From an uncultured Bacteroidales bacterium (GTDB lineage: Bacteria; Bacteroidota; Bacteroidia; Bacteroidales; UBA11471), in the NCBI GenBank assembly GCA_947625885.1, contig CANQQA010000007.1, positions 26,555 through 90,554 on the forward strand: a stretch of 64,000 nucleotides of DNA, given 5' to 3'. The notes beneath the pieces are model-generated. The model searched no databases. It saw nothing but the letters and a program-made list of their open reading frames with translations, and was not told the DNA's origin. Positions within the stretch are counted from its first letter, which is position 1. Each line of letters starts with the position of its first letter. Shown in pieces: positions 1 through 64,000 of this stretch. A program made the translations under genes and the position numbers.

Positions 1-879
1 GCCGGATACGATGTCGTATATTTGGGCGGCGGCGCCAGCCTGCAATTCTGCATGGTACCGTATAACCTGTTGAAAAAGAAAGCAGCTTATCTCGAAACCG
101 GCACATGGGCAGTAAATGCCATAAAAGAAGCCAAACTGTTCGGTGAAGTCGATGTAGTGGCTTCCTCCAAAGATGCCAACTTCACTTTCATACCCAAAGG
201 TTACACCGTACCCGACGATGCCGATTATTTCCATATCACCACGAACAATACCATTTTCGGAACGGAAATGCGTTACGACCCCGACGTGAAAGTGCCTTTG
301 GTAGCCGATATGTCGTCCGATATCTTCTCCCGCCCCATCGACGTGTCGAAATACGACATCATCTATGCCGGTGCACAGAAAAACCTCGCACCTGCCGGCG
401 TAACCATCGCCATCGTGCGCGAAGATGCGCTGGGTAAGGTGGAACGCGCCATACCCACGATGCTCGACTACCGCACGCACATCAAGAAAGGCTCGATGTT
501 TAACACGCCTCCCTGTCTGCCGGTATTCGCCGCATTGCAGACCCTCAGATACTACAAAGAGTTGGGCGGCGTGAAAGTGCTCGAAAAGATGAACCTTGAA
601 AAGGCTGCTATCCTCTACGACGAAATCGACCGCAACAAACTGTTCAGAGGCACGGTCGTACCCGAAGACCGCTCTATCATGAACGTATGTTTCGTGATGA
701 ACGACGAGTACAAAGAGCTGGAAGAAGAATTTGCCCAATTCGCTTCGAGCAAGGGAATGGTGGGCATCAAGGGACACCGCTCGGTGGGCGGATTCCGCGC
801 TTCGCTCTACAACGCCATGCCCAAGTCGAGCGTAGAGGCTCTCATCGCCACCATGCAGGAATTTGAGAAAAACCATTAA
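1..879 (+). CDS. serC: phosphoserine aminotransferase (5'-truncated by window edge)
   Basis: [21 protein letters not shown] (PLP lysine), [15 protein letters not shown] motifs; frame open from base 1. Confidence 0.96.
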
Positions 880-894
880 TAGAGACAAACCGTC

Positions 895-1815
895 ATGAAA
901 ATATTAGTTGCTACCGACAAGCCTTTTGCAGCCGTTGCCGTAGAAGGTATCCGTAAAGAGATAGAAGCCGCCGGAATGGAGCTGGTACTGCTCGAAAAAT
1001 ACGGAGAAAAAGCCAAATTGATAGACGCCGTGAAAGATGTTGAAGGTCTGATCGTGCGCAGCGACATCATCGACGCCGAAGTGTTCGACGCCGCCAAGAA
1101 GCTGAAAATCGTCGTTCGCGCCGGCGCCGGTTACGACAACATCGACCTTGCTGCCGCTACGGCACACAACGTGTGCGTCATGAACACGCCCGGACAAAAC
1201 TCCAACGCCGTTGCCGAATTGGTATTCGGCATGACGGTGATGATTGTGCGCAATCTCTACAACGGTACGTCGGGCACCGAGCTGAAAGGCAAAAAACTCG
1301 GTATCCACGCTTTCGGGCAGGTGGGACGCAACGTCGCCCGCATTGCCAAAGGATTCGGCATGGAGGTCTGTGCATACGACCCCTACTGTCCGGCAAACGT
1401 CATCGCCGAAGCCGGCGTAACGCCCGTAAGCGACATCAACGAAATGTACAAGACCTGTCAATTCGTGTCGCTGCACATTCCAGCCACCGATGAAACGAAA
1501 AAATCCATCAACTACAACCTGCTGAAACAGATGCCCAAAGGTGCCGTGCTGATAAACACCGCGCGCAAAGAAGTCATCGACGAAGAGGAATTGGTAAAAT
1601 TGATGGAAGAGCGTGCCGACTTCCGCTACGTGTCTGACATCGCCCCGTCGAACGCACCGGTATTTGCCGAAAAATTCGAGGGTCGCTACTTTTTCACCCC
1701 GAAGAAAATGGGCGCACAAACGGCAGAAGCCAACATCAATGCCGGCATCGCCGCCGCCAAACAATCGGTCGGATTCCTGAAAGACGGCATCGACCGATTC
1801 AGAGTGAACAAATAA
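895..1815 (+). CDS. serA: D-3-phosphoglycerate dehydrogenase (short form)
   Basis: RAGAGYDNID, NTPGQNSNAVAE, INTAR motifs; follows serC. Confidence 0.9.
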   Translation: MKILVATDKPFAAVAVEGIRKEIEAAGMELVLLEKYGEKAKLIDAVKDVEGLIVRSDIIDAEVFDAAKKLKIVVRAGAGYDNIDLAAATAHNVCVMNTPGQNSNAVAELVFGMTVMIVRNLYNGTSGTELKGKKLGIHAFGQVGRNVARIAKGFGMEVCAYDPYCPANVIAEAGVTPVSDINEMYKTCQFVSLHIPATDETKKSINYNLLKQMPKGAVLINTARKEVIDEEELVKLMEERADFRYVSDIAPSNAPVFAEKFEGRYFFTPKKMGAQTAEANINAGIAAAKQSVGFLKDGIDRFRVNK

Positions 1816-1896
1816 TCAATACAATTCTCAGGCAAAAGTGGGTCGCGCTATTCGTTACGATAATAGCGTGCCCTCTTTGTCGTTAAAAACGCAACC

Positions 1897-3141
1897 ATGG
1901 CAAAAATAAAACCTTTCAAAGGCATCAGACCTCCCCGCGAACTGGTCGAAGAAGTGGCATCGCGCCCCTATGACGTATTGAACTCGGAAGAAGCCCGCGC
2001 CGAAGCCGCCGGCAACGAAAAATCGCTTTATCACATCATCAAACCCGAAATAAACTTCGCTCCGGGCACCGACGAACACGCTCCCGAAGTCTATGACAAA
2101 GCGGTGGAACAATTCAACCTTTTCCAAGAAAAAGGGTGGCTGCGGCAAGACGAAAGCGAACGGTACTACATCTACGCCCAGACGATGAACGGGCATACGC
2201 AGTACGGTCTTGTGGTATGCGCCAACGTAGACGACTACCTGAACGGCGTCATCAAGAAACACGAACTGACCCGCCGCGACAAAGAGGAAGACCGCATGAA
2301 GCACGTGCGCATCAACAACGCCAACATCGAACCGGTATTTTTCGCCTACCCCGATAACAAAGAGCTGAACGACATCGTTGCCGGCATCGTCAAGGGCGAG
2401 CCGGAATACGACTTCACCGCTCCCGACGGATTCGGACACCACTTCTGGATTATCGACAACCCCGCCACGATACGGCGCATCACCGAGTTGTTTGCCGCCA
2501 TTCCCTACCTGTACATCGCCGACGGACACCACCGTACTGCTGCCGCCGCACTGGTAGGAGCGGAAAAGGCAAAACAGAATCCGCACCACAAAGGCGACGA
2601 AGAATACAACTATTTCTTAGCCGTGTGCTTCCCCGCTTCGCAACTGCACATCATCGACTACAACCGCGTGGTAAAAGACCTGAACGGTCTGAGCGACGAA
2701 GCCTTCCTGCAAAAGCTCGCTGCCAACTTCATCGTGGAAAAGAAAGGGAAAGAGATATACCGCCCGACGGCACTGCACAACTTCTCGCTCTACCTGAGCG
2801 GCGAATGGTACTCGCTCACCGCCAAAGAAGGCACTTACGACAACAGCGACCCCATCGGCGTGCTCGACGTTACCATATCGTCCGACCTGATACTGCGCGA
2901 CATTCTGGGAATCACCGACCTGCGCTCGGACAAGCGTATCGACTTCGTCGGCGGCATCAGAGGTCTCGGCGAATTGAAGCGCAGAGTCGATAGCGGCGAA
3001 ATGCGGGTGGCTCTTGCCCTCTACCCCGTGTCGATGAAACAACTCATGGACATCGCCGACACAGGCAACATCATGCCGCCAAAGACGACATGGTTCGAGC
3101 CTAAACTGCGCTCCGGACTGGTAATACACAAACTTTCATAG
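1897..3141 (+). CDS. DUF1015 family protein
   Basis: PYDV, IKKHELT, YIADGHHR, MPPKTTWFEPKLRSGL; usual serC-serA-DUF1015 operon. Confidence 0.92.
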   Translation: MAKIKPFKGIRPPRELVEEVASRPYDVLNSEEARAEAAGNEKSLYHIIKPEINFAPGTDEHAPEVYDKAVEQFNLFQEKGWLRQDESERYYIYAQTMNGHTQYGLVVCANVDDYLNGVIKKHELTRRDKEEDRMKHVRINNANIEPVFFAYPDNKELNDIVAGIVKGEPEYDFTAPDGFGHHFWIIDNPATIRRITELFAAIPYLYIADGHHRTAAAALVGAEKAKQNPHHKGDEEYNYFLAVCFPASQLHIIDYNRVVKDLNGLSDEAFLQKLAANFIVEKKGKEIYRPTALHNFSLYLSGEWYSLTAKEGTYDNSDPIGVLDVTISSDLILRDILGITDLRSDKRIDFVGGIRGLGELKRRVDSGEMRVALALYPVSMKQLMDIADTGNIMPPKTTWFEPKLRSGLVIHKLS

Positions 3142-3170
3142 ACCTGACAGGTTACAAAAAACAAATAAAT

Positions 3171-3914
3171 ATGAAACAGTCCTTTTCACTTTCGGCTTTT
3201 GTCATTGTTGCATTGCTTTCGTTCAACAGCTGCTTGGGCGACAAAGGCAACATAACTATTTCGTATGGAACGGGAACGATACTCTGCGACACGCTGAGCA
3301 ACACCCCTTACATACGGTTGGACGATATCGGACTCTGCCTTACCGGCAACGGTGTCCCCACGCTCTCCGACAGCATTGCCAGAGCCATGGTAAATTATAC
3401 GGTCGATTGGGACAATCAGTCGGCAACGGCACAAGCTACCGGTATTTTTGAAGCCTCCCTTTCCAATCTATCGACTTGGGGCATCAATAAAATCAGCTCC
3501 ATGCCGTCAGATTTTTCTTTTATCAAAACCGACACGATGCAAGGCATCGCCCGACCGTTTATCACGTACAAGACCCCGCTTTCGCCGAATATGCTGACGA
3601 TGAATGTACGCCTATTCAATTCAACCTCATCGCTGGAATTGATACAAAAAAATCGCCCTGCCGACGATTACTACATCGGTCAGACGAATGATACGCTTAT
3701 CATTTCCTACACCACCGAAGAGGTAACGACCGAAAAACGCGACAGCTGGTATACTTTCGAACTTCCGGACTACCCGTCGAATATTTCACGCATCATTTTG
3801 ATTTTCAAAGGAATAAATATCTCCGGATTCACTCCTGTCCCCAATCACGATGAAGCATTCGGCGGATATACTTATACGTTATCGACGAGCTTCAAAAACG
3901 AACAACAGCAATAA
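3171..3914 (+). CDS. hypothetical lipoprotein (possibly NigD-like)
   Basis: Signal peptide with lipobox SFNS-C; 247 aa; family assignment weak. Confidence 0.7.
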   Translation: MKQSFSLSAFVIVALLSFNSCLGDKGNITISYGTGTILCDTLSNTPYIRLDDIGLCLTGNGVPTLSDSIARAMVNYTVDWDNQSATAQATGIFEASLSNLSTWGINKISSMPSDFSFIKTDTMQGIARPFITYKTPLSPNMLTMNVRLFNSTSSLELIQKNRPADDYYIGQTNDTLIISYTTEEVTTEKRDSWYTFELPDYPSNISRIILIFKGINISGFTPVPNHDEAFGGYTYTLSTSFKNEQQQ

Positions 3915-3933
3915 ACCGACCTTTCCACAATGC

Positions 3934-3974
3934 AAAGCTGGGTACGAATCAAAAGATTCGTACCCAGCTTTTTT
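3934..3974. terminator. bidirectional intrinsic terminator
   Basis: AAAGCTGGGTACGAATC-AAAA-GATTCGTACCCAGCTTT plus T tract, between convergent genes. Confidence 0.88.
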
Positions 3975-3989
3975 CTTTCCATATCCGTT

Positions 3990-5225
3990 TTATTCCCCTT
4001 CACGAGAAAAGCGGTCGGATTGCAGATATTTTACCGGAAACCACGACGCAAGCAAGCCCATCAATACGACAACAACCAGCACCACAAGGGCATCGCTCCA
4101 ATAAAAACGCACCGGATAGGCATCGACGATAAAGGCTCCGGCATCGCCCATACGCAACCACCCGAACACCTCCTGCAAGCGGCATAACACGATGCCCGCC
4201 AACAGTCCGCCGCCTGCCCCGATTGCCGATATAAGCCAGCCTTCGGTAAGAAATATACGGGATATCAGCGTATCGTCCGCACCCAAATTACGCAAGGTGC
4301 GTATATTTTCCCGTTTGTCGATAATCAGCATCGAAAGCGAGCCGATGACGTTGAACGTGGCTATCATCAATATAAAAATCAATATCAGAAAAGTAATCCA
4401 CTTTTCTATCTGCATCATATTGAATGTCGTCGCCTGTTGTTGCAGACGGCTCAGCACGCGATACCCGCCGCCCAAACGCTGTTGCAGGCGTGCAATTGTC
4501 GCCGCTTCATCGGCATCGTCCTGCAAGCGCAATTCCAAAGCTGTGGCTTCGGTCGTATAGTCATAGAGCCGACGCACCAACGCCAGCGGGGCAATGACCC
4601 ACGATTCATCGTATTCCTGCTGCTCGACGGCAAATATTGCCGACACATAGCTGTTTTCTTCCCGAAACGAGGTCGAGGGATTGGCAAGATTCACTCGGAC
4701 TTTGCGGCGCGGAGCATACAGGCGCAGCGGACGAGAAAAGAATGTTCCCGTTTCGAGATGAGAAGCTACACCGGCTCCCAATGCCACCCAATTTTCAAGC
4801 GTATCGGTCAGGATAAACTCTCCATCGAGAAGTATGTCATCGACGTCACCATGAACCGCTTTGAAATTTTCGCCAACCCCTTTGAGGTGTACGGGCATCT
4901 GGTTTTTGCCGAAAACAGCCAGCGCATTTTCTTCGACAACGGGCATGATTTCGACAATTTCGTTCCAACGGTACAAGTCGGTTATTTCCTCCGCCTCCGT
5001 GTCGAGCGTTTTCCCCGACACGGGAAGTATCTTTACCTGCGGGTCGAGACGCGAGCACAACGAGCCTATCAGCTCCTGAAAACCGTTATATACCGACAAC
5101 GTGCAGATAATAGCCATCGTCGTTACCGCCATACCCAGCACCGAAATGACCGATATGAACGTAATGGCGCTATGCGATTTCGGAGAGAAAAGGTAACGCA
5201 AGGCTATTTTCAACGAAAGCGGCAT
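3990..5225 (-). CDS. LolC/E (FtsX-like) ABC permease, lipoprotein release
   Basis: IALRYLFS N-terminus, TLSVYNGF, LRNLGA..IFLTEG, AYPV motifs. Confidence 0.88.
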   Translation of the reverse strand: MPLSLKIALRYLFSPKSHSAITFISVISVLGMAVTTMAIICTLSVYNGFQELIGSLCSRLDPQVKILPVSGKTLDTEAEEITDLYRWNEIVEIMPVVEENALAVFGKNQMPVHLKGVGENFKAVHGDVDDILLDGEFILTDTLENWVALGAGVASHLETGTFFSRPLRLYAPRRKVRVNLANPSTSFREENSYVSAIFAVEQQEYDESWVIAPLALVRRLYDYTTEATALELRLQDDADEAATIARLQQRLGGGYRVLSRLQQQATTFNMMQIEKWITFLILIFILMIATFNVIGSLSMLIIDKRENIRTLRNLGADDTLISRIFLTEGWLISAIGAGGGLLAGIVLCRLQEVFGWLRMGDAGAFIVDAYPVRFYWSDALVVLVVVVLMGLLASWFPVKYLQSDRFSREGE

Positions 5226-5232
5226 ATCCGGC

Positions 5233-5568
5233 TTATTTGTTCAACAGGGCATCTATGTTTTCTATATAATCGAGCGAATCGTCGATGAAAAACAGCAACT
5301 CCGGCGTCTTTCGCAGCTGGAAGCGTATGCGACCGGCAAGGGCGTAGCGTATCGTTTTGGCGTTGGCGCGCACCGACTCCAATATCTCGGCAGCCTTTTC
5401 CGACGGAAAAATGCTCAAATAGGCTTTGGCTATGCTCAAATCGGGACTTACCCGCACCACGCTCACCGATACCAACGTACCGTGCATTTTGCGGGTTTCC
5501 GTCAAGAAAATCTCGCTCAACTCTTTCTGTATGAGGCGGCTTATTTTGTTTTGTCTGGTTGTCTCCAT
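5233..5568 (-). CDS. rbfA: ribosome-binding factor A
   Basis: RQNKISRLIQKELSEIF, VRVSPDLSIAKAYLS, LRKTPELLFFIDDS. Confidence 0.96.
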   Translation of the reverse strand: METTRQNKISRLIQKELSEIFLTETRKMHGTLVSVSVVRVSPDLSIAKAYLSIFPSEKAAEILESVRANAKTIRYALAGRIRFQLRKTPELLFFIDDSLDYIENIDALLNK

Positions 5569-5637
5569 AACGGTGCGTATTAGAGAATTTGTCTAAGATA
5601 ATCCTTTTTCCGGAAATCGGAAAACAATTTCGCCGAA

Positions 5638-6261
5638 TTATTTTTTCCAAATAACGGTAAGTCCGTCACGCAAAGGCAGAATCACTTTTTCCACCCGCAT
5701 ATCGGTTGCGATTTTATCGTTGAAAGCCTTGACGGCTTCGGTCTGCGTATCGTGCGAATATCCGTCATATACCTTGCTGTCCCACAGGGTATTGTCGGCA
5801 AGTATCACGCCACCGGCGACCACACGGTCGAAAACCATGTCGTAATAATCGCAGTAACGACGTTTGTCGGCGTCGATAAACACCATATCGAACGTACCGC
5901 CGAGCTGCGGCACGACCGCCAACGCATCACCGATATGCAACTGTATGCGCGCGGCTGCCGGCGATTGCGCGAGATACTTGCGCGTGAACTCTTCTATTTC
6001 GTCGTCTATCTCCACCGTATGCAACTCGGCATCGGCGGGCATACCTTCGGCGAGACAAAGGGTGGAATATCCGGTAAAAGTTCCTATTTCCAAAATGCGC
6101 TTCGGGCGCTGCATTCGGCAAAACATTTTAAGAATGCGACCCTGCAAGTGTCCCGACATCATGCGCGGACGCAGTGTGTGAACATGGGTGTCGCGGCTGA
6201 GCTGCGCCAACAACTCTCCCTCCGCGTCGATATGCGAAAGAATGTATTCGTCAAGCTCCAT
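5638..6261 (-). CDS. SAM-dependent O-methyltransferase
   Basis: ILEIGTFTGYS, VFIDADK, ADNTLW, LPLRDGL. Confidence 0.92.
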   Translation of the reverse strand: MELDEYILSHIDAEGELLAQLSRDTHVHTLRPRMMSGHLQGRILKMFCRMQRPKRILEIGTFTGYSTLCLAEGMPADAELHTVEIDDEIEEFTRKYLAQSPAAARIQLHIGDALAVVPQLGGTFDMVFIDADKRRYCDYYDMVFDRVVAGGVILADNTLWDSKVYDGYSHDTQTEAVKAFNDKIATDMRVEKVILPLRDGLTVIWKK

Positions 6262-6262
6262 A

Positions 6263-7729
6263 TCAATGCACCTCGTCGAGATTGGGCAGTACGTAACGGT
6301 CGTAATCTTTCAATATAATTCCGGCTTTGTTGATTTCGAGGAACGTGCTTCCGCTGTCTTCGCCGAATGCTCCGCCGATGTAGGCTATCAGGTCTTCTTC
6401 CTTGATAATGCCTGCACCGATAAGTGCGGAGAGTCCGTGATAGAGATACTTGCGCGAGGTTGCCGCCTCCGGCTGGTAGAGAGCAATGACACCGTAAGAG
6501 AGCGCCAACTCGCGCATAGTGCGCTCGCTGTAACAGATTGCAAGAACGGGGTCTTTTCCGCGATATGCCGCCAGATTGCGTGCCGTACGCCCCGTATAAC
6601 CGTCGGTAACGATGGCTTTCACACCCAACTTGTCGGACGAATCGACTGCCGACTTCGCCAAAAAAGAGGTGGCATCGAAAACTTCGCCTTCGATATTCAC
6701 CTGTATATCGTTGTCCGAAAGTTTTGTTTCCTCTGCCTCCTTGGCAATACGCGACATCGTGGCTATCGCCTCGACGGGATATTGTCCGTAAGCAGTTTCA
6801 CCGCTCAACATCAGCGCGTCGGTACGGTAGTATATGGCATTTGCCACATCGGTTACCTCGGCACGGGTGGGGCGGGGATTTTTTATCATCGAGTGAAGCA
6901 TCTGCGTAGCGACGATAACCGGCTTCTTCGCCTGCACGCATTTCTTTATCAGGCGGCGCTGTATGCCGGGAATCTTCTCCTGCGCCACCTCGATGCCGAG
7001 GTCGCCGCGCGCCACCATGACGCCATAAGCCACTTCGAGTATTTCGTCAATGTTATCGACGCCCTCCTGATTCTCGATTTTGGCGATAATTTTTATCTTG
7101 CTGTTGTGGGCGTCGAGTATCTCCTGTATCGCCAGCACGTCTTGTTTGCTGCGCACGAAAGAGTGGGCGATGAAATCAATATTTTTGTCAATGGCATACA
7201 AAATGTTCCGGCGGTCTTTCTCGGTAAGAGCAGGCAAATTTATGCGCACGCCCGGCACATTCACGCTCTTGCGCGAACCGAGTTCGCCGGCATTCTGCGC
7301 CACGCACAGCAGATAATCGTCGTGCTTCTCCAATACGCGGAACTCCAATTCGCCGTCGTCAATCAGCACGATGCTGCCCACCGAAAGGTCTTTGGCAAAA
7401 TCGACATACGACACGTTGATTTGCTGCTGTGTGGTATAGGCGTCGGGGCAGCCTTTCATGCGCACGATGTCGCCGGCGGTAAACGTTATGTTCACATCGT
7501 TCTCGATGAACGTGGTGCGCACCTCCGGTCCTTTGGTGTCCAAAAGTATGGCGATAGTGTCGGAAACCGCACGCACGTTGCTGATGATGCGGTCGAAGCC
7601 TTCGTTGTTGAGGTGCGCCGAATTCATGCGCACGACATTCATTCCGTTCTCGAAAAGGGCGCGGACAAAATCGACTTCACAACGTTTGTCCGATACGGTG
7701 GCTACTATTTTTGTTTGTTTCGATACCAT
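6263..7729 (-). CDS. pyk: pyruvate kinase
   Basis: TKIVAT, LDTKGPEVRT, KIENQEG, MVARGDLG, ATQML, MLSGETA. Confidence 0.97.
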   Translation of the reverse strand: MVSKQTKIVATVSDKRCEVDFVRALFENGMNVVRMNSAHLNNEGFDRIISNVRAVSDTIAILLDTKGPEVRTTFIENDVNITFTAGDIVRMKGCPDAYTTQQQINVSYVDFAKDLSVGSIVLIDDGELEFRVLEKHDDYLLCVAQNAGELGSRKSVNVPGVRINLPALTEKDRRNILYAIDKNIDFIAHSFVRSKQDVLAIQEILDAHNSKIKIIAKIENQEGVDNIDEILEVAYGVMVARGDLGIEVAQEKIPGIQRRLIKKCVQAKKPVIVATQMLHSMIKNPRPTRAEVTDVANAIYYRTDALMLSGETAYGQYPVEAIATMSRIAKEAEETKLSDNDIQVNIEGEVFDATSFLAKSAVDSSDKLGVKAIVTDGYTGRTARNLAAYRGKDPVLAICYSERTMRELALSYGVIALYQPEAATSRKYLYHGLSALIGAGIIKEEDLIAYIGGAFGEDSGSTFLEINKAGIILKDYDRYVLPNLDEVH

Positions 7730-7733
7730 AATT

Positions 7734-8162
7734 TTACCGATTAGTGTTTTCTATAAGAGCTTCCACCGCCAAACGATAGGAATCGAGTCCGAATCCGATA
7801 ATCGAGCCGCGGCACGCCGCTGCTATTTTCGAGGTATGCCGATACTCTTCCCGCGCATGGATATTGGAGATGTGCACCTCCACCACCGGTGCGGTAACCG
7901 CCCGTATGGCATCGGAGAGCGCAATGGAGGTGTGCGTATAGGCTCCGGCGTTGAGTACGATTCCCACCGGCAAAAACCCTTGCTCGTGAATTTTGTTTAT
8001 CAACTCGCCTTCGATATTCGATTGATAATAATGAATCGTATGCTGCGGATAACGACCGCGCAACGTTTCCAGATAGCTCTCGAACGAGGCATCTCCATAC
8101 ACGCTTTTTTCACGCTTGCCCAACAAGTTGAGATTGGGTCCGTTGATAATCCATATATCCAT
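7734..8162 (-). CDS. aroQ: type II 3-dehydroquinate dehydratase
   Basis: NGPNLNLLGKRE..YG, NAGAYTHTS, EVHISN; start placed at ATG 8162. Confidence 0.95.
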   Translation of the reverse strand: MDIWIINGPNLNLLGKREKSVYGDASFESYLETLRGRYPQHTIHYYQSNIEGELINKIHEQGFLPVGIVLNAGAYTHTSIALSDAIRAVTAPVVEVHISNIHAREEYRHTSKIAAACRGSIIGFGLDSYRLAVEALIENTNR

Positions 8163-8284
8163 AAACCGAAAGATTTTATATCTTTGTACCGAATTGAAAA
8201 CATTTTCCGGAAAAGGGAAAAAGCATTCCGCCGGAAATTTTCGACAAAAGTACAAAATATTGTGGAATATTTCACCATCGGCGC

Positions 8285-9193
8285 ATGATTGTTGGTAAAT
8301 CGGGACTGCTAAAATCTTTTTCCCAATATCTGAAACTCGAAAAAGGTATGTCGGCAAACACGCTCGACGGCTATTTGCACGACGTACTCAAACTTTTTCA
8401 ATACCTCACACCGGAGGGTGAACCTACCGCCGAGCAGCTTGCCGAAGCCGACATCACGAATTTCATTTGCCAACTGCAAGATATGGGTATACAGCCCCGC
8501 TCGCAAGCCCGCATTCTCTCGGGATTGAAATCTTTCTATACATTTCTGCGCTTGGAGGGGTATATCGAAAACGACCCGATGGAGCTTGTCGAGGGTCCGA
8601 AGCTCGGACGAAAACTGCCTGAAATACTGACCATCGAAGAGATAGACCGGATACTCGGCTCGTTCGATATGTCACTGCCCGAAAGCCAGCGCAACAAAGC
8701 CATTATCGAGACGATGTACAGCTGCGGGCTGCGGGTGTCGGAGCTGGTGGGGCTGCGCATCTCGCAGATTTACCCGCAAGACGAATACATCATCGTCGAA
8801 GGGAAAGGGAGCAAGCAGCGGCTCGTCCCCATATCGCCGTCGGCACTCCACGAAATAAGCCTCTACCGGCAAGACCGCGCCCATATCACCCCGAAAAAAG
8901 GCGATGAAGACATACTTTTTCTCAACCGTCGCGGCGGTCGGCTGAGTCGGGTTATGATATTCTATATCATCAAAGAGCGGTGCGAGGCGTGCGGCATACA
9001 AAAAAACATCAGTCCGCACACGCTGCGCCACAGCTTCGCCACCCACCTGCTCGAAGGGGGCGCCAACCTGCGGGCGATACAACAGATGCTAGGGCACGAA
9101 AGCATTACCACCACCGAGATATATGTACATCTCGACAAAGAATATCTCCGAAACGAAATTCTCACCCACCACCCGCGCAACTGCAAAGGGTGA
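8285..9193 (+). CDS. xerD: XerD/XerC-type tyrosine recombinase
   Basis: GLRVSEL, GKGSKQR, HTLRHSFATHLLEGGA, LGHESITTTEIY. Confidence 0.9.
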   Translation: MIVGKSGLLKSFSQYLKLEKGMSANTLDGYLHDVLKLFQYLTPEGEPTAEQLAEADITNFICQLQDMGIQPRSQARILSGLKSFYTFLRLEGYIENDPMELVEGPKLGRKLPEILTIEEIDRILGSFDMSLPESQRNKAIIETMYSCGLRVSELVGLRISQIYPQDEYIIVEGKGSKQRLVPISPSALHEISLYRQDRAHITPKKGDEDILFLNRRGGRLSRVMIFYIIKERCEACGIQKNISPHTLRHSFATHLLEGGANLRAIQQMLGHESITTTEIYVHLDKEYLRNEILTHHPRNCKG

Positions 9194-9246
9194 AACAAGG
9201 GCGACTTTTTTCGATGAATCCGCGTTTTTTTTGAATCGGAAACAGC

Positions 9247-10020
9247 TTATTTTTCTTCGTGAATATCCGGACGGACAGAGATGCCGGCAGGCACGTTCGG
9301 AATCTTGAACAAGCGTTGTATGTGTCCGCTCGCTATCATTTCTCCGACGGGAAGATGACAGATTTTGCCGTCGTCGATGAGGGCGATGCCGTCGCACGTC
9401 TGAATGGCAACATCGAGTTCGTGGGTGGAAAAGAGAATGCATTTGCCTTCATCGTGCGCCAGCCGAGCCAGCAGGGCGCAAAGTTCGTAACGGTTCGGCA
9501 GGTCGAGAAACGAGGTCGGCTCGTCGAGCAGGATAACCGGCGTCTGCTGCGCCAGCGCGCGGGCAATCATGATGCGCTGGCACTCGCCGTCGCTCATCGT
9601 ATCCATCGTGCGGCGGGCATACTGTTCCATACCCACCGACACCAATGCATTCCACACAATCTCGCGATCGACGGCTTGCAGGCTGCCTATCCAGTTGGTA
9701 TAGGGAGCACGCCCGAGCGACACGACATCTTCGCAACGGAGGCTGGGAATGCGCGTGCGTTCGGTCGTTACGAATGCCAACACCTTCGCCGACTCCTGCG
9801 GCGACAAATCTCGCACCCGCTTTCCCTCCAAAAACAGATTGCCGGAATAGCGGCGATTGAGTCCGGCAATAGCACGGAGAAGGGTCGATTTGCCCGTACC
9901 GTTGCGCCCTATCAGCGCCGTAAGCCGACCGCCGGCAAACGCTGCCTCTGCATGGTCGAGCAGCAGGCGCGAACCGTATCCGATAGAAAAATCGTCGAGC
10001 TGTATCATACGGGAAATCAT
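9247..10020 (-). CDS. ABC transporter ATPase, iron/cobalamin family
   Basis: Walker A GRNGTGKST, MSDGECQR, LLDEPT; ATGA overlap with permease stop (alternative start 10008). Confidence 0.9.
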   Translation of the reverse strand: MISRMIQLDDFSIGYGSRLLLDHAEAAFAGGRLTALIGRNGTGKSTLLRAIAGLNRRYSGNLFLEGKRVRDLSPQESAKVLAFVTTERTRIPSLRCEDVVSLGRAPYTNWIGSLQAVDREIVWNALVSVGMEQYARRTMDTMSDGECQRIMIARALAQQTPVILLDEPTSFLDLPNRYELCALLARLAHDEGKCILFSTHELDVAIQTCDGIALIDDGKICHLPVGEMIASGHIQRLFKIPNVPAGISVRPDIHEEK

Positions 10021-11006
10021 TTGTGGCGCAGCACCACCCACACCACGACGGGTATGCCCAACAGGGAGGTGATGGCGTTTACCGGTAAAACAAATATTTT
10101 GGAAACGATGTCGCACAAAAGCAGCACGGAAGCGCCCGTGAATATCGTGCCCGGGAGAAGTATGCGGTGGTCGCTCTCGTCGAACAGCCACCTCGTAATA
10201 TGCGGCATCGCCAGCCCGATGAACCCGATAGGTCCACAAAAGGCGGTAACCGTACCGGCAAGGAAGGTAGTGGAGAGAAACAAGAGATTACGGGTGCGGC
10301 GCAGATTCAAGCCCATGGTAACGGCATATTCTTCACCGAAAAGGAGCAGGTTGAGCGGCTTTATCGTAACCACCGCCAGCAACAGTCCGACCAAAACGGC
10401 AGGTATGAGAATAGCGAGCTGCGGAGCGGTAACGTCGCCGAGCGAGCCCATCGTCCAAATGACAAAGGATTTCAATGCCTCCTCTTTGCTGAGATATTGC
10501 AGTATCTGCACGACAGCTCCCGCCCCCGACGAAAACATCATGCCGAGAATGAGAATGACCATGATGTCTTTGATGCGGCGGCTCGCCGCAACGACAATTG
10601 TCAAGACGAGCGCGGCACCCGCCCATGCCGCACCGGCAATGCCGAAAGAAAGAACAGCCGCAGGCAGCCCGAGCAGCGGCGCTCCGAGTATGAACAGCGC
10701 CACGCCGAGGCTTGCGCCCGAACTGATACCCAGCACGTAGGGACCCGCCAGCGGGTTGCGGAAAAGGGTCTGCATCTGCAATCCGCTCACCGACAACGCC
10801 GCGCCGGCAAACAACGCCACGACGGCTTTCAACAGGCGGATATTCAAAACTATTTTCGCCGTCGCCTCCGGACAGTCGCCTCCGGTCAATGCCTTCCAGA
10901 CATCGCGCAGCGGCAGGGCGACGCTCCCCACTGCCAAGTCGAACAGAAAAAGAACGATCGTCAAGGCTATCAACAGAATAAGCAGCAGGGAGGCACGTGA
11001 ACGCAT
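10017..11006 (-). CDS. FecCD/BtuC-type permease
   Basis: MQTLFRNPLAGPYVLGISSGA, GEEYAVTMG, GPIGFIGL. Confidence 0.92.
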   Translation of the reverse strand: MRSRASLLLILLIALTIVLFLFDLAVGSVALPLRDVWKALTGGDCPEATAKIVLNIRLLKAVVALFAGAALSVSGLQMQTLFRNPLAGPYVLGISSGASLGVALFILGAPLLGLPAAVLSFGIAGAAWAGAALVLTIVVAASRRIKDIMVILILGMMFSSGAGAVVQILQYLSKEEALKSFVIWTMGSLGDVTAPQLAILIPAVLVGLLLAVVTIKPLNLLLFGEEYAVTMGLNLRRTRNLLFLSTTFLAGTVTAFCGPIGFIGLAMPHITRWLFDESDHRILLPGTIFTGASVLLLCDIVSKIFVLPVNAITSLLGIPVVVWVVLRHK

Positions 11007-12149
11007 CTATCGCAATTTTTTGTAATATACTAAATCTTCTTTCTCCATTTCGGGGTGAAATATTTTCACGAGATCTCGCAAAAGAATATCGGGATTGACG
11101 ACCGCCGACTCGAAAAAGTCGTTGCCGCCGGCAGCATTGACCCGACGGGTGTTGTTATAGACACTGCCGTTTTTGAAACAGCGGGTGTCGGTGAATTTCG
11201 GGCAGGCGGCTTTCAACTCGTCAAGGGTATTTGCCGAACCTGTATGGAGCCACATATCGGCGCCGGCGACCAACAGATAGGCTTCTTCGAGGTCGATGGG
11301 CAGCGAGGCATTGCCCGCATTCTCCTTGTAAATGTAATCACCGCCGGCATCGGCAATCAGCTGTACCAGATAACTCCCTGTCGACGGCATGAACCACGAA
11401 TCGCCGTAGGGGGCATTGAGCATGACCGAGGGGGTATCGGACGCCGTCGCCACTACCCGTTCTTTCAAGGCATTGTAGCGCTCGGCTATCGGGTCGAAGT
11501 GCCGGACGGCTTCGACACGCCGCCCCACCGTCTCGCCGACAGCAACCAGCCACTCCGCTTTTCCGAGCGGAGATTCTTCGAGATAATCGCCGACATACAT
11601 ATACGGAATGCCCAGTTCCGAGAGCTTACCCTCCATCGGATTGGCACCATTGACGCCATAAAGCAGCACGAGGTCGGGACGGAGCGACAGCAGCAGTTCG
11701 TAATCAATATTTCCCTCATATCCCACATCGCCGATACTGTCGCGATGCAAGGCAACATATTCGTTCGAAATATAGTCGATGCACGACACGCCGACAACCC
11801 TGTCGTCGGCACCGACCGCAGCCAGCATGGCGATATGGGTAGCCGACATGGCGACGATGCGGGACGCCGCCCCCCGCAGCACCTGCCCCGTGAATCCGGC
11901 AGGAACCGGCTCCTCATTGCGGGCAATGAAAAGACGCGCAACCACACCGTCGGCATTCTGCCACGGATTGGAAACCGTAATCAGCACACTCTCCTTTCCC
12001 TTAATACCTTTGATGGAAAAACCGGAGGCATATCGGGGCGAATAAACTGTTTCCGTAAATTCGTCGAGAGTCGCCGCCGTGCGGTTGCCGCACGCCGTCG
12101 TCAGCAAGGCAAGAAGAATCGCCACAAATGTCGTTCGATAAATTTTCAT
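11007..12149 (-). CDS. periplasmic binding lipoprotein, iron/cobalamin (BtuF-like)
   Basis: Lipobox LTTA-C; YELLLSLRPDL, EESPLGKAEW, DLVKIFHP. Confidence 0.88.
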   Translation of the reverse strand: MKIYRTTFVAILLALLTTACGNRTAATLDEFTETVYSPRYASGFSIKGIKGKESVLITVSNPWQNADGVVARLFIARNEEPVPAGFTGQVLRGAASRIVAMSATHIAMLAAVGADDRVVGVSCIDYISNEYVALHRDSIGDVGYEGNIDYELLLSLRPDLVLLYGVNGANPMEGKLSELGIPYMYVGDYLEESPLGKAEWLVAVGETVGRRVEAVRHFDPIAERYNALKERVVATASDTPSVMLNAPYGDSWFMPSTGSYLVQLIADAGGDYIYKENAGNASLPIDLEEAYLLVAGADMWLHTGSANTLDELKAACPKFTDTRCFKNGSVYNNTRRVNAAGGNDFFESAVVNPDILLRDLVKIFHPEMEKEDLVYYKKLR

Positions 12150-12170
12150 CGGCATGAAAAATTTTCCGCT

Positions 12171-12178
12171 CAAAGATA
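12171..12178 (-). promoter_or_regulatory. Bacteroidetes -7 promoter box for the ABC operon
   Basis: TATCTTTG on minus strand about 20 nt upstream of the start. Confidence 0.6.
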
Positions 12179-12440
12179 GTAATTCCCGCCGACTTCCGCA
12201 CACCAACATTCCCGAATTTCAGCACCGCCCATAAATCTGTCAAACACCTCGCAAATGGTTTTGCATTCATACATAATATTTCTTCCCCACCTTTATCTCT
12301 TCCATATTTTATATTACCTTTGTAGACGTATCGAAAAATTTATGGGCAAAACAGTAACTAATATTAAGACCGGAGGCTGTAAGGAAATTACATTTTGCCG
12401 GTATGTTGATGAAACTTGATAATGAAATCAAATAATCATT

Positions 12441-13313
12441 ATGAAAATATCCATTCGATTTTATAATGACCGAGAAGTACGGGCTATATGGGACGAGGAA
12501 CATTCTAAATGGTGGTTCTCCGTGTTGGATATTATAGGAGTTCTGAATAATCAGGACGATTATCAAAAGAATCGCAATTATTGGAAATATCTAAAAAACA
12601 AGCTCAAAAAAGAAAATGCCGAACCGGTTAGTATTACTAACCAGTTAAAACTTACTGCTCCTGATGGCAAGCGGCGTTTATCTGATACTCTTGACTTTAA
12701 TGGAGTTATACTATTGGCAAAGGCTTTTCCGAATACGAAGGCAGCAAGATTTGTCGAGTGGTTTACCAACAGTGATGAAACAATTGACGGCAAGAGCAAA
12801 TCGAAAGCGTATGCACTTTTTGGAAGCAATCTAATCGATAATATTGAAGTCGGGACAATAAAAGGATTGCAACAGATACACGCCTATTTATTCGGAGGTT
12901 TGTATGATTTTGCCGGACAGATTCGTTCAGTTAATTTGGCAAAAGGAGGATTTCAATTTGCAATAGTCCAATACCTGCCACAAACACTTTCTTCTATCGA
13001 GCAAATGCCAGAGGACACATTCGAACAAATTGTGGACAAATATGTCGAGATGAATATTGCCCATCCTTTCCGCGAAGGAAACGGAAGATCTACTCGCATC
13101 TGGCTCGATTTAATCCTCAAAAAGCGGCTAAAAAAATGTATAGATTGGAGCCTTATTAACAAAAAAGAGTATCTGAATGCAATGCAACTCAGTGTAGTCA
13201 ATGCATCTAACATTAAGAGCCTTCTGCAATCGGGATTAACGGACAAAATTAATGATCGTGAAACCTTTATGAAAGGTATAGATTATTCTTATTATTATGA
13301 GCAAGAAGAGTAA
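12441..13313 (+). CDS. fic: Fic-domain AMP-transferase with N-terminal Bro-like region
   Basis: [12 protein letters not shown] catalytic motif; C-terminal SYYYE; N-terminal [17 protein letters not shown]; -7 box TACCTTTG at 12315-12322. Confidence 0.9.
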
Positions 13314-13608
13314 ATCTATAAGCATTAATATGACAAAAGGGCTCCGTCGTAAAAAAACAAAGGTAATTATATTTCCCTTTCTTTTGCTGCACCTCTAAAA
13401 CAAGCATTAAAGTGAAACTGTAAACCTTTTTTACGGTATTTCTCCTGACGAAAGAATCACACTTGTTCCAGATTCCGTGTTTGATAATTTCAATCGGTTT
13501 GTGTATGAAGAAAGATATGGTAATGTTTTGTAACCGATATATGCGGGTATATTCCTAAAATATAGTATATTTGTTTCAAATATGTAGATTCTAAATTCAA
13601 ATTTAACC

Positions 13609-14895
13609 ATGAAACTATTGAATCACAATTCATTGAGAATACTTATCGCATCTGTGTTCTTTGTATTCCTGTCGGTTTTGGGGCAGAATTGTGCGACAAA
13701 AGAGAACAAACCGTATAGCGCCACTACACAGAAGTTGGTGGATATAGTGAAGCAAGACAGCCGCATCAAGTCCCTTCTATTGGAAGCTATCGAAAAAGGT
13801 CGAAAGATCAATCCTGACCCCTCTACCAATCCGGCGCAATCATTGGAGGCGTACTATGATTTCATTGACCGCTCTCAGACCGCCATGCCTTGGGATGTGA
13901 TTTTCTGCCCCGGTCAGCCCAGCATTTTCGGACGTATGTATCAGGCTTTATGCTATTGCTATTTCATCAACTGCATGCCTCTGGAATCGTTGGAAAATGA
14001 AAGCCTTTTCACTAATTCGGTGCAATACGTAGAGCCATACCGCAGTTGGTTGGTAGATTATTGCAAATCATGGGGTAGTTTCCTCTCTTCACCCGCATCT
14101 TGGAATAAGGAGTACGAGGAACTGATGATGCAACAAGAAGAGCTTGGCATGACCAAGGGATGGTATGAAGATCCTTCGCACTGGCATTCGTTCAATGATT
14201 TTTTCAGCCGTCGCCTTGCATCTGCAGACCAGCGTCCCATAGCCTCTCCGGAAGACAATTCAATCGTGGCATCACCGACCGATTGCATTCCGCAGGGAGT
14301 TTGGGAGATTGATGATGATTCGTACATCATCACGAATGAGAAGATCGCGGTAAAATCACGTGTATTCAACTCCATACGCAACCTTATCGGTCCGAATAGT
14401 CCATATTGTGACGCTTTTGCCGGCGGCACTTTCTACCACGCTTTTCTCAATGCAAATGATTATCACCGTTATCATTTCCCGTTATCCGGAATAATCCGCG
14501 AGCTTCGTATTATTCCGGGAGATGATGCATTGGGCGGAAAGATTACTTGGGAACCTAACTTGCAGCAATATATAGTTGATTGTTCCGTACCGGGTTGGCA
14601 AAGCATCGAAACGCGCGGGCTTGCTATCATTGAAACGGAGTCGCATGGGCTGGTTGCTGTGATGCCTATCGGAATGTCACAGGTCGCTTCTGTTAATTTC
14701 TCGGAAGATTTGCACGTAGGCAAGCGAGTGGGAAAAGGCGATGAGTTGGGCTATTTTTTGTTTGGTGGCTCGGATTTCGTATTGGTGTTCCAAAAGGAAG
14801 CCAATTTCCATTTAACCTCTCCGCAAGATGAGGACGGTGCATGGCAGCACATTCTGATGGGCGAGAAGATAGGTGAACTGAAACAGGTTCGCTAA
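13609..14895 (+). CDS. phosphatidylserine decarboxylase family proenzyme (long, signal-bearing)
   Basis: SFNDFFSRRL, ASPTD, DYHRYHFP, KGDELGYFLFGGSD self-cleavage motif; -7 box TATATTTG at 13566-13573. Confidence 0.88.
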   Translation: MKLLNHNSLRILIASVFFVFLSVLGQNCATKENKPYSATTQKLVDIVKQDSRIKSLLLEAIEKGRKINPDPSTNPAQSLEAYYDFIDRSQTAMPWDVIFCPGQPSIFGRMYQALCYCYFINCMPLESLENESLFTNSVQYVEPYRSWLVDYCKSWGSFLSSPASWNKEYEELMMQQEELGMTKGWYEDPSHWHSFNDFFSRRLASADQRPIASPEDNSIVASPTDCIPQGVWEIDDDSYIITNEKIAVKSRVFNSIRNLIGPNSPYCDAFAGGTFYHAFLNANDYHRYHFPLSGIIRELRIIPGDDALGGKITWEPNLQQYIVDCSVPGWQSIETRGLAIIETESHGLVAVMPIGMSQVASVNFSEDLHVGKRVGKGDELGYFLFGGSDFVLVFQKEANFHLTSPQDEDGAWQHILMGEKIGELKQVR

Positions 14896-15001
14896 TCGCC
14901 CCAGAGTTATCAAGGGAGGGCGTCTGCACACTCTTCAAAACAAGTTTTACGGATAGGTCGTACCCTCCCAGAAAGCAAAGTACGGTTTCCCACGGCAAAT
15001 C

Positions 15002-15036
15002 AAATCCCTGTCAATTTAATTGATTGACAGGGATTT
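15002..15036. terminator. hairpin between convergent genes
   Basis: AAATCCCTGTCAAT / ATTGACAGGGATTT, perfect 14-bp stem. Confidence 0.75.
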
Positions 15037-15064
15037 AATATTTGATATTATGCTAAAAACAGCA

Positions 15065-15286
15065 CTAATACTCCTCCTCGTTGAAGAAGAAGTCTTCTTT
15101 GCTGGGGTAATCGGGCCAAATGTCTTCGATACATTCGTATATTTCGCCTTCGTCTTCCATTTCTTGCAGGTTTTCGATGATTTCGAGGGGTGCGCCCGAA
15201 CGCATGGCGTAATCAATCAGCTCATCTTTGGTGGCGGGCCAAGGTGCGTCTTCGAGTTTCGATGCCAATTCCAAAGTCCAATACAT
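15065..15286 (-). CDS. DUF2795 family protein
   Basis: MYWTLELASKLEDAPWPATKDELIDYA, a conserved small Bacteroidetes protein. Confidence 0.9.
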   Translation of the reverse strand: MYWTLELASKLEDAPWPATKDELIDYAMRSGAPLEIIENLQEMEDEGEIYECIEDIWPDYPSKEDFFFNEEEY

Positions 15287-15339
15287 AATGAATGATGTTT
15301 AACGGGTTTAATTTTTCCGCAAAAGTAGAATAAATATTT

Positions 15340-15909
15340 TCATTTGCAATCTTTATCCCAATAAATTTCTGCTTTTTTTTCAACGACGTTGCATTGACGG
15401 GAAAGAACGAACAGGTAATCCGACAACCGATTGATATACTGCAAGATAAGTTTATCGACTGGCTGCCGGTCGCAAAGGGTGCAAATGTAGCGCTCGGCGC
15501 GACGGCAAACGGTACGGCACACATGGGCTTGTGCGGCTGCCCGACTGCCGCCCGGCAGCACAAAATTGCGCAGGGGCGGCAGTGCGGCATCGAGGGTGTC
15601 GATGCGCTGTTCTATTTGTTCAATGTTTTCGGGTCGGATATGGGCTGCGCTGCGCAGAGCGGTGTCGGCAGTATCGGTTGCCAGATAGGCTCCGACGGCG
15701 AAAAGGCGGTGTTGTATGAAGCGTATTTGCGCGGCATCGTCGTCCATTCCGTCGGGCAGCATGGCGACGAGCAAACCGAGATGGGCGTTGAGTTCATCGA
15801 CGGTGCCGTAGGCTTCGAGGCGTATGTCGTGTTTAGAAACGCGCTTGCCGCCGACGAGGGAGGTCTCGCCCGCGTCGCCTGTTCCGGTGTAAAGGATACT
15901 TTTTTTCAT
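15340..15909 (-). CDS. PduO-type cob(I)alamin adenosyltransferase
   Basis: YTGTGDAGET, AYGTVDELN, RTVCRRAER, YINRLSDYLF; start at ATG 15909. Confidence 0.93.
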   Translation of the reverse strand: MKKSILYTGTGDAGETSLVGGKRVSKHDIRLEAYGTVDELNAHLGLLVAMLPDGMDDDAAQIRFIQHRLFAVGAYLATDTADTALRSAAHIRPENIEQIEQRIDTLDAALPPLRNFVLPGGSRAAAQAHVCRTVCRRAERYICTLCDRQPVDKLILQYINRLSDYLFVLSRQCNVVEKKAEIYWDKDCK

Positions 15910-15922
15910 AACGTTTTTTGTT

Positions 15923-16624
15923 TCAGAATGCAACGATATAGTTCCGCTTGTCGAGTTTGGGGTTGCAAATGGCGATGCCGGTATTATAGAGGTCGAACGT
16001 CGTACGCACTTTTTCTTGCTCCGTGAAATGCTGCCATTCGCGCAGAACACTCTTTTTCTGTCTGATACCGTCGATGACGACCAACCCGTTATCCGCGAGC
16101 AAGGCGCCGAGCCGGCGCAACAGTATTTCATATTGCCGTGTATCGGACTGACGATGCAGATAGATGAAATCGGGGCGAATATCGTTCGACGACAAAAATT
16201 CGATACCGTCGGCGAGGGAACAATCGACGAACGTTACATTTCCGGGCAGGTGCATACAAAGCTGCTCGGCAGAAGCCCGACGTATGTCGTCGGGTTCGAT
16301 GCAATACACGTGCGCCTGCGGATAGCCTTGTTGGAGATATAGGGTGGAGTCGCCGCCTCCGCTACCGAGTTCGACAATGATCTGGGGCTTGAAACGATTG
16401 ACCAGACGGAAAAGAAGCCGGTATTTGCGGCGGTTGCTTTTGACCTTGTCGTGCAAGGTATGGTGCAACCCTTCGATAGACTGGTAGGCGTAATAGCCCG
16501 ATTTTTCTTCGATGACTTTGGTGATAAGATTGTAGGCGAAAGGAGAATGCACGCCATACCCTTTCCGGTGGCGTATCTTGCGTATTTTCCGCAAGCAATA
16601 TTGTTTGACTGCAAATCGGCGCAT
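15923..16624 (-). CDS. class I SAM-dependent methyltransferase-like protein
   Basis: GYGVHSPFAY N-terminal motif, IVELGSGGG. Confidence 0.8.
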   Translation of the reverse strand: MRRFAVKQYCLRKIRKIRHRKGYGVHSPFAYNLITKVIEEKSGYYAYQSIEGLHHTLHDKVKSNRRKYRLLFRLVNRFKPQIIVELGSGGGDSTLYLQQGYPQAHVYCIEPDDIRRASAEQLCMHLPGNVTFVDCSLADGIEFLSSNDIRPDFIYLHRQSDTRQYEILLRRLGALLADNGLVVIDGIRQKKSVLREWQHFTEQEKVRTTFDLYNTGIAICNPKLDKRNYIVAF

Positions 16625-16687
16625 ATTCCTACAACGATATGCAAATATAGTTTTTCTGCCGTTTTTTTCGATGAAACGGCGCTTTTT

Positions 16688-17179
16688 TTATTTCATGCGG
16701 GCTGCAAATGCCGCCATTTTGATGGCGGTAACAGCCGCCTCATCGCCTTTGTTTCCGTACTTGCCTCCGGCGCGGTCTATGGCTTGCTGTTTGTCGTTGG
16801 TGGTGAGTACGCCGAAGATTACGGGAACATCGAGCGTCGCGTTGAGGCGGGTAATGCCTTCCGTAACGCCTTCGCACACGTAATTGAAATGCGGCGTGTC
16901 GCCCTGTATCACACAACCGAGTACGATGACGGCGTCGGGGCGGTAGTGCATCGCCATGCGCTGCGCGCCGAATGTCAATTCAAACGTTCCGGGCACGTGT
17001 TCGATAAAAATGTTGTCGTCTTTCACGCCGTGCCGTTCGAGCGTATTGCGGGCGCCTTCGAGCAGTTTCCCCGTAATGTCGGCGTTCCATTCGGCGCAGA
17101 CGATTGCAATGCGCAAAAGGGGCGAATGGGGTACGCTGTCGCCGTCGCAAGAAGATAGATTCTGATATGCTGTTGCCAT
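16688..17179 (-). CDS. ribH: 6,7-dimethyl-8-ribityllumazine synthase
   Basis: [30 protein letters not shown]. Confidence 0.96.
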
Positions 17180-17191
17180 ATATTATATAGT

Positions 17192-17219
17192 AAAAAGGGT
17201 ATCTCGCGGGAGATACCCT
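17192..17219 (-). terminator. terminator-like hairpin between TPR gene and ribH
   Basis: AGGGTATCTC-CCGC-GAGATACCCT followed by a T tract on the minus strand. Confidence 0.65.
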
Positions 17220-17246
17220 CTCTTTTATCACGATTGATTTTTCTGC

Positions 17247-17930
17247 TTAGATTTTAGCCTGTGCGCGTTCGATGTATTTGTCGATGTCGCGAGCAACCGC
17301 CGAAGTGGCATAGTCGTCTTTTATCTGACGATAGAGCGACAGCGCCTTGTTGTAGTCGCCCTGAGCTTCGGCTACGGTAGCAGCCTTTTGCAGGTAGTAG
17401 GGCGAAAGCAGTATGTTATCGGCTTTCTTGGCGGCTTTCTCGAACGTGGCTATCGCATCGTCGGTGCGGTCCATGTTGGCGTAGCAGTTGCCCATCATGC
17501 CCAATACGTTGGGCGAAACGAACTTGTCGTCGGCTTTGAACGACCGGAAGTAGTCCAACGCTGAGGCATAATTTCCGAGATTGTATTCGCAAATGCCGGC
17601 ATAAGCGGCAGCCAGATTGGCGGCGTCGGTGTGCGAATAATCCTCGACGATAGCCTTGAATCCGATGTAGTCGGCGCCATTGCCGTTAAGAGCCAAGTTG
17701 AAAGAGTCCGTATCGAGATAAAACTCGCCTTTGAACATTTCGGCGTAAGCCGCTTTTTCACGCGGTTCAAAATAGAAATAGCGCACCCCTATCCATGCGG
17801 CAGCGCAGAGAATAATGATACAAAGTATCAGCGAGATGCGTTTTTGATTGTTCTCGATAAACTGTTCCGACGAAGAAAGCACTTCGTTCACTTTATCGAG
17901 TTCGTCCTGAGTGTTTTGTTTATTTGCCAT
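17247..17930 (-). CDS. membrane-anchored TPR protein (YfgM-like)
   Basis: One N-terminal TM helix then helical TPR-like repeats; usual neighbour of ribH/recF. Confidence 0.82.
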   Translation of the reverse strand: MANKQNTQDELDKVNEVLSSSEQFIENNQKRISLILCIIILCAAAWIGVRYFYFEPREKAAYAEMFKGEFYLDTDSFNLALNGNGADYIGFKAIVEDYSHTDAANLAAAYAGICEYNLGNYASALDYFRSFKADDKFVSPNVLGMMGNCYANMDRTDDAIATFEKAAKKADNILLSPYYLQKAATVAEAQGDYNKALSLYRQIKDDYATSAVARDIDKYIERAQAKI

Positions 17931-18121
17931 ATCTTGTGTTGTTTTTTATTAACGAAACGTTTTTGCGACGCAAAAGTACGCTTTTATATTTATAAATGAA
18001 AAAATCGGTCTGTTTTTTTGAAGGTTGTCCCGTTAAAAATGAGGTTTTTTCCTTTTTTTCTTTCCGTCGGACGCGGTAAACCGAAAAAGTTTGTGTAGGT
18101 TTGCAATATAAAACAACGAGC

Positions 18122-19222
18122 ATGATACTTTCCCGATTATCAATCGTCAATTTCAAAAACATCGCGCAAGCCGATTTGACTTTTTCCGCCGGACTCAATT
18201 GTTTCTTAGGCAATAACGGCATGGGAAAAACCAATCTGCTCGACGCACTCTATTATCTGTCGTTCTGCAAAAGTTCGACGAATGTCATCGACTCGCAGAA
18301 CATACGGCACGGGGAAGAATTTTTCATGCTGCAAGGCAACTACGACTACGGCGACGGTCGGGAAGAAGAGATATATTGCGGACTGAAACACCGGCAGAAA
18401 AAAATTTTCCGGCGAAACAAAAAGGAGTACGACCGACTGTCCGACCATATCGGGCTGATTCCGCTAGTGATGATTTCGCCTGCCGATGCCGTGCTCATAC
18501 AGGGCGGCAGCGACGAACGCCGCCGCTTTCTCGACATGGTCGTTTCGCAATTCGACAAGAGCTATTTAGACCGGTTGATACGCTACAACCGCGCTTTGAT
18601 GCAGCGCAACACGCTGCTGAAAGAGGAGGTTTTCGATGCGTCGATGTATGAAATTTGGGAGGAGCAAATGGCGCAGGCGGCTGTCGGCATATACGAAGCC
18701 CGCTGCCGTTTTTTGGAAAAATTCATACCGGTTTTTCAAGAGTTCTATTCCGTCATATCGGGCGGCGACGAAACGGTAGGACTTTCGTATACCTCGCATT
18801 TGAGTCGGGGCGACCTGCGCCCGCTGTTGGAAGAGGTACGCTCGCGCGACCTGATTTTGGGCTACACATCGCGAGGCATTCACAAAGACGAACTGGAAAT
18901 GACGCTTGGAGAATATCCGATGAAACGCATCGGCTCGCAAGGGCAGAACAAGACGTTCTTGGTCGCCCTGAAACTCGCGCAATTCGATTACCTGAAACAG
19001 AACGGGCACACGGCTCCGCTGCTGCTGCTCGACGACGTTTTCGACAAACTCGACGCCATGCGCATGGGGAGAATCATCTCCTTAGTTTCGCAAGAGCGTT
19101 TCGGACAAATATTCGTTACGGACACCAACCGCGAATATCTCGACGCCATCGTGCGCCGTGCAGCCGGCGATTATCGCCTTTTCGGCGTGGAAAAGGGTTG
19201 TTTCACTGTCATTTCGGAATAG
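18122..19222 (+). CDS. recF: DNA replication/repair protein RecF
   Basis: NFKN, GNNGMGKTNLLDA, ERRRFLD, GSQGQ, LLLDDVFDKLD. Confidence 0.96.
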   Translation: MILSRLSIVNFKNIAQADLTFSAGLNCFLGNNGMGKTNLLDALYYLSFCKSSTNVIDSQNIRHGEEFFMLQGNYDYGDGREEEIYCGLKHRQKKIFRRNKKEYDRLSDHIGLIPLVMISPADAVLIQGGSDERRRFLDMVVSQFDKSYLDRLIRYNRALMQRNTLLKEEVFDASMYEIWEEQMAQAAVGIYEARCRFLEKFIPVFQEFYSVISGGDETVGLSYTSHLSRGDLRPLLEEVRSRDLILGYTSRGIHKDELEMTLGEYPMKRIGSQGQNKTFLVALKLAQFDYLKQNGHTAPLLLLDDVFDKLDAMRMGRIISLVSQERFGQIFVTDTNREYLDAIVRRAAGDYRLFGVEKGCFTVISE

Positions 19223-19223
19223 T

Positions 19224-19514
19224 ATGCAGCGAAAAGAGGCACAACGGTTAAGTGATTTGCTTCCGAAGGTTCTATCCGAACAAAACCTGACACAGAAGCT
19301 CGACGAAACGCAGATCGGCGTCTTGTGGCGAAATCTGTTCGGCGAAACGGTTGCCGGCTACACCACCCGCGCACAAATGCGCAACGGCAAATTATACGTG
19401 TCGCTTTCGTCGGCAATACTGCGCAACGAATTGATGTGCAACAAAATATCCTTGATAGAGCGATTGAATGAAGAGCTCGGGAAACCGTTGGTAAAAGATA
19501 TTATTTTCAGATGA
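19224..19514 (+). CDS. DUF721/DciA family protein
   Basis: Follows recF; LYVSLSSAILRNEL, LNEELG..VKDIIFR. Confidence 0.85.
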   Translation: MQRKEAQRLSDLLPKVLSEQNLTQKLDETQIGVLWRNLFGETVAGYTTRAQMRNGKLYVSLSSAILRNELMCNKISLIERLNEELGKPLVKDIIFR

Positions 19515-19954
19515 ATACGACAGACGAAAACGTATTCCGGCATACGCTGCCGGTGCAATTGCGATTCAACGACATAGACGGATTGGGACACCTCAACAAT
19601 TCGGTTTATTTCTCTTTTTACGACTTGGGGAAACTGCATTATTTCGAGAGCATACGTCCGGATATGCGGGAGATAAAGGAGATAGACCTCGTCGTGGCGA
19701 ACGTAAACGCCAACTTCCTCGCCCCGATTTTCTTGTACGACGAAGTCGTCGTACAGACCCGAACCGCAGCAATAGGAAACAAAAGCATCAAACTGTTTCA
19801 GCAAATCATGACGAATCGGCGTATCGTAAATGCGACGTGCGAAACGGTATTGGTGGGATTCGACTTCAAGACGGGAACGACGAAACCGATTTCAGCAGAA
19901 TGGCGGCAGGCTATCGAGGCATACGAATCCCGCACATTCGAAAAAGAAAAATAA
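19511..19954 (+). CDS. acyl-CoA thioesterase (4HBT family)
   Basis: LRFNDIDGLGHLNNSVYFSFYD. Confidence 0.9.
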   Translation: MNTTDENVFRHTLPVQLRFNDIDGLGHLNNSVYFSFYDLGKLHYFESIRPDMREIKEIDLVVANVNANFLAPIFLYDEVVVQTRTAAIGNKSIKLFQQIMTNRRIVNATCETVLVGFDFKTGTTKPISAEWRQAIEAYESRTFEKEK

Positions 19955-19957
19955 TCG

Positions 19958-20899
19958 TCAGATTTTTGAATCGCGCTCGTAAGTGTCGATGTGCCGCTTT
20001 TTCTTTTCGTCGAGAATTTCATCAATGGCAATAAGTATGCCCGACTCTTCGACGTTTCCGAATTCATCGTTGATTGCCGTACCGAATATGCGCATCGTAG
20101 GCGAGAGATTCATATAGCTGTTCACCAGCGGGGGAATATTGACACCCAACGCCCGCACCTCCTGATTGAGAATCTTGTAATCTTCTTTGAACGAATTATT
20201 TTCAGGGAAAAGTTTATTCAACGACTCGTAATCGCTGTGCGTATCGAGAGGGGTGCGCGGCCATACCAGATTGTCGGTATCGCGAAAATGTTTGTTCAAA
20301 AAGAAAAGAATCATATTGCGACCCACTTCGGAAAAAGTGGGATACATGGTAAATTTCCCGAAGAAATATTTGATTTGCGGATAATTCACCGTAAGCGCCC
20401 CCAATCCGTCCCACAAGTTGTCGAGTGCAAAAAGGGCTTTGGCACCGGCATGAGACGACTGGTATTCGGGAACGACAAACGAACGACCCAGCTCAATGGT
20501 ATATGGCATATACTCGGCGACGAATTTCGGAGAAAAATCGAACATATGCGATGTGGCGATAATGGGACGCCCCGCATCGTCATACCGCATATTCTCGCCC
20601 AAAATGAAACGATACCCACCGATTATTTCCTGTGCATCGGGATTCCAGACAAGAAGCTGCTGACACGGATTTTCCATCGTGTCATACATATCTATATCGA
20701 CGTCTTTTCCCGTACCGCCGCCTGCCAAACGAAATGAAATTTCACGCAGGCGTCCGATTTCGCGCATGGTATAAGGAGCATTCGCATAATCGACTATATA
20801 AATCTGATTTCCTCCCTTGTTCGTATTCCGCAAAAAGCGCTCCGGTGTAAGTTCGGCGATTATTTTCTCTGTTTCAACGGGGTCGATGATTTTTTTCAT
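19958..20899 (-). CDS. GNAT N-acyltransferase (GlsB/ChoA-like, glycine lipid synthesis)
   Basis: EIGRLREISFR..GGGTG, IELGRSFV, LDNLWDGLG, IPPLVNSY; paired with an acyltransferase. Confidence 0.8.
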   Translation of the reverse strand: MKKIIDPVETEKIIAELTPERFLRNTNKGGNQIYIVDYANAPYTMREIGRLREISFRLAGGGTGKDVDIDMYDTMENPCQQLLVWNPDAQEIIGGYRFILGENMRYDDAGRPIIATSHMFDFSPKFVAEYMPYTIELGRSFVVPEYQSSHAGAKALFALDNLWDGLGALTVNYPQIKYFFGKFTMYPTFSEVGRNMILFFLNKHFRDTDNLVWPRTPLDTHSDYESLNKLFPENNSFKEDYKILNQEVRALGVNIPPLVNSYMNLSPTMRIFGTAINDEFGNVEESGILIAIDEILDEKKKRHIDTYERDSKI

Positions 20900-21750
20900 A
20901 TCCGCGTAGGTTTGTTTAGACTATCTCTGATACCGTAAACCTGATCCTTGACATATTGCGCCCACTCTTTCCGGCTCCTGCTCTTGTCGAAAGTCTGCCA
21001 CGGAATCCGTTTTCCGAAATGTATGGTAAACGTTTTGTTTTCGCTTTTGAACATTTCATCGGGCAGGTAAATGAGTTCGATGTTGAATTTCAATCCCAGC
21101 CGCTTGCGCCACTGCGCAAAACGGTAAAAAAAGCGGGAATTGTATCCTTCAAACCAGACCGGAATGACATCTCGCCGATGCCGGACACTTTTCGTAATGA
21201 ACGCTTTATTCCATTCCAAATCCTTGATTTCCCTGCCTTGCCGACGGGAAACGAGACCGGCAGGAAACACCGCCATTTGTCCGTCGCCGTCGTAGGCTTG
21301 CGTCAAAGCATCGGCATTGTCCTTATCCTGTTTGCCATAACTGTTGATAGGGAGGAAATTTTCCGTCAATGGCGTCATTGCCATAAGCAAATCATTGACA
21401 AGAATCTTGAAATCACGGTTGTATTTTTTACCCAAAACCGAAATGAGAGCCACCCCGTCGAGTCCGCCGAGCGGGTGATTCGAGGCGAAAATGAATCGCC
21501 CCGTCTTCGGAATATTTTCCTCTCCGTCGCATTGTACGCCGATATGGAGATACTCCAACAAGGAATCGGCAAAATCGACCCCTTTTTCGCGATGAATCTC
21601 CAAAAAGCGATTTATCCGGTCTTGTTGAATGATGTGTTTGAGATAATTGTAGAAAAATTTCGGTATGCGTTTTCCCCACTTTGCCGATTTTCCTTTCACA
21701 ACCGCCTCTACATCAATGCGCAAAGAGTTATCGTCTCCCATTGTTTCCAT
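20896..21750 (-). CDS. PlsC-family O-acyltransferase (GlsA-like)
   Basis: SNHPLGGLDG (HX4D), FPAGLVSR; -7 box TATCTTTG at 21763-21770 favours start at 21750. Confidence 0.85.
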   Translation of the reverse strand: METMGDDNSLRIDVEAVVKGKSAKWGKRIPKFFYNYLKHIIQQDRINRFLEIHREKGVDFADSLLEYLHIGVQCDGEENIPKTGRFIFASNHPLGGLDGVALISVLGKKYNRDFKILVNDLLMAMTPLTENFLPINSYGKQDKDNADALTQAYDGDGQMAVFPAGLVSRRQGREIKDLEWNKAFITKSVRHRRDVIPVWFEGYNSRFFYRFAQWRKRLGLKFNIELIYLPDEMFKSENKTFTIHFGKRIPWQTFDKSRSRKEWAQYVKDQVYGIRDSLNKPTRI

Positions 21751-21952
21751 GTAAAAAACGGACAAAGATAGTGAATCTTTGCGGAATAGCGCTTTTTATT
21801 TAGGAAAAATGACTTTTCTATTCTTTCCAAGAGCATTTTCAGAAAGGTGAAAGGAGCGATTCATTATAAATTGTTAAAAAATGCAAGGATTATTCTATTG
21901 TCCATGTTTTATTACTACCTTTACCACATGAAGTACCCGCTTGAATAAAACC

Positions 21953-22861
21953 ATGCAATCGACTGTATATCATATACCTGCATTACTTGGCGCCTGCATC
22001 GAAAATTTAGCGATACGTCCCGACGGAACGTATGTCGATGCCACATACGGCGGTGGCGGGCATTCCCGGGCGATATTGGAACGGTTGGGAACGAAAGGCA
22101 GGCTTTTTTCTTTCGACCAAGATGAAGACGTGTGCTCCCATACTATCGACGACCCGCGATTTACTTTCATTCACGGCAACTTTCGGTTTCTGAAAAATTT
22201 TATGCGTTACCACGAAGTCGAAGTCATAGACGGGCTGTTAGCCGACTTGGGGGTTTCGTTTCACCATTTCGATACATCGGAACGGGGGTTTTCGTTCCGG
22301 CTTGACGGGCATCTCGATATGCGCATGAACCGGCGGGCACAGCTTTCCGCTGCCGATGTCATAGCCGATTACCCGCAAGAAAAGCTGTCCGATATTTTCT
22401 ATCTGTACGGCGAGTTGCGCTCGGCTCGGAAAATCGCGGAGACCATTGTCGCCGCACGGCGGAAAAACAGAATCGAAACGACCGGGCAATTGGTGGAAAT
22501 CGTGTCGCCCTGCATCGACCGGAGGCAGGAGAAAAAAGAGCTAGCCTGCATATTTCAGGCGCTGCGCATCGAAGTAAACCGCGAAACGGAAGCGCTGCAA
22601 AAAATGCTTTCGTCGGCAGTAACGCTGCTGCGGCAAGGCGGACGCATAGCCATACTCACCTACCATTCGCTCGAAGACCGTATCGTCAAAAACTTTTTCA
22701 AGACAGGAAATTTCGAAGGACGCGTCGAAAAAGATTTTTTCGGCAAGGAATCAGCACCGCTGCGTCCCCTAAACAACAAAGTAATCGTGCCCGATGAGGA
22801 AGAAATAATCCGGAATCCGCGTGCCCGCAGTGCAAAATTGCGCGTGGCAGAAAAATTGTAA
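21953..22861 (+). CDS. rsmH: 16S rRNA m4C1402 methyltransferase
   Basis: YVDATYGGGGHS, DLGVS, LDMRM, FQALRIEVN, YHSLEDR, NPRARSAKLR. Confidence 0.97.
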   Translation: MQSTVYHIPALLGACIENLAIRPDGTYVDATYGGGGHSRAILERLGTKGRLFSFDQDEDVCSHTIDDPRFTFIHGNFRFLKNFMRYHEVEVIDGLLADLGVSFHHFDTSERGFSFRLDGHLDMRMNRRAQLSAADVIADYPQEKLSDIFYLYGELRSARKIAETIVAARRKNRIETTGQLVEIVSPCIDRRQEKKELACIFQALRIEVNRETEALQKMLSSAVTLLRQGGRIAILTYHSLEDRIVKNFFKTGNFEGRVEKDFFGKESAPLRPLNNKVIVPDEEEIIRNPRARSAKLRVAEKL

Positions 22862-22872
22862 CCGAAAAAAAC

Positions 22873-23265
22873 ATGGAACCCGAAGACGAGAAAGAGATAA
22901 AAAACGACACCCCGCAAAACTCTAAAAACTTTTTTCAGAAATATTGGGATTTGCTTTTTGCCGACGGCGAATTGGTGTCGGTCGATTTTCTTTTGCGGCA
23001 TTGGAAAACCTTTCTTTTCATCGTCATCATGCTGTTCCTCTATATCGGGAACCGATACAACTGCACTCGAAAAATGTTGGAAATAAAACGATTGCACGCC
23101 CAGATAGAAAATTTGCGAAACGAGTCGATAACGCTGTCGTCGGAACTCACCGGCATCGGACAGCCCTCCCAGATACAGCAGATGCTCGAAAGCAAGGGCA
23201 TAGAAATAGCCCCTGCCGTAACACCGTCGTACAAACTAATCCGTAAAAAATATGGCGACAAATAA
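22873..23265 (+). CDS. ftsL: FtsL-like cell division protein
   Basis: One TM (LYIGNRY) plus coiled coil, between rsmH and PBP. Confidence 0.8.
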   Translation: MEPEDEKEIKNDTPQNSKNFFQKYWDLLFADGELVSVDFLLRHWKTFLFIVIMLFLYIGNRYNCTRKMLEIKRLHAQIENLRNESITLSSELTGIGQPSQIQQMLESKGIEIAPAVTPSYKLIRKKYGDK

Positions 23266-25393
23266 GAGCAGCATCTATTCCCGATACTCGATAATCGTTG
23301 CATTCATAGCGCTTGTCTGCATCGCCATACTTTTCAGCATGGGGCGGACGATATTCGCCGAAGGAGAGGCTTGGCGACACAAAGCCGACTCGATAGGATT
23401 CCGCACGGAAACAGTGCCCGCCAAAAGAGGTGACATTCTGGCAACGGACGGACGGCTGTTGGCAACGACCGTTCCTATCTATACGATGTACATGGACATG
23501 GCGGTGACAGAAGCCCATAAAGATACGTTCAACCGCTATCTCGACCCGCTGTGCAAAGCTCTGGCACAAATGCCGGGCGAACATAATGCCGACGGTTATC
23601 GCCGCCTGCTCACAGCGGGATTTCATGCAAAAAACAAACGGTACTACCGGATTTCGACGCGGACGCTCTCTTATATGGAGAAACAACAGATTCTCTCCTA
23701 TCCGTTTTTCAACAAAAAAAATTCCAACCAAACCGGCATCATATTCGAGGAACAGTCGCGACGGAAAAGACCTTTCGGACTGGAAGCGGTAGCTACCATC
23801 GGCAATGCACGGGCAGCCGGAACAAGCGGCATAGAACTCGCTTGCGACTCGCTGCTGCGGGGGGTGCCCGGCTTACAGGAGAAACAGCGCAACCGCATAC
23901 CGTCGCAATACATCAATAAAATTCTCCGCGCGCCCATTGCCGGAAAAGACATCGTTACCACCATCGACGCCGACATACAGGACATGGCGGAGTCGGCTCT
24001 GATGAACAAACTGATACAGACCAATGCCGACTACGGCACGGCGGTCGTCATGGAAGTCGAAACGGGTGCCATACGGGCAATTGCCAACCTCGACAAACAG
24101 CGGGACGGCAGCTATGAGGAAATGGACAATCACGCCATAAGCGACTTCGTAGAGCCCGGCTCCACGTTCAAAACCGCCGCCATGATGGTGGCACTGGACG
24201 CCGGCGTGGTGCGTCCCGACGATAAGTTCGACACGGGAAACGGACTTTTCCACTATGCCGGCAGAGATATGAAAGACCATAACTATTCGCACGGCGGCTA
24301 CCACGAAATCACGGCGGCACAGGCAATATGGTATTCATCGAATATCGGTGTGTCGAAAGTCGTCCTTCGCGGATTCGAGCGCGAACCGAAAAAATTCGTG
24401 GACGGTCTGTATGCCATCGGACTGAACAAAGCCATCGACCTGCATCTGCCCGACGCCAGTGCTCCGCGCATCAAATACCCGACCCTGTCCGACGGAAAGC
24501 CCAATCCCGAATGGTGGAAAACCTCTCTCCCATGGATGAGCTTTGGATACGAAGTGTCGATACCGCCCATTTACACCCTGATGTTTTACAATGCCATCGC
24601 CAACGACGGCAAAATGATAACACCCTACGTCATCGCCGGCGTAAGTGAAGACGGAGAAATGGTGCAGAAATTCAAATCCGAAGTCGTCAATAGCCGGATA
24701 TGCAAATCGCAAACATTGAAAGAGATACGGCAGATGTTGAAAGATGTCGTGCTCTACGGCACGGCTCGCGGGAAAAATGCCGTCGGCTCCGACTATGTGC
24801 AAATCGCCGGCAAGACCGGAACGGCACAGATACACCAAAGCGATGCAGGCTACAAGGGAAACGGCGTACGGCACCGCGTATCGTTCTGCGGCTACTTCCC
24901 TGCCGACAATCCCAAATATTCCTGCATCGTGGTGATTTCCAATCCGAGAATCGGCTACCCTTCGGGAGGTACCATGTCGGGAGCCGTACTGCGCGAAATA
25001 GCCGAACAGCTCTATGCGCGCGGTTTCCTTTCGACTGATGAAACACTGCCAACTGATACGCTCTTGCCGCAAATGCCTTACATAAAAAACGGCAATTTAG
25101 CCGCGACTTCGCGCGTCTGCCGCACGCTCTCTTTGCCCTGCACGCCGCCCGAAACCGGCGCGGAATGGGTGCGGACAACGACAAAAGACAACTCAATTGC
25201 CTTGAACAAAATACCGGTCATCGACAACCTCGTACCGTCGGTGATAGGTATGGGAGCAAGCGATGCTCTTTATCTGTTGGAAGAAGCCGGCTTGTACGTG
25301 GAAATAGAGGGCAGCGGCAAAGTAACCAAACAATCCATTCCCGCCGGAAGACGGGCGCATAAAGGGGATTATATACGAATCGTATTGAGGTAA
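23252..25393 (+). CDS. ftsI: class B penicillin-binding protein with PASTA domain
   Basis: [16 protein letters not shown] (SxxK), SSN, GKTGTAQ. Confidence 0.92.
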
Positions 25394-25404
25394 AACTATT
25401 GTAT

Positions 25405-26856
25405 ATGCAACTGAAAAATCTTCTTCAAGCTCTGAAAACGACCGCAGTCATCGGAAACGACAACATCGACATTACCGCCGTCGAAGCCGACTCCCGCCGT
25501 GTGGCAAAAGGCTCATTGTTCGTTGCCGTGCGCGGTACGGCAGTCGACGGGCATACCTTTATCGACAAAGCCGTAGCGCAGGGGGCTGCGGCAATCGTTT
25601 GCGAAGAACTGCCGGAAAACATTTCTCCGAATGTAACTTATATAACAACACACGATACACGGGAAAGTCTGGGACTTTTGGCGTCGGCATGGTACGGCAA
25701 CCCGTCGCAGGAGCTGACGCTCGTAGGCGTTACGGGAACGAACGGAAAAACCACGACCGCCACGCTGCTGTACGAAATGTTCCGCCTTTTCGGCGAAAAA
25801 GCAGGACTGCTCTCGACCGTATGCAATTACATCGACGACAAAGCCGTGCCCACCGACCACACGACACCCGACCCGCTGACACTTCACCGGCTGCTGCGGG
25901 AAATGGTCGATGCCGGCTGCCGCTACGCTTTCATGGAGGTGAGTTCGCACTCGGTCGATCAGAAGCGCATCGCCGGCTTGGATTTCGACGGCGCCATCTT
26001 CACTAACCTGACGCGCGACCATCTCGACTACCATAAAACCGTACAGGCTTACCTCAAAGCAAAAAAACAATTTTTCGACAACCTGCCGGAAACGGCTTTC
26101 GCCCTGACGAACGACGACGACAAAAACGGAGCCGTCATGCTGCAAAACACGCGGGCTTCGCGCCACAGCTACGCTCTCAACAGCCTCGCCGATTTCAAGG
26201 GACGCATCATCGAAAGCCGCCTCGACGGCACGACTCTCGAAATAAACGGACGGGAAGTAGAAGTGCAATTCGTCGGCAAATTCAATGCCTACAACCTGTT
26301 AGCAGTTTACGGAGCAGCCTGCCTGTTGGGCGAGAATCCTGAAAAAGTGCTGGTGAATCTGAGTTTGTTGGTACCCGTCTCGGGACGGTTCCAAACGCTG
26401 CACGCCCCGCAAAAATACACAGTCATAGTCGATTACGCACACACACCCGATGCGCTTACCAACGTGCTGACCTCGATAAGAGGCGTCGTCGGTCGTTCGG
26501 GGCAGGTGATAACAGTGGTCGGCGCGGGCGGCAACCGCGACAAGGGGAAACGCCCGCTGATGGCGCAAGAGGCGGTGAAATGGAGCGACCGCGTGATACT
26601 CACATCGGACAATCCGCGCTTCGAGAAGCCGCAGGACATTCTCGACGACATGCTCGCCGGTCTCGATGCGGCACAACGCCGCAAAACCCTGACTATCGTC
26701 GATAGAAGGGAAGCCATACGCACCGCCACGCAATTCGCGCAGGCGGGCGACGTGGTGCTCATTGCCGGAAAAGGACACGAAGATTATCAGGAAATCGAAG
26801 GTGTAAAACATCATTTCAACGACAAAGAAGAAGTAGAGCGTATATTCAACGAATAA
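25405..26856 (+). CDS. murE: UDP-MurNAc-tripeptide synthetase (meso-DAP)
   Basis: [34 protein letters not shown]. Confidence 0.96.
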
Positions 26857-26862
26857 ATAATC

Positions 26863-28116
26863 ATGCTGTATCCCTTATTTCAATATCTCGACAATCTGGA
26901 TATTCCCGGAATGGGAGTATTCCGGTACATTTCGTTCCGGTCTGGAATGGCGCTTATCCTGTCGCTGTTCATCGCAACGATTATCGGCAAGCGCCTCATC
27001 GCCCGCCTGCAAAAAATGCAGATAGGCGAAACCGTGCGCAATCTCGGCATAGAAGGGCAACTGAGCAAAAAAGGCACCCCGACGATGGGAGGCATCATCA
27101 TCATCATATCCATTCTGGTGCCCTGCCTGCTGGTGGGACGCCTCGACAATATCTACATGATATTGATGCTGGTATCGACCATCTGGCTGGGAACAATCGG
27201 TTTTATCGACGACTACAAAAAACTGAAATTCCATAACAAGGACGGACTTTCGGGAAAATACAAAATCATCGGACAAGTAGGTTTGGGGCTGATAGTAGGG
27301 CTTACGCTCTACATGAGTCCGAATGTGGTGATTCGCGAAAACGTTACGGTACAGCACGACAACACGGCGGAAATACTCTATTCGCCGGAAAACATCAAAT
27401 CCACCCAGACGACGATTCCGTTTATGAAAAACAACAATTTCGACTACGCCGAACTCGTGCCTTTTCTCGGTGAACACGCCCAGACGGCGGGGTGGATTAT
27501 CTTTATCTTCGTAACGATTCTCGTGGTAACGGCTGTCTCCAACGGAGCCAACCTCACCGACGGACTCGACGGACTGGCAACAGGCAGCTCGGCAATCATC
27601 GGCATCGCACTGGCGATTCTGGCGTATCTGTCGGGACACATCGCGTATGCCTCCTATCTGAATATCATGTACATTCCGGGCACGGAAGAGCTGGTGGTAT
27701 TCTCCTGCGCATTCATCGGTGCGATCATCGGATTCCTCTGGTACAACGCCTTTCCCGCGCAAGTGTTCATGGGCGACACCGGCAGTCTGACGCTCGGCGG
27801 CATCATTGCCGTATTCGCCATGATTATCCACAAAGAGCTGCTGCTGCCGCTGTTGTGCGGAATCTTTTTGGTAGAGAGCCTTTCGGTAATCCTGCAAACC
27901 GGTTATTTCAAATATACGAAACACCGCTACGGGGCAGGACGGCGCATCTTCAAAATGACGCCGCTGCACCACCACTTCCAAAAAGCCGCCGGCGACGTGG
28001 AAGCGCTGATAAAAAAACCGCTGACGGCGATTCCCGAATCGAAAATCGTTATCCGCTTTTGGATTGTGGGAGTCATTCTGGCAGTATTGACATTGGTTAC
28101 ATTGAAAATGCGATAA
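26863..28116 (+). CDS. mraY: phospho-MurNAc-pentapeptide transferase
   Basis: KGTPTMGG, GFIDDY, NLTDGLDGL, VFMGDTGS, PLHHHF. Confidence 0.97.
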   Translation: MLYPLFQYLDNLDIPGMGVFRYISFRSGMALILSLFIATIIGKRLIARLQKMQIGETVRNLGIEGQLSKKGTPTMGGIIIIISILVPCLLVGRLDNIYMILMLVSTIWLGTIGFIDDYKKLKFHNKDGLSGKYKIIGQVGLGLIVGLTLYMSPNVVIRENVTVQHDNTAEILYSPENIKSTQTTIPFMKNNNFDYAELVPFLGEHAQTAGWIIFIFVTILVVTAVSNGANLTDGLDGLATGSSAIIGIALAILAYLSGHIAYASYLNIMYIPGTEELVVFSCAFIGAIIGFLWYNAFPAQVFMGDTGSLTLGGIIAVFAMIIHKELLLPLLCGIFLVESLSVILQTGYFKYTKHRYGAGRRIFKMTPLHHHFQKAAGDVEALIKKPLTAIPESKIVIRFWIVGVILAVLTLVTLKMR

Positions 28117-29460
28117 ATGGAAAAGAAAAAACGTATCGTAGTGCTCGGTGCCGGCGAAAGCGGTGCAGGAGCTGCCGTTTTGGCAAAGGTCAAAGGATTC
28201 GACGTATTCGTTTCGGATATGTCGTCGATAAAAGAACAGTATAAAAAACAGCTCGACGACTACCATATCGAATGGGAAGAGGGCAGACACACCGAAGAAA
28301 AAATCCTGAATGCCGACGAAGTGGTAAAAAGTCCGGGCATACCGGAGACTGCCCCGATGATACAGGCATTGGAAGGGAAAAACATTCCCATTGTCTCGGA
28401 AATAGAATTTGCCGGACGCTACACCCATGCCCGCATGATATGTATCACCGGCAGTAACGGTAAAACGACAACAACTCTGCTCACTTATCACATATTGAAA
28501 AAAGCGGGATTGAACGTAGGACTTGCCGGCAACGTGGGAAAAAGCCTCGCTTTCCAAGTCGCCACCGAAGAACACGACTACTATGTCATCGAATTGAGCA
28601 GTTTCCAACTCGACAATATGTACCGCTTCAAAGCCGATATTGCCGTGCTGCTCAACATCACCCCCGACCACCTCGACCGCTACGGGTACGAAATGCAAAA
28701 CTATGTCGATGCCAAATTCCGCATCACACAGAACCAAACCGAAAAAGATGCGTTTGTCTTTTGGAACGATGACCCCATTATCACGCGAGAGTTGTCGAAA
28801 CATTATTTGAAAGCGCGTCTCTATCCGTTTGCCGAGACAAAAGAATGCGGGGTGAAAGCCTACACCGAAAACGAACATCTCTATATCGAAACGCCCGACG
28901 ACATATTCGATATGGACGAAGAGCAGCTTTCGCTGCCCGGACGGCACAACCTGTACAACTCCATGGCAGCCGGCATCTCCGCCCGCATTCTCGAAATACG
29001 CAAAGATACGTTGCGGGAGGCGCTTTCCGATTTCGCCGGCGTAGAGCATCGGTTGGAGAAAGTAGCTTGCGTGCGGGGCGTCGCATTCGTAAACGACTCC
29101 AAGGCGACCAATGTCAATTCGTGCTGGTACGCCATGGAAAGCATGACCACGCCTGTCGTGCTGATTCTCGGCGGAAAAGACAAAGGCAACGACTACACCG
29201 AAATAGAACAGGTGGTGCGAAAAAAAGCGAAAGCCATCATCTGTCTGGGAGTAGATAACAGCAAACTGCACCGCTTCTTCGACGACAAAGTACCTTACAT
29301 CTGCGACGCCGCGTCGATGCGCGAGGCGGTCGATAAAGCCTTTGCTGCGGCAGTTCCGGGCGACACGGTGCTGCTCTCGCCCTGCTGCGCAAGTTTCGAC
29401 CTTTTCAAAAGCTACGAAGACCGCGGCACCCAATTCAAAGAGTGTGTACGTAATTTGTAA
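28117..29460 (+). CDS. murD: UDP-MurNAc-L-Ala-D-Glu ligase
   Basis: ITGSNGKTTT, ELSSFQL, NDSKATN, LSPCCASFD. Confidence 0.97.
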   Translation: MEKKKRIVVLGAGESGAGAAVLAKVKGFDVFVSDMSSIKEQYKKQLDDYHIEWEEGRHTEEKILNADEVVKSPGIPETAPMIQALEGKNIPIVSEIEFAGRYTHARMICITGSNGKTTTTLLTYHILKKAGLNVGLAGNVGKSLAFQVATEEHDYYVIELSSFQLDNMYRFKADIAVLLNITPDHLDRYGYEMQNYVDAKFRITQNQTEKDAFVFWNDDPIITRELSKHYLKARLYPFAETKECGVKAYTENEHLYIETPDDIFDMDEEQLSLPGRHNLYNSMAAGISARILEIRKDTLREALSDFAGVEHRLEKVACVRGVAFVNDSKATNVNSCWYAMESMTTPVVLILGGKDKGNDYTEIEQVVRKKAKAIICLGVDNSKLHRFFDDKVPYICDAASMREAVDKAFAAAVPGDTVLLSPCCASFDLFKSYEDRGTQFKECVRNL

Positions 29461-29470
29461 TCGAAATCCG

Positions 29471-30727
29471 ATGAGCAAAGAAAATTCCATATTCAAGGGC
29501 GACCGGTATCTGTGGGGTATATACTTCATGCTGTGCGTTATATCCATCATCGAAATATACAGTTCGTCGAGCTACCTGACGCGCTACGGCGGAAATTTTC
29601 TGAGACCGGCAATGCGCCAAATCGGACTTGTCATCTTCGGTACGACACTGGTGGTGTGTATGCACAACATACATTATAAATGGAGCAAACTGCTCATGCT
29701 GGGACTCACGCCGCTTACGCTGCTGCTGCTTATCTGGGCATTGTTTCTCGGTCGGTGGCTGGACTTCGGCTTTTCGGTACAGCCGTCGGAATTGGCGAAA
29801 CTATCGGTGATTCTCTTGCTCGCATTCATTTTGGCAAAATACCAAGACCCCGAACGAAAAGGCGCGGGAACAAAAGCCTTCAAATACAGTCTCATCGTTA
29901 CCGGAATTGCCTGTCTGCTGATAGTCAAAGACAACCTCTCCACCGCCTTGTTGGTCGGTGTCGTGAGCTTCTGCATGATGATAATAGCAAAAGTGGAGTG
30001 GAAAAAACTGCTCTTGCTGGCAGCCGTCGTCATGGCAGCCGTCGTCGTCCTGCTGTCGGTGTCGGTAATGGTTTACAAATACGAAGAAGCTGTGAAAAAA
30101 ACATTTCCGGTATTGGGTAAAACCCGTATGGCGACATGGGGCGGACGCTGTGCCCGATTCTTCGAAAGCAACGATAAAAAAGCGTACGAAGAAGCGATTG
30201 TCGATGACAATTACCAAGAGCAGCACGCCTATATGGCAGTGGCAAACAGCAAAGGCGTCGGGGTGTGGCCCGGCAACAGCCGTGCCCGGGATTTCCTGCC
30301 CGAAGCCTATTCCGATTTCATCTACGCCATCATCATCGAAGAAACGGGCATTCTCGGCGGAATTTTCGTCATGGCGCTTTACATCTCGCTACTGCTGCGC
30401 GCCGGCTCCATTGCCCGACAATGCGACAAAGCCTATCCGGCATTCCTGATAACCGGACTGGCTACCATGATTGCCTTTCAGGCATTGATAAACATGGGCG
30501 TGTCGGTAGGACTTTTCCCCGTCACGGGACAGCCTCTGCCGCTGGTCAGTCGGGGCGGTTCATCGTTTATGGTAATAAGCGCTTACTTCGGAATCATGTT
30601 GAGTATAAGCCGGTTTGCCAAACAGACAGGCATAGAAGATGCCGATACTTCGACAGAAGACGACAACGATATATCAGCCCCCAACCCCGTACAAAAAATA
30701 AATGAATATGATGAAAGTACTGATTAG
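29471..30727 (+). CDS. ftsW: SEDS peptidoglycan polymerase
   Basis: QPSELAK, LPEAYSDFIY, PVTGQPLPLVSRGGSS; start at ATG 29471. Confidence 0.93.
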   Translation: MSKENSIFKGDRYLWGIYFMLCVISIIEIYSSSSYLTRYGGNFLRPAMRQIGLVIFGTTLVVCMHNIHYKWSKLLMLGLTPLTLLLLIWALFLGRWLDFGFSVQPSELAKLSVILLLAFILAKYQDPERKGAGTKAFKYSLIVTGIACLLIVKDNLSTALLVGVVSFCMMIIAKVEWKKLLLLAAVVMAAVVVLLSVSVMVYKYEEAVKKTFPVLGKTRMATWGGRCARFFESNDKKAYEEAIVDDNYQEQHAYMAVANSKGVGVWPGNSRARDFLPEAYSDFIYAIIIEETGILGGIFVMALYISLLLRAGSIARQCDKAYPAFLITGLATMIAFQALINMGVSVGLFPVTGQPLPLVSRGGSSFMVISAYFGIMLSISRFAKQTGIEDADTSTEDDNDISAPNPVQKINEYDESTD

Positions 30728-31814
30728 CGGAGGCGGTACGGGCGGACACATATTTCCCGCCATATCCATTGCCAACGCCGTGAAAGAAAAATGTCCCGAT
30801 GCCGAAATTCTTTTTGTCGGCGCAGAAAACCGTATGGAAATGGAAAAAGTACCGGCTGCCGGATATAAAATCGAAGGGTTGCCGGTAAGCGGTTTTTCCC
30901 GCCGGCAGATATGGAAAAACGTGCGGGTACTTTACCGTCTGTTCAAAAGCATTCGCATGGCACGGAGAATCATCGACCGCTTTCAGCCCGATATTGCCGT
31001 AGGCGTAGGAGGCTACGCCAGCGGTCCCACCCTGTGGGCTGCGGCAAAAAAAGGTGTGCCGACACTTATACAGGAACAAAACTCGTATGCCGGCGTAACC
31101 AATAAACTGCTGGCATCGAAAGCGGAGAAAATATGCGTCGCCTACGAAAACATGGAGCGCTTTTTCCCGAAAGAAAAAATCGTACTTACGGGCAATCCGG
31201 TACGGCAGGACTTGTTGGAAAGCAGTACCACGCGCGAGGAGGCGATACGTTTTTTCGACCTCGACCCGCAGAAGAAAACGATTCTCATCATAGGCGGCAG
31301 CTTGGGTGCACGCACACTGAATCAAAGTGTTATCGACTATCTCTCCCACATACCGGAAGATGTGCAAATCATCTGGCAAAGCGGCAAATATTACGATGAA
31401 ACCGCCCGTGCAGCGCTGAAAGGGAAAAAACGTTTCCACATCATACAGATGCCGTTCATCGCCCGCATGGACATGGCATACCGTGCTGCCGACTTGGTGA
31501 TTTCACGGGCTGGCGCCGGAACCATTTCCGAACTGTGCCTGCTGGGCAAAGCGGCGATACTCGTGCCTTCGCCTAACGTTGCCGAAGACCATCAGACAAA
31601 AAACGCAAAAGCCCTTTCGAGCCGAGGCGCCGCCCTGTTCATTTCCGACAGCGACGCTGTCGATTTGCTTATGAACAAAGCCATCAACACGGTACGGCAA
31701 GACGCCTTGCTGGCGAATATGCGGAAACAAATCTCCCTGTTGGCGCAACGCGATTCGGCAGCCCGCATCGCCGACATCGTGCTCCATATCATCACCGAAA
31801 AACAATCGAAATGA
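30702..31814 (+). CDS. murG: lipid II GlcNAc transferase
   Basis: GGGTGGHIFP, GGYASGP, GGSLGA, SRAGA, EDHQTKNA (true start may be 30708 or 30711). Confidence 0.96.
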   Translation: MNMMKVLISGGGTGGHIFPAISIANAVKEKCPDAEILFVGAENRMEMEKVPAAGYKIEGLPVSGFSRRQIWKNVRVLYRLFKSIRMARRIIDRFQPDIAVGVGGYASGPTLWAAAKKGVPTLIQEQNSYAGVTNKLLASKAEKICVAYENMERFFPKEKIVLTGNPVRQDLLESSTTREEAIRFFDLDPQKKTILIIGGSLGARTLNQSVIDYLSHIPEDVQIIWQSGKYYDETARAALKGKKRFHIIQMPFIARMDMAYRAADLVISRAGAGTISELCLLGKAAILVPSPNVAEDHQTKNAKALSSRGAALFISDSDAVDLLMNKAINTVRQDALLANMRKQISLLAQRDSAARIADIVLHIITEKQSK

Positions 31815-33187
31815 AACCCATAACCGAATACAACGCCATCTATTTCGTCGGTGCCGGCGGCATCGGCATGAGTGCGCTTGTCCGTTATTTTTTAGCCAAA
31901 GGCTATTCCGTCGGAGGCTACGACAAAACCGCTTCGGCATTGACCGACGCCCTTTCCCGTGAAGGCGCGCAGCTGTTTTACGACGAAAATCCCGAATTGA
32001 TACCGACCGCCTTCCGCGACGCCGAAAAAACGCTGGTGGTTTATACGCCTGCCGTTCCGCAGACGCATCGGGGTCTTGTCTATTTCCGCACACACAGTTT
32101 CGACATAGCCAAACGGGCGGAGGTGCTCGGTCTGATAACCCGCGCCGGTCGCGGACTGTGTTTCGCCGGCACGCACGGAAAGACGACGACATCGAGCATG
32201 GCGGCGCACATACTGGCGCAATCGTCGATAGGGTGCAGCGCATTTCTCGGCGGCATACTGAAAAACTACGACAGCAACCTGATACTCTCCGACAAAAGCG
32301 ATTTGGTGGTTATCGAAGCCGATGAATACGACCGTTCGTTCCACCAGCTGCGTCCCTATATGGCTGTCATCACCGCCGTAGATGCCGACCACCTCGACAT
32401 CTACGGAACACACGAAGCCTACCTCGAAAGTTTCCGCCACTTCACCTCTCTGATTCGTCCCGACGGCGTGCTGTTGATGAAAAAGGGTCTGCCTCTGCAA
32501 CCCGACTTGGCGGAAGGTGTACGGCTGTACAGCTATTCGCTCGACGAAGGCGGCGACTTTCATGCCGACCATATCCGGACGGGCGACGGTCGCATCTGTT
32601 TCGACTTCGTAACTCCGAACGGGGTCATTCCCGATATAGAACTCGGCGTGCCGGTGCGCATCAACATCGAAAACGGCGTGGCGGCTATGGCTATCGCCCT
32701 GCTCAACGGCGCACAGCCCGATGAAATACGGCGCGCCATGAAGAGTTTTGCGGGCGCACAACGACGCTTCGACTACTGGTTGCGCGGCGAAAAAATACTC
32801 ATCGACGACTATGCCCACCACCCCGACGAGATAAAGGCGAGCCTGTCGTCGGTACGGGCGTTGTATCCCGACAAAAAAATATCGGTGATATTCCAGCCGC
32901 ACCTCTACTCCCGCACCCGCGATTTCTGCGACGAATTTGCCGCCGCCCTTTCGCTGGCTGACGAATTGATACTGCTCGACATATATCCGGCACGGGAACT
33001 TCCCATACCCGGCGTAACCTCGCAAATCATCTTCGACAAAGTAAAATGCAAAAAGAAAGAACTTTGCCCGAAAGAAAAATTGCTGGAACGAATAAAAGAG
33101 CGTACCTTTGAAGTCTTGATAACGTTAGGAGCAGGCGATGTAAATCTGCTGCTGCCGGAGATACGCGACATCATAACCCGTTCATGA
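31811..33187 (+). CDS. murC: UDP-MurNAc-L-alanine ligase
   Basis: GAGGIGMSAL, AGTHGKTTT, EADEYD, DDYAHHP, FQPHLYSRT. Confidence 0.97.
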   Translation: MKPITEYNAIYFVGAGGIGMSALVRYFLAKGYSVGGYDKTASALTDALSREGAQLFYDENPELIPTAFRDAEKTLVVYTPAVPQTHRGLVYFRTHSFDIAKRAEVLGLITRAGRGLCFAGTHGKTTTSSMAAHILAQSSIGCSAFLGGILKNYDSNLILSDKSDLVVIEADEYDRSFHQLRPYMAVITAVDADHLDIYGTHEAYLESFRHFTSLIRPDGVLLMKKGLPLQPDLAEGVRLYSYSLDEGGDFHADHIRTGDGRICFDFVTPNGVIPDIELGVPVRINIENGVAAMAIALLNGAQPDEIRRAMKSFAGAQRRFDYWLRGEKILIDDYAHHPDEIKASLSSVRALYPDKKISVIFQPHLYSRTRDFCDEFAAALSLADELILLDIYPARELPIPGVTSQIIFDKVKCKKKELCPKEKLLERIKERTFEVLITLGAGDVNLLLPEIRDIITRS

Positions 33188-33912
33188 AAAAACTGTTCAT
33201 CTACATATCGGCTGCCGTTTTCTCGCTCTACCTGATAGGTGCGGGCATTTGGAGTGCGACCCAAGCGTACCGGCGCGAGTATGCCGGTCTGCGTGTAGTG
33301 GTTACCGACAGTGCGCGGGTGCAGTACCTCACCTCGACAGAGATAAGCAAGTCCATTCAGAAACATATTCCGCTGAAATACGGAATGCCGCTGTCGCAAG
33401 CCGATGCCGATTCGATAGAATCGTTTTTACGCAGAAACCGGCTCATCGCCGAAGTCGAATGCTACAAAACGCCTTCGGGGCTTTTGCGCGTCGATGTAGA
33501 GCAGTGCGTGCCCATACTGCGGGTATTCGGAACCGACGGCACCTACTTTGTCGATGAACACGGAAAGACGATTCCGGATATGCTCCCCATAGCGGTATAC
33601 GTGCCGGTGGCAACGGGAAATATCTCGACATCGTTCGCGTGTGAAGAGCTTTACCCGTTCGCCCTTTTTCTGCAAAAAAATGACTTCTGGCGGGCACAGA
33701 TAGAACAAATCTGCGTGAACGCCAAAGGAGAAGTGGAATTGATACCCCGTGTGGGAGAACATCGAATTTTGTTGGGAAAAATATCCGATTATAAAGAAAA
33801 ACTCGATAACTTGCGCTGTTTTTACGAACAAGCATTATCGGTATGCGGTTGGAACAAATATAAAACCATCAATCTGAAATATAAAAATCAGGTGGTGGCT
33901 ACACGGCGATAA
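33184..33912 (+). CDS. ftsQ: cell division protein FtsQ
   Basis: One TM, Bacteroidetes ELIPRVG and INLKYKNQVV motifs; position before ftsA. Confidence 0.88.
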   Translation: MKKLFIYISAAVFSLYLIGAGIWSATQAYRREYAGLRVVVTDSARVQYLTSTEISKSIQKHIPLKYGMPLSQADADSIESFLRRNRLIAEVECYKTPSGLLRVDVEQCVPILRVFGTDGTYFVDEHGKTIPDMLPIAVYVPVATGNISTSFACEELYPFALFLQKNDFWRAQIEQICVNAKGEVELIPRVGEHRILLGKISDYKEKLDNLRCFYEQALSVCGWNKYKTINLKYKNQVVATRR

Positions 33913-33922
33913 AAAGAGAGCT

Positions 33923-35233
33923 ATGCAGGAAGGAAAGAATTACATTGTGGCTTTTGACTTGGGATCGTCTCATATCGTAGGGGCGGCAGGGCATCGCGAA
34001 GACGACGGAAAATTCGTCGTCGATGCCATAGAAATGGAAAAGAGTGCCGGGTGCATCAAACGCGGACGGGTAATCAACGTGTCCGACACGGCACACAAAG
34101 TGGGGCTGCTCAAACGCCGACTCGAAAACCGCATTTCTCCGAGCAAAATCTCCCAAGTGTATGTAGGGGTGGGCGGGCAGTCGATACGCTCCGTCGAATT
34201 TCCGCTGTCCCGCACCATTTCTCCGGACATTCCGATTACCGAAAACCTGCTGGCAGAAATGGAAACGGAAGCTCGCCACAACACGGTGAACAACAATTTG
34301 GCGGTATTCGATGCCATTGCGGGCGAATGCCGTGTCGATGACCGCATTTCCACCTCTCCATGCGGTGAGTACGGCTCGGAAATCCGTATCTCCTACCGCC
34401 TTATCGTCGGCAACGAACAACACAAACGCAATCTCGAAAAAGTATTCGAACAGGCAAAAATAGAGGTGGCAGGGTACATCACGACCGCAAACGCCACGGC
34501 GGCTGCCGTGCTGTCGGGCGAAGAACGACAAGGGTGCGCCCTGCTCGACTGCGGCGCCGAGACCACCACACTCGCTTTGTTCAAGGACGGGTATTTGGTC
34601 TATTTGGTAACGATACCGCTGGGCGGCAACAACATCACCCGCGACATCGGCGACCTGCACATTACCGAAGCCGAAGCCGAAACACTGAAATGCGCTTTCG
34701 CACCGGAAAAAGAAAATGAACTCTCCCTGCCGGACGAATGGGTGCGGCAAGGCTATATCATCAACATCAAGCCGGAAGACTTGAAAAACGTCATCACCTC
34801 CCGCCTCGAAGAAATCGTGGGCAATGTAAACCATCAGCTCGACGAGTCGCGGTACAAGAATTTTATGGGAAACGGTATCACGCTAATTGGCGGAACAGCA
34901 CAGCTCAAAGGACTGAAAGAGTGTCTGTTCAGAGAGACGAAACTCGACGTTTGTCGGGGAACGCTGATAGGAGCATCACTCGGCAAAGCTCAAAATATCA
35001 ACGGCATCGCCTGCGCCGCCGTCATCGGACTGCTTTTGTCGGGAAAAGAGGTTTGCGCCGCGCCCGAAAATCCGATCGCAGCGGAAGCACCAGCAGCGGA
35101 AACGCCGGAAGTGTCGGACAAAAAAGAACCGACCCCTTCCCAATCTGCCAAACCCAAAGAGGAACCGCGAAGCAAAGGACGTTTGGGCAGGTTATTCGAT
35201 ATTGCTAAGGATTTTGTCGATGGAGAGGAATAA
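33923..35233 (+). CDS. ftsA: cell division protein FtsA
   Basis: AFDLGSS, LDCGAETT, IPLGGNNITRDI, LIGGTAQL. Confidence 0.92.
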   Translation: MQEGKNYIVAFDLGSSHIVGAAGHREDDGKFVVDAIEMEKSAGCIKRGRVINVSDTAHKVGLLKRRLENRISPSKISQVYVGVGGQSIRSVEFPLSRTISPDIPITENLLAEMETEARHNTVNNNLAVFDAIAGECRVDDRISTSPCGEYGSEIRISYRLIVGNEQHKRNLEKVFEQAKIEVAGYITTANATAAAVLSGEERQGCALLDCGAETTTLALFKDGYLVYLVTIPLGGNNITRDIGDLHITEAEAETLKCAFAPEKENELSLPDEWVRQGYIINIKPEDLKNVITSRLEEIVGNVNHQLDESRYKNFMGNGITLIGGTAQLKGLKECLFRETKLDVCRGTLIGASLGKAQNINGIACAAVIGLLLSGKEVCAAPENPIAAEAPAAETPEVSDKKEPTPSQSAKPKEEPRSKGRLGRLFDIAKDFVDGEE

Positions 35234-35250
35234 TTTAGAGCATTTATACT

Positions 35251-36438
35251 ATGGAAACAGATAAACCCCAATTCGTCGTAGAAAACCACGAGGAGCTGCC
35301 CGCTATCATCAAGGTGGTAGGCGTGGGCGGCGGCGGCGGAAATGCCGTCAAAAATATGTACCGCACCGGTATCAAAGATGTTTTCTATCTCCTTTGCAAT
35401 ACCGACAAACAGGCGATGAAGAAATCGGAAATTCCCACGCTGCTGCTCGGCAAAGACGGTTACGGGGCAGGCGGGGAACCCGAAGTAGCCCGCAAATTGG
35501 CAGAGGAAAGCGTCGACGATATACGAGCGCAATTCGAGGACACCGACATGGTGTTCATCACCGCCGGCATGGGTGGCGGCACCGGTACGGGCGCTTCGCC
35601 TATCGTGGCGAGAGAAGCCAAAAGCATGGGCGTGCTGACGATAGGGGTCGTTACCATACCTTTTGCCTTTGAAGCCGAATACAAAATAAAACAGGCATTG
35701 GCGGGCGTGGAAGAACTCCGGAAAAATGTCGATGCCCTGCTGGTCATCAACAACGAAAACCTGCGAAAAGTATTTCCCGACCTGACGTGGCTGAATGCCT
35801 TTCAAAAAGCCGATGAAACATTGACGGTCGCCGCCAAGAGCATCGCCGAACTGATAACGATCGAAGGGCATATAAACCTCGACTTCCGCGATGTACGGAC
35901 GACCCTCAAAGACGGGGGTGTCGCCGTAATGAGCAGCGGATACGGAGAGGGCGAACACCGCATCACCAAAGCCATAGAAGACGCCATACGCTCGCCCCTG
36001 TTGGCAGCGGACAATCTCTATAACGCCAAACGGATACTGATGAATCTTTATCTGAGTTCCAAATCCGACAATCAGGTGATTATGGACGAGTTCAAGGAGT
36101 TGAACGAATTTATGGCGAAATTCGACGGCGTAAAGACCATTTCGGGCATTACTATCGACGACACGCTCGACGACAAAGTGAAGGTTACGATTTTGGCTGC
36201 GGGCTTCGGCACGGGCAGCATCGACATGACCGACGCCTATCCGAAAGAAAATGCGTATGCCATTCTTTCCATCGCCCAGATGGACAACAACGCGATACTC
36301 GACAAATTAGACCGCACGCCGGCTTACAAACGTCCGTCGGATTTCTTGAAACAGTTGGCGAACATGAGCGCTGCCGAAACCGAACCCGAAAAAGAAGAAA
36401 CCTATAACAACAACGGCACTATCCGATTCGCCGAATAA
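35251..36438 (+). CDS. ftsZ: cell division protein FtsZ
   Basis: VGVGGGGGNAV, AGMGGGTGTG, INLDFRDV. Confidence 0.97.
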   Translation: METDKPQFVVENHEELPAIIKVVGVGGGGGNAVKNMYRTGIKDVFYLLCNTDKQAMKKSEIPTLLLGKDGYGAGGEPEVARKLAEESVDDIRAQFEDTDMVFITAGMGGGTGTGASPIVAREAKSMGVLTIGVVTIPFAFEAEYKIKQALAGVEELRKNVDALLVINNENLRKVFPDLTWLNAFQKADETLTVAAKSIAELITIEGHINLDFRDVRTTLKDGGVAVMSSGYGEGEHRITKAIEDAIRSPLLAADNLYNAKRILMNLYLSSKSDNQVIMDEFKELNEFMAKFDGVKTISGITIDDTLDDKVKVTILAAGFGTGSIDMTDAYPKENAYAILSIAQMDNNAILDKLDRTPAYKRPSDFLKQLANMSAAETEPEKEETYNNNGTIRFAE

Positions 36439-36485
36439 TCCGACAAACGCGAAAAAAAATAGAAACAAAATAAAAAGGTAAAAAG

Positions 36486-36935
36486 ATGAATTTATTCGAT
36501 CAAATCAGCAACGACATCAAAGCCGCCATGCTGGCTCGCGACAAACAGCGTCTCGAAGCCTTGCGCGGCATCAAAAAAGAGTTTATCGAAGCAAAAACCG
36601 CCAAAGGCGCCGACGGCGAACTGTCTGACGACACCGCCATGAAAATCTTGGTGAAAATGGCGAAACAGCGTCGGGAAAGCGCACAAATCTATTCCGAGCA
36701 AAACCGTCCCGACCTTGCCGAGCCGGAGTTGGCAGAAGCCGCCGTCATCGAATCGTACCTGCCGAAACCCCTGAGCGACGCCGAACTGGAAGCCGCCATC
36801 AAGGCTATCATCGCCGAAACGGGCGCTGCCTCGATAAAAGAGATGGGTAAAGTGATGGGCATCGCCTCGAAAAAATTAGCAGGTAAAGCCGACGGAAAAG
36901 CCATTTCGGAAAAAGTAAAAGCCCTGCTGGCTTGA
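36486..36935 (+). CDS. GatB/YqeY domain protein
   Basis: DIKAAMLARD, KQRRES, YLPKPLS, MGKVMG. Confidence 0.92.
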   Translation: MNLFDQISNDIKAAMLARDKQRLEALRGIKKEFIEAKTAKGADGELSDDTAMKILVKMAKQRRESAQIYSEQNRPDLAEPELAEAAVIESYLPKPLSDAELEAAIKAIIAETGAASIKEMGKVMGIASKKLAGKADGKAISEKVKALLA

Positions 36936-36976
36936 AAAAGAAACGAAAAAGATTGTTCATTTAAGACAGATAAATT

Positions 36977-38248
36977 ATGCTGACACTTGCCGCCATTAAA
37001 GAAAACCCCGAAGAGATTATTCGGAAGTTGACAAAAAAACATTTCGACGCACGGGAAGCGATTACCAAAGTTTTAGACCTCGACAAGGTGCGCCGCTCGT
37101 CGCAAGCCGAACTCGACGCAAACCTGTCGGAACTGAAAGGTTTGGCCGCCCAAATAGGAAAACTGATGAAAGAGGGCAAACCCTCCGAAGCCGAAGCGGT
37201 GAAACAGAAAGTCGCCGACATGAAAGAGGCGAACAAAAAGCTCGAAGACGCCATGACATCCGCCGAATCGGAGATTACCGAAATACTGCTCTCCGTGCCG
37301 AACACGCCGTGCGATATGGTGCCCGAAGGTCGTACCGCCGAAGACAATCTGGTGGAACGCACGGGTGGAAAAGTACCCGACCTGCCTGCCGACGCCCTGC
37401 CGCACTGGGAGTTGGCTCGGAAATACGACATCATCGACTTCGAGCTGGGCGTGAAAATCACCGGCGCGGGATTCCCCGTCTATAAAGGCAAAGGCGCCCG
37501 CCTGCAACGCGCCCTCATCGGGTTCTTCCTCGACAACGCCCGCGAAGCCGGTTACCTCGAAGTGGAGCCGCCGTATGTGGTAAACGCCGCATCGGGTTAC
37601 GGCACGGGACAACTCCCCGACAAAGAGGGGCAGATGTATCACTGCAACGAAGACGACCTCTACCTGATACCCACCGCCGAAGTGCCGGTTACCAACCTTT
37701 ACCGCGACGTGATACTCGACGAGTCGCAGCTGCCTATCCGCAACACGGCATACTCGGCTTGCTTCCGCCGCGAGGCAGGCTCGTACGGCAAAGACGTGCG
37801 CGGACTCAACCGCCTGCACCAGTTCGACAAAGTGGAAATCGTGCAAATACAACACCCCGACCGCTCTTACCAGTCGCTCACCGAAATGGTGAACTACGTG
37901 CAGACGTTGGTCGAAAAACTCGAACTGCCGTGGCGCATCTTGCGCCTGTGCGGCGGCGACATGAGTTTCACCTCCGCCATAACGTTCGATTTCGAGGTGT
38001 TCTCCGCCGCTCAAAAACGGTGGCTCGAAGTAAGCTCCGTTTCCAATTTCGAGAGCTATCAGGCAAACCGGTTGAAATGCCGTTTCCGCGGCACCGACAA
38101 GAAAATACGTCTGGCACACACGCTCAACGGCAGCGCACTGGCATTGCCCCGCATCGTGGCAGCTCTGCTCGAAAACAACCAGACCCCCGAAGGCATACGC
38201 ATACCGAAAGCGCTTGTACCTTACACAGGCTTCGATATGATCGACTGA
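36977..38248 (+). CDS. serS: serine-tRNA ligase
   Basis: LIPTAEVP, FRREAGSYGKDVRGLNRLHQFDKVE, EVSSVSN, TLNGSALA. Confidence 0.97.
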   Translation: MLTLAAIKENPEEIIRKLTKKHFDAREAITKVLDLDKVRRSSQAELDANLSELKGLAAQIGKLMKEGKPSEAEAVKQKVADMKEANKKLEDAMTSAESEITEILLSVPNTPCDMVPEGRTAEDNLVERTGGKVPDLPADALPHWELARKYDIIDFELGVKITGAGFPVYKGKGARLQRALIGFFLDNAREAGYLEVEPPYVVNAASGYGTGQLPDKEGQMYHCNEDDLYLIPTAEVPVTNLYRDVILDESQLPIRNTAYSACFRREAGSYGKDVRGLNRLHQFDKVEIVQIQHPDRSYQSLTEMVNYVQTLVEKLELPWRILRLCGGDMSFTSAITFDFEVFSAAQKRWLEVSSVSNFESYQANRLKCRFRGTDKKIRLAHTLNGSALALPRIVAALLENNQTPEGIRIPKALVPYTGFDMID

Positions 38249-38264
38249 TAATTAACGAAATTAT

Positions 38265-38309
38265 TAAGAAACGGGTGCGACGGCAAAACAGCGTCGCACC
38301 CGTTTCTTA
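38265..38309. terminator. bidirectional terminator
   Basis: 18-bp perfect stem TAAGAAACGGGTGCGACG / CGTCGCACCCGTTTCTTA between convergent genes. Confidence 0.88.
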
Positions 38310-38325
38310 TGAAATGATGCATCTC

Positions 38326-39063
38326 CTATTCTGCCTTTATATTGTACTTTATGAGCGCATCTTCAATGTGTTTTGATATATCTATACTCATTCTTGTTTT
38401 TGTATTTAAATCAGATAAATTAGAGTAAACGACTACGAGTCCATCTACTGAAGAATTATATGTAACACCAACGCCATAATCAACTTTGGGGTCAGCTATT
38501 TCTCCATAAAAATGAGCAAAAGATTTCGTATTCATATCTCCTTCTAACGTTAAATATCGCTCTGATAAAAAATTTTCCAACGAATAAGCGGCAGATAATT
38601 GGACAATTACACAACTTGACCTCAGTTTCCCGTTTTCAAACATATACCAATAATATGGCGCATTTTCATTACTGCTTTTGTATATTAGATATTCCAAATC
38701 AGAGATATACGGAGTACCATAACGGCTCCTTATCGTTTCCATCGATGCGCCAAAGTCCAAACAGGGTTCTTCATAAAGACTATATTTGGGTATCACTTCT
38801 ACATTGAATGATAGTCCGTGATCAGATTCTCGAACAATCGTTTTTCCCACAAATTGACTTTCAATTACTCCATTTGAAATCATTGCGACAAACTCGTTGT
38901 CAGACGACCAATTAAGATTGCTTACATTCACGCCTTGTATATTCTCGTTTTGAGAATGATACAAGGTGTAGGACATTTTAGATAACGATACATCTTCCTC
39001 GTTTTTGGAACACGACGCCATTGTAACAGCAGTTGCAATAGCCCAAAAGAACATTTTTTTCAT
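38326..39063 (-). CDS. hypothetical lipoprotein (AT-rich), N-terminal Ig-like (Big_2-like) segment
   Basis: Lipobox TMAS-C followed by SKNEED; WSSDNEFVA motif. Confidence 0.78.
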   Translation of the reverse strand: MKKMFFWAIATAVTMASCSKNEEDVSLSKMSYTLYHSQNENIQGVNVSNLNWSSDNEFVAMISNGVIESQFVGKTIVRESDHGLSFNVEVIPKYSLYEEPCLDFGASMETIRSRYGTPYISDLEYLIYKSSNENAPYYWYMFENGKLRSSCVIVQLSAAYSLENFLSERYLTLEGDMNTKSFAHFYGEIADPKVDYGVGVTYNSSVDGLVVVYSNLSDLNTKTRMSIDISKHIEDALIKYNIKAE

Positions 39064-39116
39064 TGTTAATTATTTATATGTTTTGTGCAATAGTGCCTCA
39101 CACTGCAACACACGCA

Positions 39117-39275
39117 CAAAAAACGTGAGTTGGCTCATAGTATCAGAGGTACTGCCATACCCACGCAACATACAAGCACAACCCACGCTATAACATGGGC
39201 GCTTTGTGCTTATTGATCCTTGTTGCGTTTGAAAATTGGCAGTTTTCTGATACAAGTTCAATAGCAAAAACGCTA
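39117..39275 (-). ncRNA. candidate structured 5' leader RNA, copy 1
   Basis: Five nested stems with G-U pairs on the sense strand; lies between a -7 box and the lipoprotein start; homologous to 59801-60055. Confidence 0.65.
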
Positions 39276-39314
39276 TTCTATGTAAAAAGTGTACCACCCT
39301 CCGGCAGTACAGCA

Positions 39315-39322
39315 CAAATATA
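39315..39322 (-). promoter_or_regulatory. -7 promoter box upstream of leader copy 1
   Basis: TATATTTG on minus strand. Confidence 0.6.
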
Positions 39323-39437
39323 GCGATATTTTTTTACGGCAAAAAGGATTGTATTAATTTTGTAATTACGCTTTTATAAAAAAGCGCGTGTGTTTTTCAC
39401 GAAAAAATCTTATTTTTGTTTGACAGAATAACCGATT

Positions 39438-40184
39438 ATGAATCGCATCGTCATCATGGGAGCCACTTCGGGCATCGGCATGGAAGTGGCGAAACTGTGC
39501 ATCGCCGCCGGCTGGCATGTGGGCGTGGCAGGTCGCCGCACCGAGCTGCTGGAGCCGCTGCGCGCCGCAGCACCCGACCGTGTAGTTACTGCCAGCATCG
39601 ATGTTACCGCCGAAAATGCGCCGGAAAAACTGTCGCAACTCGTCGAGGCGTTGGGTGGCATGGATATTTACCTTCATGTGTCGGGTATCGGGAAACAGAA
39701 TTTAGAGCTCGACCCCGCACCCGAAATACGCACGGTCGAGACCAACGCCACCGGCTTCACCCGCATGGTAACGGCGGCATTCGGCTACTTCGCCCGACAA
39801 GGGCGCGGACACATCGCTGCCGTAACGTCGATTGCCGGCACGAAAGGATTGGGCGCGGCAGCGGCATACTCGGCTACGAAAGGGTTTCAAAACATCTACC
39901 TCGACGCGCTGGCTCAACTCGCCCGTATGAGAAAACTGAAAATCGCTTTTACCGACATTCGTCCGGGATTCGTGGCGACCGACCTGCTCGACCAAAAGCA
40001 CCGCTACCCGATGTTGATGCCCGTAGAACCGATTGCCTGTAAAATATTTTCGGCAATAAAACATCGGCGGCGGCGCATCGTCATCGACCGACGCTACGCT
40101 GTGCTTACTTTTTTCTGGCGGCTTCTCCCTGCCTGCCTGTGGGAACGCCTACCGGTAAAAAGCAAAGTCCTAAAAAAGAAATAA
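39438..40184 (+). CDS. short-chain dehydrogenase/reductase
   Basis: MGATSGIG, YSATK (YxxxK), IRPGFVAT. Confidence 0.92.
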   Translation: MNRIVIMGATSGIGMEVAKLCIAAGWHVGVAGRRTELLEPLRAAAPDRVVTASIDVTAENAPEKLSQLVEALGGMDIYLHVSGIGKQNLELDPAPEIRTVETNATGFTRMVTAAFGYFARQGRGHIAAVTSIAGTKGLGAAAAYSATKGFQNIYLDALAQLARMRKLKIAFTDIRPGFVATDLLDQKHRYPMLMPVEPIACKIFSAIKHRRRRIVIDRRYAVLTFFWRLLPACLWERLPVKSKVLKKK

Positions 40185-40201
40185 CCATTCTCTCGGAATG
40201 G

Positions 40202-40972
40202 CTATTTGTCGTAAATCGTTCGGGGTGAAAAGGGCTGCCACGTAGAGTCGATGAGGCAAAGCAGTGCGTTATCGCCCTCCCGCAAGAATCGGAAAGAATA
40301 GCGGTCGGCAGGCTCGGGGCAAAACATTTCACAAATGATGCGGTCGTCGAGAAAGGCTTCGTTGCGGTAACGTATATCGAGCTGCCTGACGGTATGCGCC
40401 ACCCGATAGGCTGCGGGAATGAGCCTCTCGGCAATGGCGGGATAGCACCGGTTGCTGACGTGGCTGTTGAAGTCGAGTTCGGCGTAACTGATACGCTGCG
40501 TGGCAACAGCCGCCGGCTCCCCGACAAACGCCGGAAAAGCCTCGTGTTTGTGTGTCCCCGCCGCATATTCTTCGTGCCGCTCTATGCAATCGGTGCGCGA
40601 GCCGAAAGGGGTAAGCCTGCGCGTATCCTTATGCAGCAGACTGAAAACATAATGCCCGCCGGCAAAAACACGGCGCCGATCGTCGTACATTCTGAACTCC
40701 ACGAAAAAACGCAGCGCCGAAATTTCGCTGACCCAGACTTCCACTTCGACCTCTTCCGACCAAAAGGGCAATTCGTCCGACAGCTCCATATTGACTTCGG
40801 AAATAACCCATATCAGGTTATCGGCGATGATGTCGTAAGCCGCCATGCGGTGCTGCGCCATATACCGGGCGGCGCAGTCCTGCGAGTAGCCCATGATGGC
40901 GTTGGGCGTAAGGCGATATTGCGTGTCGATGTCGTTTCCCGAAACCGGATATTTCAGGCGGAAAAATTTCAT
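40202..40972 (-). CDS. acyl-ACP thioesterase (FatA-like)
   Basis: ELDFNSHVSN motif, YSQDCA, IRYRNEA; double hot-dog length. Confidence 0.82.
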   Translation of the reverse strand: MKFFRLKYPVSGNDIDTQYRLTPNAIMGYSQDCAARYMAQHRMAAYDIIADNLIWVISEVNMELSDELPFWSEEVEVEVWVSEISALRFFVEFRMYDDRRRVFAGGHYVFSLLHKDTRRLTPFGSRTDCIERHEEYAAGTHKHEAFPAFVGEPAAVATQRISYAELDFNSHVSNRCYPAIAERLIPAAYRVAHTVRQLDIRYRNEAFLDDRIICEMFCPEPADRYSFRFLREGDNALLCLIDSTWQPFSPRTIYDK

Positions 40973-40984
40973 TCGATACGGAGC

Positions 40985-41986
40985 TTATATTTTGTTGCAC
41001 ACATACAAGTGCGTCGATGCACGGAACTCCTTACCCGGAGCGACGGATTGAAATCCGTAGGCTTTCGGGTCGGAGAGATTCGGGGCATTGGTAGCCCATG
41101 TCTGCGGCTCGGGGCAAGCATACGGCACGTTGCCGCCGTTGTTCCACAACGTCCAGAATTTGAATTGCGAATCCACTTCATAGCAAACCGACCACCCGGT
41201 GGCGGTGTCGGTGAGTATCGCGCCGTTGTAGGTGCGACCGCCGATATTCAACGGTTCGTTCACCAACGCCCATTCCATCGCCTCGCCGCATGGAAGTATT
41301 CCCTCTTTGCGCAAGGGAGCTTCGGCAGCGCCCAAGTCGAACAGTTTTTCGGTGGGGAGCGTGCGCTCGTTCATTTCCATGCGTTTTCCTGCCGACAGGC
41401 GCAAGCGGTAATTTTCGGGTTTTCCGTCGGGCGTGAACGGCACGCGCAGCGGCGTATGGAATCCCATGCCTACGGGCATCGCTTTGTCGCTGCGATTCTC
41501 GAACACGGTGGTCTGGGACAAGCCTTTCTCATCAAGCCGGAATATCATGCGGCAGACAAATTCGTGCGGGAAATCGGCATATATGGCGTCGTTGAATGCG
41601 TTGCAATAATAGACTGCCTCCACTTCGGCATATCCGTCGCCCTCGCAGGTGCGGCACACGCTGAACGGCTGGCTTTTGATAATGCCGTGATGATAGTTGT
41701 TCTGTGCCGGAATGGTAATGGGGTATTGGTATTTGCGTCCGTCGAACGTATATGTTCCGTCGGCAATGCGGTTGGGCGGGAAAAGCAAGGGCAGCCCGTA
41801 AATCTGCGGACGCTCTTTGAAATTCTCTATTTCGTCGGCTGCGGGTGTGCGCAGTATTTCGATGCCGGAGGCAAGATGTTTCAACCGCACTACATTGGCG
41901 CCTACCGAAGGTATCATCAGAGCCTCGTAGCCGCCGGCGGCAAATGCTACGGCAGGAATGCCGTAGAAATCGACTTTTTTTATCAT
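40985..41986 (-). CDS. aldose 1-epimerase family protein
   Basis: LFPPNRIADG, HHG, GMGFH, ACPEPQT. Confidence 0.88.
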   Translation of the reverse strand: MIKKVDFYGIPAVAFAAGGYEALMIPSVGANVVRLKHLASGIEILRTPAADEIENFKERPQIYGLPLLFPPNRIADGTYTFDGRKYQYPITIPAQNNYHHGIIKSQPFSVCRTCEGDGYAEVEAVYYCNAFNDAIYADFPHEFVCRMIFRLDEKGLSQTTVFENRSDKAMPVGMGFHTPLRVPFTPDGKPENYRLRLSAGKRMEMNERTLPTEKLFDLGAAEAPLRKEGILPCGEAMEWALVNEPLNIGGRTYNGAILTDTATGWSVCYEVDSQFKFWTLWNNGGNVPYACPEPQTWATNAPNLSDPKAYGFQSVAPGKEFRASTHLYVCNKI

Positions 41987-42006
41987 GGTATTATCGGTTT
42001 TTGATT

Positions 42007-42399
42007 TTACATTTTCGAGGCTATCGCATCGGCGATGGCTTGCATCTTCTCGGGCGAAAGTTTCAGACGCGGATTGGAGATGATCATGTCGCTCTCGCTG
42101 TTGATGGGAATCAAATGGATATGCGTATGCGGCACTTCAAGCCCCATGACGGCAACGCCTATTCGTCGGCACGGTACGGCTTTTTCGAGGGCGGCAGCCA
42201 CTTTTTTGGCAAAGAGCAACAGCCCCGTGTAGGCGTTGTCGTCCATCGCGAAGAGGTAATCGCCTTCGGCTTTGGGTATGACTAGCGTGTGTCCCGCTGC
42301 CAACGGATTTATATCCAAAAAAGCGAAATATTTTTCGTCTTCGGCAACTTTGTAGCAGGGAATTTCGCCTGCTACGATGCGACTGAACAAAGTAGGCAT
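42007..42399 (-). CDS. HIT family hydrolase
   Basis: FLDINP..GHTLVIPK, VPHTHIHLIP. Confidence 0.95.
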   Translation of the reverse strand: MPTLFSRIVAGEIPCYKVAEDEKYFAFLDINPLAAGHTLVIPKAEGDYLFAMDDNAYTGLLLFAKKVAAALEKAVPCRRIGVAVMGLEVPHTHIHLIPINSESDMIISNPRLKLSPEKMQAIADAIASKM

Positions 42400-42411
42400 G
42401 GTAGTATTTTA

Positions 42412-42882
42412 TTAAATGGAAATTTCCAGAATTTCAAATTTCATCGTACCCGACGGCACTTTTATTTCGCAAATGTCGCCGACTTTTTTCCCGAGCAATC
42501 CTTGTGCAATGGGGGTGCTCGATGCGATTTTCCCCTCTTTCAGGTTGGCTTCGCTTTCGGCGACGATGGTATATTCCATCGTCATCTTGTTTTGCACGTT
42601 GCGTATTTTCACCCGATTGAGTATCTGCACCGTATCGGTGTTGAGTTTCGAGTCGTCGATAATCCGGGCATTTGCCACTTTGTCTTTGAGTTGGGAAATC
42701 TTCATTTCCAACATGCCTTGAGCCTCTTTTGCGGCATCGTACTCGGCATTTTCCGACAAATCACCTTTGTCGCGGGCTTCGGCTATCTGCCGCGAAATTT
42801 CCGGACGCTTCACTGTTTCGAGATAGAGTATCTCGTCCATCATTTTTTTATAACCCTCTTCGGTCATGTACACGACTGCCAT
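42412..42882 (-). CDS. greA: transcription elongation factor GreA
   Basis: EARDKGDLSENAEYDAAKE, TPIAQGLLGK. Confidence 0.97.
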   Translation of the reverse strand: MAVVYMTEEGYKKMMDEILYLETVKRPEISRQIAEARDKGDLSENAEYDAAKEAQGMLEMKISQLKDKVANARIIDDSKLNTDTVQILNRVKIRNVQNKMTMEYTIVAESEANLKEGKIASSTPIAQGLLGKKVGDICEIKVPSGTMKFEILEISI

Positions 42883-42932
42883 AATTTTTTCTCCTTTATT
42901 TGGGCATTAAAAAACATTTTCATGGAAAATAA

Positions 42933-42968
42933 CAAAAAAGAATCCCGGCTGTTTAGCAACCGGAACTC
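42933..42968 (-). terminator. intrinsic terminator upstream of greA
   Basis: GAGTTCCGGTTG-CTAAA-CAGCCGGGATTC-TTTTTT; G-U pairs work only on the minus strand. Confidence 0.78.
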
Positions 42969-42988
42969 CTTTTTACCATTCGTTGATG

Positions 42989-43020
42989 CGAAGATAGACT
43001 TTTTTTTTCAATCTTCCAAA
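42989..43020 (-). promoter_or_regulatory. putative greA promoter (-33/-7)
   Basis: TTTG (43020-43017), 20-nt spacer, TATCTTCG (42996-42989). Confidence 0.55.
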
Positions 43021-43037
43021 CAAATCGCCCGATTTTT

Positions 43038-44192
43038 TCATTTCGATTTTTGCCGAAGCATTTTTTCTATGGCTTCGGGAAGGGCTTGGAGCGACTCCAC
43101 CCGCTGCTGCAAAACGCCGTCCCGGTCGATAAGAAAAGCGGTAGGCAGCGATTGCACATTATATGAACGGGCTGCACGCGAGCGCGACGTTTCGGCATCG
43201 CGCACGCAAACCCACGGCAGGTTGTCGGCAGACACCTGCCAAAGATTTTCATCGACATCGAGCGACACTTGGTATATCTCAAATCCCTGCTCGTGGTAGC
43301 GGTCGTGCAGTTGCACCAGCGCACGATTGTATTCGGGGGCATATTCGCCTTCGTATGCCGTAAAATCGAGCAGGATTACATTGCCTTTGAGGTCGCTCAA
43401 CCGATGTTTTTTGCCATAGCAGTCGGGCAGCTCGATGTCGATAAGCGACACTTCGACAGCTGTTGGAGCCTCGGATTCTTTCGGCTGGCTGTGCTGCCGT
43501 TCGTTTTGAAGAATGGCAAGCGCCAACTCATAGAGATGTTTGGCGCGGGGCGACTCCGGCAGAAGGGAATAGTAGGCATTGGCAACTGCCAGAATGAAAC
43601 GATTGTCCTCCCGCTTAGTCCGGTCGAAAATATCGAGACCGTTCACCTGCTGGAATATGGCAAAATATGCCGCAAGCGATGCCGGAGCCTCCATAATATA
43701 GGGTGTTACCGATTCTTTGTATTTGGCTATTTCTTCCTGCAATTTCCCGATAAGCATCTTTTGTTCCTCCGCAGAAAGATTTTTTTGCTTTTCGGCATTT
43801 TCGAGAGCGCCTTTCAAGCGCGCACCCGCCTGAGCAATATGGCGTATTTTCTCACTCTCCGGCGAGCCGTCCACCCGATAATCGGCGGCAATGGGCAGGC
43901 GGGTTATATCGACGGTTATCGTCTCGGTCGAATCGACAGCAAGATATACCGACGACGAGTCGAGGCGCAGCCGGTAAAATTCGGGGTATTCCGGACGGGC
44001 TGCATAAAAAGAGAACGACCCGTCTGCCGAGAGGCGCGCCGAATCGAGTACGACCGTACGACTCAGCTGCACGGCATCGAAATAGAGCGTCTTTCCCGCA
44101 CCCTCTTTTACTTGTCCCTGTATGTGAAACTCGTTTCTATGGCAACCGCCCACAAACAGGAGCGATAACAAAAGGACAATTATTTTTTTCAT
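43038..44192 (-). CDS. TlpA/thioredoxin-fold lipoprotein with DUF4369-like N-terminus
   Basis: Lipobox VGG-C; [37 protein letters not shown]. Confidence 0.85.
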
Positions 44193-44373
44193 GTCGTAAA
44201 TTCAAAAAAATTCTTACCACAAATGTAATACAACATTTTCGTTTCCCGAAAGCCCGAAGCAATAATTCCGTAAAAAATCTTCATTTTGGCTATTTGTTCG
44301 GAAAAACGGGTATCAAGAAGCTGTTTTTTGGAGATTTTCTTTCATTTATATTCGATTACCCATATTTTTTGCT

Positions 44374-44381
44374 TATCTTTG
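44374..44381 (+). promoter_or_regulatory. -7 promoter box for pnp
   Basis: TATCTTTG about 30 nt upstream of the ATG. Confidence 0.6.
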
Positions 44382-44413
44382 CCCGATTTTTAGAAAGACG
44401 AAAAACAAACAAG

Positions 44414-46633
44414 ATGAAAATTGTAAAGAAAACTATCGACTTGGGAGATGGGAGAACCATCACCATCGAGACCGGAAAATTGGCAAAACAAGCCGACGGT
44501 GCGGTAGAGGTACGCATGGGCAACACCATGCTGCTGGCGACCGTCGTGTCGGCGAAAGAAGTCGGCGAAGACGTGGACTTCATGCCTTTGCAAGTAGAGT
44601 ACAAAGAACGTTATTCCGCATTCGGACGCTTCCCGGGCGGGTTCACCCGCCGCGAAGGACGCGCATCGGATTATGAAATCCTTACGGCGCGTTTGGTCGA
44701 TCGTGCATTGCGCCCGCTGTTCCCCGATAACTATCACGCCGAAACATTCGTCAATATCATGATGTTCTCTGCCGACGGAAAAGACATTCCCGACGCATTG
44801 GCAGGTCTGGCAGCATCGGCTGCGCTGGCTGTTTCGGACGTACCTTTCAACGGCCCTATTTCCGAAGTGCGCGTAGCCCGCATCGACGGACAGTTCCGCG
44901 TAAATCCCACTTTCGAGGAGTTGGAACACGCCGACATGGATATCATGGTGGGCGCCACCTACGAAAACATCATGATGGTCGAAGGCGAAATGAATGAAGT
45001 TTCGGAAGCCGATTTGCTCGCCGCCATGAAATTCGCCCACGAAGCCATCAAGGTACAGTGCAAGGCGCAAATGGAATTGGCCGAGGAGGTCGGCTCGACC
45101 GTGAAACGCGAATACTGTCACGAAGTCAATGACGAAGAACTGCGCAAAGACGTATGGGCAAAATGCTACGACGAAGCATACGCCATAGCCCGCTCGGGCA
45201 ATGCCGACAAACACGCCCGTTCGGAGGCATTCGACGCCATTGCCGAAAAATATCTGGCAGCTATGGACCCCGAAGAAGCCGAAGCCAAAAAGCCGTTGGT
45301 AAAACGCTACTACCACGATGTGGAGAAAGAGGCGATGCGCCGCTGCATTCTCGATGAAGGCAAACGCCTCGACGGTCGTACGACCACCCAGATTCGTCCT
45401 ATCTGGTGCGAAGTCGATTACCTGCCGGGTCCTCACGGCTCTTCGATATTCACACGCGGAGAAACCCAATCGCTCTCGACGGTTACGCTGGGTACCAAAC
45501 TCGACGAAAAAATCGTGGACGACGTGCTCAACCAAGGACACGACCGCTTCCTGCTGCACTACAACTTCCCTCCCTACTCCACCGGCGAAGCCAAAGCAAG
45601 CCGCGGCGTAGGTCGTCGCGAAATAGGGCATGGTAACCTTGCCAACCGCGCTTTGAAAAGCATGATTCCCGACGACTATCCTTATGCCATACGCATCGTT
45701 TCGGATATTCTCGAATCGAACGGCTCGTCGTCTATGGCGACCGTCTGCGCCGGAACGCTCGCCCTTATGGACGCCGGCGTGAAAATAAAGAAACCCGTTT
45801 CGGGTATCGCCATGGGGCTGATTACCGACAAAGATAATGTGAAATACGCCATTCTCTCCGATATTCTCGGCGACGAAGACCACCTCGGCGATATGGACTT
45901 CAAGGTAACGGGTACGAAAGACGGTATCACCGCCACGCAAATGGACATCAAGGTGGACGGTCTTTCCTACGAAGTGCTGGAAAAAGCCCTGAACCAAGCC
46001 AAAGAGGGCAGAATGCACATTCTCGGAAAAATACTCGACACGATTGCCGAACCGCGCGCCGACTTCAAACCGCACGTTCCGCGCATCGAAGTGATAGAGA
46101 TTCCCAAAGACATGATCGGCGCCGTAATAGGTCCGGGCGGAAAAATCATACAAGGCATACAAGAAGATACGAAGACCGTCATCACCATCGACGAAATCGA
46201 CGGTGTGGGTCGGGTGGAAATCGCGGCTCCGGGTCGCGACGCCATCAACGCCGCTCTGGCTCGTATCAAAGGCATCGTAGCCATTCCCGAAGTAGGCGAA
46301 GTCTATACCGGAAAAGTAAAATCTATTCTCGCTTTCGGTGCATTCGTGGAATTTATGCCGGGTAAAGACGGATTGCTCCACATCTCGGAAATCTGCTGGA
46401 AACGCCTCGAAACGATGGAAGAATCCGGTCTGAAAGAGGGCGACGAAGTAACCGTGAAGTTGCTCGAAATCGACCCGAAAACCGGCAAGTTCCGTCTTTC
46501 GATGAAAGCCCTGCAACCCCGTCCCGAAGGTATGCCGGAAACTCGTGAACCCCGCAACAACGGCGAACATCATCACAATCGTCCGCATCACGAAAATCGG
46601 GGACCTCGCGACAACCACGAGAAAAAAGATTAA
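44414..46633 (+). CDS. pnp: polyribonucleotide nucleotidyltransferase
   Basis: [36 protein letters not shown] and S1 domains. Confidence 0.97.
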
Positions 46634-46654
46634 ACCTATCTGATTCTATAACGG

Positions 46655-46693
46655 ACAGAGGCGGGAAATTGAGTTTCCCGCCTCTGTTTTTTT
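46655..46693 (+). terminator. pnp terminator
   Basis: ACAGAGGCGGGAAA / TTTCCCGCCTCTGT plus T tract. Confidence 0.9.
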
Positions 46694-46723
46694 CGATGAA
46701 ATGGCGCATTTTCGCGTTTTGCT

Positions 46724-48010
46724 TTACTCCTTTTCCTTTACGTCGCGGGAGAGCAGGCGATGCCCGATGCGGCAATAAAGGCACTTGTGCGGTTCGCAAT
46801 AAGCGGTATAAAGCTGTATGGCAGCCTGACTGTCGAGCGCATTCTGCACCGTGATGCCTCCCTGCACCACACACCGCACGAGGCGGTTGTCTTCCGGCGG
46901 CAGCTTTTCGAGCATCTGCATAGCCCGCTCCACAAGCGCCTCTTTGCCCGTGCGGGCAGCATAACTGTACAGCAGCGGCGCCACGCAATTGATGATGAGT
47001 ATGCGCACGGCGCCGCGACCCAGCGTCTTATTTTGCGCCGGAGAAGTCGTTCCGAAAGAGTAGTGCGTCTCCCAATACCCTTCGAGCCGTATGTCGAACA
47101 ACTCCTGCACGGCTTTCTCGTCGGCACATTCGAGTATGCGGGAAAAAACATTGAATCCCCTATGTATCAACTGTGCCAACAAGGCGATGCGCTGGTGCGG
47201 AAAATTCGCCGGACGAAGCCGGAAAAATTTCCAGCAGCTGCCGTCGATAGGAGTAAGCGAAAATTTGTTCCGTAAAAAGTCATACTCCCGCACCATGCGC
47301 TGATAATAGGCATCGTCGGGATATTCGCCGGCAGCGAGCAAGCCCGCCTGTCCGAAAAGAAACGCCTCGATTTGAAAAAGCGAATCGGCGTGCTTCTGCA
47401 AAAACAGCAGCGGCAGACTGCGCGCCAGCCGTTCGAAAGCATCATTATTGACACCCAACCCCATGCTTCGCGCCAGCGTGATGTAGCACACCTCCTCCCA
47501 ATCGCCCTGCCGTTCGTCGAGCCGGTCGAGTATGCGCAGGCTCTTTTGTTGCAGGCGTTCGAGGGCAAGGGCGGTAAGCCAGTCGGTCAGGAAAAGCGGC
47601 GGCAGCTCGGCAAGACGCCCGCCGCAAGGCAGGCTCTCCTGTCGGGAGGTCAGATATTCGTAATCGGCTTTCAGCCGCTCGGGTATGGTTACGACCCATT
47701 GCGGTATCGGCTCCCCGTTCTTGCGGCATATCTGCGTGTCGGCTTCCGTTACGACATGGAGTATCACCGAATCGTAGGCGGCATCGCCGTCGTGATGATG
47801 CGCATGCCAATCGCTCGCGCGCAGGTGCATTTCGACATTTCCCGCCCATATACGGTCGCCGATGCGCACTTTGGCGTTGAAAAAGTCGGGACCCGCATCT
47901 TCGTTGCGGCGTCCGGCATCGAGCACTTCGATTTTCCGACCGTCGGTCGTTTCGGACGGGACGTGGCTCCACAACCGATGCTCCCACAGATAATAAAGCA
48001 ACTTTTCCAT
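46724..48010 (-). CDS. DUF2851 family protein
   Basis: AGPDFFNA, GNVEMH..SDW..HHH, VILHVV, RLRPANFP. Confidence 0.88.
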   Translation of the reverse strand: MEKLLYYLWEHRLWSHVPSETTDGRKIEVLDAGRRNEDAGPDFFNAKVRIGDRIWAGNVEMHLRASDWHAHHHDGDAAYDSVILHVVTEADTQICRKNGEPIPQWVVTIPERLKADYEYLTSRQESLPCGGRLAELPPLFLTDWLTALALERLQQKSLRILDRLDERQGDWEEVCYITLARSMGLGVNNDAFERLARSLPLLFLQKHADSLFQIEAFLFGQAGLLAAGEYPDDAYYQRMVREYDFLRNKFSLTPIDGSCWKFFRLRPANFPHQRIALLAQLIHRGFNVFSRILECADEKAVQELFDIRLEGYWETHYSFGTTSPAQNKTLGRGAVRILIINCVAPLLYSYAARTGKEALVERAMQMLEKLPPEDNRLVRCVVQGGITVQNALDSQAAIQLYTAYCEPHKCLYCRIGHRLLSRDVKEKE

Positions 48011-48111
48011 AAAAAATCCTTTGTTATGCAAAATAAAGAATTTTCCGACAGGAAATTCACTATCTTTGTAAAAATATTGACGGTAAACACGAAATCTTTA
48101 TTCCATTTTTT

Positions 48112-48825
48112 ATGAAACTCGCTTTGATTGGATACGGGAAAATGGGGCACGCCATCGAGCAGATTGCCCGCAGTCGCGGACATGAAATCGTTTCGATTAT
48201 CGACATCGACAACCCCGAAGAATTTGAATCGCCGGCATTCCGCAGCGCCGAGGTGGCAATAGAGTTCACCGCTCCGGCAGTCGCCGTGTCGAATTACCGA
48301 AAGGCTTTTGCCGCCGGTGTTCCGGTGGTGTCGGGCACGACCGGTTGGCTCGAACATCTGCCCGAAATCAAGGAGGCTTGCCGAAACGGACAGACATTCT
48401 TTTACGCCTCCAATTTCAGTTTGGGCGTAAACATCTTCTTCGCCGTAAACAAGTATCTGGCGGACATCATGAACCGATTCCCCTCCTACGACGTGAAAAT
48501 GGAGGAGACGCACCACATACACAAACTCGATGCGCCGAGCGGCACTGCCATTACGCTGGCAGAAGACATCATTGCGCGGCTCGACCGCAAGTCGGCATGG
48601 GTCGAAGGGCGCACCCCGTCGGCAGAAGAGATTGGCATCAAGGCGATACGCCGCGACGAAGTGCCCGGCATTCACACGATTACCTATGAATCGGACGCCG
48701 ATACCATCACCATCACGCACGATGCCAAAAGCCGCATGGGCTTTGCGTTGGGAGCCGTCGTCGCTGCCGAATTTACCTGCGGCAAGAAAGGGTTTCTTAC
48801 CATGCAGGATATGCTCAACTTCTGA
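48112..48825 (+). CDS. dapB: 4-hydroxy-tetrahydrodipicolinate reductase
   Basis: GYGKMG, SGTTG, ETHHIHKLDAPSGTA; -7 box TATCTTTG at 48061-48068. Confidence 0.96.
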   Translation: MKLALIGYGKMGHAIEQIARSRGHEIVSIIDIDNPEEFESPAFRSAEVAIEFTAPAVAVSNYRKAFAAGVPVVSGTTGWLEHLPEIKEACRNGQTFFYASNFSLGVNIFFAVNKYLADIMNRFPSYDVKMEETHHIHKLDAPSGTAITLAEDIIARLDRKSAWVEGRTPSAEEIGIKAIRRDEVPGIHTITYESDADTITITHDAKSRMGFALGAVVAAEFTCGKKGFLTMQDMLNF

Positions 48826-48843
48826 TTTCAAAAAACAAGCCGT

Positions 48844-50277
48844 ATGAATTTTTCTTCGCCTTCCCTGAAAGAACGTTTGCGCGCGGTCAAGAAAACACGA
48901 TGGATTCGATTCGGCATCGCTGCCGTGCTGTACATCTTGTTTGCCGTGTGGCTGGACAATTACTATATTTTGCCCGGTCTTATCCTGCTGGTCGATATAT
49001 ACCTGACCAAATACATTCCGTGGACGTTCTGGAAAAAATCGAAAAACAAAACCGTACTGCGGGTTATGGAATGGGTCGATGCCATCGTCTATGCGCTGGT
49101 CGCCGTCTATTTCATCAACATTTTCTTTTTCCAAAACTACAAAATACCCTCCTCCTCGCTCGAAAAATCGCTGCTGGTAGGCGATTATCTTTTCGTGAGC
49201 AAACTGAGTTACGGTCCGCGCGTACCGAATACGCCGCTCTCGTTCCCCTTAGTGCAAAACACGTTCCCCATTCTCAACATCAAATCGTACATCGAATGGC
49301 CGTCGTGGGGCTACCACCGGCTGGCAGGTTTCGGAAATGTAAAGCGCGGCGACATCGTCGTATTCAATTTTCCCGCTGGCGACACGGTGGCTGTACGCGT
49401 ACCCAACCCCGACTACTACACGTTGGCGCACTTCGTGGGTCGCGAGGTCATAAAAAACGACAAAGCCCGATTCGGAAAGGTGGTATATCGTCCCGTCGAT
49501 CGTCGGGAAAACTATGTGAAGCGCTGCATCGGAATGCCGGGCGATACATTCGAAATACGCGACAATCAGGTGTATATCGACGGCAAGGCGCTGGAAAATC
49601 CCCGAAACATACAATTCAACTACTTCGTCATGCTGCAACAGGGTTACCGCTTTTCGGAAAAACAGTTCCGCGAACTGGGTGTAAGTGTCGATGACCGGAC
49701 TCTCGTATCGAATGACAGGAACTGGACATCCGACCTGTTGGCAATGGGATTTCCCCTCAACCCCGACGGCACGTTTTCGCCCGTCTATCAACTGCCGCTC
49801 ACGCCGGCAGCCTTGGCGAGAGTGAAACAATATCCATACGTTACCCGCGTCGTACAGGAGCCCGGCGTATTCGGCGGCGAAGGCTATCCGTTGGGCTACG
49901 GCAAAGGGTGGACACGTTCCGATTTCGGTCCGCTATGGATTCCGAAACGGGGTGAAACCGTCCGGCTCACCGCCGACAATCTGCCCCTTTACGAACGAGC
50001 AATACGCGACTACGAAGGAAACACACTGGAATACAAAGAGGGGCGCATCTATATCAACGGCGTCGAAACCGACACATACCAATTCAAAATGGACTACTAC
50101 ATGATGTTGGGCGACAACCGCGACAACTCTGCCGACAGCCGCTTCTGGGGGCTTGTTCCCGAAGACCATATCGTAGGCAAACCGCTGTTCGTATGGCTCT
50201 CGATAGACAAAGACCGCAATTGGTTCGACGGGCGAATCCGCTTCAAACGTCTTTTCAAGTCGGTATCGTCCTTGTAA
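48844..50277 (+). CDS. lepB: signal peptidase I
   Basis: IPSSSLEKSL..GDYLFVSK, YVKRCIG, GDNRDNSADSRFWG. Confidence 0.95.
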   Translation: MNFSSPSLKERLRAVKKTRWIRFGIAAVLYILFAVWLDNYYILPGLILLVDIYLTKYIPWTFWKKSKNKTVLRVMEWVDAIVYALVAVYFINIFFFQNYKIPSSSLEKSLLVGDYLFVSKLSYGPRVPNTPLSFPLVQNTFPILNIKSYIEWPSWGYHRLAGFGNVKRGDIVVFNFPAGDTVAVRVPNPDYYTLAHFVGREVIKNDKARFGKVVYRPVDRRENYVKRCIGMPGDTFEIRDNQVYIDGKALENPRNIQFNYFVMLQQGYRFSEKQFRELGVSVDDRTLVSNDRNWTSDLLAMGFPLNPDGTFSPVYQLPLTPAALARVKQYPYVTRVVQEPGVFGGEGYPLGYGKGWTRSDFGPLWIPKRGETVRLTADNLPLYERAIRDYEGNTLEYKEGRIYINGVETDTYQFKMDYYMMLGDNRDNSADSRFWGLVPEDHIVGKPLFVWLSIDKDRNWFDGRIRFKRLFKSVSSL

Positions 50278-50280
50278 ACA

Positions 50281-50904
50281 ATGTCCGTCGTTTACCTCTC
50301 CACCGCCTATCTGGCGCCTGTCTCCTATTACAAGGCGATGTGCCGCTACGATACCGTCGTGGTCGAAGCATACAGCCATTACGTCAAGCAATCGTACCGC
50401 AACCGCTGCACGATAGCGAGTGCGGGCGGGCTGCTGCCGCTGTCGATACCGGTGGAACGCACCCGTGAGGGAAAGCCTTTTACCCGCGATATGCGCATTT
50501 CCCGCCATGACAATTGGCAGCATATCCATTGGAACGCTATTGCCTCGGCTTACGGTTCCGCTCCTTTTTTCGACTATTTCTGCGACGATTTGCGCCCGTT
50601 TTACGAGCGTTCCTGTGCCGGAAAGTTTTTGCTCGATTACAACACGGCTCTGCAAGAAACCGTGTGCCGTCTGCTGGGAATCGCTCCGAACGTAACATTC
50701 AGCGACAGCTATCTCACTGTCGGCGAAAACATCGCCGACCTGCGGGAGGCGATACACCCCAAACGTCCGCCGGTGGAGGCGCTGCTCCCACGACCTTATT
50801 ACCAAGTTTTTTCGATGAAATGGGGCTTTTTACCTGAAATTTCGATCATCGACCTGCTGTTCAATATGGGAAATGAAGCTCTTTTAGTCTTGTACGACCG
50901 ATAG
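50281..50904 (+). CDS. WbqC family protein
   Basis: KQSYRNRC, AYGSAPFF, SIIDLLFNMG. Confidence 0.9.
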   Translation: MSVVYLSTAYLAPVSYYKAMCRYDTVVVEAYSHYVKQSYRNRCTIASAGGLLPLSIPVERTREGKPFTRDMRISRHDNWQHIHWNAIASAYGSAPFFDYFCDDLRPFYERSCAGKFLLDYNTALQETVCRLLGIAPNVTFSDSYLTVGENIADLREAIHPKRPPVEALLPRPYYQVFSMKWGFLPEISIIDLLFNMGNEALLVLYDR

Positions 50905-50908
50905 TTTT

Positions 50909-51730
50909 TTACGCCTGTTCACTCTCGTTTTTTTCGATGAAACCGTCGTTTTCTTTATCTTTTTCGACCGGTGCGTGCAAAACGGAATCTCTGAATGCGG
51001 CATCGGTATGCAGCTGCTGCAAGGCGAGACGCGAAGCCGCCTGTTCCGCCTCTTTCTTGGAATAACCGGTCGCCGGCATACCTTCCCTGCCGCCCACTAT
51101 CGCCCGCACTTTGAAAAGCGGGCTGTTATCGTCATCGACCGTACTCCCGTCGAGACGCCATGCAATATCCACATGATAATGCTGCGCCCACTCGACCAAC
51201 TTCGATTTGAAATTGGCATCGGTATGGATAATTTCATTCAGATCGATGTGGGGCTTAAAAATTTTCTCTATGATAAAACGCCGGCAACGCTTGTAGCCTC
51301 TATCGAGATATATCGCCCCGATGAGGGCTTCAAAGGCATTTCCGTAAACATAATTGTGGTGCGCCACCGTGCGCAGCTCGGCATACACAATCTTGTCAAG
51401 CCCTATTTCTGCGGCGACACGGTTGAGCGTTTCGCGCTGAATGATGCGGGAACGCGAATTGGAGAGAAAACCCTCCTTTTTATCCGGAAACGTGCGAAAC
51501 AAATAATCGACCGTAACCGCCGTAAATATGGCATCGCCCAAAAATTCGAGCCGCTCGTTGTCGGTCTTGCTCCCTTCGGAAACACTTGCCGCCGAACGGT
51601 GCGTAAGTGCCTGCTCGTAAAGCGATATGCGGTGCGGACAAAAACCAAGCATCTTATAAAATGCAGAATACGACTCTTTATGACGATGCATAAGGAGTCG
51701 TATCCGATAATAGAGAGCCTCGACAATCAC
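50909..51730 (-). CDS. rnc: ribonuclease III
   Basis: ALTHRS, NERLEFLGDA, FEALIGAIYLD, dsRBD SKKEAEQ. Confidence 0.95.
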   Translation of the reverse strand: MIVEALYYRIRLLMHRHKESYSAFYKMLGFCPHRISLYEQALTHRSAASVSEGSKTDNERLEFLGDAIFTAVTVDYLFRTFPDKKEGFLSNSRSRIIQRETLNRVAAEIGLDKIVYAELRTVAHHNYVYGNAFEALIGAIYLDRGYKRCRRFIIEKIFKPHIDLNEIIHTDANFKSKLVEWAQHYHVDIAWRLDGSTVDDDNSPLFKVRAIVGGREGMPATGYSKKEAEQAASRLALQQLHTDAAFRDSVLHAPVEKDKENDGFIEKNESEQA

Positions 51731-52987
51731 CTATTTCGAGAATTTCTTGACGATGACGCTTGCATTATGACCGCCGAAACCGAACGTGTTGGAGAGAGCG
51801 ACATTGACTGTACGCTTCTGCGCTTTGTTGAACGTAAAGTTCAGTTTATAATCTATTTCGGGGTCTTCGTCGCCTTCGGTGAAATTGATGGTCGGCGGCA
51901 CGATGTCGTTCTCGACAGCTTTCACGCATATCATCGCCTCTGTCGCACCGGCAGCACCCAAGAGGTGTCCCGTCATCGACTTGGTGGAACTGATATTGAG
52001 TTTATAAGCATGTTCGCCGAAAACTTTTTTGATGGCTTTTATCTCCGAAAGGTCGCCCACCGGAGTGGAGGTACCGTGTACGTTGATGTAATCGACGTCT
52101 TCGGGTTTGATTCCCGCATCGGCAAGGGCATTCTTCATCACCAGCATGGCGCCCAAACCTTCGGGGTGGGTGGCAGTGAGGTGATAAGCATCGGCAGAAA
52201 GTCCGCCGCCGATTACTTCGGCATAAATTTTCGCTCCGCGAGCCTGTGCGTGTTCCAAACTTTCGAGAACAAGAGCGGCAGCCCCTTCGCCCATGACGAA
52301 TCCGTCGCGGCTGGCGCTGAACGGACGGCTGGCGTGCTGCGGGTCATCGTTGCGAGTCGATAGCGCGTGCATGGCGTTGAAACCGCCTACACCTGCCACC
52401 GATACGGGTGCTTCGGCTCCGCCGGTTACAATCATGTCCGCCATGCCGAGGCGCACGTAATTGAAAGCGTCGATGACGGCATTGGTCGATGACGCGCAAG
52501 CCGATACGGTAGCGAAATTCGGTCCGTGAAATCCGTACATCATCGAAATATGACCTGCCGCAATATCGGCAATCATCTTGGGAATAAAGAACGGACTGAA
52601 TCTCGGACCTTTCTCGGGGTCGTACTCGCACATTTCGTCTTCAAAAGAGCGAATGCCGCCGATACCCGATGCAAAAATCACACCGATACGGTCTTTGTCA
52701 GCACTTTCCAAATCGACTCCGGTATCTTCGATAGCCTCTTTGGCAGCGGCAACTGCCAGCTGGGCATACCGGTCGAACTTGCGAGCCTCTTTCTTTTCGA
52801 GATATTTCGTGGGATCGAATCCCTTGATTTCACAAGCGAACTGCGTCTTGAACAGCGACGCGTCGAACAAAGTAATAGGCCCGGCTCCACTTACACCATT
52901 TATCAGGGATTTCCAAGTTTCTTCAACTCCGATTCCCAATGGAGTAACTGCCCCCAGGCCTGTTACTACTACTCTTTTTAATTCCAT
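51731..52987 (-). CDS. fabF: beta-ketoacyl-ACP synthase II
   Basis: RVVVTGLG, SACAS, HGTSTPVGD, KSMTGHLLG, SNTFGFGGHN. Confidence 0.97.
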   Translation of the reverse strand: MELKRVVVTGLGAVTPLGIGVEETWKSLINGVSGAGPITLFDASLFKTQFACEIKGFDPTKYLEKKEARKFDRYAQLAVAAAKEAIEDTGVDLESADKDRIGVIFASGIGGIRSFEDEMCEYDPEKGPRFSPFFIPKMIADIAAGHISMMYGFHGPNFATVSACASSTNAVIDAFNYVRLGMADMIVTGGAEAPVSVAGVGGFNAMHALSTRNDDPQHASRPFSASRDGFVMGEGAAALVLESLEHAQARGAKIYAEVIGGGLSADAYHLTATHPEGLGAMLVMKNALADAGIKPEDVDYINVHGTSTPVGDLSEIKAIKKVFGEHAYKLNISSTKSMTGHLLGAAGATEAMICVKAVENDIVPPTINFTEGDEDPEIDYKLNFTFNKAQKRTVNVALSNTFGFGGHNASVIVKKFSK

Positions 52988-53002
52988 TTAGAGTGGTTGT
53001 TT

Positions 53003-53239
53003 TTACTTTGCATTTGCTTCGATGTAGGCAATTGCATCACCGACAGTAGCGATTTTTTCTGCCTGATCGTCGGGAATGGTTACATCGAATTCTTTCTCGA
53101 ATTCCATGATAAGTTCCACCGTGTCGAGAGAATCGGCACCCAGATCGTTGGTGAAGCTGGCTTCGTTTGTTACTTCAGACTCTTCGACACCTAATTTGTC
53201 GACAATGATTGCTTTAACTCTTGATGCAATTTCAGACAT
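53003..53239 (-). CDS. acpP: acyl carrier protein
   Basis: [12 protein letters not shown]; start MSEIASR at 53239. Confidence 0.97.
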
Positions 53240-53391
53240 AATTTCCAATTTTTAGTTAGTGAATGTTCGTCTAATTTTTAACACGCTGCAAAATTGAGGT
53301 TTTTTATCGGAATAAAAAAATTTTTTTGGTAGAAAGTTGCCAAAATATGCACATGTATATATGAGTTGTGCAATATTTAGAGCTGTTTTGT

Positions 53392-54504
53392 CTATTTTGA
53401 AATAGCAAAACCCCACGATGAAAGATAAGGAACCTCGATTTCGGGAACATGAAACAGAGTATAAGCTCCAAATTCCCGCCGCAGGCGATAATGTCCACGC
53501 AGAGATTCAAATGCGGCGGGAGCGTTTTTCAAGTCGCACGTATCGTCGAGCGGGTCGTAAGCCGCCCACACGGCTTTTGCCAACGGGTGGGCAATGCCCT
53601 GCATATCGAGGCAGGCGACGGGCGGAACCGGCGGCTGTATCGTCGAAGTATCTATCTCTATACCCAAATGTCGGGCGGCAGCCGCTACCATCATGCGGGT
53701 GGCGTTGGCTTTTCCGTCGGCGGAATATCCGGCAATGTGGGGCGTGGCGATGAAGGCTTTTTGCAAAAGTGTCTGCGACGGTGTCGGTTCGTTCTCCCAA
53801 CAGTCGAGTATCATATCCGACACCCGACCGGCATCGTATGCCGTTTCGAGGGCGGCGTTATCGACCACCTCCCCGCGCGCCGCATTGAGAATGACGGGAC
53901 GGCGGCGAAGCGATGAAAAGAAATGTTCATCTGCCAAATGGTACGACGGGTATGCCCCATCGCGGGTAAGCGGGGTGTGAAACGTGATGTAATCGCATTC
54001 CCGTGCTATCGTATCGAGCGACACGAATGCCGTCGCATCTTCGACTTCGGCTCGGGGCGGGTCGTTGAGCAGCACGCGCATACCCAGCCGGCGGCAGTGC
54101 GCCTCGACCTGCCGACCGACGTGTCCCACGCCTACGATTCCGATGCATCGGTCGCGCAGGTCGCAGCCTGTTTTTTCGGCATGGCGCAAGAGCGACGCCG
54201 TGATATATTGCGCCACCGATGCCGCATTGCAGCCCGGAGCGTTGCACCACACGATACCCTGCCGGCGGCAATATGCCGTGTCGATATGGTCGTAGCCTAT
54301 CGTCGCCGTACCGACAAAACGGCAGCGGCTGCCGTCGAGCAGCGCGGCATCGCAGCGGGTGCGTGTGCGCACAATCAGCATATCGGCATCGCGCACCGAT
54401 GCCGGCACCATCGCCGGAGCCGGCAAATAGCACACATCGGCATACGGGTCAAGCACGCCCCGTATAAACGGTATCTTGTCGTCGATAATAATCCGTTGTT
54501 TCAT
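53392..54504 (-). CDS. pdxB: 4-phosphoerythronate dehydrogenase
   Basis: IVRTRT, TATIGYDHID, NAPGCNA, DCWENEP, TPHIAGYS; -7 box at 54522-54529. Confidence 0.93.
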   Translation of the reverse strand: MKQRIIIDDKIPFIRGVLDPYADVCYLPAPAMVPASVRDADMLIVRTRTRCDAALLDGSRCRFVGTATIGYDHIDTAYCRRQGIVWCNAPGCNAASVAQYITASLLRHAEKTGCDLRDRCIGIVGVGHVGRQVEAHCRRLGMRVLLNDPPRAEVEDATAFVSLDTIARECDYITFHTPLTRDGAYPSYHLADEHFFSSLRRRPVILNAARGEVVDNAALETAYDAGRVSDMILDCWENEPTPSQTLLQKAFIATPHIAGYSADGKANATRMMVAAAARHLGIEIDTSTIQPPVPPVACLDMQGIAHPLAKAVWAAYDPLDDTCDLKNAPAAFESLRGHYRLRREFGAYTLFHVPEIEVPYLSSWGFAISK

Positions 54505-54643
54505 CGTATATTCGTTCTACGCAAAGATAGGCGTTTTTACTTTTCGCGCAATAATTTTTCTCCATAATGAATTTATTTTGCCGAATGGTTGTTACTTTCG
54601 CAAAGTCTCCCTATTTTTGTACTTCTTTAACCTTGATTCGTCT

Positions 54644-55252
54644 ATGGCAACATTCAGCGAAAAAAGCAACGAAATATTTTGGAAAGCCACGCAGGACTAC
54701 CATCGGTACGACGATGTAGATGCCCCCTTGCACAACCCCTATCCCGAGCCTTCCATCGAAAACGACCTGTATCGCAAAAATTGGATAGATGCCGTGCAAT
54801 GGCATCTCGAAGACATCGTGCGCGACCCGGCTATCGACCCCGTGAAGGCGTTGGCGATAAAACGGCGCATCGACAAGTCCAACCAAGACCGCACCGACCT
54901 CGTGGAGCGCATCGACAGCTATTTTTTAGAAAAGTATAAATCGGTAAAGCCGCTGCCCGACGCCGTCATCAATACCGAAAGTCCGGCATGGGCGATAGAC
55001 CGCCTCTCTATTCTGGCGCTGAAAATCTACCATATGCAGCAGGAAACGGAACGCCCCGACGCCGCTCCCGACCACATAGCCCGCTGCCGGGCAAAATTGG
55101 ACGTGCTGCTCGAACAGCGCACCGACCTCTCCGCCGCCATCAACCGCCTGCTCGACGACATCGCCGCCGGACGCCGCTACATGAAAGTGTACCGGCAAAT
55201 GAAAATGTACAACGACCCGGCGCTGAACCCCGTACTCTATAACCAAAAATAA
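54644..55252 (+). CDS. DUF4254 domain protein
   Basis: IDAVQWHLED, IDKSNQDRTD, TESPAWAIDRLSI, QMKMYND. Confidence 0.88.
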   Translation: MATFSEKSNEIFWKATQDYHRYDDVDAPLHNPYPEPSIENDLYRKNWIDAVQWHLEDIVRDPAIDPVKALAIKRRIDKSNQDRTDLVERIDSYFLEKYKSVKPLPDAVINTESPAWAIDRLSILALKIYHMQQETERPDAAPDHIARCRAKLDVLLEQRTDLSAAINRLLDDIAAGRRYMKVYRQMKMYNDPALNPVLYNQK

Positions 55253-55257
55253 TCGGA

Positions 55258-56316
55258 ATGCCCCCGTATCGGAATGTGCTTATCATACGCTTCTCGGCGT
55301 TGGGCGACGTCGCCATGACGATACCCGTCGTATATGAAGTGTGCAGGGCATATCCCGATTGCCGTTTTACGCTGCTGACGAAAAAATCGGTAGCAGGAGT
55401 TTTCGTCTGTCCGCCGGAGAATCTGCAAATTTTTCCTGCCGACACAAAAGGCAGACACAAAGGGTTTCGGGGCATTTGGCGGCTGTTCCGCGAATTGCGC
55501 CGGCTGCACTTCGATGCCGTTGCCGACCTGCACGACGTCCTGCGGTCGAAGATGCTCGACCGGCTTTTCGGGCTGTCGGGCACACGGCGGGCGATGATAG
55601 AAAAAGGCAGGAAAGAAAAAAGAAAACTCGTCGCGCGAAAAAAACAGCTGCCGCTGCGTCCGCTGAAAAGCTCTTTCCGCCGGTACGCCGAAGTTTTCGA
55701 ACAGTTGGGATTTTCCGTACCGGACACGTTCCGCTCCGTCTTCGACGCCACGCACCGCCCATGCCCTCTGCCCGACGCGATACCGGAGCGGCAGGCGGGC
55801 GAGCATTGGGTGGGCATCGCTCCATTCGCCAAACATCGCGGCAAAATATACCCGCCCGACCGTAGCGAAGCCATCGTAAAAGCGCTTTCGCAACGGGGCG
55901 GCTGCCGGATATTTCTGATGGGTGGCGGCGGTGAGGAAGCGGCGGTCGCCGAGCAATGGGCGGCGCGTTACCCTGCGGTCGTGTCGTTGGCGGGGAAGCG
56001 GTTGGGATTCCCGACGGAGCTGTCGCTGATGAGCCGAATGTCGGTGGTTTTTTCGATGGATTCGGCAAATATGCACTTGGCATCTTTGGCAGGCATACCG
56101 GTGGTTTCGGTCTGGGGGCAGACGCACCCTTATGCCGGTTTCTTGGGGTGGCGGCAGTCGGAGGCGAATGTCGTGCAAGACGAAACGCTGTCGTGCCGTC
56201 CCTGCTCCGTTTTCGGCAACAAGCCCTGCTATCGGGGCGACTACGCCTGTATGAATCTGTCGGAAAAGGAGATTTTATCCCGCATGGAAAAATTCCTTTC
56301 GGACGAGAAGGGCTGA
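55258..56316 (+). CDS. glycosyltransferase family 9 (LPS heptosyltransferase-like)
   Basis: RFSALGDV, DLH, MDSANMHLA, CRPCS..G..PC. Confidence 0.92.
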   Translation: MPPYRNVLIIRFSALGDVAMTIPVVYEVCRAYPDCRFTLLTKKSVAGVFVCPPENLQIFPADTKGRHKGFRGIWRLFRELRRLHFDAVADLHDVLRSKMLDRLFGLSGTRRAMIEKGRKEKRKLVARKKQLPLRPLKSSFRRYAEVFEQLGFSVPDTFRSVFDATHRPCPLPDAIPERQAGEHWVGIAPFAKHRGKIYPPDRSEAIVKALSQRGGCRIFLMGGGGEEAAVAEQWAARYPAVVSLAGKRLGFPTELSLMSRMSVVFSMDSANMHLASLAGIPVVSVWGQTHPYAGFLGWRQSEANVVQDETLSCRPCSVFGNKPCYRGDYACMNLSEKEILSRMEKFLSDEKG

Positions 56317-56368
56317 ATTTCGCCGTAAATTTTCTATCTTTGTAAACAGAAATTCCGTAAAGCCGAAT

Positions 56369-57079
56369 ATGAAAATCGTCGTCAATCCTGCCTACGAAAC
56401 GCTGAGAGCGCACATCGAGCGGCTTCCCGATACGTTCGGGGAGGGCGAACAGATATACGCCGCCCGCAACACGCTGAGCCGCTTTCGGTGGCAGGGGGGC
56501 GACGTCGTCGTCAAAAAATACAAAGTGCCCGTTTTCATAAATCGTATTATTTACCGCTTTTTCCGCAAGTCGAAAGCACGGCGGGCATACGAATATGCGC
56601 TGCGGTTGGAGGAGCTGGGAATACGCACGCCGCAGGCGGTCGCCTATATCGAATCGTATTCCGGCGGATTGCTTGCCGACAGCTATCTGGTAACGCTGTA
56701 CGAGCCATATTCCCGCCTCATGCGGGAGTTTCACACCGACGACTCGCTGACCGAAGAAGGCAAGAAAATTCTTCGCGCTTTTGCGGCATATTCCGTACAT
56801 TTGCACGACGCAGGCGTGCTGCACAAAGACTATTCGCCCGGGAACATCGTATTCCACGTTTCGAGCGGCGACGTCGATTTTTCGCTTCTCGACATCAACC
56901 GAATGCGTTTCGGCAGCATCGCCCGCAAAAAGCGGCTCCGCAACTTCCGCCGGCTGACGCCCTCGAAAGCCGTAACGGCGTATATCGTCGGGGAGTATGC
57001 GCGGCTGAAACAATGGGACACCGACACGTCGGTGCGAATCGCCCTGCGGGCGCAGGAACGGTTTTTCGCGCACCGATGA
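56369..57079 (+). CDS. LPS/Kdo kinase family (InaA/WaaP-like) protein
   Basis: VVKKY, SKARRAYE, LHDAGVLHKDYSPGN, LLDINR; -7 box at 56335-56342. Confidence 0.85.
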   Translation: MKIVVNPAYETLRAHIERLPDTFGEGEQIYAARNTLSRFRWQGGDVVVKKYKVPVFINRIIYRFFRKSKARRAYEYALRLEELGIRTPQAVAYIESYSGGLLADSYLVTLYEPYSRLMREFHTDDSLTEEGKKILRAFAAYSVHLHDAGVLHKDYSPGNIVFHVSSGDVDFSLLDINRMRFGSIARKKRLRNFRRLTPSKAVTAYIVGEYARLKQWDTDTSVRIALRAQERFFAHR

Positions 57080-57094
57080 AAACTATATAGCGAT

Positions 57095-58108
57095 ATGGAA
57101 GATTTCGACATACGGCAACAGCGCTACGACAAGGAGCAGGAGTTTGAAAAAGCCCTGCGCCCGCTCGTGTTCGGCGATTTCAACGGACAGGAAAAAATCA
57201 TCGAAAACCTGCGCGTGTTCGTCGAGGCAGCCAAGATGCGCGGCGAAGCGCTCGACCACGTGCTGCTGTACGGACCTCCCGGACTGGGGAAAACGACGCT
57301 CTCGAACATCATCGCCAACGAATTGGGCGTAGGTTTCAAAATCACTTCGGGTCCGGTGCTCGACAAGCCGGGCGACCTCGCTGGCATTCTCACCTCGCTC
57401 GAACCCAACGACGTGCTGTTCATCGACGAAATACACCGCCTCAGCCCCATTGTGGAGGAGTATCTCTATTCGGCGATGGAGGACTTCCGCATCGACATCA
57501 TGATAGACAAGGGACCGAGTGCGCGCTCGATACAGCTCGACCTCAACCCCTTCACGCTCGTGGGCGCGACGACCCGCAGCGGTCTGCTCACCGGTCCGCT
57601 GCGCGCCCGATTCGGCATCAACTGCCACTTGGAATACTACGACCACACGGTATTGAGCGGCATCGTGGGGCGCTCGGCGGCGATTCTGCAAGTGCCCTGC
57701 ACGGAAGAGGCGGCGACGGAAATAGCCCTGCGCAGCCGCGGCACGCCCCGTATCGCCAACGCCCTGCTGCGGCGGGTGCGCGATTTTGCGCAGGTGAAGG
57801 GCAGCGGTCGCATTTCCATAGAGATAGCCCGCGTCGCCCTCGAAGCGCTGAACATCGACCAATACGGCCTCGACGAAACCGACAACAAAATATTGACGAC
57901 TATCATCGACAAGTTCGAGGGCGGTCCGGTGGGTCTTACCACCATCGCCACCGCCTTGGGCGAAGATGCCGGCACGCTCGAAGAGGTATATGAACCCTAC
58001 CTCATCAAAGAGGGGTTCATCAAGCGCACCCCGCGCGGGCGCATGGTTACGGAGCTTGCCTACAAACATCTGGGGCGGAGCCGCAGCGACAAAGCCATGT
58101 TGTTCTGA
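57095..58108 (+). CDS. ruvB: Holliday junction DNA helicase
   Basis: [43 protein letters not shown]. Confidence 0.97.
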
Positions 58109-58123
58109 AAAATTCTTTTGCCT

Positions 58124-59623
58124 ATGTCGGGAATGAAAAGTTTGGCGAAAGACACCGCCGTTTACGGATTGAGCAGCATCATCGGGCGGTTTCTCAACTG
58201 GTGTCTGGTACCCCTCTATACCAACGTCTTTTCGCAAGCCGAGTACGGGGTGGTAACCTACCTCTACTCGCTGGTCGCCCTGCTGCTGATTATTCTTACC
58301 TACGGGCTGGAAACCGGATTTTTCCGCTTCGCCAATCACGAAAAATACCAAGACCCGATGCGGGTCTACACGACGGCGCTCCTCTCGCTGGCGGGCACCT
58401 CGACGCTCTTTCTCGCGGCAGTGGTCGTATTCCTCGACCCGCTGTCGGCGGCGCTCGGCAGTTCGGGCGACCCGCGCTACGTGCTGATGCTCGCGGCGAC
58501 CCTCGCCATCGACGCCTTCACCGCCCTGCCGTTCGCCTACCTGCGCTACCGGCAAAAGGCGCTCCGCTTCGCCGGCATCAAGCTGCTATCCATTTTCCTG
58601 AACATCGGGCTGAACCTCTTTTTCATTCTCCTCTGTCCGGCGATATATGCGCGGCACCCCGAATGGGTTGCGTGGTGCTACGCGCCCGACTTCGGCGTGG
58701 GGTACATTTTCCTCTCCAACCTCATCGCCTCGGGCGTTACGCTGCTGGCGCTGATACCCGAAATTTTCGCCGCCCGCTTCCGCTTCGACGGCGAGATATG
58801 GCGGCGCATGATTGCCTATTCGTTCCCGCTCCTCGTCATGGGGCTTGCCGGCATCATGAACCAGACCATCGACAAGCTCATATACCCCGCTTTGGTGGCG
58901 GACACCGACTGCGCCATGGCAGAGTTGGGCATCTACGGCGCCAATTACAAAATCGCTATCGTCATGGTCATGTTCATACAGGCGTTCCGTTTCGCCTACG
59001 AGCCTTTCGTATTCGCCAAAAGCCGCAGCCGGGGCGAGGACGCCACAAAGGCATACGTCGATGCCATGCACTACTTCATCATCTTCGCGCTGCTCATATT
59101 CTTGGGCGTCATGTTCTACCTGCCCGTCTTGAAGTATTTTATCGCCCCTGCCTACTTTTCGGGGCTGGCGGTGGTGCCTGTCGTCATGGCGGGCGAACTC
59201 TTTTTCGGCATCTTCTACAACCTGTCGCTCTGGTACAAGCTCACCGACCGCACCCAATGGGGCACGTGGCTCTCGCTGCTCGGGCTGGCGGTAACGCTCG
59301 CCGTAAACATCGCCTTCGTGCCGCGCTTCGGCTACATGGCTTGCGCGTGGGCGGCGTTCTGCTGCTACTTCACCATGATGACGGTGTCGTACCTGCTCGG
59401 TCGCAAATACTACCCCGTACCCTACAAAACAGGCGCCGCACTGCGCTACGTCGTTTTGGCGGCGGCGCTCTACGCCATAGGCTCTCTGCTGCCCGACCGG
59501 AGTACGGTCGGACTGCTGGCGGCGCGAACGGGGCTGCTGGCGGTGTTCATCGCCTACGCCATACGCCGCGACATCGCCCTCGCCGAACTCCCGCTGCTCG
59601 GCAAATACTTCCGTAAAAAATAA
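58124..59623 (+). CDS. MOP-family polysaccharide/oligosaccharide flippase
   Basis: Multi-TM; YGLSSIIGRFLN.LVPLYT, YGLETGFFRF, QAFRFAYEPF. Confidence 0.85.
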   Translation: MSGMKSLAKDTAVYGLSSIIGRFLNWCLVPLYTNVFSQAEYGVVTYLYSLVALLLIILTYGLETGFFRFANHEKYQDPMRVYTTALLSLAGTSTLFLAAVVVFLDPLSAALGSSGDPRYVLMLAATLAIDAFTALPFAYLRYRQKALRFAGIKLLSIFLNIGLNLFFILLCPAIYARHPEWVAWCYAPDFGVGYIFLSNLIASGVTLLALIPEIFAARFRFDGEIWRRMIAYSFPLLVMGLAGIMNQTIDKLIYPALVADTDCAMAELGIYGANYKIAIVMVMFIQAFRFAYEPFVFAKSRSRGEDATKAYVDAMHYFIIFALLIFLGVMFYLPVLKYFIAPAYFSGLAVVPVVMAGELFFGIFYNLSLWYKLTDRTQWGTWLSLLGLAVTLAVNIAFVPRFGYMACAWAAFCCYFTMMTVSYLLGRKYYPVPYKTGAALRYVVLAAALYAIGSLLPDRSTVGLLAARTGLLAVFIAYAIRRDIALAELPLLGKYFRKK

Positions 59624-59727
59624 TTTCTTGCTCAATGGCTTCCCCGCCCGAAGGCTCACTCTCCTTCGGGCGCGATTTTTATTTCCCTAATTTTAAGACG
59701 GGTATTGCAAATTTCAAAAATCGTCGC

Positions 59728-59735
59728 TATCTTTG
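59728..59735 (+). promoter_or_regulatory. -7 promoter box upstream of leader copy 2
   Basis: TATCTTTG, with ATTG 20 nt upstream as a possible -33. Confidence 0.6.
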
Positions 59736-59800
59736 CCCTTGCCGATCGCACCGCAGAAGCCCCGATCGCGGGGTACAGCGGGGCGGGGGCAAAGACATAA

Positions 59801-60055
59801 AAAGCGTTTACTTGACGTTTTGTTCTTGATATACAGAAATTCTCGCAAAATTTCATTTGGAGTCAAGGATAAAGCAACGGTAGATGCCCGTGGATATGTA
59901 ATAGTTTATTTTTTCGACCGCGTATTTCGGGAGAAATGGCGTCGAAACTGTTGCATATATAAGCGTGGGCTTCTGCGTTGCCGTCCAACTCCAAAAGGCA
60001 ATGCGAGAAGCCTCTGTATGAAGGACAGCAACAGGTACAGATTCCTACGCTTTTC
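59801..60055 (+). ncRNA. candidate structured 5' leader RNA, copy 2
   Basis: About 190-nt nested hairpin (59831-60019) with sense-strand G-U pairs; same loop motifs as copy 1 at 39117-39275. Confidence 0.65.
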
Positions 60056-60108
60056 GTTTAATAATAAATCGCCAACGAGGGGATGACCGCGGCAGGAGAA
60101 TACAAAAA

Positions 60109-60405
60109 ATGAACGAAAATTTACAAGCATTAATCCAAAATGTCTGTTCTGGATTTCCTACATACGATGTGGGGGTGAGCAATGTATTCGATCAGCGTAG
60201 ATTTGTTAGAATGGTTCACTATGCATGGAAACATGAAATTGGATTCCATCCAGACATGTTCAAAAACGCCCTAATGAAGACCGACTTATTTCATTCTCTT
60301 TCAGAAAACGAAATCGAAACTAAAGCATCCGAACTTTGTCTACAGGCTGACTTCGCAAAGTCAATGTTCCACGCTGCGTTTGACCTTGAAAATCTTACAA
60401 TCTGA
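60109..60405 (+). CDS. hypothetical protein (98 aa)
   Basis: ATG after an A-rich stretch, protein-like composition, 5 nt before the next gene; no family recognised. Confidence 0.7.
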   Translation: MNENLQALIQNVCSGFPTYDVGVSNVFDQRRFVRMVHYAWKHEIGFHPDMFKNALMKTDLFHSLSENEIETKASELCLQADFAKSMFHAAFDLENLTI

Positions 60406-60410
60406 TAATC

Positions 60411-62669
60411 ATGAAAACAACACTTCAAAAACTTGGGATACTGGCAGCGATGCTGCCGGTATCCCTGTGCGCTTCGGCGTATGACTTCGTGGCAGACGGC
60501 ATTGCCTACAAGATAACATCATTTACAGAGTTCGAATGTTCGGTAGTCGCCAACGACAGCAGCTACCGAGGCGATATTACAATCCCCGAAACCGTCTCTT
60601 TCAACGGCAGAACATTGACCGTCAAATCCATCGGAGACGAAGCCTTTTATCAGGACACAGCTCTGACATCGGTAACGATTCCCGCAACCGTTACAACGAT
60701 AGGGGACTATGTTTTCTGCGAATGCGTCAATCTCCAAACGGTAGCGCTTCCGGACGGTTTAACCGATATAAGCAGCTCCACTTTCTACGGATGTTCTTCG
60801 ATAGAAAGCATCGAACTGCCGGCATCGTTAACGGAAATAGGCGATCTTTGCTTTTCAGATTGTACCGCCCTGTCGAAAATCGAACTGCCGGCGGCAGTAT
60901 CGGAACTTCCATATGGATGTTTTAGCGGCTGTTCCAATCTGAAATATATGAACTTGGCAAACGTTGAAACAATTGGGGATTACGCATTTTCCGGTTGTAC
61001 TAATCTCGCCGAAGTGAAATTCGGGGACAAATTGCACTCTATTGAAAGATACGCCTTTCAGGCGTGCGGATTCGAGGAGTTCACGATTCCGAATAGCGTT
61101 ACTTCGATAGATTCCTATATATTAGAGGGCTGCGATAAATTGCAATCTTTTACACTGGGCAACGGTATTACGGAGATAAATAAGGATAATAATCCGATAT
61201 CCGGTTGTACCAATGTCAAGAAATTCATCATTGCAGACGGATCAGAATCTTTGACGTTTTTTGATGACGCCATATATAGAAGCGCCCCTTTTGAATATGT
61301 GTACATAGGTAGAGATATGGTTTCAAAAACTAAATACGGGATTCCGTGTTATGATCCTCCTTTTTATGATAACACGCATATAAAAACCGTCGAAATCGGG
61401 GAATTTGTAACAGACCTCCCTTGCTCCGGGAATTTTCTATATTATGGATTTTTTGAAAATTGTACCTCGCTCGATTCGATTAAAATTCAGGGTCTGCCAA
61501 CTATTCACTCTGACTTTGCAGCAGGGGACACCGCCCTTAAATACGTAGAAATTTCAAATAAAACGACGAAAATAGATTACAGAGCATTTTCCGGCTGCTC
61601 CTCTCTCGAAACAATCGTATTAAAAGCCCTAACGCCCCCGACTTATTATTACGGTTTCACTTCTGATCTATATCTCAATTGTCGGCTGCTTATTCCCGAA
61701 GGAACAGAGGCATTGTATAAAAATGCTTCGCCGTGGAACAATTTCTGGAATATCGTTGAAAGCCCGGAATGTTTTTCGGAATTTACGGTAGGAGACCTGA
61801 AATACACAATCATTACGGGAAATGAAGTCAGCGTTTCGATAAACGATTCAACCGGAAAACAGAACGTTCAGATTCCCTCGCAAGTCGAATATAATTCAAC
61901 GGTTTACAACGTCGTTTCCATAGCCGGAGAGGGTTTTGCAAATTCGACGGAATTGACGGCTATATCCCTTCCAAGCAGCATTAAGCGAATTGGGGAAAAT
62001 GCTTTTCAGGGGTGCGACAATCTCAATGTCGTCATTTCAAAAAATCCGGAGGCACCGATTACTTTCAAAGAAGTTTTCTCTCCGAATATCTATGAAACGG
62101 CGACCCTGTTTCTTCCCAATGGCAGAGAATCTTCATACGCAGCAGATACATATTGGAGCCTGTTCAAGAATATACGCCAATCGGAACTTGTTCCGATCGA
62201 TTCATTGAAATTCGAGGAGAAAGAACTGGCAATTAATCTGAACGAAAGCAAACAGTTGGTGCCGCATATCTATCCCGACAGCGCGTCCATTCAAAAACTC
62301 AAATGGACTTCTTCCGCCCCCGACATCGTATCGGTGGCAGATGACGGCACTATCGCCTCGAATACCCAAAAAGGCGAAGCGACTATCACGGCAACGACAA
62401 CCGACGGCACCAATATCTCCGACTCCATAATCGTCAAAGTCGGAACGGAAGCCGGTATCGGAGAGGTAATTTCAGAGAATGCAACCATCAGCGTTTCGGC
62501 AGAAAACAATACGATTGTCATAACGGAAAAACTCGCGGAACAAATCGTAAATGTGTACGACATTCAAGGGCGGCTCATCGCCACCACTACCCAAGACGTT
62601 ATAAAAAATCTTTCATCGGGATTTTATATCGTATCTGTCGCCGGTAAAACATTCAAAATTACTATTTAG
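60411..62669 (+). CDS. BspA-like leucine-rich repeat surface protein with Ig-like domain and probable T9SS C-terminal signal
   Basis: Signal peptide (ASA-YDF); LxxVxLPxxLxxIxxxxFxxC repeats; WTSSAPDIVSV (Big_2-like); C-terminal VYDIQGR..GFYIV..KITI. Confidence 0.9.
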   Translation: MKTTLQKLGILAAMLPVSLCASAYDFVADGIAYKITSFTEFECSVVANDSSYRGDITIPETVSFNGRTLTVKSIGDEAFYQDTALTSVTIPATVTTIGDYVFCECVNLQTVALPDGLTDISSSTFYGCSSIESIELPASLTEIGDLCFSDCTALSKIELPAAVSELPYGCFSGCSNLKYMNLANVETIGDYAFSGCTNLAEVKFGDKLHSIERYAFQACGFEEFTIPNSVTSIDSYILEGCDKLQSFTLGNGITEINKDNNPISGCTNVKKFIIADGSESLTFFDDAIYRSAPFEYVYIGRDMVSKTKYGIPCYDPPFYDNTHIKTVEIGEFVTDLPCSGNFLYYGFFENCTSLDSIKIQGLPTIHSDFAAGDTALKYVEISNKTTKIDYRAFSGCSSLETIVLKALTPPTYYYGFTSDLYLNCRLLIPEGTEALYKNASPWNNFWNIVESPECFSEFTVGDLKYTIITGNEVSVSINDSTGKQNVQIPSQVEYNSTVYNVVSIAGEGFANSTELTAISLPSSIKRIGENAFQGCDNLNVVISKNPEAPITFKEVFSPNIYETATLFLPNGRESSYAADTYWSLFKNIRQSELVPIDSLKFEEKELAINLNESKQLVPHIYPDSASIQKLKWTSSAPDIVSVADDGTIASNTQKGEATITATTTDGTNISDSIIVKVGTEAGIGEVISENATISVSAENNTIVITEKLAEQIVNVYDIQGRLIATTTQDVIKNLSSGFYIVSVAGKTFKITI

Positions 62670-62682
62670 CAATAGAAATCTC

Positions 62683-62716
62683 TAAATAAAGGCACCTCGG
62701 CATAAGCCGAGGTGCC
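62683..62716. terminator. hairpin downstream of LRR gene (T tract on minus strand)
   Basis: GGCACCTCGGC-ATAA-GCCGAGGTGCC preceded by TAAATAAA. Confidence 0.75.
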
Positions 62717-63175
62717 GCTGTAAAACGGCTAATTATCCGTTATCCGGTCTGTTGAAGAGATGAACATGACGGTTGAAATTCAAGGGCGTGAACTTGGAAT
62801 TATTTTGAATTTTAATAATAATTAATATGAAGAATTAGTATTATTATTGGATTAAAATAGCCTTGAAAACAGCTATTTCCATTGCATGTGATTTTTATTT
62901 GGATTCCTTAACAGGGATCGTTATTAAAAACTGTGCAAAAAGGCTAATAGATTGGGTATTTAACCGCTATTTTAATGTTTAAAATTAAAATAGCATACGT
63001 CTAATAATAACGAGCATTTAATAAAGCAATGATTCGCGCTATTTGCTGAAAAAAGTGTATCCAAATCAAAGACGATGTGCTTTTTTATGAGGTATTTCCG
63101 AGCGGAAAATACGTCGGGAATACCTCTTTATATATTGAAACCGGTTGCCGCGGGGGGGGGGACCGGCGGGGGATG

Positions 63176-63562
63176 TCAGAGCCGGCTTTTTACCCACTGC
63201 CGCAGGGCGCTTGTGCGGGTGAGCAGCTCTTTGCAGTAGTTCGGGGTAAGCGCTTTTATAAGACGTTCTCGGTCAGAAGGGTTGAGAACGACCCTATTCA
63301 ACGGTTCGAGTTCGTCGATGAAATCGATCTGGTCTTCCGAAAATTCGATGATAATACCCGTCTCGCCGGCAAGCTGACCCAAGTGGCGGACCTCCGAAAG
63401 CGGTTCTTCCAGCACATTGCACCAATAGGCTTTCAGTATCGCCTCGATGGTGCGGTGGCACATCAGCCCGATATACATATATCGCTGCGCCGAAAACAAG
63501 GCGCGCGCCGTATCGAAATCATAATCCGACAACTCCACCCAACCGACAGCTTTTTCTCTCAT
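63176..63562 (-). CDS. HEPN domain protein (divergent)
   Basis: W..LSDYDFDTA..L....RY.Y..LMCH..IE..LKA pattern; own -7 box TATATTTG at 63586-63593. Confidence 0.8.
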   Translation of the reverse strand: MREKAVGWVELSDYDFDTARALFSAQRYMYIGLMCHRTIEAILKAYWCNVLEEPLSEVRHLGQLAGETGIIIEFSEDQIDFIDELEPLNRVVLNPSDRERLIKALTPNYCKELLTRTSALRQWVKSRL

Positions 63563-63630
63563 AACTCTTTCCCGTTTTGTTTCTGCAAATATAAACAATT
63601 CTATTGATTAACAAACTTTGATATCACCCG

Positions 63631-63951
63631 TTATTTCTTTTTAGACGCTCTTTCGCGCGGTACCATATTCATATCCTGCAAAGCCCTACCGAGTGCATCG
63701 TCTTTTGCCAAAGAGAGAATATCATCATCGAGTTGCAGCGCATACAGCACCCGCAGATAGATACCGATAGCAACTGTCGGGGCGCCTTTCTCTATGCGCG
63801 AAACCGTGAGCGGCGAACAGGTGGCTCGCTCTGCCACCTGCGCGATACTCAAATTACGACGCAACCGGGCAAACTTTATTTGCTCGCCAACAACCTGCAT
63901 TTTCTGCTCCAATTTTCGTGGTAACTTAGTACCCATCGTACCCTTTGTCAT
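63631..63951 (-). CDS. XRE-family HTH regulator (HipB-like antitoxin)
   Basis: GEQIKFARLRRNLSIAQVAERA..S..TVSRIEKG; -7 box TATCTTTG at 63976-63983. Confidence 0.88.
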   Translation of the reverse strand: MTKGTMGTKLPRKLEQKMQVVGEQIKFARLRRNLSIAQVAERATCSPLTVSRIEKGAPTVAIGIYLRVLYALQLDDDILSLAKDDALGRALQDMNMVPRERASKKK

Positions 63952-64000
63952 AATCGTAACATATCATATAATATGCAAAGATAGCACTTTTTCTATATTA

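Follow-up and report, generated by a model that had tools for sequence, protein, structure and literature searches.

A widespread, uncatalogued leader RNA of Bacteroidota that can refold into a terminator and probably switches genes for secreted and surface proteins

Introduction

An RNA rod of five stems, encoded on the minus strand ahead of a lipoprotein gene in the 64,000-nt stretch of Bacteroidales DNA analysed here (the window), is one copy of a widespread, uncatalogued family of Bacteroidota leader RNAs that can refold into a terminator. The family probably switches genes for secreted and surface proteins on and off. Judged from aligned sequences and modelled folds, both sets of helices of the two folds are present and have been maintained through complementary changes particular to each copy, the run of U that follows them is conserved, and the spacing to the downstream open reading frame (ORF) is fixed. 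We hold it moderately probable that the leader is a new transcription attenuator of the four-segment type; termination at the U-run and a regulated balance between the two folds are the parts of this reading that we infer.

Bacteroidota dominate gut and oral communities, and their transcription and translation signals are unusual. To our knowledge, few cis-acting regulatory RNAs are known in this phylum. The leader described here precedes genes that shape the cell surface, encoding T9SS cargo, BspA-type adhesin-like LRR proteins and lipoproteins. Should it work as an attenuator, it would define a regulon that is invisible from the protein-coding genes alone, and would offer a handle on the co-regulation of accessory surface proteins. 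A 40-bp rod that resolves into two hairpins with complementary loops is also unusual among attenuators and could serve as a clean model for co-transcriptional refolding, and the covariance model could be used for annotating the element in thousands of genomes and metagenomes.

The rod and its genomic setting

The original prediction had proposed five stems on the minus strand, and pair-by-pair listing found all of them at the predicted positions. The rod (state A, the antiterminator in the scheme below; 39140–39253, minus strand), which is defined by its fold, this listing and family covariation, consists of P1 (39253–39246 with 39147–39140), P2 (39243–39237 with 39157–39151), P3 (39228–39221 with 39170–39163), P4 (39213–39204 with 39181–39172) and P5 (39199–39193 with 39188–39182), the last closed by a UAUA loop. 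It is the minimum-energy fold that RNAfold, a check proposed with the prediction, gives for 39100–39290 of the minus strand. Its energy of −69.3 kcal/mol compares with −48.4 ± 3.9 kcal/mol for 200 dinucleotide shuffles, none of which was as stable (z = −5.35). Three pairs of the window rod are U-G wobbles, and the minus strand (−51.1 kcal/mol) is favoured over the plus strand (−43.6 kcal/mol) by 7.5 kcal/mol. The same holds across the family, where the sense-strand rod is stabler than its opposite strand in 87 of 92 copies and one P5 position is most often occupied by a U-G pair (62/92), in keeping with the earlier view that the structure belongs to a sense-strand RNA. The minimum-energy fold also contains a small hairpin, P0 (AAUAGC-GUUUUU-GCUAUU; 39260–39277, minus strand), with the family consensus AAAGC-GUUA-GCUUU; the window and C2 copies have AUAGC/GCUAU instead, with pairing retained. 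P0 belongs to the rod state, and the same letters serve segment 1 in the other state.

A promoter-like −7 box, TATATTTG (39315–39322, minus strand), can be read from the sequence 50 nt upstream of the beginning of the conserved element, with transcription expected to begin a few bases beyond it. The box fits TAnnTTTG, which we take to be the Bacteroidota −7 consensus. Such a box had been predicted for the window, and it recurs in the family: exact TAnnTTTG lies within 200 nt upstream of 62 of the 92 copies, compared with 21 of 92 in the reverse-complement control, mostly at 50–90 nt from the element (mode 60–80 nt).

On the downstream side, the ORF list places a 245-aa predicted lipoprotein starting MKKMFFWAIATAVTMASC (38326–39063, minus strand), to which Pfam assigns no family (0 families). 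Its start codon lies 41 nt past the end of the model and fits the family spacing, since a same-strand ORF begins within 120 nt in 78 of the 92 copies (median 45.5 nt, IQR 40–56). The element thus sits, as had been claimed, in the 5′ leader of the lipoprotein gene. Judged by their sequences, the majority of the ORFs behind leader copies look exported. They are diverse, with 16 of 28 lacking a Pfam family, and besides T9SS cargo, BspA-type LRR proteins and lipoproteins they include some defence genes; no single physiological signal therefore suggests itself.

Distribution, covariation and novelty of the family

Searches with the covariance model located the element in 34 of the 101 genomes sampled from the same order, where a single genome has as many as 28 copies, and in 9 of 11 genomes of the genus. 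The genome from which the window comes holds nine copies at E ≤ 1e-8 according to model R2, versus two by model R1, which was built from one sequence and a 98% identical copy and under-counts. Plain BLASTN gave matches in just 7 of 61 relatives. Exact 20-mer matches occur in named isolates, among them Draconibacterium, Dysgonomonas, Alistipes muris and Pedobacter, which makes these candidate cultivable carriers. The element is also present on plasmids, and some genomes carry two same-strand copies 1–3 kb apart (e.g., G025:C295, G019:C416 and G016:C15). The prediction had called the window rod copy 1, implying a further one, and a weaker, diverged copy is indeed present in the window at 59818–60059 on the plus strand (model R2, 32 bits, E = 7e-4). 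It has a rod fold (z = −8.0) with a large insertion at the rod tip, and precedes a 98-aa ORF followed by a BspA-type LRR protein (60411–62669).

In alignments (A7 and A8) that were fitted to the rod model and are hence biased towards it, 96.7% of the rod pair cells of 92 copies are paired versus 67.9% after shuffling, and 39 of the 40 rod pairs show changes on both sides. The covariation score of the rod is 0.717, compared with 0.183 when shuffled and at most 0.063 when partners are slid by 1–3 columns. P2 reaches 99.8% pairing, with compensatory changes in all seven of its pairs. Two copies found by BLAST already differ by 12 compensatory pairs, which can be seen without any model, and two G000 copies share 75% column identity. 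The end loops and internal loops of the rod are conserved across the family, and the base of P1 is, as judged by eye, its most variable part. A generic all-against-all scan for covarying columns was swamped by one-sided variation, and targeted tests were used in its place.

At the gathering score, no Rfam 15 family was found in the 64-kb window. Relaxing the threshold to E ≤ 10 over 38900–39500 gave seven chance-level matches, all far below gathering (h2cR, 16.3 versus 70 bits), and a scan of 20 further family members at E ≤ 0.1 returned only a separate DUF805 motif, in L060. The statement that the structure is no named riboswitch has thus withstood comparison with Rfam. Comparison with phage records gave no match, either for the window copy or for one close to the consensus, and no description of the leader family was found in the open-access and bioRxiv texts searched.

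Alternative pairings of the same strands

Each strand of the upper rod has a second partner, the upstream flank for the 5′ strand and the linker and tail for the 3′ strand, so the leader has two mutually exclusive folds. In the second of these (state B), segment 1, i.e., the upstream flank (39254–39273, minus strand), is complementary to J3/4 and P4a as well as to the start of P5a, and makes up the base of an alternative 5′ hairpin, the anti-antiterminator (39199–39273, minus strand). This hairpin, which is based on a predicted fold and a chimera test, has the tip G-AAAA/UUUUC and a loop made of the P2a letters, and the 5′ half of the window copy folded alone is predicted at −19.9 kcal/mol. 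The duplex between flank and J3/4 has an energy of −8.32 kcal/mol with a copy's own partner versus −6.16 ± 0.18 kcal/mol with partners from other copies (z = −12.3, 0/5000 permutations); z was −1.0 and −1.3 for two negative-control duplexes treated in the same way. Column counts gave a modest excess for these segments (79.5% paired versus 76.0 ± 0.7 shuffled). In the chimera test (45 of 90 usable copies), own halves scored −17.2 and swapped halves −14.5 ± 0.40 (z = −6.8). A pseudoknot of flank and J3/4 coexisting with the rod was considered and rejected by geometrical reasoning, because there is no linker between the flank and P1, and we take this pairing and the rod to exclude each other. As the modelled chain grows, the 5′ hairpin has the lowest energy up to the point at which P3b emerges.

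The alternative 3′ hairpin (39123–39188, minus strand) was derived from a predicted fold together with permutation and chimera tests. At its base, P5b (GCGUGGG, 39188–39182) pairs with the tail (CUCACGU, 39129–39123). Further up, P4b and P3b pair with P1b and the linker, and a tip of GGGUA/UACCU encloses a loop of P2b letters; the 3′ half of the window copy folded alone has −32.0 kcal/mol. Across the family the base reads GCGUGGG:YCCACGC. For 90 of the 92 copies, P5b and tail form 6.58 of 7 pairs versus 6.42 ± 0.024 after permutation (0/2000), and variants of the two strands change together (GCGTGTG/CACACGC, CCGTGGG/TTCACGG, TCGTGGG/TTCACGA, ACGTGGG/CCCACGT), although the signal comes from a minority of copies because P5b is nearly invariant. 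The P5b:tail duplex likewise prefers its own partner over those of other copies (z = −8.0); absolute energies of this and of the P5a:post duplex are distorted by one empty segment, so that z-scores alone were used. In the chimera test, the terminator hairpin scored −27.2 versus −23.7 ± 0.46 (z = −7.5).

Taken together, the tip helices of both hairpins contain 52 cells changed on both sides versus 19.4 in shuffled data; at pair 226–240 of the 3′ tip helix, for instance, UA occurs in 75 copies and CG in 8. When the terminator helix was forced, each of the seven copies folded adopted a pair of long hairpins, of which the second ended at the U-run. For the terminator hairpin aligned simply with MAFFT, RNAalifold returned no consensus structure, and the inner helices of this hairpin are placed by the chimera test rather than by column-by-column covariation. 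The conserved internal-loop letters of the rod, unpaired in state A, pair with each other only in state B, and the alternative pairings account for nearly all conserved unpaired letters of the rod.

Directly 3′ of the tail, a run of six U can be read from the sequence (39118–39123, minus strand), with CUCACG followed by UUUUUU at 39129–39118. In 82 of the 92 copies, the 10 nt that follow the tail contain a run of at least five U, and in 89 a run of at least four. The U-run is expected to be the release point of the terminated leader RNA. The terminator-like end of the original prediction was therefore right about the U-run, which is present and kept in the family, and wrong about the stem: the small local hairpin UGAG-CCAA-CUCA has 4 bp, is peculiar to the window copy and is not conserved in the family alignments. 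According to the modelled folds, the terminator is instead the long alternative hairpin made of the 3′ half of the rod, the linker and the tail.

Downstream of the U-run follow one or more boxes complementary to the tail (GUGCGUGUGUUGC and GUGUGAG; 39097–39117, minus strand). The tail:box duplex has −11.2 kcal/mol in the window. In 58 of the 92 copies a copy's own duplex reaches −8 kcal/mol or lower, versus 30.9 ± 3.4 (maximum 41) with shuffled partners, and the mean energy is −9.18 versus −7.14 (z = −10.3). After read-through, the box may pair with the tail. A hairpin around the box, "P6", appeared by eye to covary; since the box falls in its loop in only 10 of 58 folds, the box is reported here and the P6 stem is not regarded as established.

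A two-state attenuator as the preferred reading

We propose the following scheme, in which four segments would be transcribed in order: the upstream flank (1), J3/4-P4a-P5a (2), P5b-P4b (3), and the linker and tail (4), which the U-run follows. In state A, segment 2 would pair with segment 3 and the whole rod P1–P5 would form. The polymerase would then pass the U-run and transcribe the gene, because the tail is without a partner, and the tail would afterwards pair with the complementary box downstream. In state B, 1 would pair with 2 and 3 with 4, leaving the RNA as two hairpins. The second of these ends directly at the U-run and would thus act as an intrinsic terminator, releasing a short leader RNA. 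Since the end loops of the two hairpins are the two P2 strands, loop-loop contact could start the refolding to the rod.

Several properties of the family are those of an attenuator. In state B, a G+C-rich hairpin stands directly before the U-run (at least five U in 82/92), the letters of P5b and P4b are shared between two exclusive sets of partners (P5a and P4a, or the tail and linker), and an upstream anti-antiterminator competes for the antiterminator strand (duplex z = −12.3; chimera z = −6.8). On the other hand, among the 92 copies no ORF that begins with ATG extends into the flank at a consistent position or in a consistent frame. The sole recurring upstream ORF is a two-codon ATG-ACA-stop about 33–45 nt upstream in a minority of copies, and TGACATA is present in 15 of 92. 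Attenuation of the trp type, mediated by ribosomes, was rejected because there is no conserved leader peptide in the 92 copies, which excludes the classical ribosome-sensing version.

As for the energy balance, the rod is on average 12.6 kcal/mol stabler than the two state-B hairpins summed. The gap narrows to 5 kcal/mol or less in just 3 of 90 copies, and state B is the lowest-energy fold at full length in L047, one of four copies tried. The terminator would therefore rarely form at equilibrium, and genuine switching would depend on kinetics or on a factor. Given a rod stabler by about 13 kcal/mol and a 5′ hairpin that is made first, our best guess is that a factor or condition acts. A protein, small RNA or small molecule might hold the 5′ hairpin or block the rod; alternatively, a condition such as temperature or polymerase speed might do so.

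Alternative explanations

One competing explanation is that the short RNA itself is the product: it would have its own promoter, end at the U-run and act on other transcripts or on a protein, and the downstream gene would be a mere neighbour or be expressed by read-through. There is some overlap with attenuation here, since the small RNA that an attenuator releases may itself be active. The promoter box and the U-run suit such an RNA, as do the diversity of the downstream genes and the conserved end and internal loops, which could act as seeds, and the multicopy nature of the family (up to 28 copies per genome) recalls the paralogous small RNAs of Bacteroides such as FopS (PMC11697453). A free-standing gene, however, needs neither a fixed spacing to an ORF nor a box past its end, whereas the leader keeps a tight distance to a same-strand start codon (78/92 within 120 nt, IQR 40–56), and its conservation extends past the U-run to a tail-complementary box that is copy-specific (z = −10.3). 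In addition, the most stable fold places no hairpin beside the U-run, and by default transcription would thus not be expected to end there efficiently. We consider this explanation unlikely.

A constitutive structural leader, serving as a double-stranded processing site (e.g., for RNase III), an mRNA stabiliser or a translation tuner, appears rather improbable to us as well. On this view, the alternative pairings would represent intermediates of folding or relics of an internal duplication rather than a regulated switch. In its favour, the rod clearly prevails at equilibrium, by about 13 kcal/mol, and covaries most strongly, and by eye the linker and tail resemble a copy of the P4a–P5a strand, and the flank a copy of the P5b–P4b strand. 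The pairing of tail and box in the read-through transcript, which matters only after read-through, fits here too. Leftover duplicates, however, would not retain copy-specific complementarity, nor would they put a U-run exactly after the 3′ strand of the alternative hairpin (82/92), and the conserved internal-loop letters of the rod pair with each other only in state B.

A DNA feature, be it a MITE, a cruciform or an integron attC-like single-strand hairpin recombination site carrying diverse gene cassettes, is very improbable: the element is a long imperfect inverted repeat, multicopy, better conserved in structure than in sequence, found on plasmids and in places as same-strand pairs 1–3 kb apart, before diverse and mostly uncharacterised accessory genes (16/28 without a Pfam family), but its wobble pairs are strand-specific and favour RNA (U-G in 62/92, sense stabler in 87/92), it has a promoter box and a fixed orientation and spacing to the ORF (78/92), a U-run ending a second fold would be meaningless for a DNA site, no recombinase lies beside the window copy, whose neighbours are a dehydrogenase-like ORF and seryl-tRNA synthetase, and copies within a genome have diverged with compensation (75% column identity between the two G000 copies, 12 compensatory pairs), for which reason a recently moved, near-identical mobile repeat was rejected. 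An attC-like site would be expected to have conserved core sites at its hairpin base and to lie in arrays beside an integrase; to the eye, the P1 base varies more than any other part of the rod.

Possible significance

Returning to the attenuator, we tentatively raise a bolder possibility, to which we give well below even confidence. The leader might be a self-contained RNA switch of a new class, sensing a small molecule, a factor of envelope or secretion stress, or temperature, through the conserved internal loops of the rod or the loop-loop contact. This would bring unrelated surface and secreted proteins (T9SS cargo, BspA-type LRR proteins, lipoproteins), along with some defence genes, under one post-initiation control across Bacteroidota. 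If this is true, promoter, leader and start region would together form a portable expression cassette placed before newly acquired genes.

Comparison with known systems

In the pyr (PyrR) attenuators of Bacillus and the enteric trp leader, pairing of segments 1:2 and 3:4 gives a terminator before a U-run, while 2:3 is the antiterminator. The present leader resembles them in having four consecutive segments, with a 1:2 hairpin that is made first as the anti-antiterminator. It differs from the trp leader in lacking a leader peptide, and from pyr in having no PyrR-like binding loop or known partner. Unlike in both systems, its antiterminator is an unusually long rod of 40 bp, its two hairpins have mutually complementary end loops (the P2 strands), and it is multicopy and stands before unrelated genes instead of a single operon.

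With the terminator/antiterminator riboswitches, the leader shares a cis-acting 5′ position, two exclusive folds with one intrinsic terminator, wide conservation and covariation. As differences, no ligand pocket is evident, the downstream genes have no common metabolic theme, and no Rfam riboswitch or other Rfam family matches.

Within the phylum, FopS and GibS of Bacteroides thetaiotaomicron are described as paralogous small RNAs of about 65–70 nt that act in trans on susC mRNAs through a 5′ seed (R1) (PMC11697453). They too form a multicopy RNA family with canonical promoters and a link to the surface or outer membrane, whereas the leader has about 230 nt from its predicted start to the U-run, a rod and a fixed distance to an ORF; judged by size and architecture, identity with FopS was rejected. 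The DUF805 RNA motif (RF03081) is likewise a cis-regulatory candidate in Bacteroidota leaders, but is a 68-nt motif of two hairpins with no match to the window. The L060 leader, one of the 20 members scanned, holds this motif in addition (79.2 bits), between the tail-complementary box and the start codon.

Finally, CopA/CopT and RNA I/RNA II are antisense pairs that kiss through their loops. The fully complementary 7-nt end loops of the leader hairpins could similarly nucleate a long duplex, with the difference that both hairpins here lie in one molecule and that the kissing step is one we infer.

The leader of the window copy

The original prediction described the minus-strand RNA ahead of the lipoprotein gene as a five-stem rod, and a pair-by-pair reading of that strand bears out all five stems exactly. 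Within 39253-39140 (-), stems P1 to P5 are formed by GUAUCAGA/UCUGAUAC, ACUGCCA/UGGCAGU, ACGCAACA/UGUUGCGU, AUAAGCACAA/UUGUGCUUGU and CCCAUGU-UAUA-GCGUGGG (a and b denote the 5′ and 3′ strands of a stem). The rod is also the minimum-energy structure of 39100-39290 (-) in RNAfold, at -69.3 kcal/mol vs. -48.4 ± 3.9 kcal/mol for dinucleotide shuffles, none of which was as stable (0/200; z = -5.35). It contains three U-G wobble pairs and is 7.5 kcal/mol weaker on the opposite strand. No Rfam 15 family reached its gathering score in the window, and at E ≤ 10 the stretch 38900-39500 gave just seven matches of chance level, all well short of gathering, in agreement with the earlier view that this is not a named riboswitch. 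A sub-threshold match to salivarius-1 at 38932-38969 (+), antisense to and within the lipoprotein ORF (26.4 bits vs. a gathering score of 50, E = 0.0034), is most likely due to chance.

A multicopy family

A diverged second copy (C2), with a small secreted protein encoded behind it, was found by BLASTN on another contig of the same genome (E = 0.008). When it was compared with the window copy by plain MAFFT/RNAalifold, 12 pairs proved to be changed on both sides with pairing kept, and further BLASTN matches from other families of the order show the same fold. The following counts come from mutually related genomes and are not independent, and the E-values are rough because calibration was shortened: a covariance model built from the window copy and a 98% identical relative, with the structure written by hand, matched 43/151 genomes of the order at E ≤ 0.01 and 13/151 genomes sampled phylum-wide at E ≤ 0.001; a model rebuilt on 92 members (R2) found nine copies at E ≤ 1e-8 plus three weaker ones in the window's own genome, and matched 9 of 11 genomes of the genus and 34 of 101 of the order (E ≤ 1e-8), with a maximum of 28 copies per genome. 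An exact 20-mer of the conserved flank occurs at more than 122 places in species-representative genomes, the carriers among the matches listed including Alistipes, Tannerella, Paludibacter, Dysgonomonas, Draconibacterium, Odoribacter, Barnesiella, Lentimicrobiaceae and Pedobacter. Plasmids of Chryseobacterium shandongense and Rhizosphaericola mali carry diverged copies in unannotated spacers.

The window holds a second, diverged copy at 59818-60059 (+), which R2 matches weakly (32 bits, E = 7e-4); its rod, which folds with z = -8.0, is extended at the tip by a large insertion. Behind it lie a 98-aa ORF of no family (60109-60405, +) and a 752-aa BspA-type LRR/Big_2 protein with a weak T9SS sorting-domain match (60411-62669, +). 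Five copies on contigs of this genome (C32, C3, C25, C18 and C28; loci L113-L117) share a near-identical insertion of ~35-40 nt at the P5 tip and near-identical promoter regions. Each precedes a paralogous surface protein, BspA-like as judged by its N-terminus, and the group appears to have expanded recently as a subfamily, through joint duplication of leader and gene.

Same-strand pairs of copies, ~0.8-3 kb apart, were seen on G025:C295, G019:C416, G094:C66 and G016:C15 (contigs of sampled genomes), JAVBKX010000010.1 and JAIOSH010000174.1, each successive gene having its own leader. At locus L022, an apparent 5′ portion of a further copy lies ~70 nt past the first leader with no ORF between, as judged by eye. 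In three fragmented assemblies (G052, G025, G085), the distance to a contig end is 100-1500 nt for many copies, likely because these stand before genes of repeated paralogous families with similar N-termini (e.g., at L043, L044, L056, L061 and L092), which break assemblies.

Conservation of the rod as sense-strand RNA

In a model-based alignment of 92 copies, standard pairs fill 96.7% of 3502 pair cells vs. 67.9 ± 0.5% after shuffling, 39 of 40 pairs show changes on both sides, and double-change cells number 937 vs. 233. The covariation score is 0.717, compared with 0.183 for shuffled columns and no more than 0.063 after a shift of the 3′ partners by 1-3 columns, and a 33-copy alignment gives the same picture. 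Both alignments were fitted to the rod structure and are biased towards it; the conclusion from these sequences that the rod is selected as RNA is nevertheless safe because of the effect size and the model-free start, namely the 12 pairs that differ between the window copy and C2. One P5 pair is most often U-G (62/92 copies), and in 87/92 copies the rod is stabler on the strand that carries the downstream gene, by a mean of 6.4 kcal/mol. The structure is therefore read from sense RNA, as had been proposed from the wobble pairs of the window copy. A DNA-level element is the least likely of the rival explanations.

Conserved flanks and two exclusive folds

Conservation reaches past the rod into four pieces: an upstream flank (consensus AAAGCGUUAGCUUUUAUUCUUG; 39254-39273 (-) in the window copy), a linker and tail downstream of P1 (GGAUAAG-UACAGUYCCACGC, ~21 nt from P1 to tail end; window tail at 39129-39123 (-)), a U-run after the tail (39118-39123 (-); at least five U in 82/92 copies), and a box ~26 nt beyond the U-run (e.g., UGGGACUG). 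The tail is complementary to P5b (GCGUGGG), with a mean of 6.58 of 7 positions paired in the 90 of 92 copies counted, two being left out for gaps. Tails dealt to other copies pair at 6.42 ± 0.024 positions, 0/2000 permutations reach the own-copy value, and rare P5b variants have tails that match.

Comparing duplex energies of own and other-copy partners is free of column alignment. The flank pairs with J3/4-P4a (J3/4 being the stretch between P3 and P4) at a mean of -8.32 kcal/mol for own partners vs. -6.16 kcal/mol for other copies (z = -12.3), and the tail pairs with the region after the U-run at -9.18 vs. -7.14 kcal/mol (z = -10.3). For P5b with the tail (z = -8.0) and for the control, P5a with the downstream region (z = -1.0), only z-scores count, the absolute energies having been dropped because one empty segment distorted them. 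A further control, the flank with the downstream region, gave -5.74 vs. -5.54 kcal/mol (z = -1.3). Even the unpaired internal-loop letters of the rod have partners: G-AAAA pairs with UUUUC around P2a and GGGUA with UACCU around P2b. These tip helices are 91.7% paired vs. 85.7% when shuffled, with 52 vs. 19.4 double-change cells, and one of their pairs is UA in 75 copies and CG in 8.

Forcing the tail:P5b helix gave two long hairpins in 7/7 copies folded. In the 5′ hairpin, the flank is paired with J3/4, P4a and the start of P5a, and P2a letters make up the end loop; in the 3′ hairpin, which stops right at the U-run, P5b, P4b and P3b are paired with P1b, linker and tail, and P2b letters make up the end loop. 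In the window copy the two amount to -19.9 and -32.0 kcal/mol, and the two-hairpin state reaches -54.4 vs. -61.2 kcal/mol for the rod. Exchanging hairpin halves between copies, in a random draw of 45 from the 90 usable copies, weakened the 3′ hairpin by 3.5 kcal/mol (z = -7.5) and the 5′ one by 2.7 kcal/mol (z = -6.8); both are therefore maintained copy by copy. Across the 90 copies the rod is stabler by a mean of 12.6 kcal/mol, and the full-length minimum is the two-hairpin state in one of four copies tried. While the chain grows, the 5′ hairpin stays the fold of lowest energy up to the emergence of P3b, and it leaves P5a free and able to seed P5. Since the flank abuts P1 without a linker, the flank:J3/4 helix is reasoned, rather than computed, to be incompatible with P1-P3, and the two are treated as alternatives.

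Position relative to promoters and genes

The placement of the leader downstream of a -7 box and 5′ of the lipoprotein gene is confirmed in the window and recurs in the family. A TATATTTG box lies at 39322-39315 (-) and the 245-aa lipoprotein ORF starts at 39063 (-). Exact TAnnTTTG, which we take to be the -7 box consensus, occurs within 200 nt upstream of 62/92 copies, mostly 50-90 nt before the element, vs. 21/92 for its reverse complement. A same-strand ORF starts within 120 nt past the model end in 78/92 copies (median 45.5 nt, IQR 40-56), and a start resembling a signal peptide is seen, on a crude criterion, in 60 of 87 first ORFs. Pfam searches of 28 longer products found T9SS sorting domains, SprB repeats, BspA-type LRR, cohesin and CsgG, as well as a LytTR domain, a receiver domain, UbiA and an Mrr-ResIII enzyme; 16 of the 28, the window lipoprotein among them, matched no Pfam family. 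Another copy of the leader precedes a ResIII enzyme.

In a minority of copies (e.g., L016, L017, L008, L023, L024 and L060), a ATGACATAA/G motif recurs at a fixed distance, ~33-45 nt upstream of the element, and reads as a two-codon mini-ORF (Met-Thr-stop). TGACATA is found in 15/92 copies and is absent from the window copy.

A putative transcription attenuator

What sequence comparison shows is that the helices exist and are kept up within each copy, that the U-run is conserved, and that the element stands before ORFs. Together with the folding models, this fits a cis-acting transcription attenuator, in which the rod would allow read-through and the two hairpins would lead to termination at the U-run. 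Termination would be regulated, a P2 loop-loop contact may start the refolding, and after read-through the tail could pair with the downstream box, which may have a role. The trigger may be a PyrR-kind binding protein, a small RNA or a small molecule, or else temperature or polymerase speed. A leader peptide can be excluded, as no conserved one overlapping segment 1, the flank, was found. A trans-acting small RNA is a less likely rival, against which the position of the copies before ORFs speaks, and so is a constitutive processing or stability leader, against which the upkeep of both hairpins in each copy speaks.

Comparison with known systems

Identity with FopS or GibS was rejected, those being trans-acting RNAs of 65-70 nt (PMC11697453). 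The DUF805 motif was likewise rejected, as a separate module in one member's leader: at L060, RF03081 matches 243-311 (-) with 79.2 bits (gathering score 51.1), after the tail-complementary box and ahead of the start codon of a lipoprotein-like ORF, giving two cis-regulatory modules in series. The full-text literature searched holds no description of the element, although other papers or supplements may. Systems and motifs used for comparison are the pyr and trp attenuators, PyrR, CopA/CopT and attC cores. The four-segment arrangement is that of a classical attenuator, where 1:2 with 3:4 gives the terminator and 2:3 the antiterminator. The element would work like the pyr and trp attenuators, but it is a member of neither: it lacks a leader peptide and a known partner, its antiterminator is far longer, its end loops are complementary, and many copies of it stand before unrelated genes.

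Follow-up and report, generated by a model that had tools for sequence, protein, structure and literature searches.

A Bacteroidota leader RNA family with two mutually exclusive covarying folds, a candidate attenuator of accessory genes

Comparative analysis of two leaders in a 64,000-nucleotide stretch of DNA from an uncultured Bacteroidales bacterium (the window) revealed, besides a rod-shaped fold, a second and mutually exclusive fold that likewise covaries. On balance we favour the reading that these two copies, W1 and W2, belong to a family of 140-260-nt leader RNAs of Bacteroidota and their phages and prophages that works as a bistable transcription attenuator. In this model the leader probably flips between the rod and a terminator-like shape, switching downstream accessory genes on or off.

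Each leader, placed about 56 nt before the start codon of an accessory gene, would be transcribed from a TAnnTTTG promoter of its own. State I would be the long rod, made of stems P1-P4 and an apical a:b helix, in which segment a holds segment b (AGCGUGGG) and leaves segment c (CCCACGC, abutting the U-run) free. State II would consist of two separate hairpin domains, a 5' domain closed by d:a' and a 3' domain closed by b:c right before the U-run, the latter having the shape of an intrinsic terminator. Here the conserved internal loops of the rod are predicted to pair with one another, in the 5' domain as GAAAA/UUUUC and in the 3' domain as GGGYGU/AURCCU, and the small stems so formed would present the two P2 strands as complementary hairpin loops, UCGCCAA and UUGGCGA. 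State II may halt transcription ahead of the gene while the rod permits passage, the balance perhaps being set by contact between the P2 loops or by a loop-binding factor. Termination itself, the default state and the signal are what we infer.

Two copies in the window and their family

W2 occupies window positions 59800-60058 on the forward strand, and W1, located through the motif CAAGGATMAA, positions 39115-39277 on the reverse strand. The nine motifs that an earlier note on this DNA had described as common to the two copies are present in W2 and W1 alike and in the order it gave. RNAfold reproduced the four stems that it had listed, P1-P4, and the P1-P2 internal loop (AA opposite RCC) is retained in both copies. 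The stem strands from RNAfold, one copy against the other, and the features of the two loci are as follows.

P1: ATACAGA/TCTGTAT against GTATCAGA/TCTGATAC
P2: TTCTCGCA/TGCGAGAA against ACTGCCA/TGGCAGT
P3: TTTGGAGT/ACTCCAAA against ACGCAACA/TGTTGCGT
P4: GCAACGGTAGA/TCTGCGTTGC against ATAAGCACAA/TTGTGCTTGT
59645-59672: terminator of the upstream gene, preceding the W2 promoter box (terminator scan)
59728-59735, forward: -7 promoter box of W2, TATCTTTG (read from the sequence)
59800-59809, forward: W2 segment d, AAAAGCGTTT, 5' end of the element (fold and family conservation); its partner is a' in State II and the linker or c in the rod
59831-59847, forward: W2 P1 5' strand (59831-59837), AA loop, P2 5' strand (59840-59847)
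59856-59884, forward: W2 P3 5' strand (59856-59863), CAAGGATAAA (59864-59873), P4 5' strand (59874-59884)
59886-59893, forward: W2 segment a, GCCCGTGG, 5' strand of the apical stem, rivalling c for b (a:b covariation)
59894-59959, forward: W2 apical insertion, a variable additional hairpin missing in W1 and short-type members
59961-59970, forward: W2 segment b, AAGCGTGGGC, partner of a in the rod and of c in the terminator-like fold
59972-60019, forward: W2 3' strands of P4 (59972-59981), P3 (59988-59995) and P2 (60002-60009), GCC after P2, then P1 (60013-60019)
60044-60054, forward: W2 segment c, CCTACGC, then the T-run (60051-60054); 3' strand of the terminator-like b:c helix
60109-60405, forward: 98-aa ORF downstream of W2, ATG at 60109, no Pfam family
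60411-62669, forward: 752-aa BspA-type LRR/Big_2/T9SS C-terminal-sorting protein downstream of W2
39315-39322, reverse: -7 promoter box of W1, TATATTTG
39115-39277, reverse: W1 element, short type
W1 segments, reverse: d 39266-39276, a 39194-39200, b 39182-39189, c 39124-39129, T-run 39118-39123
W1 stems, reverse: P1 39246-39253/39140-39147, P2 39237-39243/39151-39157
W1 stems, reverse: P3 39221-39228/39163-39170, P4 39204-39213/39172-39181
38326-39063, reverse: gene downstream of W1, 245-aa protein with lipoprotein-like signal peptide, ATG at 39063, no Pfam family

Folded as long rods, W2 and W1 reach -100.2 and -68.7 kcal/mol (z -7.9 and -6.4), and none of 200 shuffles folded as well. The likeness of the two copies goes far beyond chance, because the pattern recurs in about 150 further instances. 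The source genome carries about 12 copies, W1 and W2 among them. A covariance model built from five of its paralogues (R1) matched 14 of 41 related genomes (10 of 31 genera) and 38 of 80 named genome loci bearing the most conserved 17-mer. Another model, R2, matched 21 genomes, other orders and classes included, in a phylum-wide sample of 151, as well as 62 of 80 viral-contig loci (IMG/VR) chosen by the most conserved 17-mer. A single genome can hold up to 14 matches. The covariance-model search of Bacteroidota genomes and phages that the earlier note had suggested thus found further members, and the family it had assigned to Bacteroidales is real, with a range that is wider and takes in other orders and classes of Bacteroidota and viral contigs. 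W1 had no BLAST match among the INPHARED phages or the PLSDB plasmids. The relationship between W1 and W2 escapes BLAST, as predicted, and an HMM search misses it too.

Judged by models built without it, W1 is clearly a family member (R2 73.4 bits, E 8e-15; R3 39.9 bits, E 6e-7; nhmmer, likewise with a profile lacking W1, E 1.9e-15). W2 is best read as a divergent subtype with weak model scores: R1 gave 9.9 bits (at E 3.3 when the window is searched and 0.025 for a 501-nt region that also holds a spurious 10.9-bit match), R2 and nhmmer gave no match, and R3 gave 15.5 bits (E 0.25) exactly at 59959-60057. R2 derives from a MAFFT/RNAalifold alignment and has 27 pairs only, and no full-length model suits W2 well. 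With scores this weak, the membership of W2 rests on motif order and geometry together with two bridging sequences, a paralogue (G000:C8:42249-42515; BLAST E 1.9e-9 and 1.5e-7; R3 24.1 bits) and a relative from another species (L019; R1 41.8 bits). The P1-P4 rod with apical a:b, its motifs in family order, is found in W1 and in W2. P1, P2 and P3 of W2 are in register with R1 on the alignment, and the changes in P1 and P3 between the W2 subtype and its paralogue are compensated. The family layout of box, T-run and an ATG about 40-70 nt further on fits W2 (59728-35, 60051-54, 60109) as it fits W1 (39315-22, 39118-23, 39063). RNAalifold on a four-sequence alignment of the W2 subtype returned b:c and missed the rod, because MAFFT misaligns the variable stems. 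A promoter-proximal 'decoy' of a P2 strand occurs in W1, W2 and five paralogues and in none of five other members, and it was rejected as a family feature.

The family is apparently undescribed so far. The expectation that it has no Rfam counterpart held: the window gave no match against Rfam 15 at gathering thresholds, W1 and W2 gave noise only at E up to 10, and 19 member loci gave nothing on the element at E up to 0.1. A full-text literature search found no description of the leader family, the supplementary sequences of catalogues lying outside that comparison. PMC8040213 (Fremin and Bhatt, 2021) and a 2026 genomic-language-model atlas present, in the portions available to us, palindromic Bacteroidetes candidates of 106-132 nt and a catalogue of many 5'-leader motifs; the family could be among their unnamed RNAs, and those portions contain no matching sequence or description.

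Position of the leader and the genes behind it

Geometry was counted on 80 distinct family instances. A TAnnTTTG box, which is the Bacteroidota -7 promoter consensus (also given in the available part of PMC11697453), lies within 130 nt upstream in 67 of the 77 instances with enough flank, at a median of 52 nt. A T-run of at least four closes the element in 76 of 80 instances, being only 4 long in 28 of these 76, W2 included; the distance from T-run to ATG has a median of 56 nt, and in 75 of 80 the next 400 nt contain the start of a same-strand ORF. The element is thus a 5' leader as proposed, placed between promoter and start codon and oriented toward the gene. BspA-type LRR proteins make up 10 of the 58 downstream products scanned, the others being lipoproteins, small membrane proteins, kinases, nucleases or products without a family, so the suggested surface-protein cassettes are only a part of what lies downstream. 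Hydrophobic N-termini were seen in 53 of 75 downstream products, a raw count with no genome baseline beside it.

RNA-library contigs from two studies, which as assemblies can reveal neither real transcript ends nor abundance and may derive in part from DNA or paralogues, cover 59781-60054, and two of them stop at 60044 and 60054. None covers 60060-61300 in four runs, where uncovered regions prove nothing. The ends and cover of these contigs are a weak hint of leader termination.

They also bear on an unlikely alternative, that the leader is chiefly a stable small-RNA gene whose transcript stops at the U-run and works in trans, with only a secondary role in controlling the gene next to it. Such a gene would account for the own promoter and terminator-shaped 3' end, for RNA-library contigs on the leader and not on the downstream ORFs, and for multiple copies in which the loops are kept in every copy and P1/P3 are copy-specific; multi-copy sRNA families are known in Bacteroides (PMC11697453, in its available part). 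The ATG spacing is fixed, however, with a median of 56 nt that leaves no room for a second promoter, and none was seen in the copies inspected. Moreover, a same-strand ORF start lies within 400 nt in 75 of 80 instances, and stand-alone 3' domains are absent from the source genome, 9 of 9 R3 matches lying inside full elements. Trans action could proceed, for example, via the UCGCCAA/UUGGCGA loops on family members or other mRNAs. A dual-function version of the small-RNA gene overlaps with the attenuator explanation.

The rod and the second fold

The original proposal of a structured RNA with compensatory stems is borne out by rod covariation across family alignments. Rod pairs are formed in 94.3%, 91.4% and 90.0% of cells in three tests, as against 34-46% in slid controls, with changes on both sides in 59 of 69, 59 of 69 and 58 of 67 pairs. 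None of 500 shuffles reached the rod pairing values, but the family sequences are related and not independent, so shuffle tests overstate significance. RNAalifold recovered P1-P4 and a:b unaided. G.U occurs 536 times and A.C 70 times among 4328 such paired cells, and this excess indicates RNA folding of the sense strand. The rod surpasses the two halves together in stability by 16-36 kcal/mol.

Each half of the leader also folds on its own. The 3' half is a terminator-shaped hairpin that is closed by AGCGUGGG/CCCACGCU and abuts the U-run. When the halves of 5 divergent members were folded in isolation, all 5 gave this architecture, with 3' domains of -32.7 to -36.9 kcal/mol (z -3.8 to -5.6), and b:c adjoins the T-run in folded W1, W2 and three other members. 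The b:c duplex has a median of -15.65 kcal/mol versus -8.2 with a shuffled tail; the cognate duplex is stronger than the non-cognate mean in 64 of 74 instances. Many compensated variants occur, for example GGGGUGG/CCACCCC, GUGCGGG/CCCGCAC and GGACGC/GCGUCC. In a MAFFT alignment of 23 3' domains made blind to structure, pairing reaches 88.7% of cells versus 41-62% when slid, both sides change in 10 of 21 pairs, and b:c and helix M covary; b:c pairing on alignment A14 is 88.4%.

Helix H3 (GGGYGU/AURCC) is 95.6% paired on the rod-fitted alignment, pair 228:239 being UA in 22, CG in 7 and other in 1. A manual tally of its Y/R position over 38 loci, chosen with Y and R unconstrained, gave 23 U-A, 13 C-G, 2 U.G and 0 C.A. 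Since H3 overlaps the P2 3' strand (UUGGCGA), the rod and State II are mutually exclusive; strand b is likewise common to a:b in the rod and b:c in State II. The loops conserved in the rod are more than plain binding sites, as they pair among themselves in the second covarying fold. H3 of W1 reads GGGUAU-GGCA-GUACCU. The H3 site of W2 and its subtype is AGGCAAUGCGAGAAGCC, with only GGC/GCC kept, and in the isolated 3' half of W2 AGGCAAUGCGAGAAGCC pairs with the P4 3' strand instead. The 5' domain of State II is less well supported than the 3' domain, with pairing in 76-83% of cells and fold z of -1.6 to -4.9; helix H5 is A/U-only and therefore cannot covary.

Given the greater stability of the rod, State II would need kinetic or factor stabilisation. 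The d:c pairing covaries somewhat (51 of 74 instances); should it seal the rod next to the U-run, termination might occur from the rod as well. Inner helices of about 60-70 nt lie within the terminator-like b:c stem, an unusual feature in an intrinsic terminator, and a simple terminator scan did not call the stem.

A static rod serving as protein platform, mRNA stabiliser, processing site (for example for RNase III) or translation control is a rather improbable explanation. The rod is by far the most stable fold with the strongest covariation, and P2 and the junctions are conserved in sequence, as is often seen in protein sites; State II would then be a by-product of sequence symmetry, not formed in cells. 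Against this, the Y and R positions of H3 sit in different internal loops of the rod with the 8-bp P2 between them and hence make no contact, b:c and helix M covary on the structure-blind alignment, and a T-run follows c in 76 of 80 instances.

It is very improbable that the element is a DNA-level repeat, whether a MITE- or ERIC-like palindrome or a recombinase or inversion site, whose hairpins are incidental. It does form an imperfect palindrome with terminal inverted motifs (AAAGCG...CGCTTT), it is multi-copy, often near contig ends and present on viral contigs, and strong copies keep a score of about 29 bits when read on the reverse strand. However, its orientation is fixed relative to promoter and gene (box in 67 of 77, same-strand ORF in 75 of 80), the 536 to 70 excess of G.U over A.C marks one folding strand, copies in the same genome are highly diverged yet compensated, unlike recent transposition, and an unsystematic look found no transposase or invertase consistently adjacent. 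All 80 of 80 assembled instances have the rod arrangement, with the b-c segment inverted in none; the inverted repeats had suggested that DNA might invert between segment b or d and segment c, an idea rejected on this single arrangement. A self-cleaving or processed RNA, with b:c building a fold for catalysis or processing and cleavage producing the 3' end near the U-run, is scarcely credible: RNA-library contigs stop near c, and, as is typical of small ribozymes, the family consists of multi-copy structured RNAs that lie ahead of varied genes, phage genes included, but Rfam 15 gave no ribozyme match at E up to 10 and no conserved unpaired core is left after both folds.

The bistable attenuator may be extended, tentatively and with some doubt, to a 'cassette leader', a self-contained module of promoter plus bistable RNA that would gate accessory, surface, defence and phage-moron genes phylum-wide. 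The OFF state of two hairpins, with the terminator formed, would pass into the ON rod via intramolecular kissing of the invariant P2 loops. Copy-specific P1/P3 might act as address codes that zipper in cis only, so that dozens of paralogues could answer to one trans signal, be it a protein, a small RNA or terminated leaders from the other copies, and still not cross-pair.

Known systems and significance

PASIFIC predicts terminator/antiterminator riboregulators (PMC5314783, as far as its accessible part goes). Like these systems (riboswitch platforms, T-box, protein-dependent attenuators), the leader has two exclusive folds sharing one strand (b) and, in one fold, a G+C-rich helix followed immediately by a U-run. 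It differs from them in lacking both an aptamer-like junction and a known ligand or protein, in a candidate antiterminator that is a 35-60-bp rod over the whole element, in an OFF state predicted as two hairpin domains with complementary loops, and in downstream genes without a common pathway.

CopA/CopT and RNA I/RNA II are antisense-RNA kissing-loop systems. The leader shares with them perfectly complementary 6-7-nt loops (UCGCCAA/UUGGCGA) that could nucleate a duplex; in contrast to them, a single molecule carries both hairpins and the rod is itself the extended duplex, kissing being predicted. In size and long irregular hairpin shape it is similar to 6S RNA, a rod of about 180-200 nt, but it is multi-copy, immediately precedes genes and shows a second fold. 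Identity with 6S RNA was rejected, as there is no Rfam 6S match and the leader has several small internal loops and no large central bubble. Like ERIC, REP and MITE repeats, it is a multi-copy imperfect palindrome, transcribed and intergenic, with compensated stem changes; unlike them, it has a fixed orientation behind a promoter, strand-specific G.U pairs and a core conserved in sequence phylum-wide, with no sign of recent transposition.

According to the part of PMC11697453 available to us, FopS and GibS are multi-copy Bacteroides sRNAs with canonical promoters and a reported phage-borne copy, and FopS is about 65-70 nt long, carries a 5' seed termed R1, acts in trans on susC mRNAs and is confined to Bacteroidaceae. 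The leader is likewise a multi-copy Bacteroidota RNA family with canonical promoters and phage-borne copies; at 140-260 nt against about 65-70 it is set apart from FopS/GibS by size and properties as described in that part, and identity with them was rejected. The Rfam BTnc families gave no significant match to W1 and W2.

Bacteroidota dominate gut microbiomes, and few cis-acting RNA regulators are known there. The leader family is abundant and old, spanning several classes of the phylum, and it precedes the genes most variable among strains, namely those for BspA-type/T9SS surface proteins and lipoproteins, nuclease-type defence genes and accessory genes of phages. Should it prove a switch, these genes would form a common accessory-gene regulon, and the leader would offer a new handle on their silencing and expression, prophage genes included. 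It is also a possible compact regulatory part for Bacteroides engineering. The family is a natural example of an RNA whose covariation reveals both of two alternative folds, and its alignments point clearly to a rule: helices that swap partners are conserved in sequence, and helices belonging to one state vary freely.

Two leaders in the window and the family they belong to

The motifs that the earlier note had described as common to two leader copies recur in the same order at window positions 59800-60058(+) (copy W2) and 39115-39277(-) (copy W1), and each copy forms a long rod in which the four reported stems are present. The rod energies are -100.2 kcal/mol for W2 and -68.7 kcal/mol for W1 (z = -7.9 and -6.4), with 0 of 200 shuffles of either copy being equal or better. 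Both 3' ends consist of a T-run followed by an ATG 55-56 nt further on.

Features around the two leaders
59728-35, +: promoter box of W2, Bacteroidota-type -7, TATCTTTG
60109-60405, +: ORF of 98 aa, after the W2 leader and before the BspA-type gene; no Pfam family, no signal peptide
behind W2, +: the 98-aa ORF, then a 752-aa BspA-LRR/Big_2/T9SS-sorting protein
39315-22, -: promoter box of W1, Bacteroidota-type -7, TATATTTG
behind W1, -: gene for a 245-aa lipoprotein-like protein

A 17-bit match of R3, a covariance model of the 3' domain, at 38266-38305(-) is an ordinary hairpin plus T-run just 3' of the W1-controlled gene and looks like that gene's own terminator.

The proposal of a new leader family held and could be extended from a pair to a large family. 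Scanning the genome as a whole with loose motifs identified five additional copies, which lie in front of paralogous BspA-type proteins; they are 92% identical, with nearly all differences in P1 and P3 and compensatory.

Leader-plus-BspA-LRR cassettes elsewhere in the genome
C3:6099-6296, +
C18:29030-29229, -
C25:18528-18726, +
C28:7067-7266, -
C32:8168-8368, -

The roughly 92% identity of these cassettes includes their flanks; P1 is completely different yet perfectly complementary in each, and P3 occurs in three versions. Copies in two sister genomes have the P1 of their counterpart, so P1 is distinct between paralogues but stable between species, a pattern suggesting selection for copy-specific stems or homogenisation of all else.

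With nhmmer and the covariance models, further copies on contigs C11, C2, C8, C1 and C18 brought the number to about 12 in the 2.3 Mb genome. Of 41 related genomes in 31 genera, the model built from the five paralogues (R1) matched 14, which fall in 10 genera; the most matches in a single genome were 14. Many elements are found a few hundred bases or less from a contig end (e.g. in G025 and G019, and at C11:600-764 of the present genome). The probable cause is that assemblies break in the paralogous surface-protein genes that follow them, and copy numbers taken from draft genomes are thus lower bounds.

Covariance-model searching of Bacteroidota genomes and phages, as the earlier note had proposed, found members in both. 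Scanning genome contigs with the 17-mer most conserved in the family (GGGYGTTTGGCGATRCC) returned 80 loci, 38 of which have the full element. Record titles of the 17-mer loci name Odoribacter, Coprobacter, Parabacteroides, Bacteroides, Prevotellaceae and Muribaculaceae, as well as Alistipes, Dysgonomonas, Paludibacteraceae, Lentimicrobiaceae, Maribellus and a Tenacibaculum MAG. A model of 14 short-type members from other genera (R2), run on 151 genomes sampled phylum-wide, matched 21, among them members of other orders (one genus in 7/7) and four genomes from other classes. No R2 match was obtained in two large families (0/31 and 0/22 genomes). On IMG/VR viral contigs, the element is present at 62 of 80 loci bearing the 17-mer. 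For the full elements also seen in MAGs assigned to Bacilli (a 2.9-kb contig) and Kiritimatiellae (L115, L106), mis-binning of Bacteroidota DNA is the most likely explanation, more so than transfer beyond the phylum.

W2 represents a long, divergent subtype, with P2 UCUCGCAAA / UGCGAGA, junction AGGCAA and an apical insertion of 66 nt. R1 scores it at 9.9 bits (E = 0.025 within a 501-nt region in which a spurious 10.9-bit match also arises), R3 at 15.5 bits (E = 0.25 for the window) exactly at 59959-60057 with helix b:c (see below) aligned, and neither R2 nor nhmmer detects it. Its paralogue at C8:42249-42515 has identical P2 and P4, compensated P1 and P3, and an R3 score of 24.1 bits; a relative in another species scores 41.8 bits with R1. 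Judging from structure and these bridging sequences, not from model score, we accept W2 as a family member.

Rfam 15, the check suggested for prior description, does not contain the family: the window gave no match at gathering thresholds, W1 and W2 only noise at E up to 10, and 19 member loci nothing on the element. No description was found in the portions of the literature consulted; unnamed candidates of large catalogues (PMC8040213 and a 2026 atlas) could include the family. FopS/GibS are described as trans-acting sRNAs of 65-70 nt (PMC11697453). The analysis confirms a real and abundant family of Bacteroidota and phage leader RNAs with two covarying alternative folds, apparently undescribed so far.

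Two alternative folds

State I is the long rod, made of P1-P4 and the apical helix a:b. In three alignments fitted to the R1 structure, and therefore biased towards it (30 matches from relatives, 38 named loci and 16 from other orders or classes), 94.3%, 91.4% and 90.0% of rod cells are paired, against 34-46% with slid partners. Both sides change in 59/69, 59/69 and 58/67 rod pairs, respectively, levels reached by 0 of 500 shuffles; the compensatory stems claimed for a structured RNA are thereby substantiated. RNAalifold independently predicted P1-P4 and a:b on the three alignments. At nearly every position of P1 and P3, each of the four Watson-Crick pairs occurs, and mismatches are almost absent. 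Paired cells include 536 G.U against 70 A.C, which identifies the strand read from the promoter as the folding strand.

State II consists of two hairpin domains, the 3' one closed by b:c.

Segments involved in partner exchange
d: AAAGCGU, 5' end of the element
a: GCUCAYGC
b: AGCGUGGG
c: CCCACGC, just before the U-run

Pairing of segment b is possible either with a, the rod arrangement, which includes two conserved G.U wobbles, or with c by perfect Watson-Crick pairs. The b:c duplex has a median energy of -15.65 kcal/mol, against -8.2 with shuffled tails. After 6 of the 80 instances had been dropped for too short segments, the cognate duplex was better than the mean non-cognate one in 64 of the remaining 74. 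Changes in b are compensated in c (GGGGUGG/CCACCCC, GUGCGGG/CCCGCAC, GCGCGG/CCGCGC, AGGUGCGAGU/ACUUGCACCU and GGACGC/GCGUCC); in the member with the last pair, an identical 9-mer serves as a and c.

Each half was folded on its own in five divergent members (W1, W2, a paralogue, and members from another family and another class). In all five, the 3' half (-32.7 to -36.9 kcal/mol, z -3.8 to -5.6) is closed by b:c, with the U-run following immediately, and contains a small hairpin, GGGYGU-UUGGCG-AURCCU (H3). Also in all five, the 5' half (-15.0 to -27.4 kcal/mol, z -1.6 to -4.9) is closed by d and the stretch that adjoins a on its 5' side; it encloses UAUCCUU/AAGGAUA and the hairpin GAAAA-UCGCCAA-UUUUC. 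Every conserved 'internal loop' of the rod is thus paired in State II, and the two P2 strands become complementary hairpin loops.

On A5, an alignment fitted to the rod and hence without bias towards State II, 81.5% of State II pairs are formed, against 44-58% when slid; H3 is 95.6% paired, with pair 228:239 being UA in 22, CG in 7 and other in 1. Among the 38 named loci, picked by a pattern leaving the Y and R of H3 free and tallied from the printed alignment, these positions are T/A in 23, C/G in 13, T/G in 2 and C/A in none. They cannot pair in the rod, where they lie in different internal loops separated by the 8-bp P2. When 23 diverse 3' domains are aligned by MAFFT without regard to structure, State II is 88.7% paired, against 41-62% slid, with both-side changes in 10 of 21 pairs; the values per helix are 88.4% for b:c, 94.7% for P4-3'/P0b-3' (23:70 = CG 11, UA 8, AU 2) and 85.6% for H3. 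States I and II are mutually exclusive, since H3 takes the P2 3' strand and b is common to a and c. The two-fold model also accounts for the pattern of conservation, in which helices that exchange partners keep their sequence and the rod-only P1 and P3 are free to vary.

A candidate transcription attenuator

Transcription attenuators combine, in a leader, a helix that runs straight into a U-run and an alternative fold that captures one strand of that helix; by this analogy we lean towards the element being such an attenuator. State II would terminate transcription and the rod would permit read-through, with the choice set by contact between the P2 loops or by a factor binding them. RNA-library contigs from two studies cover 59781-60054 at a depth above that of the upstream gene, two of them stopping at 60044 and 60054, and no contig in any of four RNA runs covers 60060-61300; such contigs, which cannot prove ends and to which paralogues contribute, are a weak hint of termination at the leader. 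Against an attenuator, the rod is 16-36 kcal/mol more stable than the sum of the two halves; State II therefore has to be a kinetic state or one that something stabilises. Also against it, 60-70 nt lie within the terminator stem, many T-runs are short, and a d:c pairing with some support (51/74) might also close the rod against the U-run.

Geometry and downstream genes

Over 80 distinct instances, TAnnTTTG lies at most 130 nt upstream in 67 of the 77 with enough flank (59 of these at 20-79 nt; median 52), and a 3'-end T-run of at least 4 is present in 76. The median distance from T-run to ATG is 56 nt (30-69 nt in 41/71). A hydrophobic N-terminal stretch occurs in 53 of 75 downstream ORFs, a figure without a genome baseline. 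Pfam assigned LRR_5 to 10 of 58 downstream proteins, the T9SS tail to 4 and histidine kinase to 2, the others being singletons or without a family. On the viral contigs (L197-L276, IMG/VR), one HSDR_N endonuclease-like family of ~356 aa (phrog_4225) accounts for 24 of 59 downstream ORFs, which suggests that the leader often gates defence-like morons in prophages; the others include one Mrr-type restriction enzyme, lipoproteins and small membrane proteins. The shared theme of the downstream genes is single-gene accessory cassettes, often exported or defence-type. Genus g36, from another order, has the element in 7/7 sampled genomes, and in the five fetched loci (L171, L173, L176, L177, L192) the gene of an orthologous secreted protein starting MN.FSFYKDGK follows it at 200-300 nt; this is a conserved chromosomal use, not an accessory cassette.

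Between promoter and element, W1 has a copy of its own P2 5' strand at 39296-39312 (GUACUGCC), and W2 (59737-59790) and the five paralogues (L003-L007) have after the promoter a near-copy of their own P2 3' strand plus junction (GCAGAAGCC; GGCGAUAC). These copies are possible decoys for kissing loops; none was seen there in five other members viewed. Two short-type members (L026:790-838 and L015:395-420) have an extra AAAGCGTT-like and/or AAAAUCGAAAU motif just upstream of the element, which looks like a partial duplication of the 5' domain.

Follow-up and report, generated by a model that had tools for sequence, protein, structure and literature searches.

A family of putative two-state leader RNAs from Bacteroidales, missing from Rfam 15, with a covarying contact between its two halves

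The window, a 64,000-nucleotide stretch of an uncultured Bacteroidales genome, holds two copies of a leader RNA in which the upstream half of the transcript (D1) is complementary to the downstream half (D2) through a loop-loop helix, L1:L2, and two flanking helices. These three helices show the strongest covariation in the family and are its main feature, one that a first-pass annotation of the window overlooked. Fold predictions and comparison of homologues make us fairly confident that the leader acts as a two-state transcription attenuator. The fuller proposal of a self-addressed attenuator, in which the D2 of a locus would repress the next transcript of that same locus in trans, is more tentative, and we would put its probability just short of even.

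Results

Architecture of the two leaders

The segment GCGTGGG is called B here; the stretch complementary to it upstream is A, and the complementary one downstream, ahead of the U tract, is C. S1 stands for the AGCGT at the 5′ end. Promoter boxes were assigned with TAnnTTTG, which we take to be the Bacteroidota −7 promoter consensus; transcription of copy 2 would be expected to start near 59740. Copy 2 and the genes that follow it have these features:

59728..59735 (+), −7 promoter box TATCTTTG, from sequence and the motif consensus
59740..59791 (+), 5′ hairpin, which differs between subfamilies (shuffle z = −3.8)
59803..59892 (+), upstream half D1, S1 through segment A (growing-chain fold)
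59803-59807 (+), S1 (AGCGT), 5′ end of D1
59831..59837 (+), Pa (ATACAGA), partner of Pa′ at 60013-60019
59838-59839 (+), near-invariant AA linker directly 3′ of Pa
59840..59847 (+), loop L1 (TTCTCGCA), complement of L2
59856..59863 (+), Pc (TTTGGAGT), partner of Pc′ at 59988-59995
59880-59892 (+), segment A, 3′ end of D1
59894..59957 (+), spacer hairpin from A to B (fold)
59961..59969 (+), segment B (AAGCGTGGG), partner of A or C
59988..60019 (+), D2 recognition region (covariation)
59988-59995 and 59997-59999 (+), Pc′ and GGC of D2 (covariation)
60000-60009 (+), loop L2 AATGCGAGAA, its loop code TGCGAGAA complementary to TTCTCGCA
60010-60012 and 60013-60019 (+), GCC and Pa′ of D2 (covariation)
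60044..60059 (+), segment C (CCTACGC) and U-rich tract, predicted terminator end (sequence)
60109..60405 (+), first gene after copy 2, 98-aa protein
60411..62669 (+), BspA-type leucine-rich-repeat protein with an Ig-like domain

The 98-aa protein has neither a Pfam nor a PHROG family, and a match of the BspA-type protein to a type IX secretion tail is weak and below cut-off. Upstream, at 59645-59672 (+), a separate terminator-like hairpin follows a polysaccharide-biosynthesis gene and would insulate the copy 2 promoter; just past the BspA-type gene, at 63176-63951 (−), an HTH gene and then a HEPN-domain gene form a toxin-antitoxin-like pair.

Copy 1 lies on the reverse strand:

39315..39322 (−), −7 promoter box TATATTTG
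39291..39310 (−), 5′ hairpin (fold)
39194..39274 (−), D1 (fold)
39274-39270 (−), S1 (AGCGT)
39253-39246 (−), Pa GTATCAGA
39245-39244 (−), AA linker
39243-39237 (−), L1 ACTGCCA, complement of L2 TGGCAGT
39227-39222 (−), Pc CGCAAC
39205-39194 (−), segment A
39179..39189 (−), segment B
39140..39169 (−), D2 recognition region
39169-39164 (−), Pc′ GTTGCG
39161-39159 and 39150-39148 (−), GGT and ACC, 3-bp hairpin stem
39158-39151 (−), L2 ATGGCAGT
39147-39140 (−), Pa′ TCTGATAC
39117..39132 (−), segment C and U tract
38326..39063 (−), first gene after copy 1, 245-aa protein

The spacer between A and B measures 4 nt in copy 1 and more than 100 nt in some homologues. Judged by eye from its N-terminus, the 245-aa protein carries a lipoprotein-like signal; it too has no Pfam family and no PHROG family.

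Two exclusive partners of segment B

Fold prediction gives B two partners: A upstream, which yields a read-through rod, and C downstream, which together with the U tract yields a terminator-like structure. Mutually exclusive pairing of this kind had been proposed in the first-pass annotation, and the complementarities on which it was based are real. In copy 2, AAGCGTGGG (59961-59969) pairs with CCTACGCTT (60044-60052) over nine positions, one of them G-U, and in copy 1, AGCGTGGGTTG (39189-39179) pairs with CAACTCACGTT (39132-39122) over eleven, two of them G-U. Pairing of AAGCGTGGG with CCCGTG (59887-59892; six pairs, two G-U) is likewise present, but it had been called local and is so only if the spacer hairpin is folded, CCCGTG lying about 70 nt upstream of AAGCGTGGG on the other side of that hairpin. 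Relative to shuffled sequences, the downstream halves of the two window copies fold with z = −4.2 and −3.9 and the upstream stretches with z = −6.0 and −3.3.

When folding was followed on a growing chain, a check that the annotation had itself suggested, D1 was closed by S1:A until B appeared, and the rod then formed, with B, Pc′, L2 and Pa′ pairing back into D1. The predicted order is thus closed D1 and then the A:B rod, and the competition between S1 and C that had been envisaged did not appear. The AGCGT is indeed found at the 5′ end of both copies (59803-59807 and 39274-39270), but the folds pair it with A, closing D1, rather than with the terminator strand. The same conclusion, that S1 does not compete for C, follows from a comparison of 66 representatives (<72% identity, selected for having an L1 match), since the outer rod pairing between the D1 5′ arm and the D2 3′ arm beyond Pa is copy-specific in only 4 of them. 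The D1 stem is copy-specific in 29 of the 66 and the D2 stem in 23; for pairing within the D1 tip the count is 7, and within the D2 loop 0.

Position +4 of B indicates that both exclusive pairings are kept. It is A instead of G in 9 of 248 parsed rows (rows not de-duplicated), and in these nine the partner in C is T in seven and the partner in A is T in eight; because A and C both follow the change, the proposed conservation of the alternative pairing holds across homologues. In alignment A3 (38 sequences) A:B is 99.1% paired, but B varies so little that formal covariation falls short of significance, 40 of 500 shuffles reaching the observed value.

The two states are far apart in predicted energy. 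Imposing B:C raises the energy by 8.7 kcal/mol in both window copies, and the rod lies below the B:C state in 63 of the 66 representatives, with a median gap of 10.8 kcal/mol. Folding in cis is therefore predicted to favour the read-through rod by about 9-11 kcal/mol, and with a lead of about 11 kcal/mol the conserved terminator would need an outside trigger. At least six T are found among the 8 nt after C in 50 of 66 representatives, the first three T being forced by the search pattern. The B:C helix surrounds a large internal loop, which is unusual in intrinsic terminators, and a consensus terminator scan did not call it. Taken as models, these folds support the two-state terminator/antiterminator architecture that had been suggested.

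The sense strand folds better for the D2 stem in 64 of 66 representatives and for the inner rod in 63, which points to an RNA rather than a DNA cruciform. Open reading frames occur in 58 of the 66 leaders, compared with 59 ± 2.5 after shuffling, and range from 2 to 231 codons; no conserved leader peptide was found among them, and with ORFs at the shuffle level a trp-type leader-peptide attenuator was rejected.

Contigs from RNA libraries match the copy 2 region: X1 at 59781-59902 with no difference, X2 at 59818-60044 with two differences, and X3 at 60110-60279. The genes after both copies are mostly uncovered in the X1 and X2 contigs, which proves nothing, since the strains differ, the contigs carry neither ends nor strand, and DNA is possibly present.

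Recognition between D1 and D2

Within D2 lies a 3-bp hairpin, GGY-loop-RCC; its loop, L2, is the complement of the D1 tip loop, L1. L1:L2 forms an 8-bp loop-loop helix, and Pa:Pa′ and Pc:Pc′ flank it. The pattern matches listed numbered 240, of which 191 were unique and 186 had 200 nt upstream. L1:L2 is a fair test here because the search pattern left the loop and the upstream DNA free: among the matches listed, a perfect upstream complement of L2 of at least 7 nt occurs in 56 of 60 Bacteroidota-titled genome matches, against 10 of 306 swapped loop-type pairs and 3 of 59 downstream stretches. Among the matches listed with other titles, 3 of 20 have an upstream complement of L2. The 66 representatives were chosen by their L1 match, so their L1:L2 column counts are not independent evidence.

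The flanking helices are even more telling of the copy. After two loci (L141 and L218) had been excluded as non-family, Pa paired better with its own partner than with 95% of foreign ones in 64 of 66 representatives, and Pc did so in 57 of 66. In fixed register, Pa:Pa′ gives 410 Watson-Crick pairs of 462 in the 66 representatives (149 ± 10 after shuffling) and 314 of 336 in 48 later loci (123 ± 9). On alignment A3 a pair count gives 97.1% paired and 153 two-sided changes, against 38 ± 7 expected from shuffling and a value reached by none of 500 shuffles, and RNAalifold recovers the rod helices unaided.

The small D2 hairpin covaries as well (65 of 66), its types being GGT/ACC in 40 representatives, GGC/GCC in 25 and GGT/GCC in 1. 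The linker before L1 is A in 63-64 of 66 at each position, with fixed spacing. We infer that a compact pseudoknot is likely, with L1:L2 stacked on GGY:RCC and Pa. The family contains about 50 loop types, and the commonest L2 core, TTGGCG, is found in 77 of 135 members among the matches listed. A U-turn (YUNR) in L2 was considered as a rule and rejected: it fits 48 of 66 sequences, yet just 28 of 50 loop types.

Divergence of the address and predicted action in trans

The three recognition helices, about 24 nt in all, can be regarded as an address. Among 15 close paralogues from three related genomes, divergence within a genome is 0.50 for Pa, 0.47 for Pa′, 0.37 for Pc and 0.24 for Pc′, whereas promoter-upstream DNA reaches 0.19, the 3′ UTR 0.08, the stems 0.00-0.06 and the spacer 0.01; these fast-diverging helices stay paired in the 15. 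The background segments are under multiple constraints, so that the fast change of the address could in part reflect low constraint.

The 24-nt address is identical in 2 of 389 same-genome pairs from 17 genomes, and the median pair has 12 differences; these genomes are related to one another, and their pairs are not independent. Two reverse-strand shadows were removed before this count, and several regions of G019, G025 and G031 were left unparsed. Collapse of identical copies in draft assemblies could hide such pairs; it could not create the excess of divergence. The two address-sharing pairs are a tandem pair in G016 and, in the genome of the window (G000), the pair G000 C1:49757 / C18:6190. 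In the latter (G000:C1:49757-49843, −, L329, and G000:C18:6190-6276, +, L330) the D2 sequences are identical and the downstream genes homologous. L329 is a natural address mismatch, its D1 having no matching L1 (5/8) or Pa (1/7), and on the mechanism proposed below, constitutive termination would be expected there.

The same few alleles of Pa and Pc are found in various combinations, and chimeras are present, which suggests recombination between copies. Beside these, G000:C1:138-219 (+) is a decayed copy whose L1 suits the loop of the C18 copy better than its own L2, and is probably a recombinant of two subfamilies; L254 (G025:C322) has an intact D2 and no recognisable D1 upstream (best L1 match 6/8).

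Own D1:D2 pairing beats that with every co-resident paralogue in 55 of 55 copies. We estimated action in trans by a rough energy sum, in which a free D2 binds the leader and forces B:C, and which ignores kinetics, concentration, pseudoknot energies and steric limits. With the own D2 the predicted median is +0.6 kcal/mol, and termination is favoured in 17 of 40 copies, the own D2 failing to tip the predicted balance in the other 23; with the D2 of a paralogue the median is +18.8 kcal/mol and the effect is favourable in 0 of 278 combinations. The two window copies acting on their own leaders give −7.4 and −6.2 kcal/mol. Cross-talk between them through the shared core, which the first-pass annotation had thought possible, is unlikely by this estimate, since a paralogue D2 never cancels the lead of the rod (0/278): the loop codes differ (TGCGAGAA and TGGCAGT), and the predicted values for the two in trans are +15 and +22 kcal/mol.

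Distribution and gene context

Motif and profile searches found at least 10 clear copies in the genome of the window, and a covariance model of the downstream half recovered these 10 at E < 1e-5 along with three weaker matches. A strict pattern of that half occurs in 43 of 301 genomes of the order, the reversed pattern giving 5 matches, and has at least 120 matches in viral contigs and at least 120 in species genomes. Of 41 relatives, 19 have a match to the covariance model, and one genome (G025) has as many as 32. Record titles among the matches listed are mostly Bacteroidales, with some other Bacteroidota. Two loci with Firmicutes titles (L142, L178) have a leader of the copy 2 type with an intact address, through mis-binning or cross-phylum transfer.

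Rfam 15, which includes C4 (RF01695), gave no match in the window at the gathering score, chance-level matches only for both copies at E up to 10, and none for 20 homologue loci at E ≤ 0.5; three leaders compared by BLAST with GenBank phages and PLSDB plasmids gave no match either. In the literature searched we found no description of the family, parts of which large supplements may list. The motif strings are absent from the searched supplements of PMC8040213, PMC10690425 and PMC7366714, other files of which may hold parts.

Of 64 homologues, 53 have a −7 box 45-200 nt upstream of L1 (against 13 for the opposite strand), and in 40 of 46 the start of a same-strand ORF is no more than 100 nt from C. 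Judged from these positions, the leader sits between a putative promoter and a same-strand gene, as attenuator leaders do. By a crude rule, 34 of 137 first downstream proteins are lipobox-like and 59 signal-like, so that the first genes would be mostly exported. Pfam assigned the first proteins of 64 loci to BspA-type LRR, restriction-type nuclease, NusG-family and capsule-export families, with many unknowns. Phage antirepressor or replication genes were absent from these 64 (Pfam) and from 11 viral-contig proteins (PHROGs).

In several contigs of G025 (L251-L256, L331-L350), G019 (L352) and G016 (L351) two leaders lie 1.3-3 kb from each other, as though each gene of an array in turn had its own. 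One subfamily lies directly before NusG-family genes in three loci (L051, L137 and L206; Pfam match for L051 and L137). These genes are presumably UpxY-like, and here the leader may gate a capsule antiterminator. A restriction-type nuclease gene (HSDR_N or Mrr_N) follows the leader in many viral contigs (L001, L004 and related) and at L006 and L169, and in a Chryseobacterium-titled record (L133) the leader lies between a divergent tyrosine-recombinase-like gene and a gene for a superinfection-immunity protein.

Discussion

A mechanism can be proposed in four steps. First, D1 is predicted to fold as a long hairpin presenting L1. Second, B, Pc′, L2 and Pa′ would invade D1 from its unpaired A end to give the rod, made up of A:B, Pc:Pc′, L1:L2 and Pa:Pa′, with GGY:RCC and the AA linker likely forming a small pseudoknot; the covariation behind this step is observed, and the folding order and the pseudoknot are our reading of it. 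With B held in the rod it would be unavailable to C, and polymerase would therefore read through. Third, were the tip of D1 already occupied, D1 would stay shut, leaving B to pair with C ahead of the U tract and so end transcription. Fourth, the occupier may be D2 RNA (median 76 nt from B to C) cut from earlier transcripts of the same locus. A cell newly receiving such a cassette would then show a burst of expression followed by self-repression, each cassette being insulated by its address. A processing step must be assumed, because an uncut terminated leader should refold into the rod and so neutralise itself.

Copy-specific covariation is equally expected from a purely intramolecular contact, and it is this that sustains the alternative of an attenuator working in cis alone, which we regard as rather unlikely. 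Here the D1:D2 pseudoknot would time folding or offer a platform to a protein, the choice between rod and terminator would fall to polymerase speed, pausing or a host RNA-binding factor, and addresses would diverge because helices need no particular sequence, or to avoid accidental mispairing. Intramolecular pairing does explain all of the covariation, the invariant letters (GG/CC, the AA linker and GCGTGGG/CCACGC) could form a protein site, and no processing signal was identified. Set against this, the address helices outpace promoter-upstream DNA and the 3′ UTR even though each change needs two substitutions, the 75 upstream ORFs include no recurrent regulator, and a rod lead of about 11 kcal/mol is large for a kinetic toss-up.

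The rod is also a long inverted repeat, which exists in many copies (up to 32 matches in G025) with shuffled Pa/Pc alleles and chimeras, and it could be argued that there is no switch at all. The element would then be a degenerate repeat, either DNA of the MITE/REPIN kind or a stabiliser of the RNA, that travels with promoter-plus-gene cassettes while template switching or gene conversion maintains the match between its arms. We consider this improbable. The leader has one fixed orientation relative to promoter and gene, the asymmetry of G-U pairs favours the sense strand, and covariation is separate for the D1 stem (29 of 66) and the D2 stem (23 of 66); the AA linker, the 10-nt loop and GGY:RCC, all of them bulges, are kept across distant lineages, and template switching would erase them. 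No shared recombinase or transposase recurs in the 75 upstream ORFs, where neighbours are unrelated and such a gene is found at just 3 of 75 loci.

Still less probable is a ligand-binding riboswitch with the L1:L2 / GGY:RCC pseudoknot as its aptamer: the core is compact, conserved and fixed in spacing upstream of a terminator-like platform, but it has few invariant unpaired nucleotides, its hypervariable helices are unexpected in an aptamer, and the genes downstream (surface proteins, restriction-type nucleases, NusG-family, capsule export) are unrelated. The least probable of these alternatives, and very unlikely, is an opposite-strand antisense RNA as trigger, as in IncI/IncB plasmids or pT181, which would make the address match automatic and to which opposite-strand −7 boxes in 14 of 65 homologues (7.5 ± 2.4 after shuffling; 7 of the 14 lie 36-46 nt past C) and a loop core common to Inc RNA targets might point, since 51 of 65 have no such box, the boxes share no family-wide position, the A-rich start region can generate the motif, and the fold is strand-asymmetric.

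If the self-addressed attenuator is taken one step further, the Bacteroidota would hold a natural library of mutually orthogonal attenuators, each leader emitting a small RNA that acts on its own nascent transcript only through a three-helix address of about 24 nt, with diversity selected for and reshuffled by recombination; we advance this speculatively and would sooner bet against it than for it. Were it true, addresses would act like incompatibility groups, dozens of surface-protein and defence cassettes per cell would regulate themselves without a protein regulator, and an incoming cassette with a new address would escape silencing. It would explain how gut Bacteroidales control many acquired surface, secreted and restriction-type genes without a dedicated regulator, and would carry the immunity logic of C4, CI and Inc-type RNAs from phage and plasmid control onto ordinary accessory genes. 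The roughly 50 loop types supply natural sequence-programmable attenuator variants, the scarcity of which is named as a roadblock in PMC3753616. Even if the leader acts in cis only, the family is absent from Rfam 15 and covaries unusually strongly, and the covariation gives the exact mutations and compensations by which the mechanism can be tested directly.

Comparison with known systems

The working mode of the family would be most like IncI/IncB control. In IncI-alpha ColIb-P9 and IncB pMU720, a loop pairing in cis (GGCG with CGCC) activates, and an RNA acting in trans on the same loop blocks (PMC4705826); the likeness lies in long-range loop pairing in cis and in UUGGCG, a loop core of IncB/IncI antisense systems (PMC3753616, PMC4705826) and the commonest L2 core here. 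The plasmids control translation of rep, through an antisense RNA encoded on the opposite strand, and depend on a leader peptide. The leader family appears to act on termination, has no conserved leader ORF, shows opposite-strand −7 boxes at no common position, comprises about 50 loop types, and has no plasmid rep gene downstream and no plasmid match for the three leaders compared.

The pT181 system, in which a kissing contact on the nascent leader decides termination and specificity needs bases of both loop and upper stem (PMC3753616), and CopA-CopT, in which kissing proceeds to a four-way junction (PMC10798244), use an antisense RNA from the opposite strand of the plasmid, while here both partners lie on one strand in one leader. 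Kissing complexes are hard to extend beyond about 6-8 bp (PMC10798244), a limit that weighs against the predicted binding of D2 in trans, for which steric limits were ignored in the energy sum.

In the FopS RNAs, paralogous sRNAs of Bacteroides thetaiotaomicron, we find another multicopy Bacteroidales RNA family ending in a terminator. PMC11697453 describes them as having a single-stranded R1 seed and a simple terminator, as mostly intergenic and as present in Rfam. Identity with FopS was rejected on architecture, not sequence: our leader has two interlocking halves, a leader position and no Rfam match.

The logic of C4 and CI RNAs, which the first-pass annotation had invoked, is recognisable in that one stretch of a leader recognises another stretch within it; effector and target regions lie together and the specificity loops covary, as in C4 and P4 CI. 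The C4 effector is about 77 nt long, its variable loops set specificity, and a 4-nt change separates P1 from P7 (PMC5320573); D2 is of similar size (median 76 nt) to P1/P7 C4 (RF01695) and its multicopy Acinetobacter relatives. C4 RNA, which RNase P releases, carries three stem-loops and acts by blocking a ribosome-binding site, whereas D2 has one small hairpin in a large internal loop; PMC2864571 lists C4 for Proteobacteria and phages. P4 CI RNA causes premature termination by pairing with flanking sequences, and in P4 CI and Gifsy-1 IsrK an RNA processed from, or terminated in, the leader acts in trans on its own locus (PMC4825925). The likeness to P4 CI (seqA/seqB/seqC) and IsrK is a leader-derived RNA acting on its own locus, which in our family is proposed; the differences are that the family has no Rfam match and no phage replication or antirepressor genes downstream, that its putative effector is the terminator hairpin itself, and that the target would lie upstream only.

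These comparisons place the family outside IncI/IncB, C4/P4 CI and FopS, each of which departs from it in at least one tested feature. Our best reading, still a tentative one, is of a self-addressed RNA attenuator, missing from Rfam 15, that resembles the pseudoknot-versus-antisense control of IncI/IncB plasmids on the one hand and P4 CI on the other.
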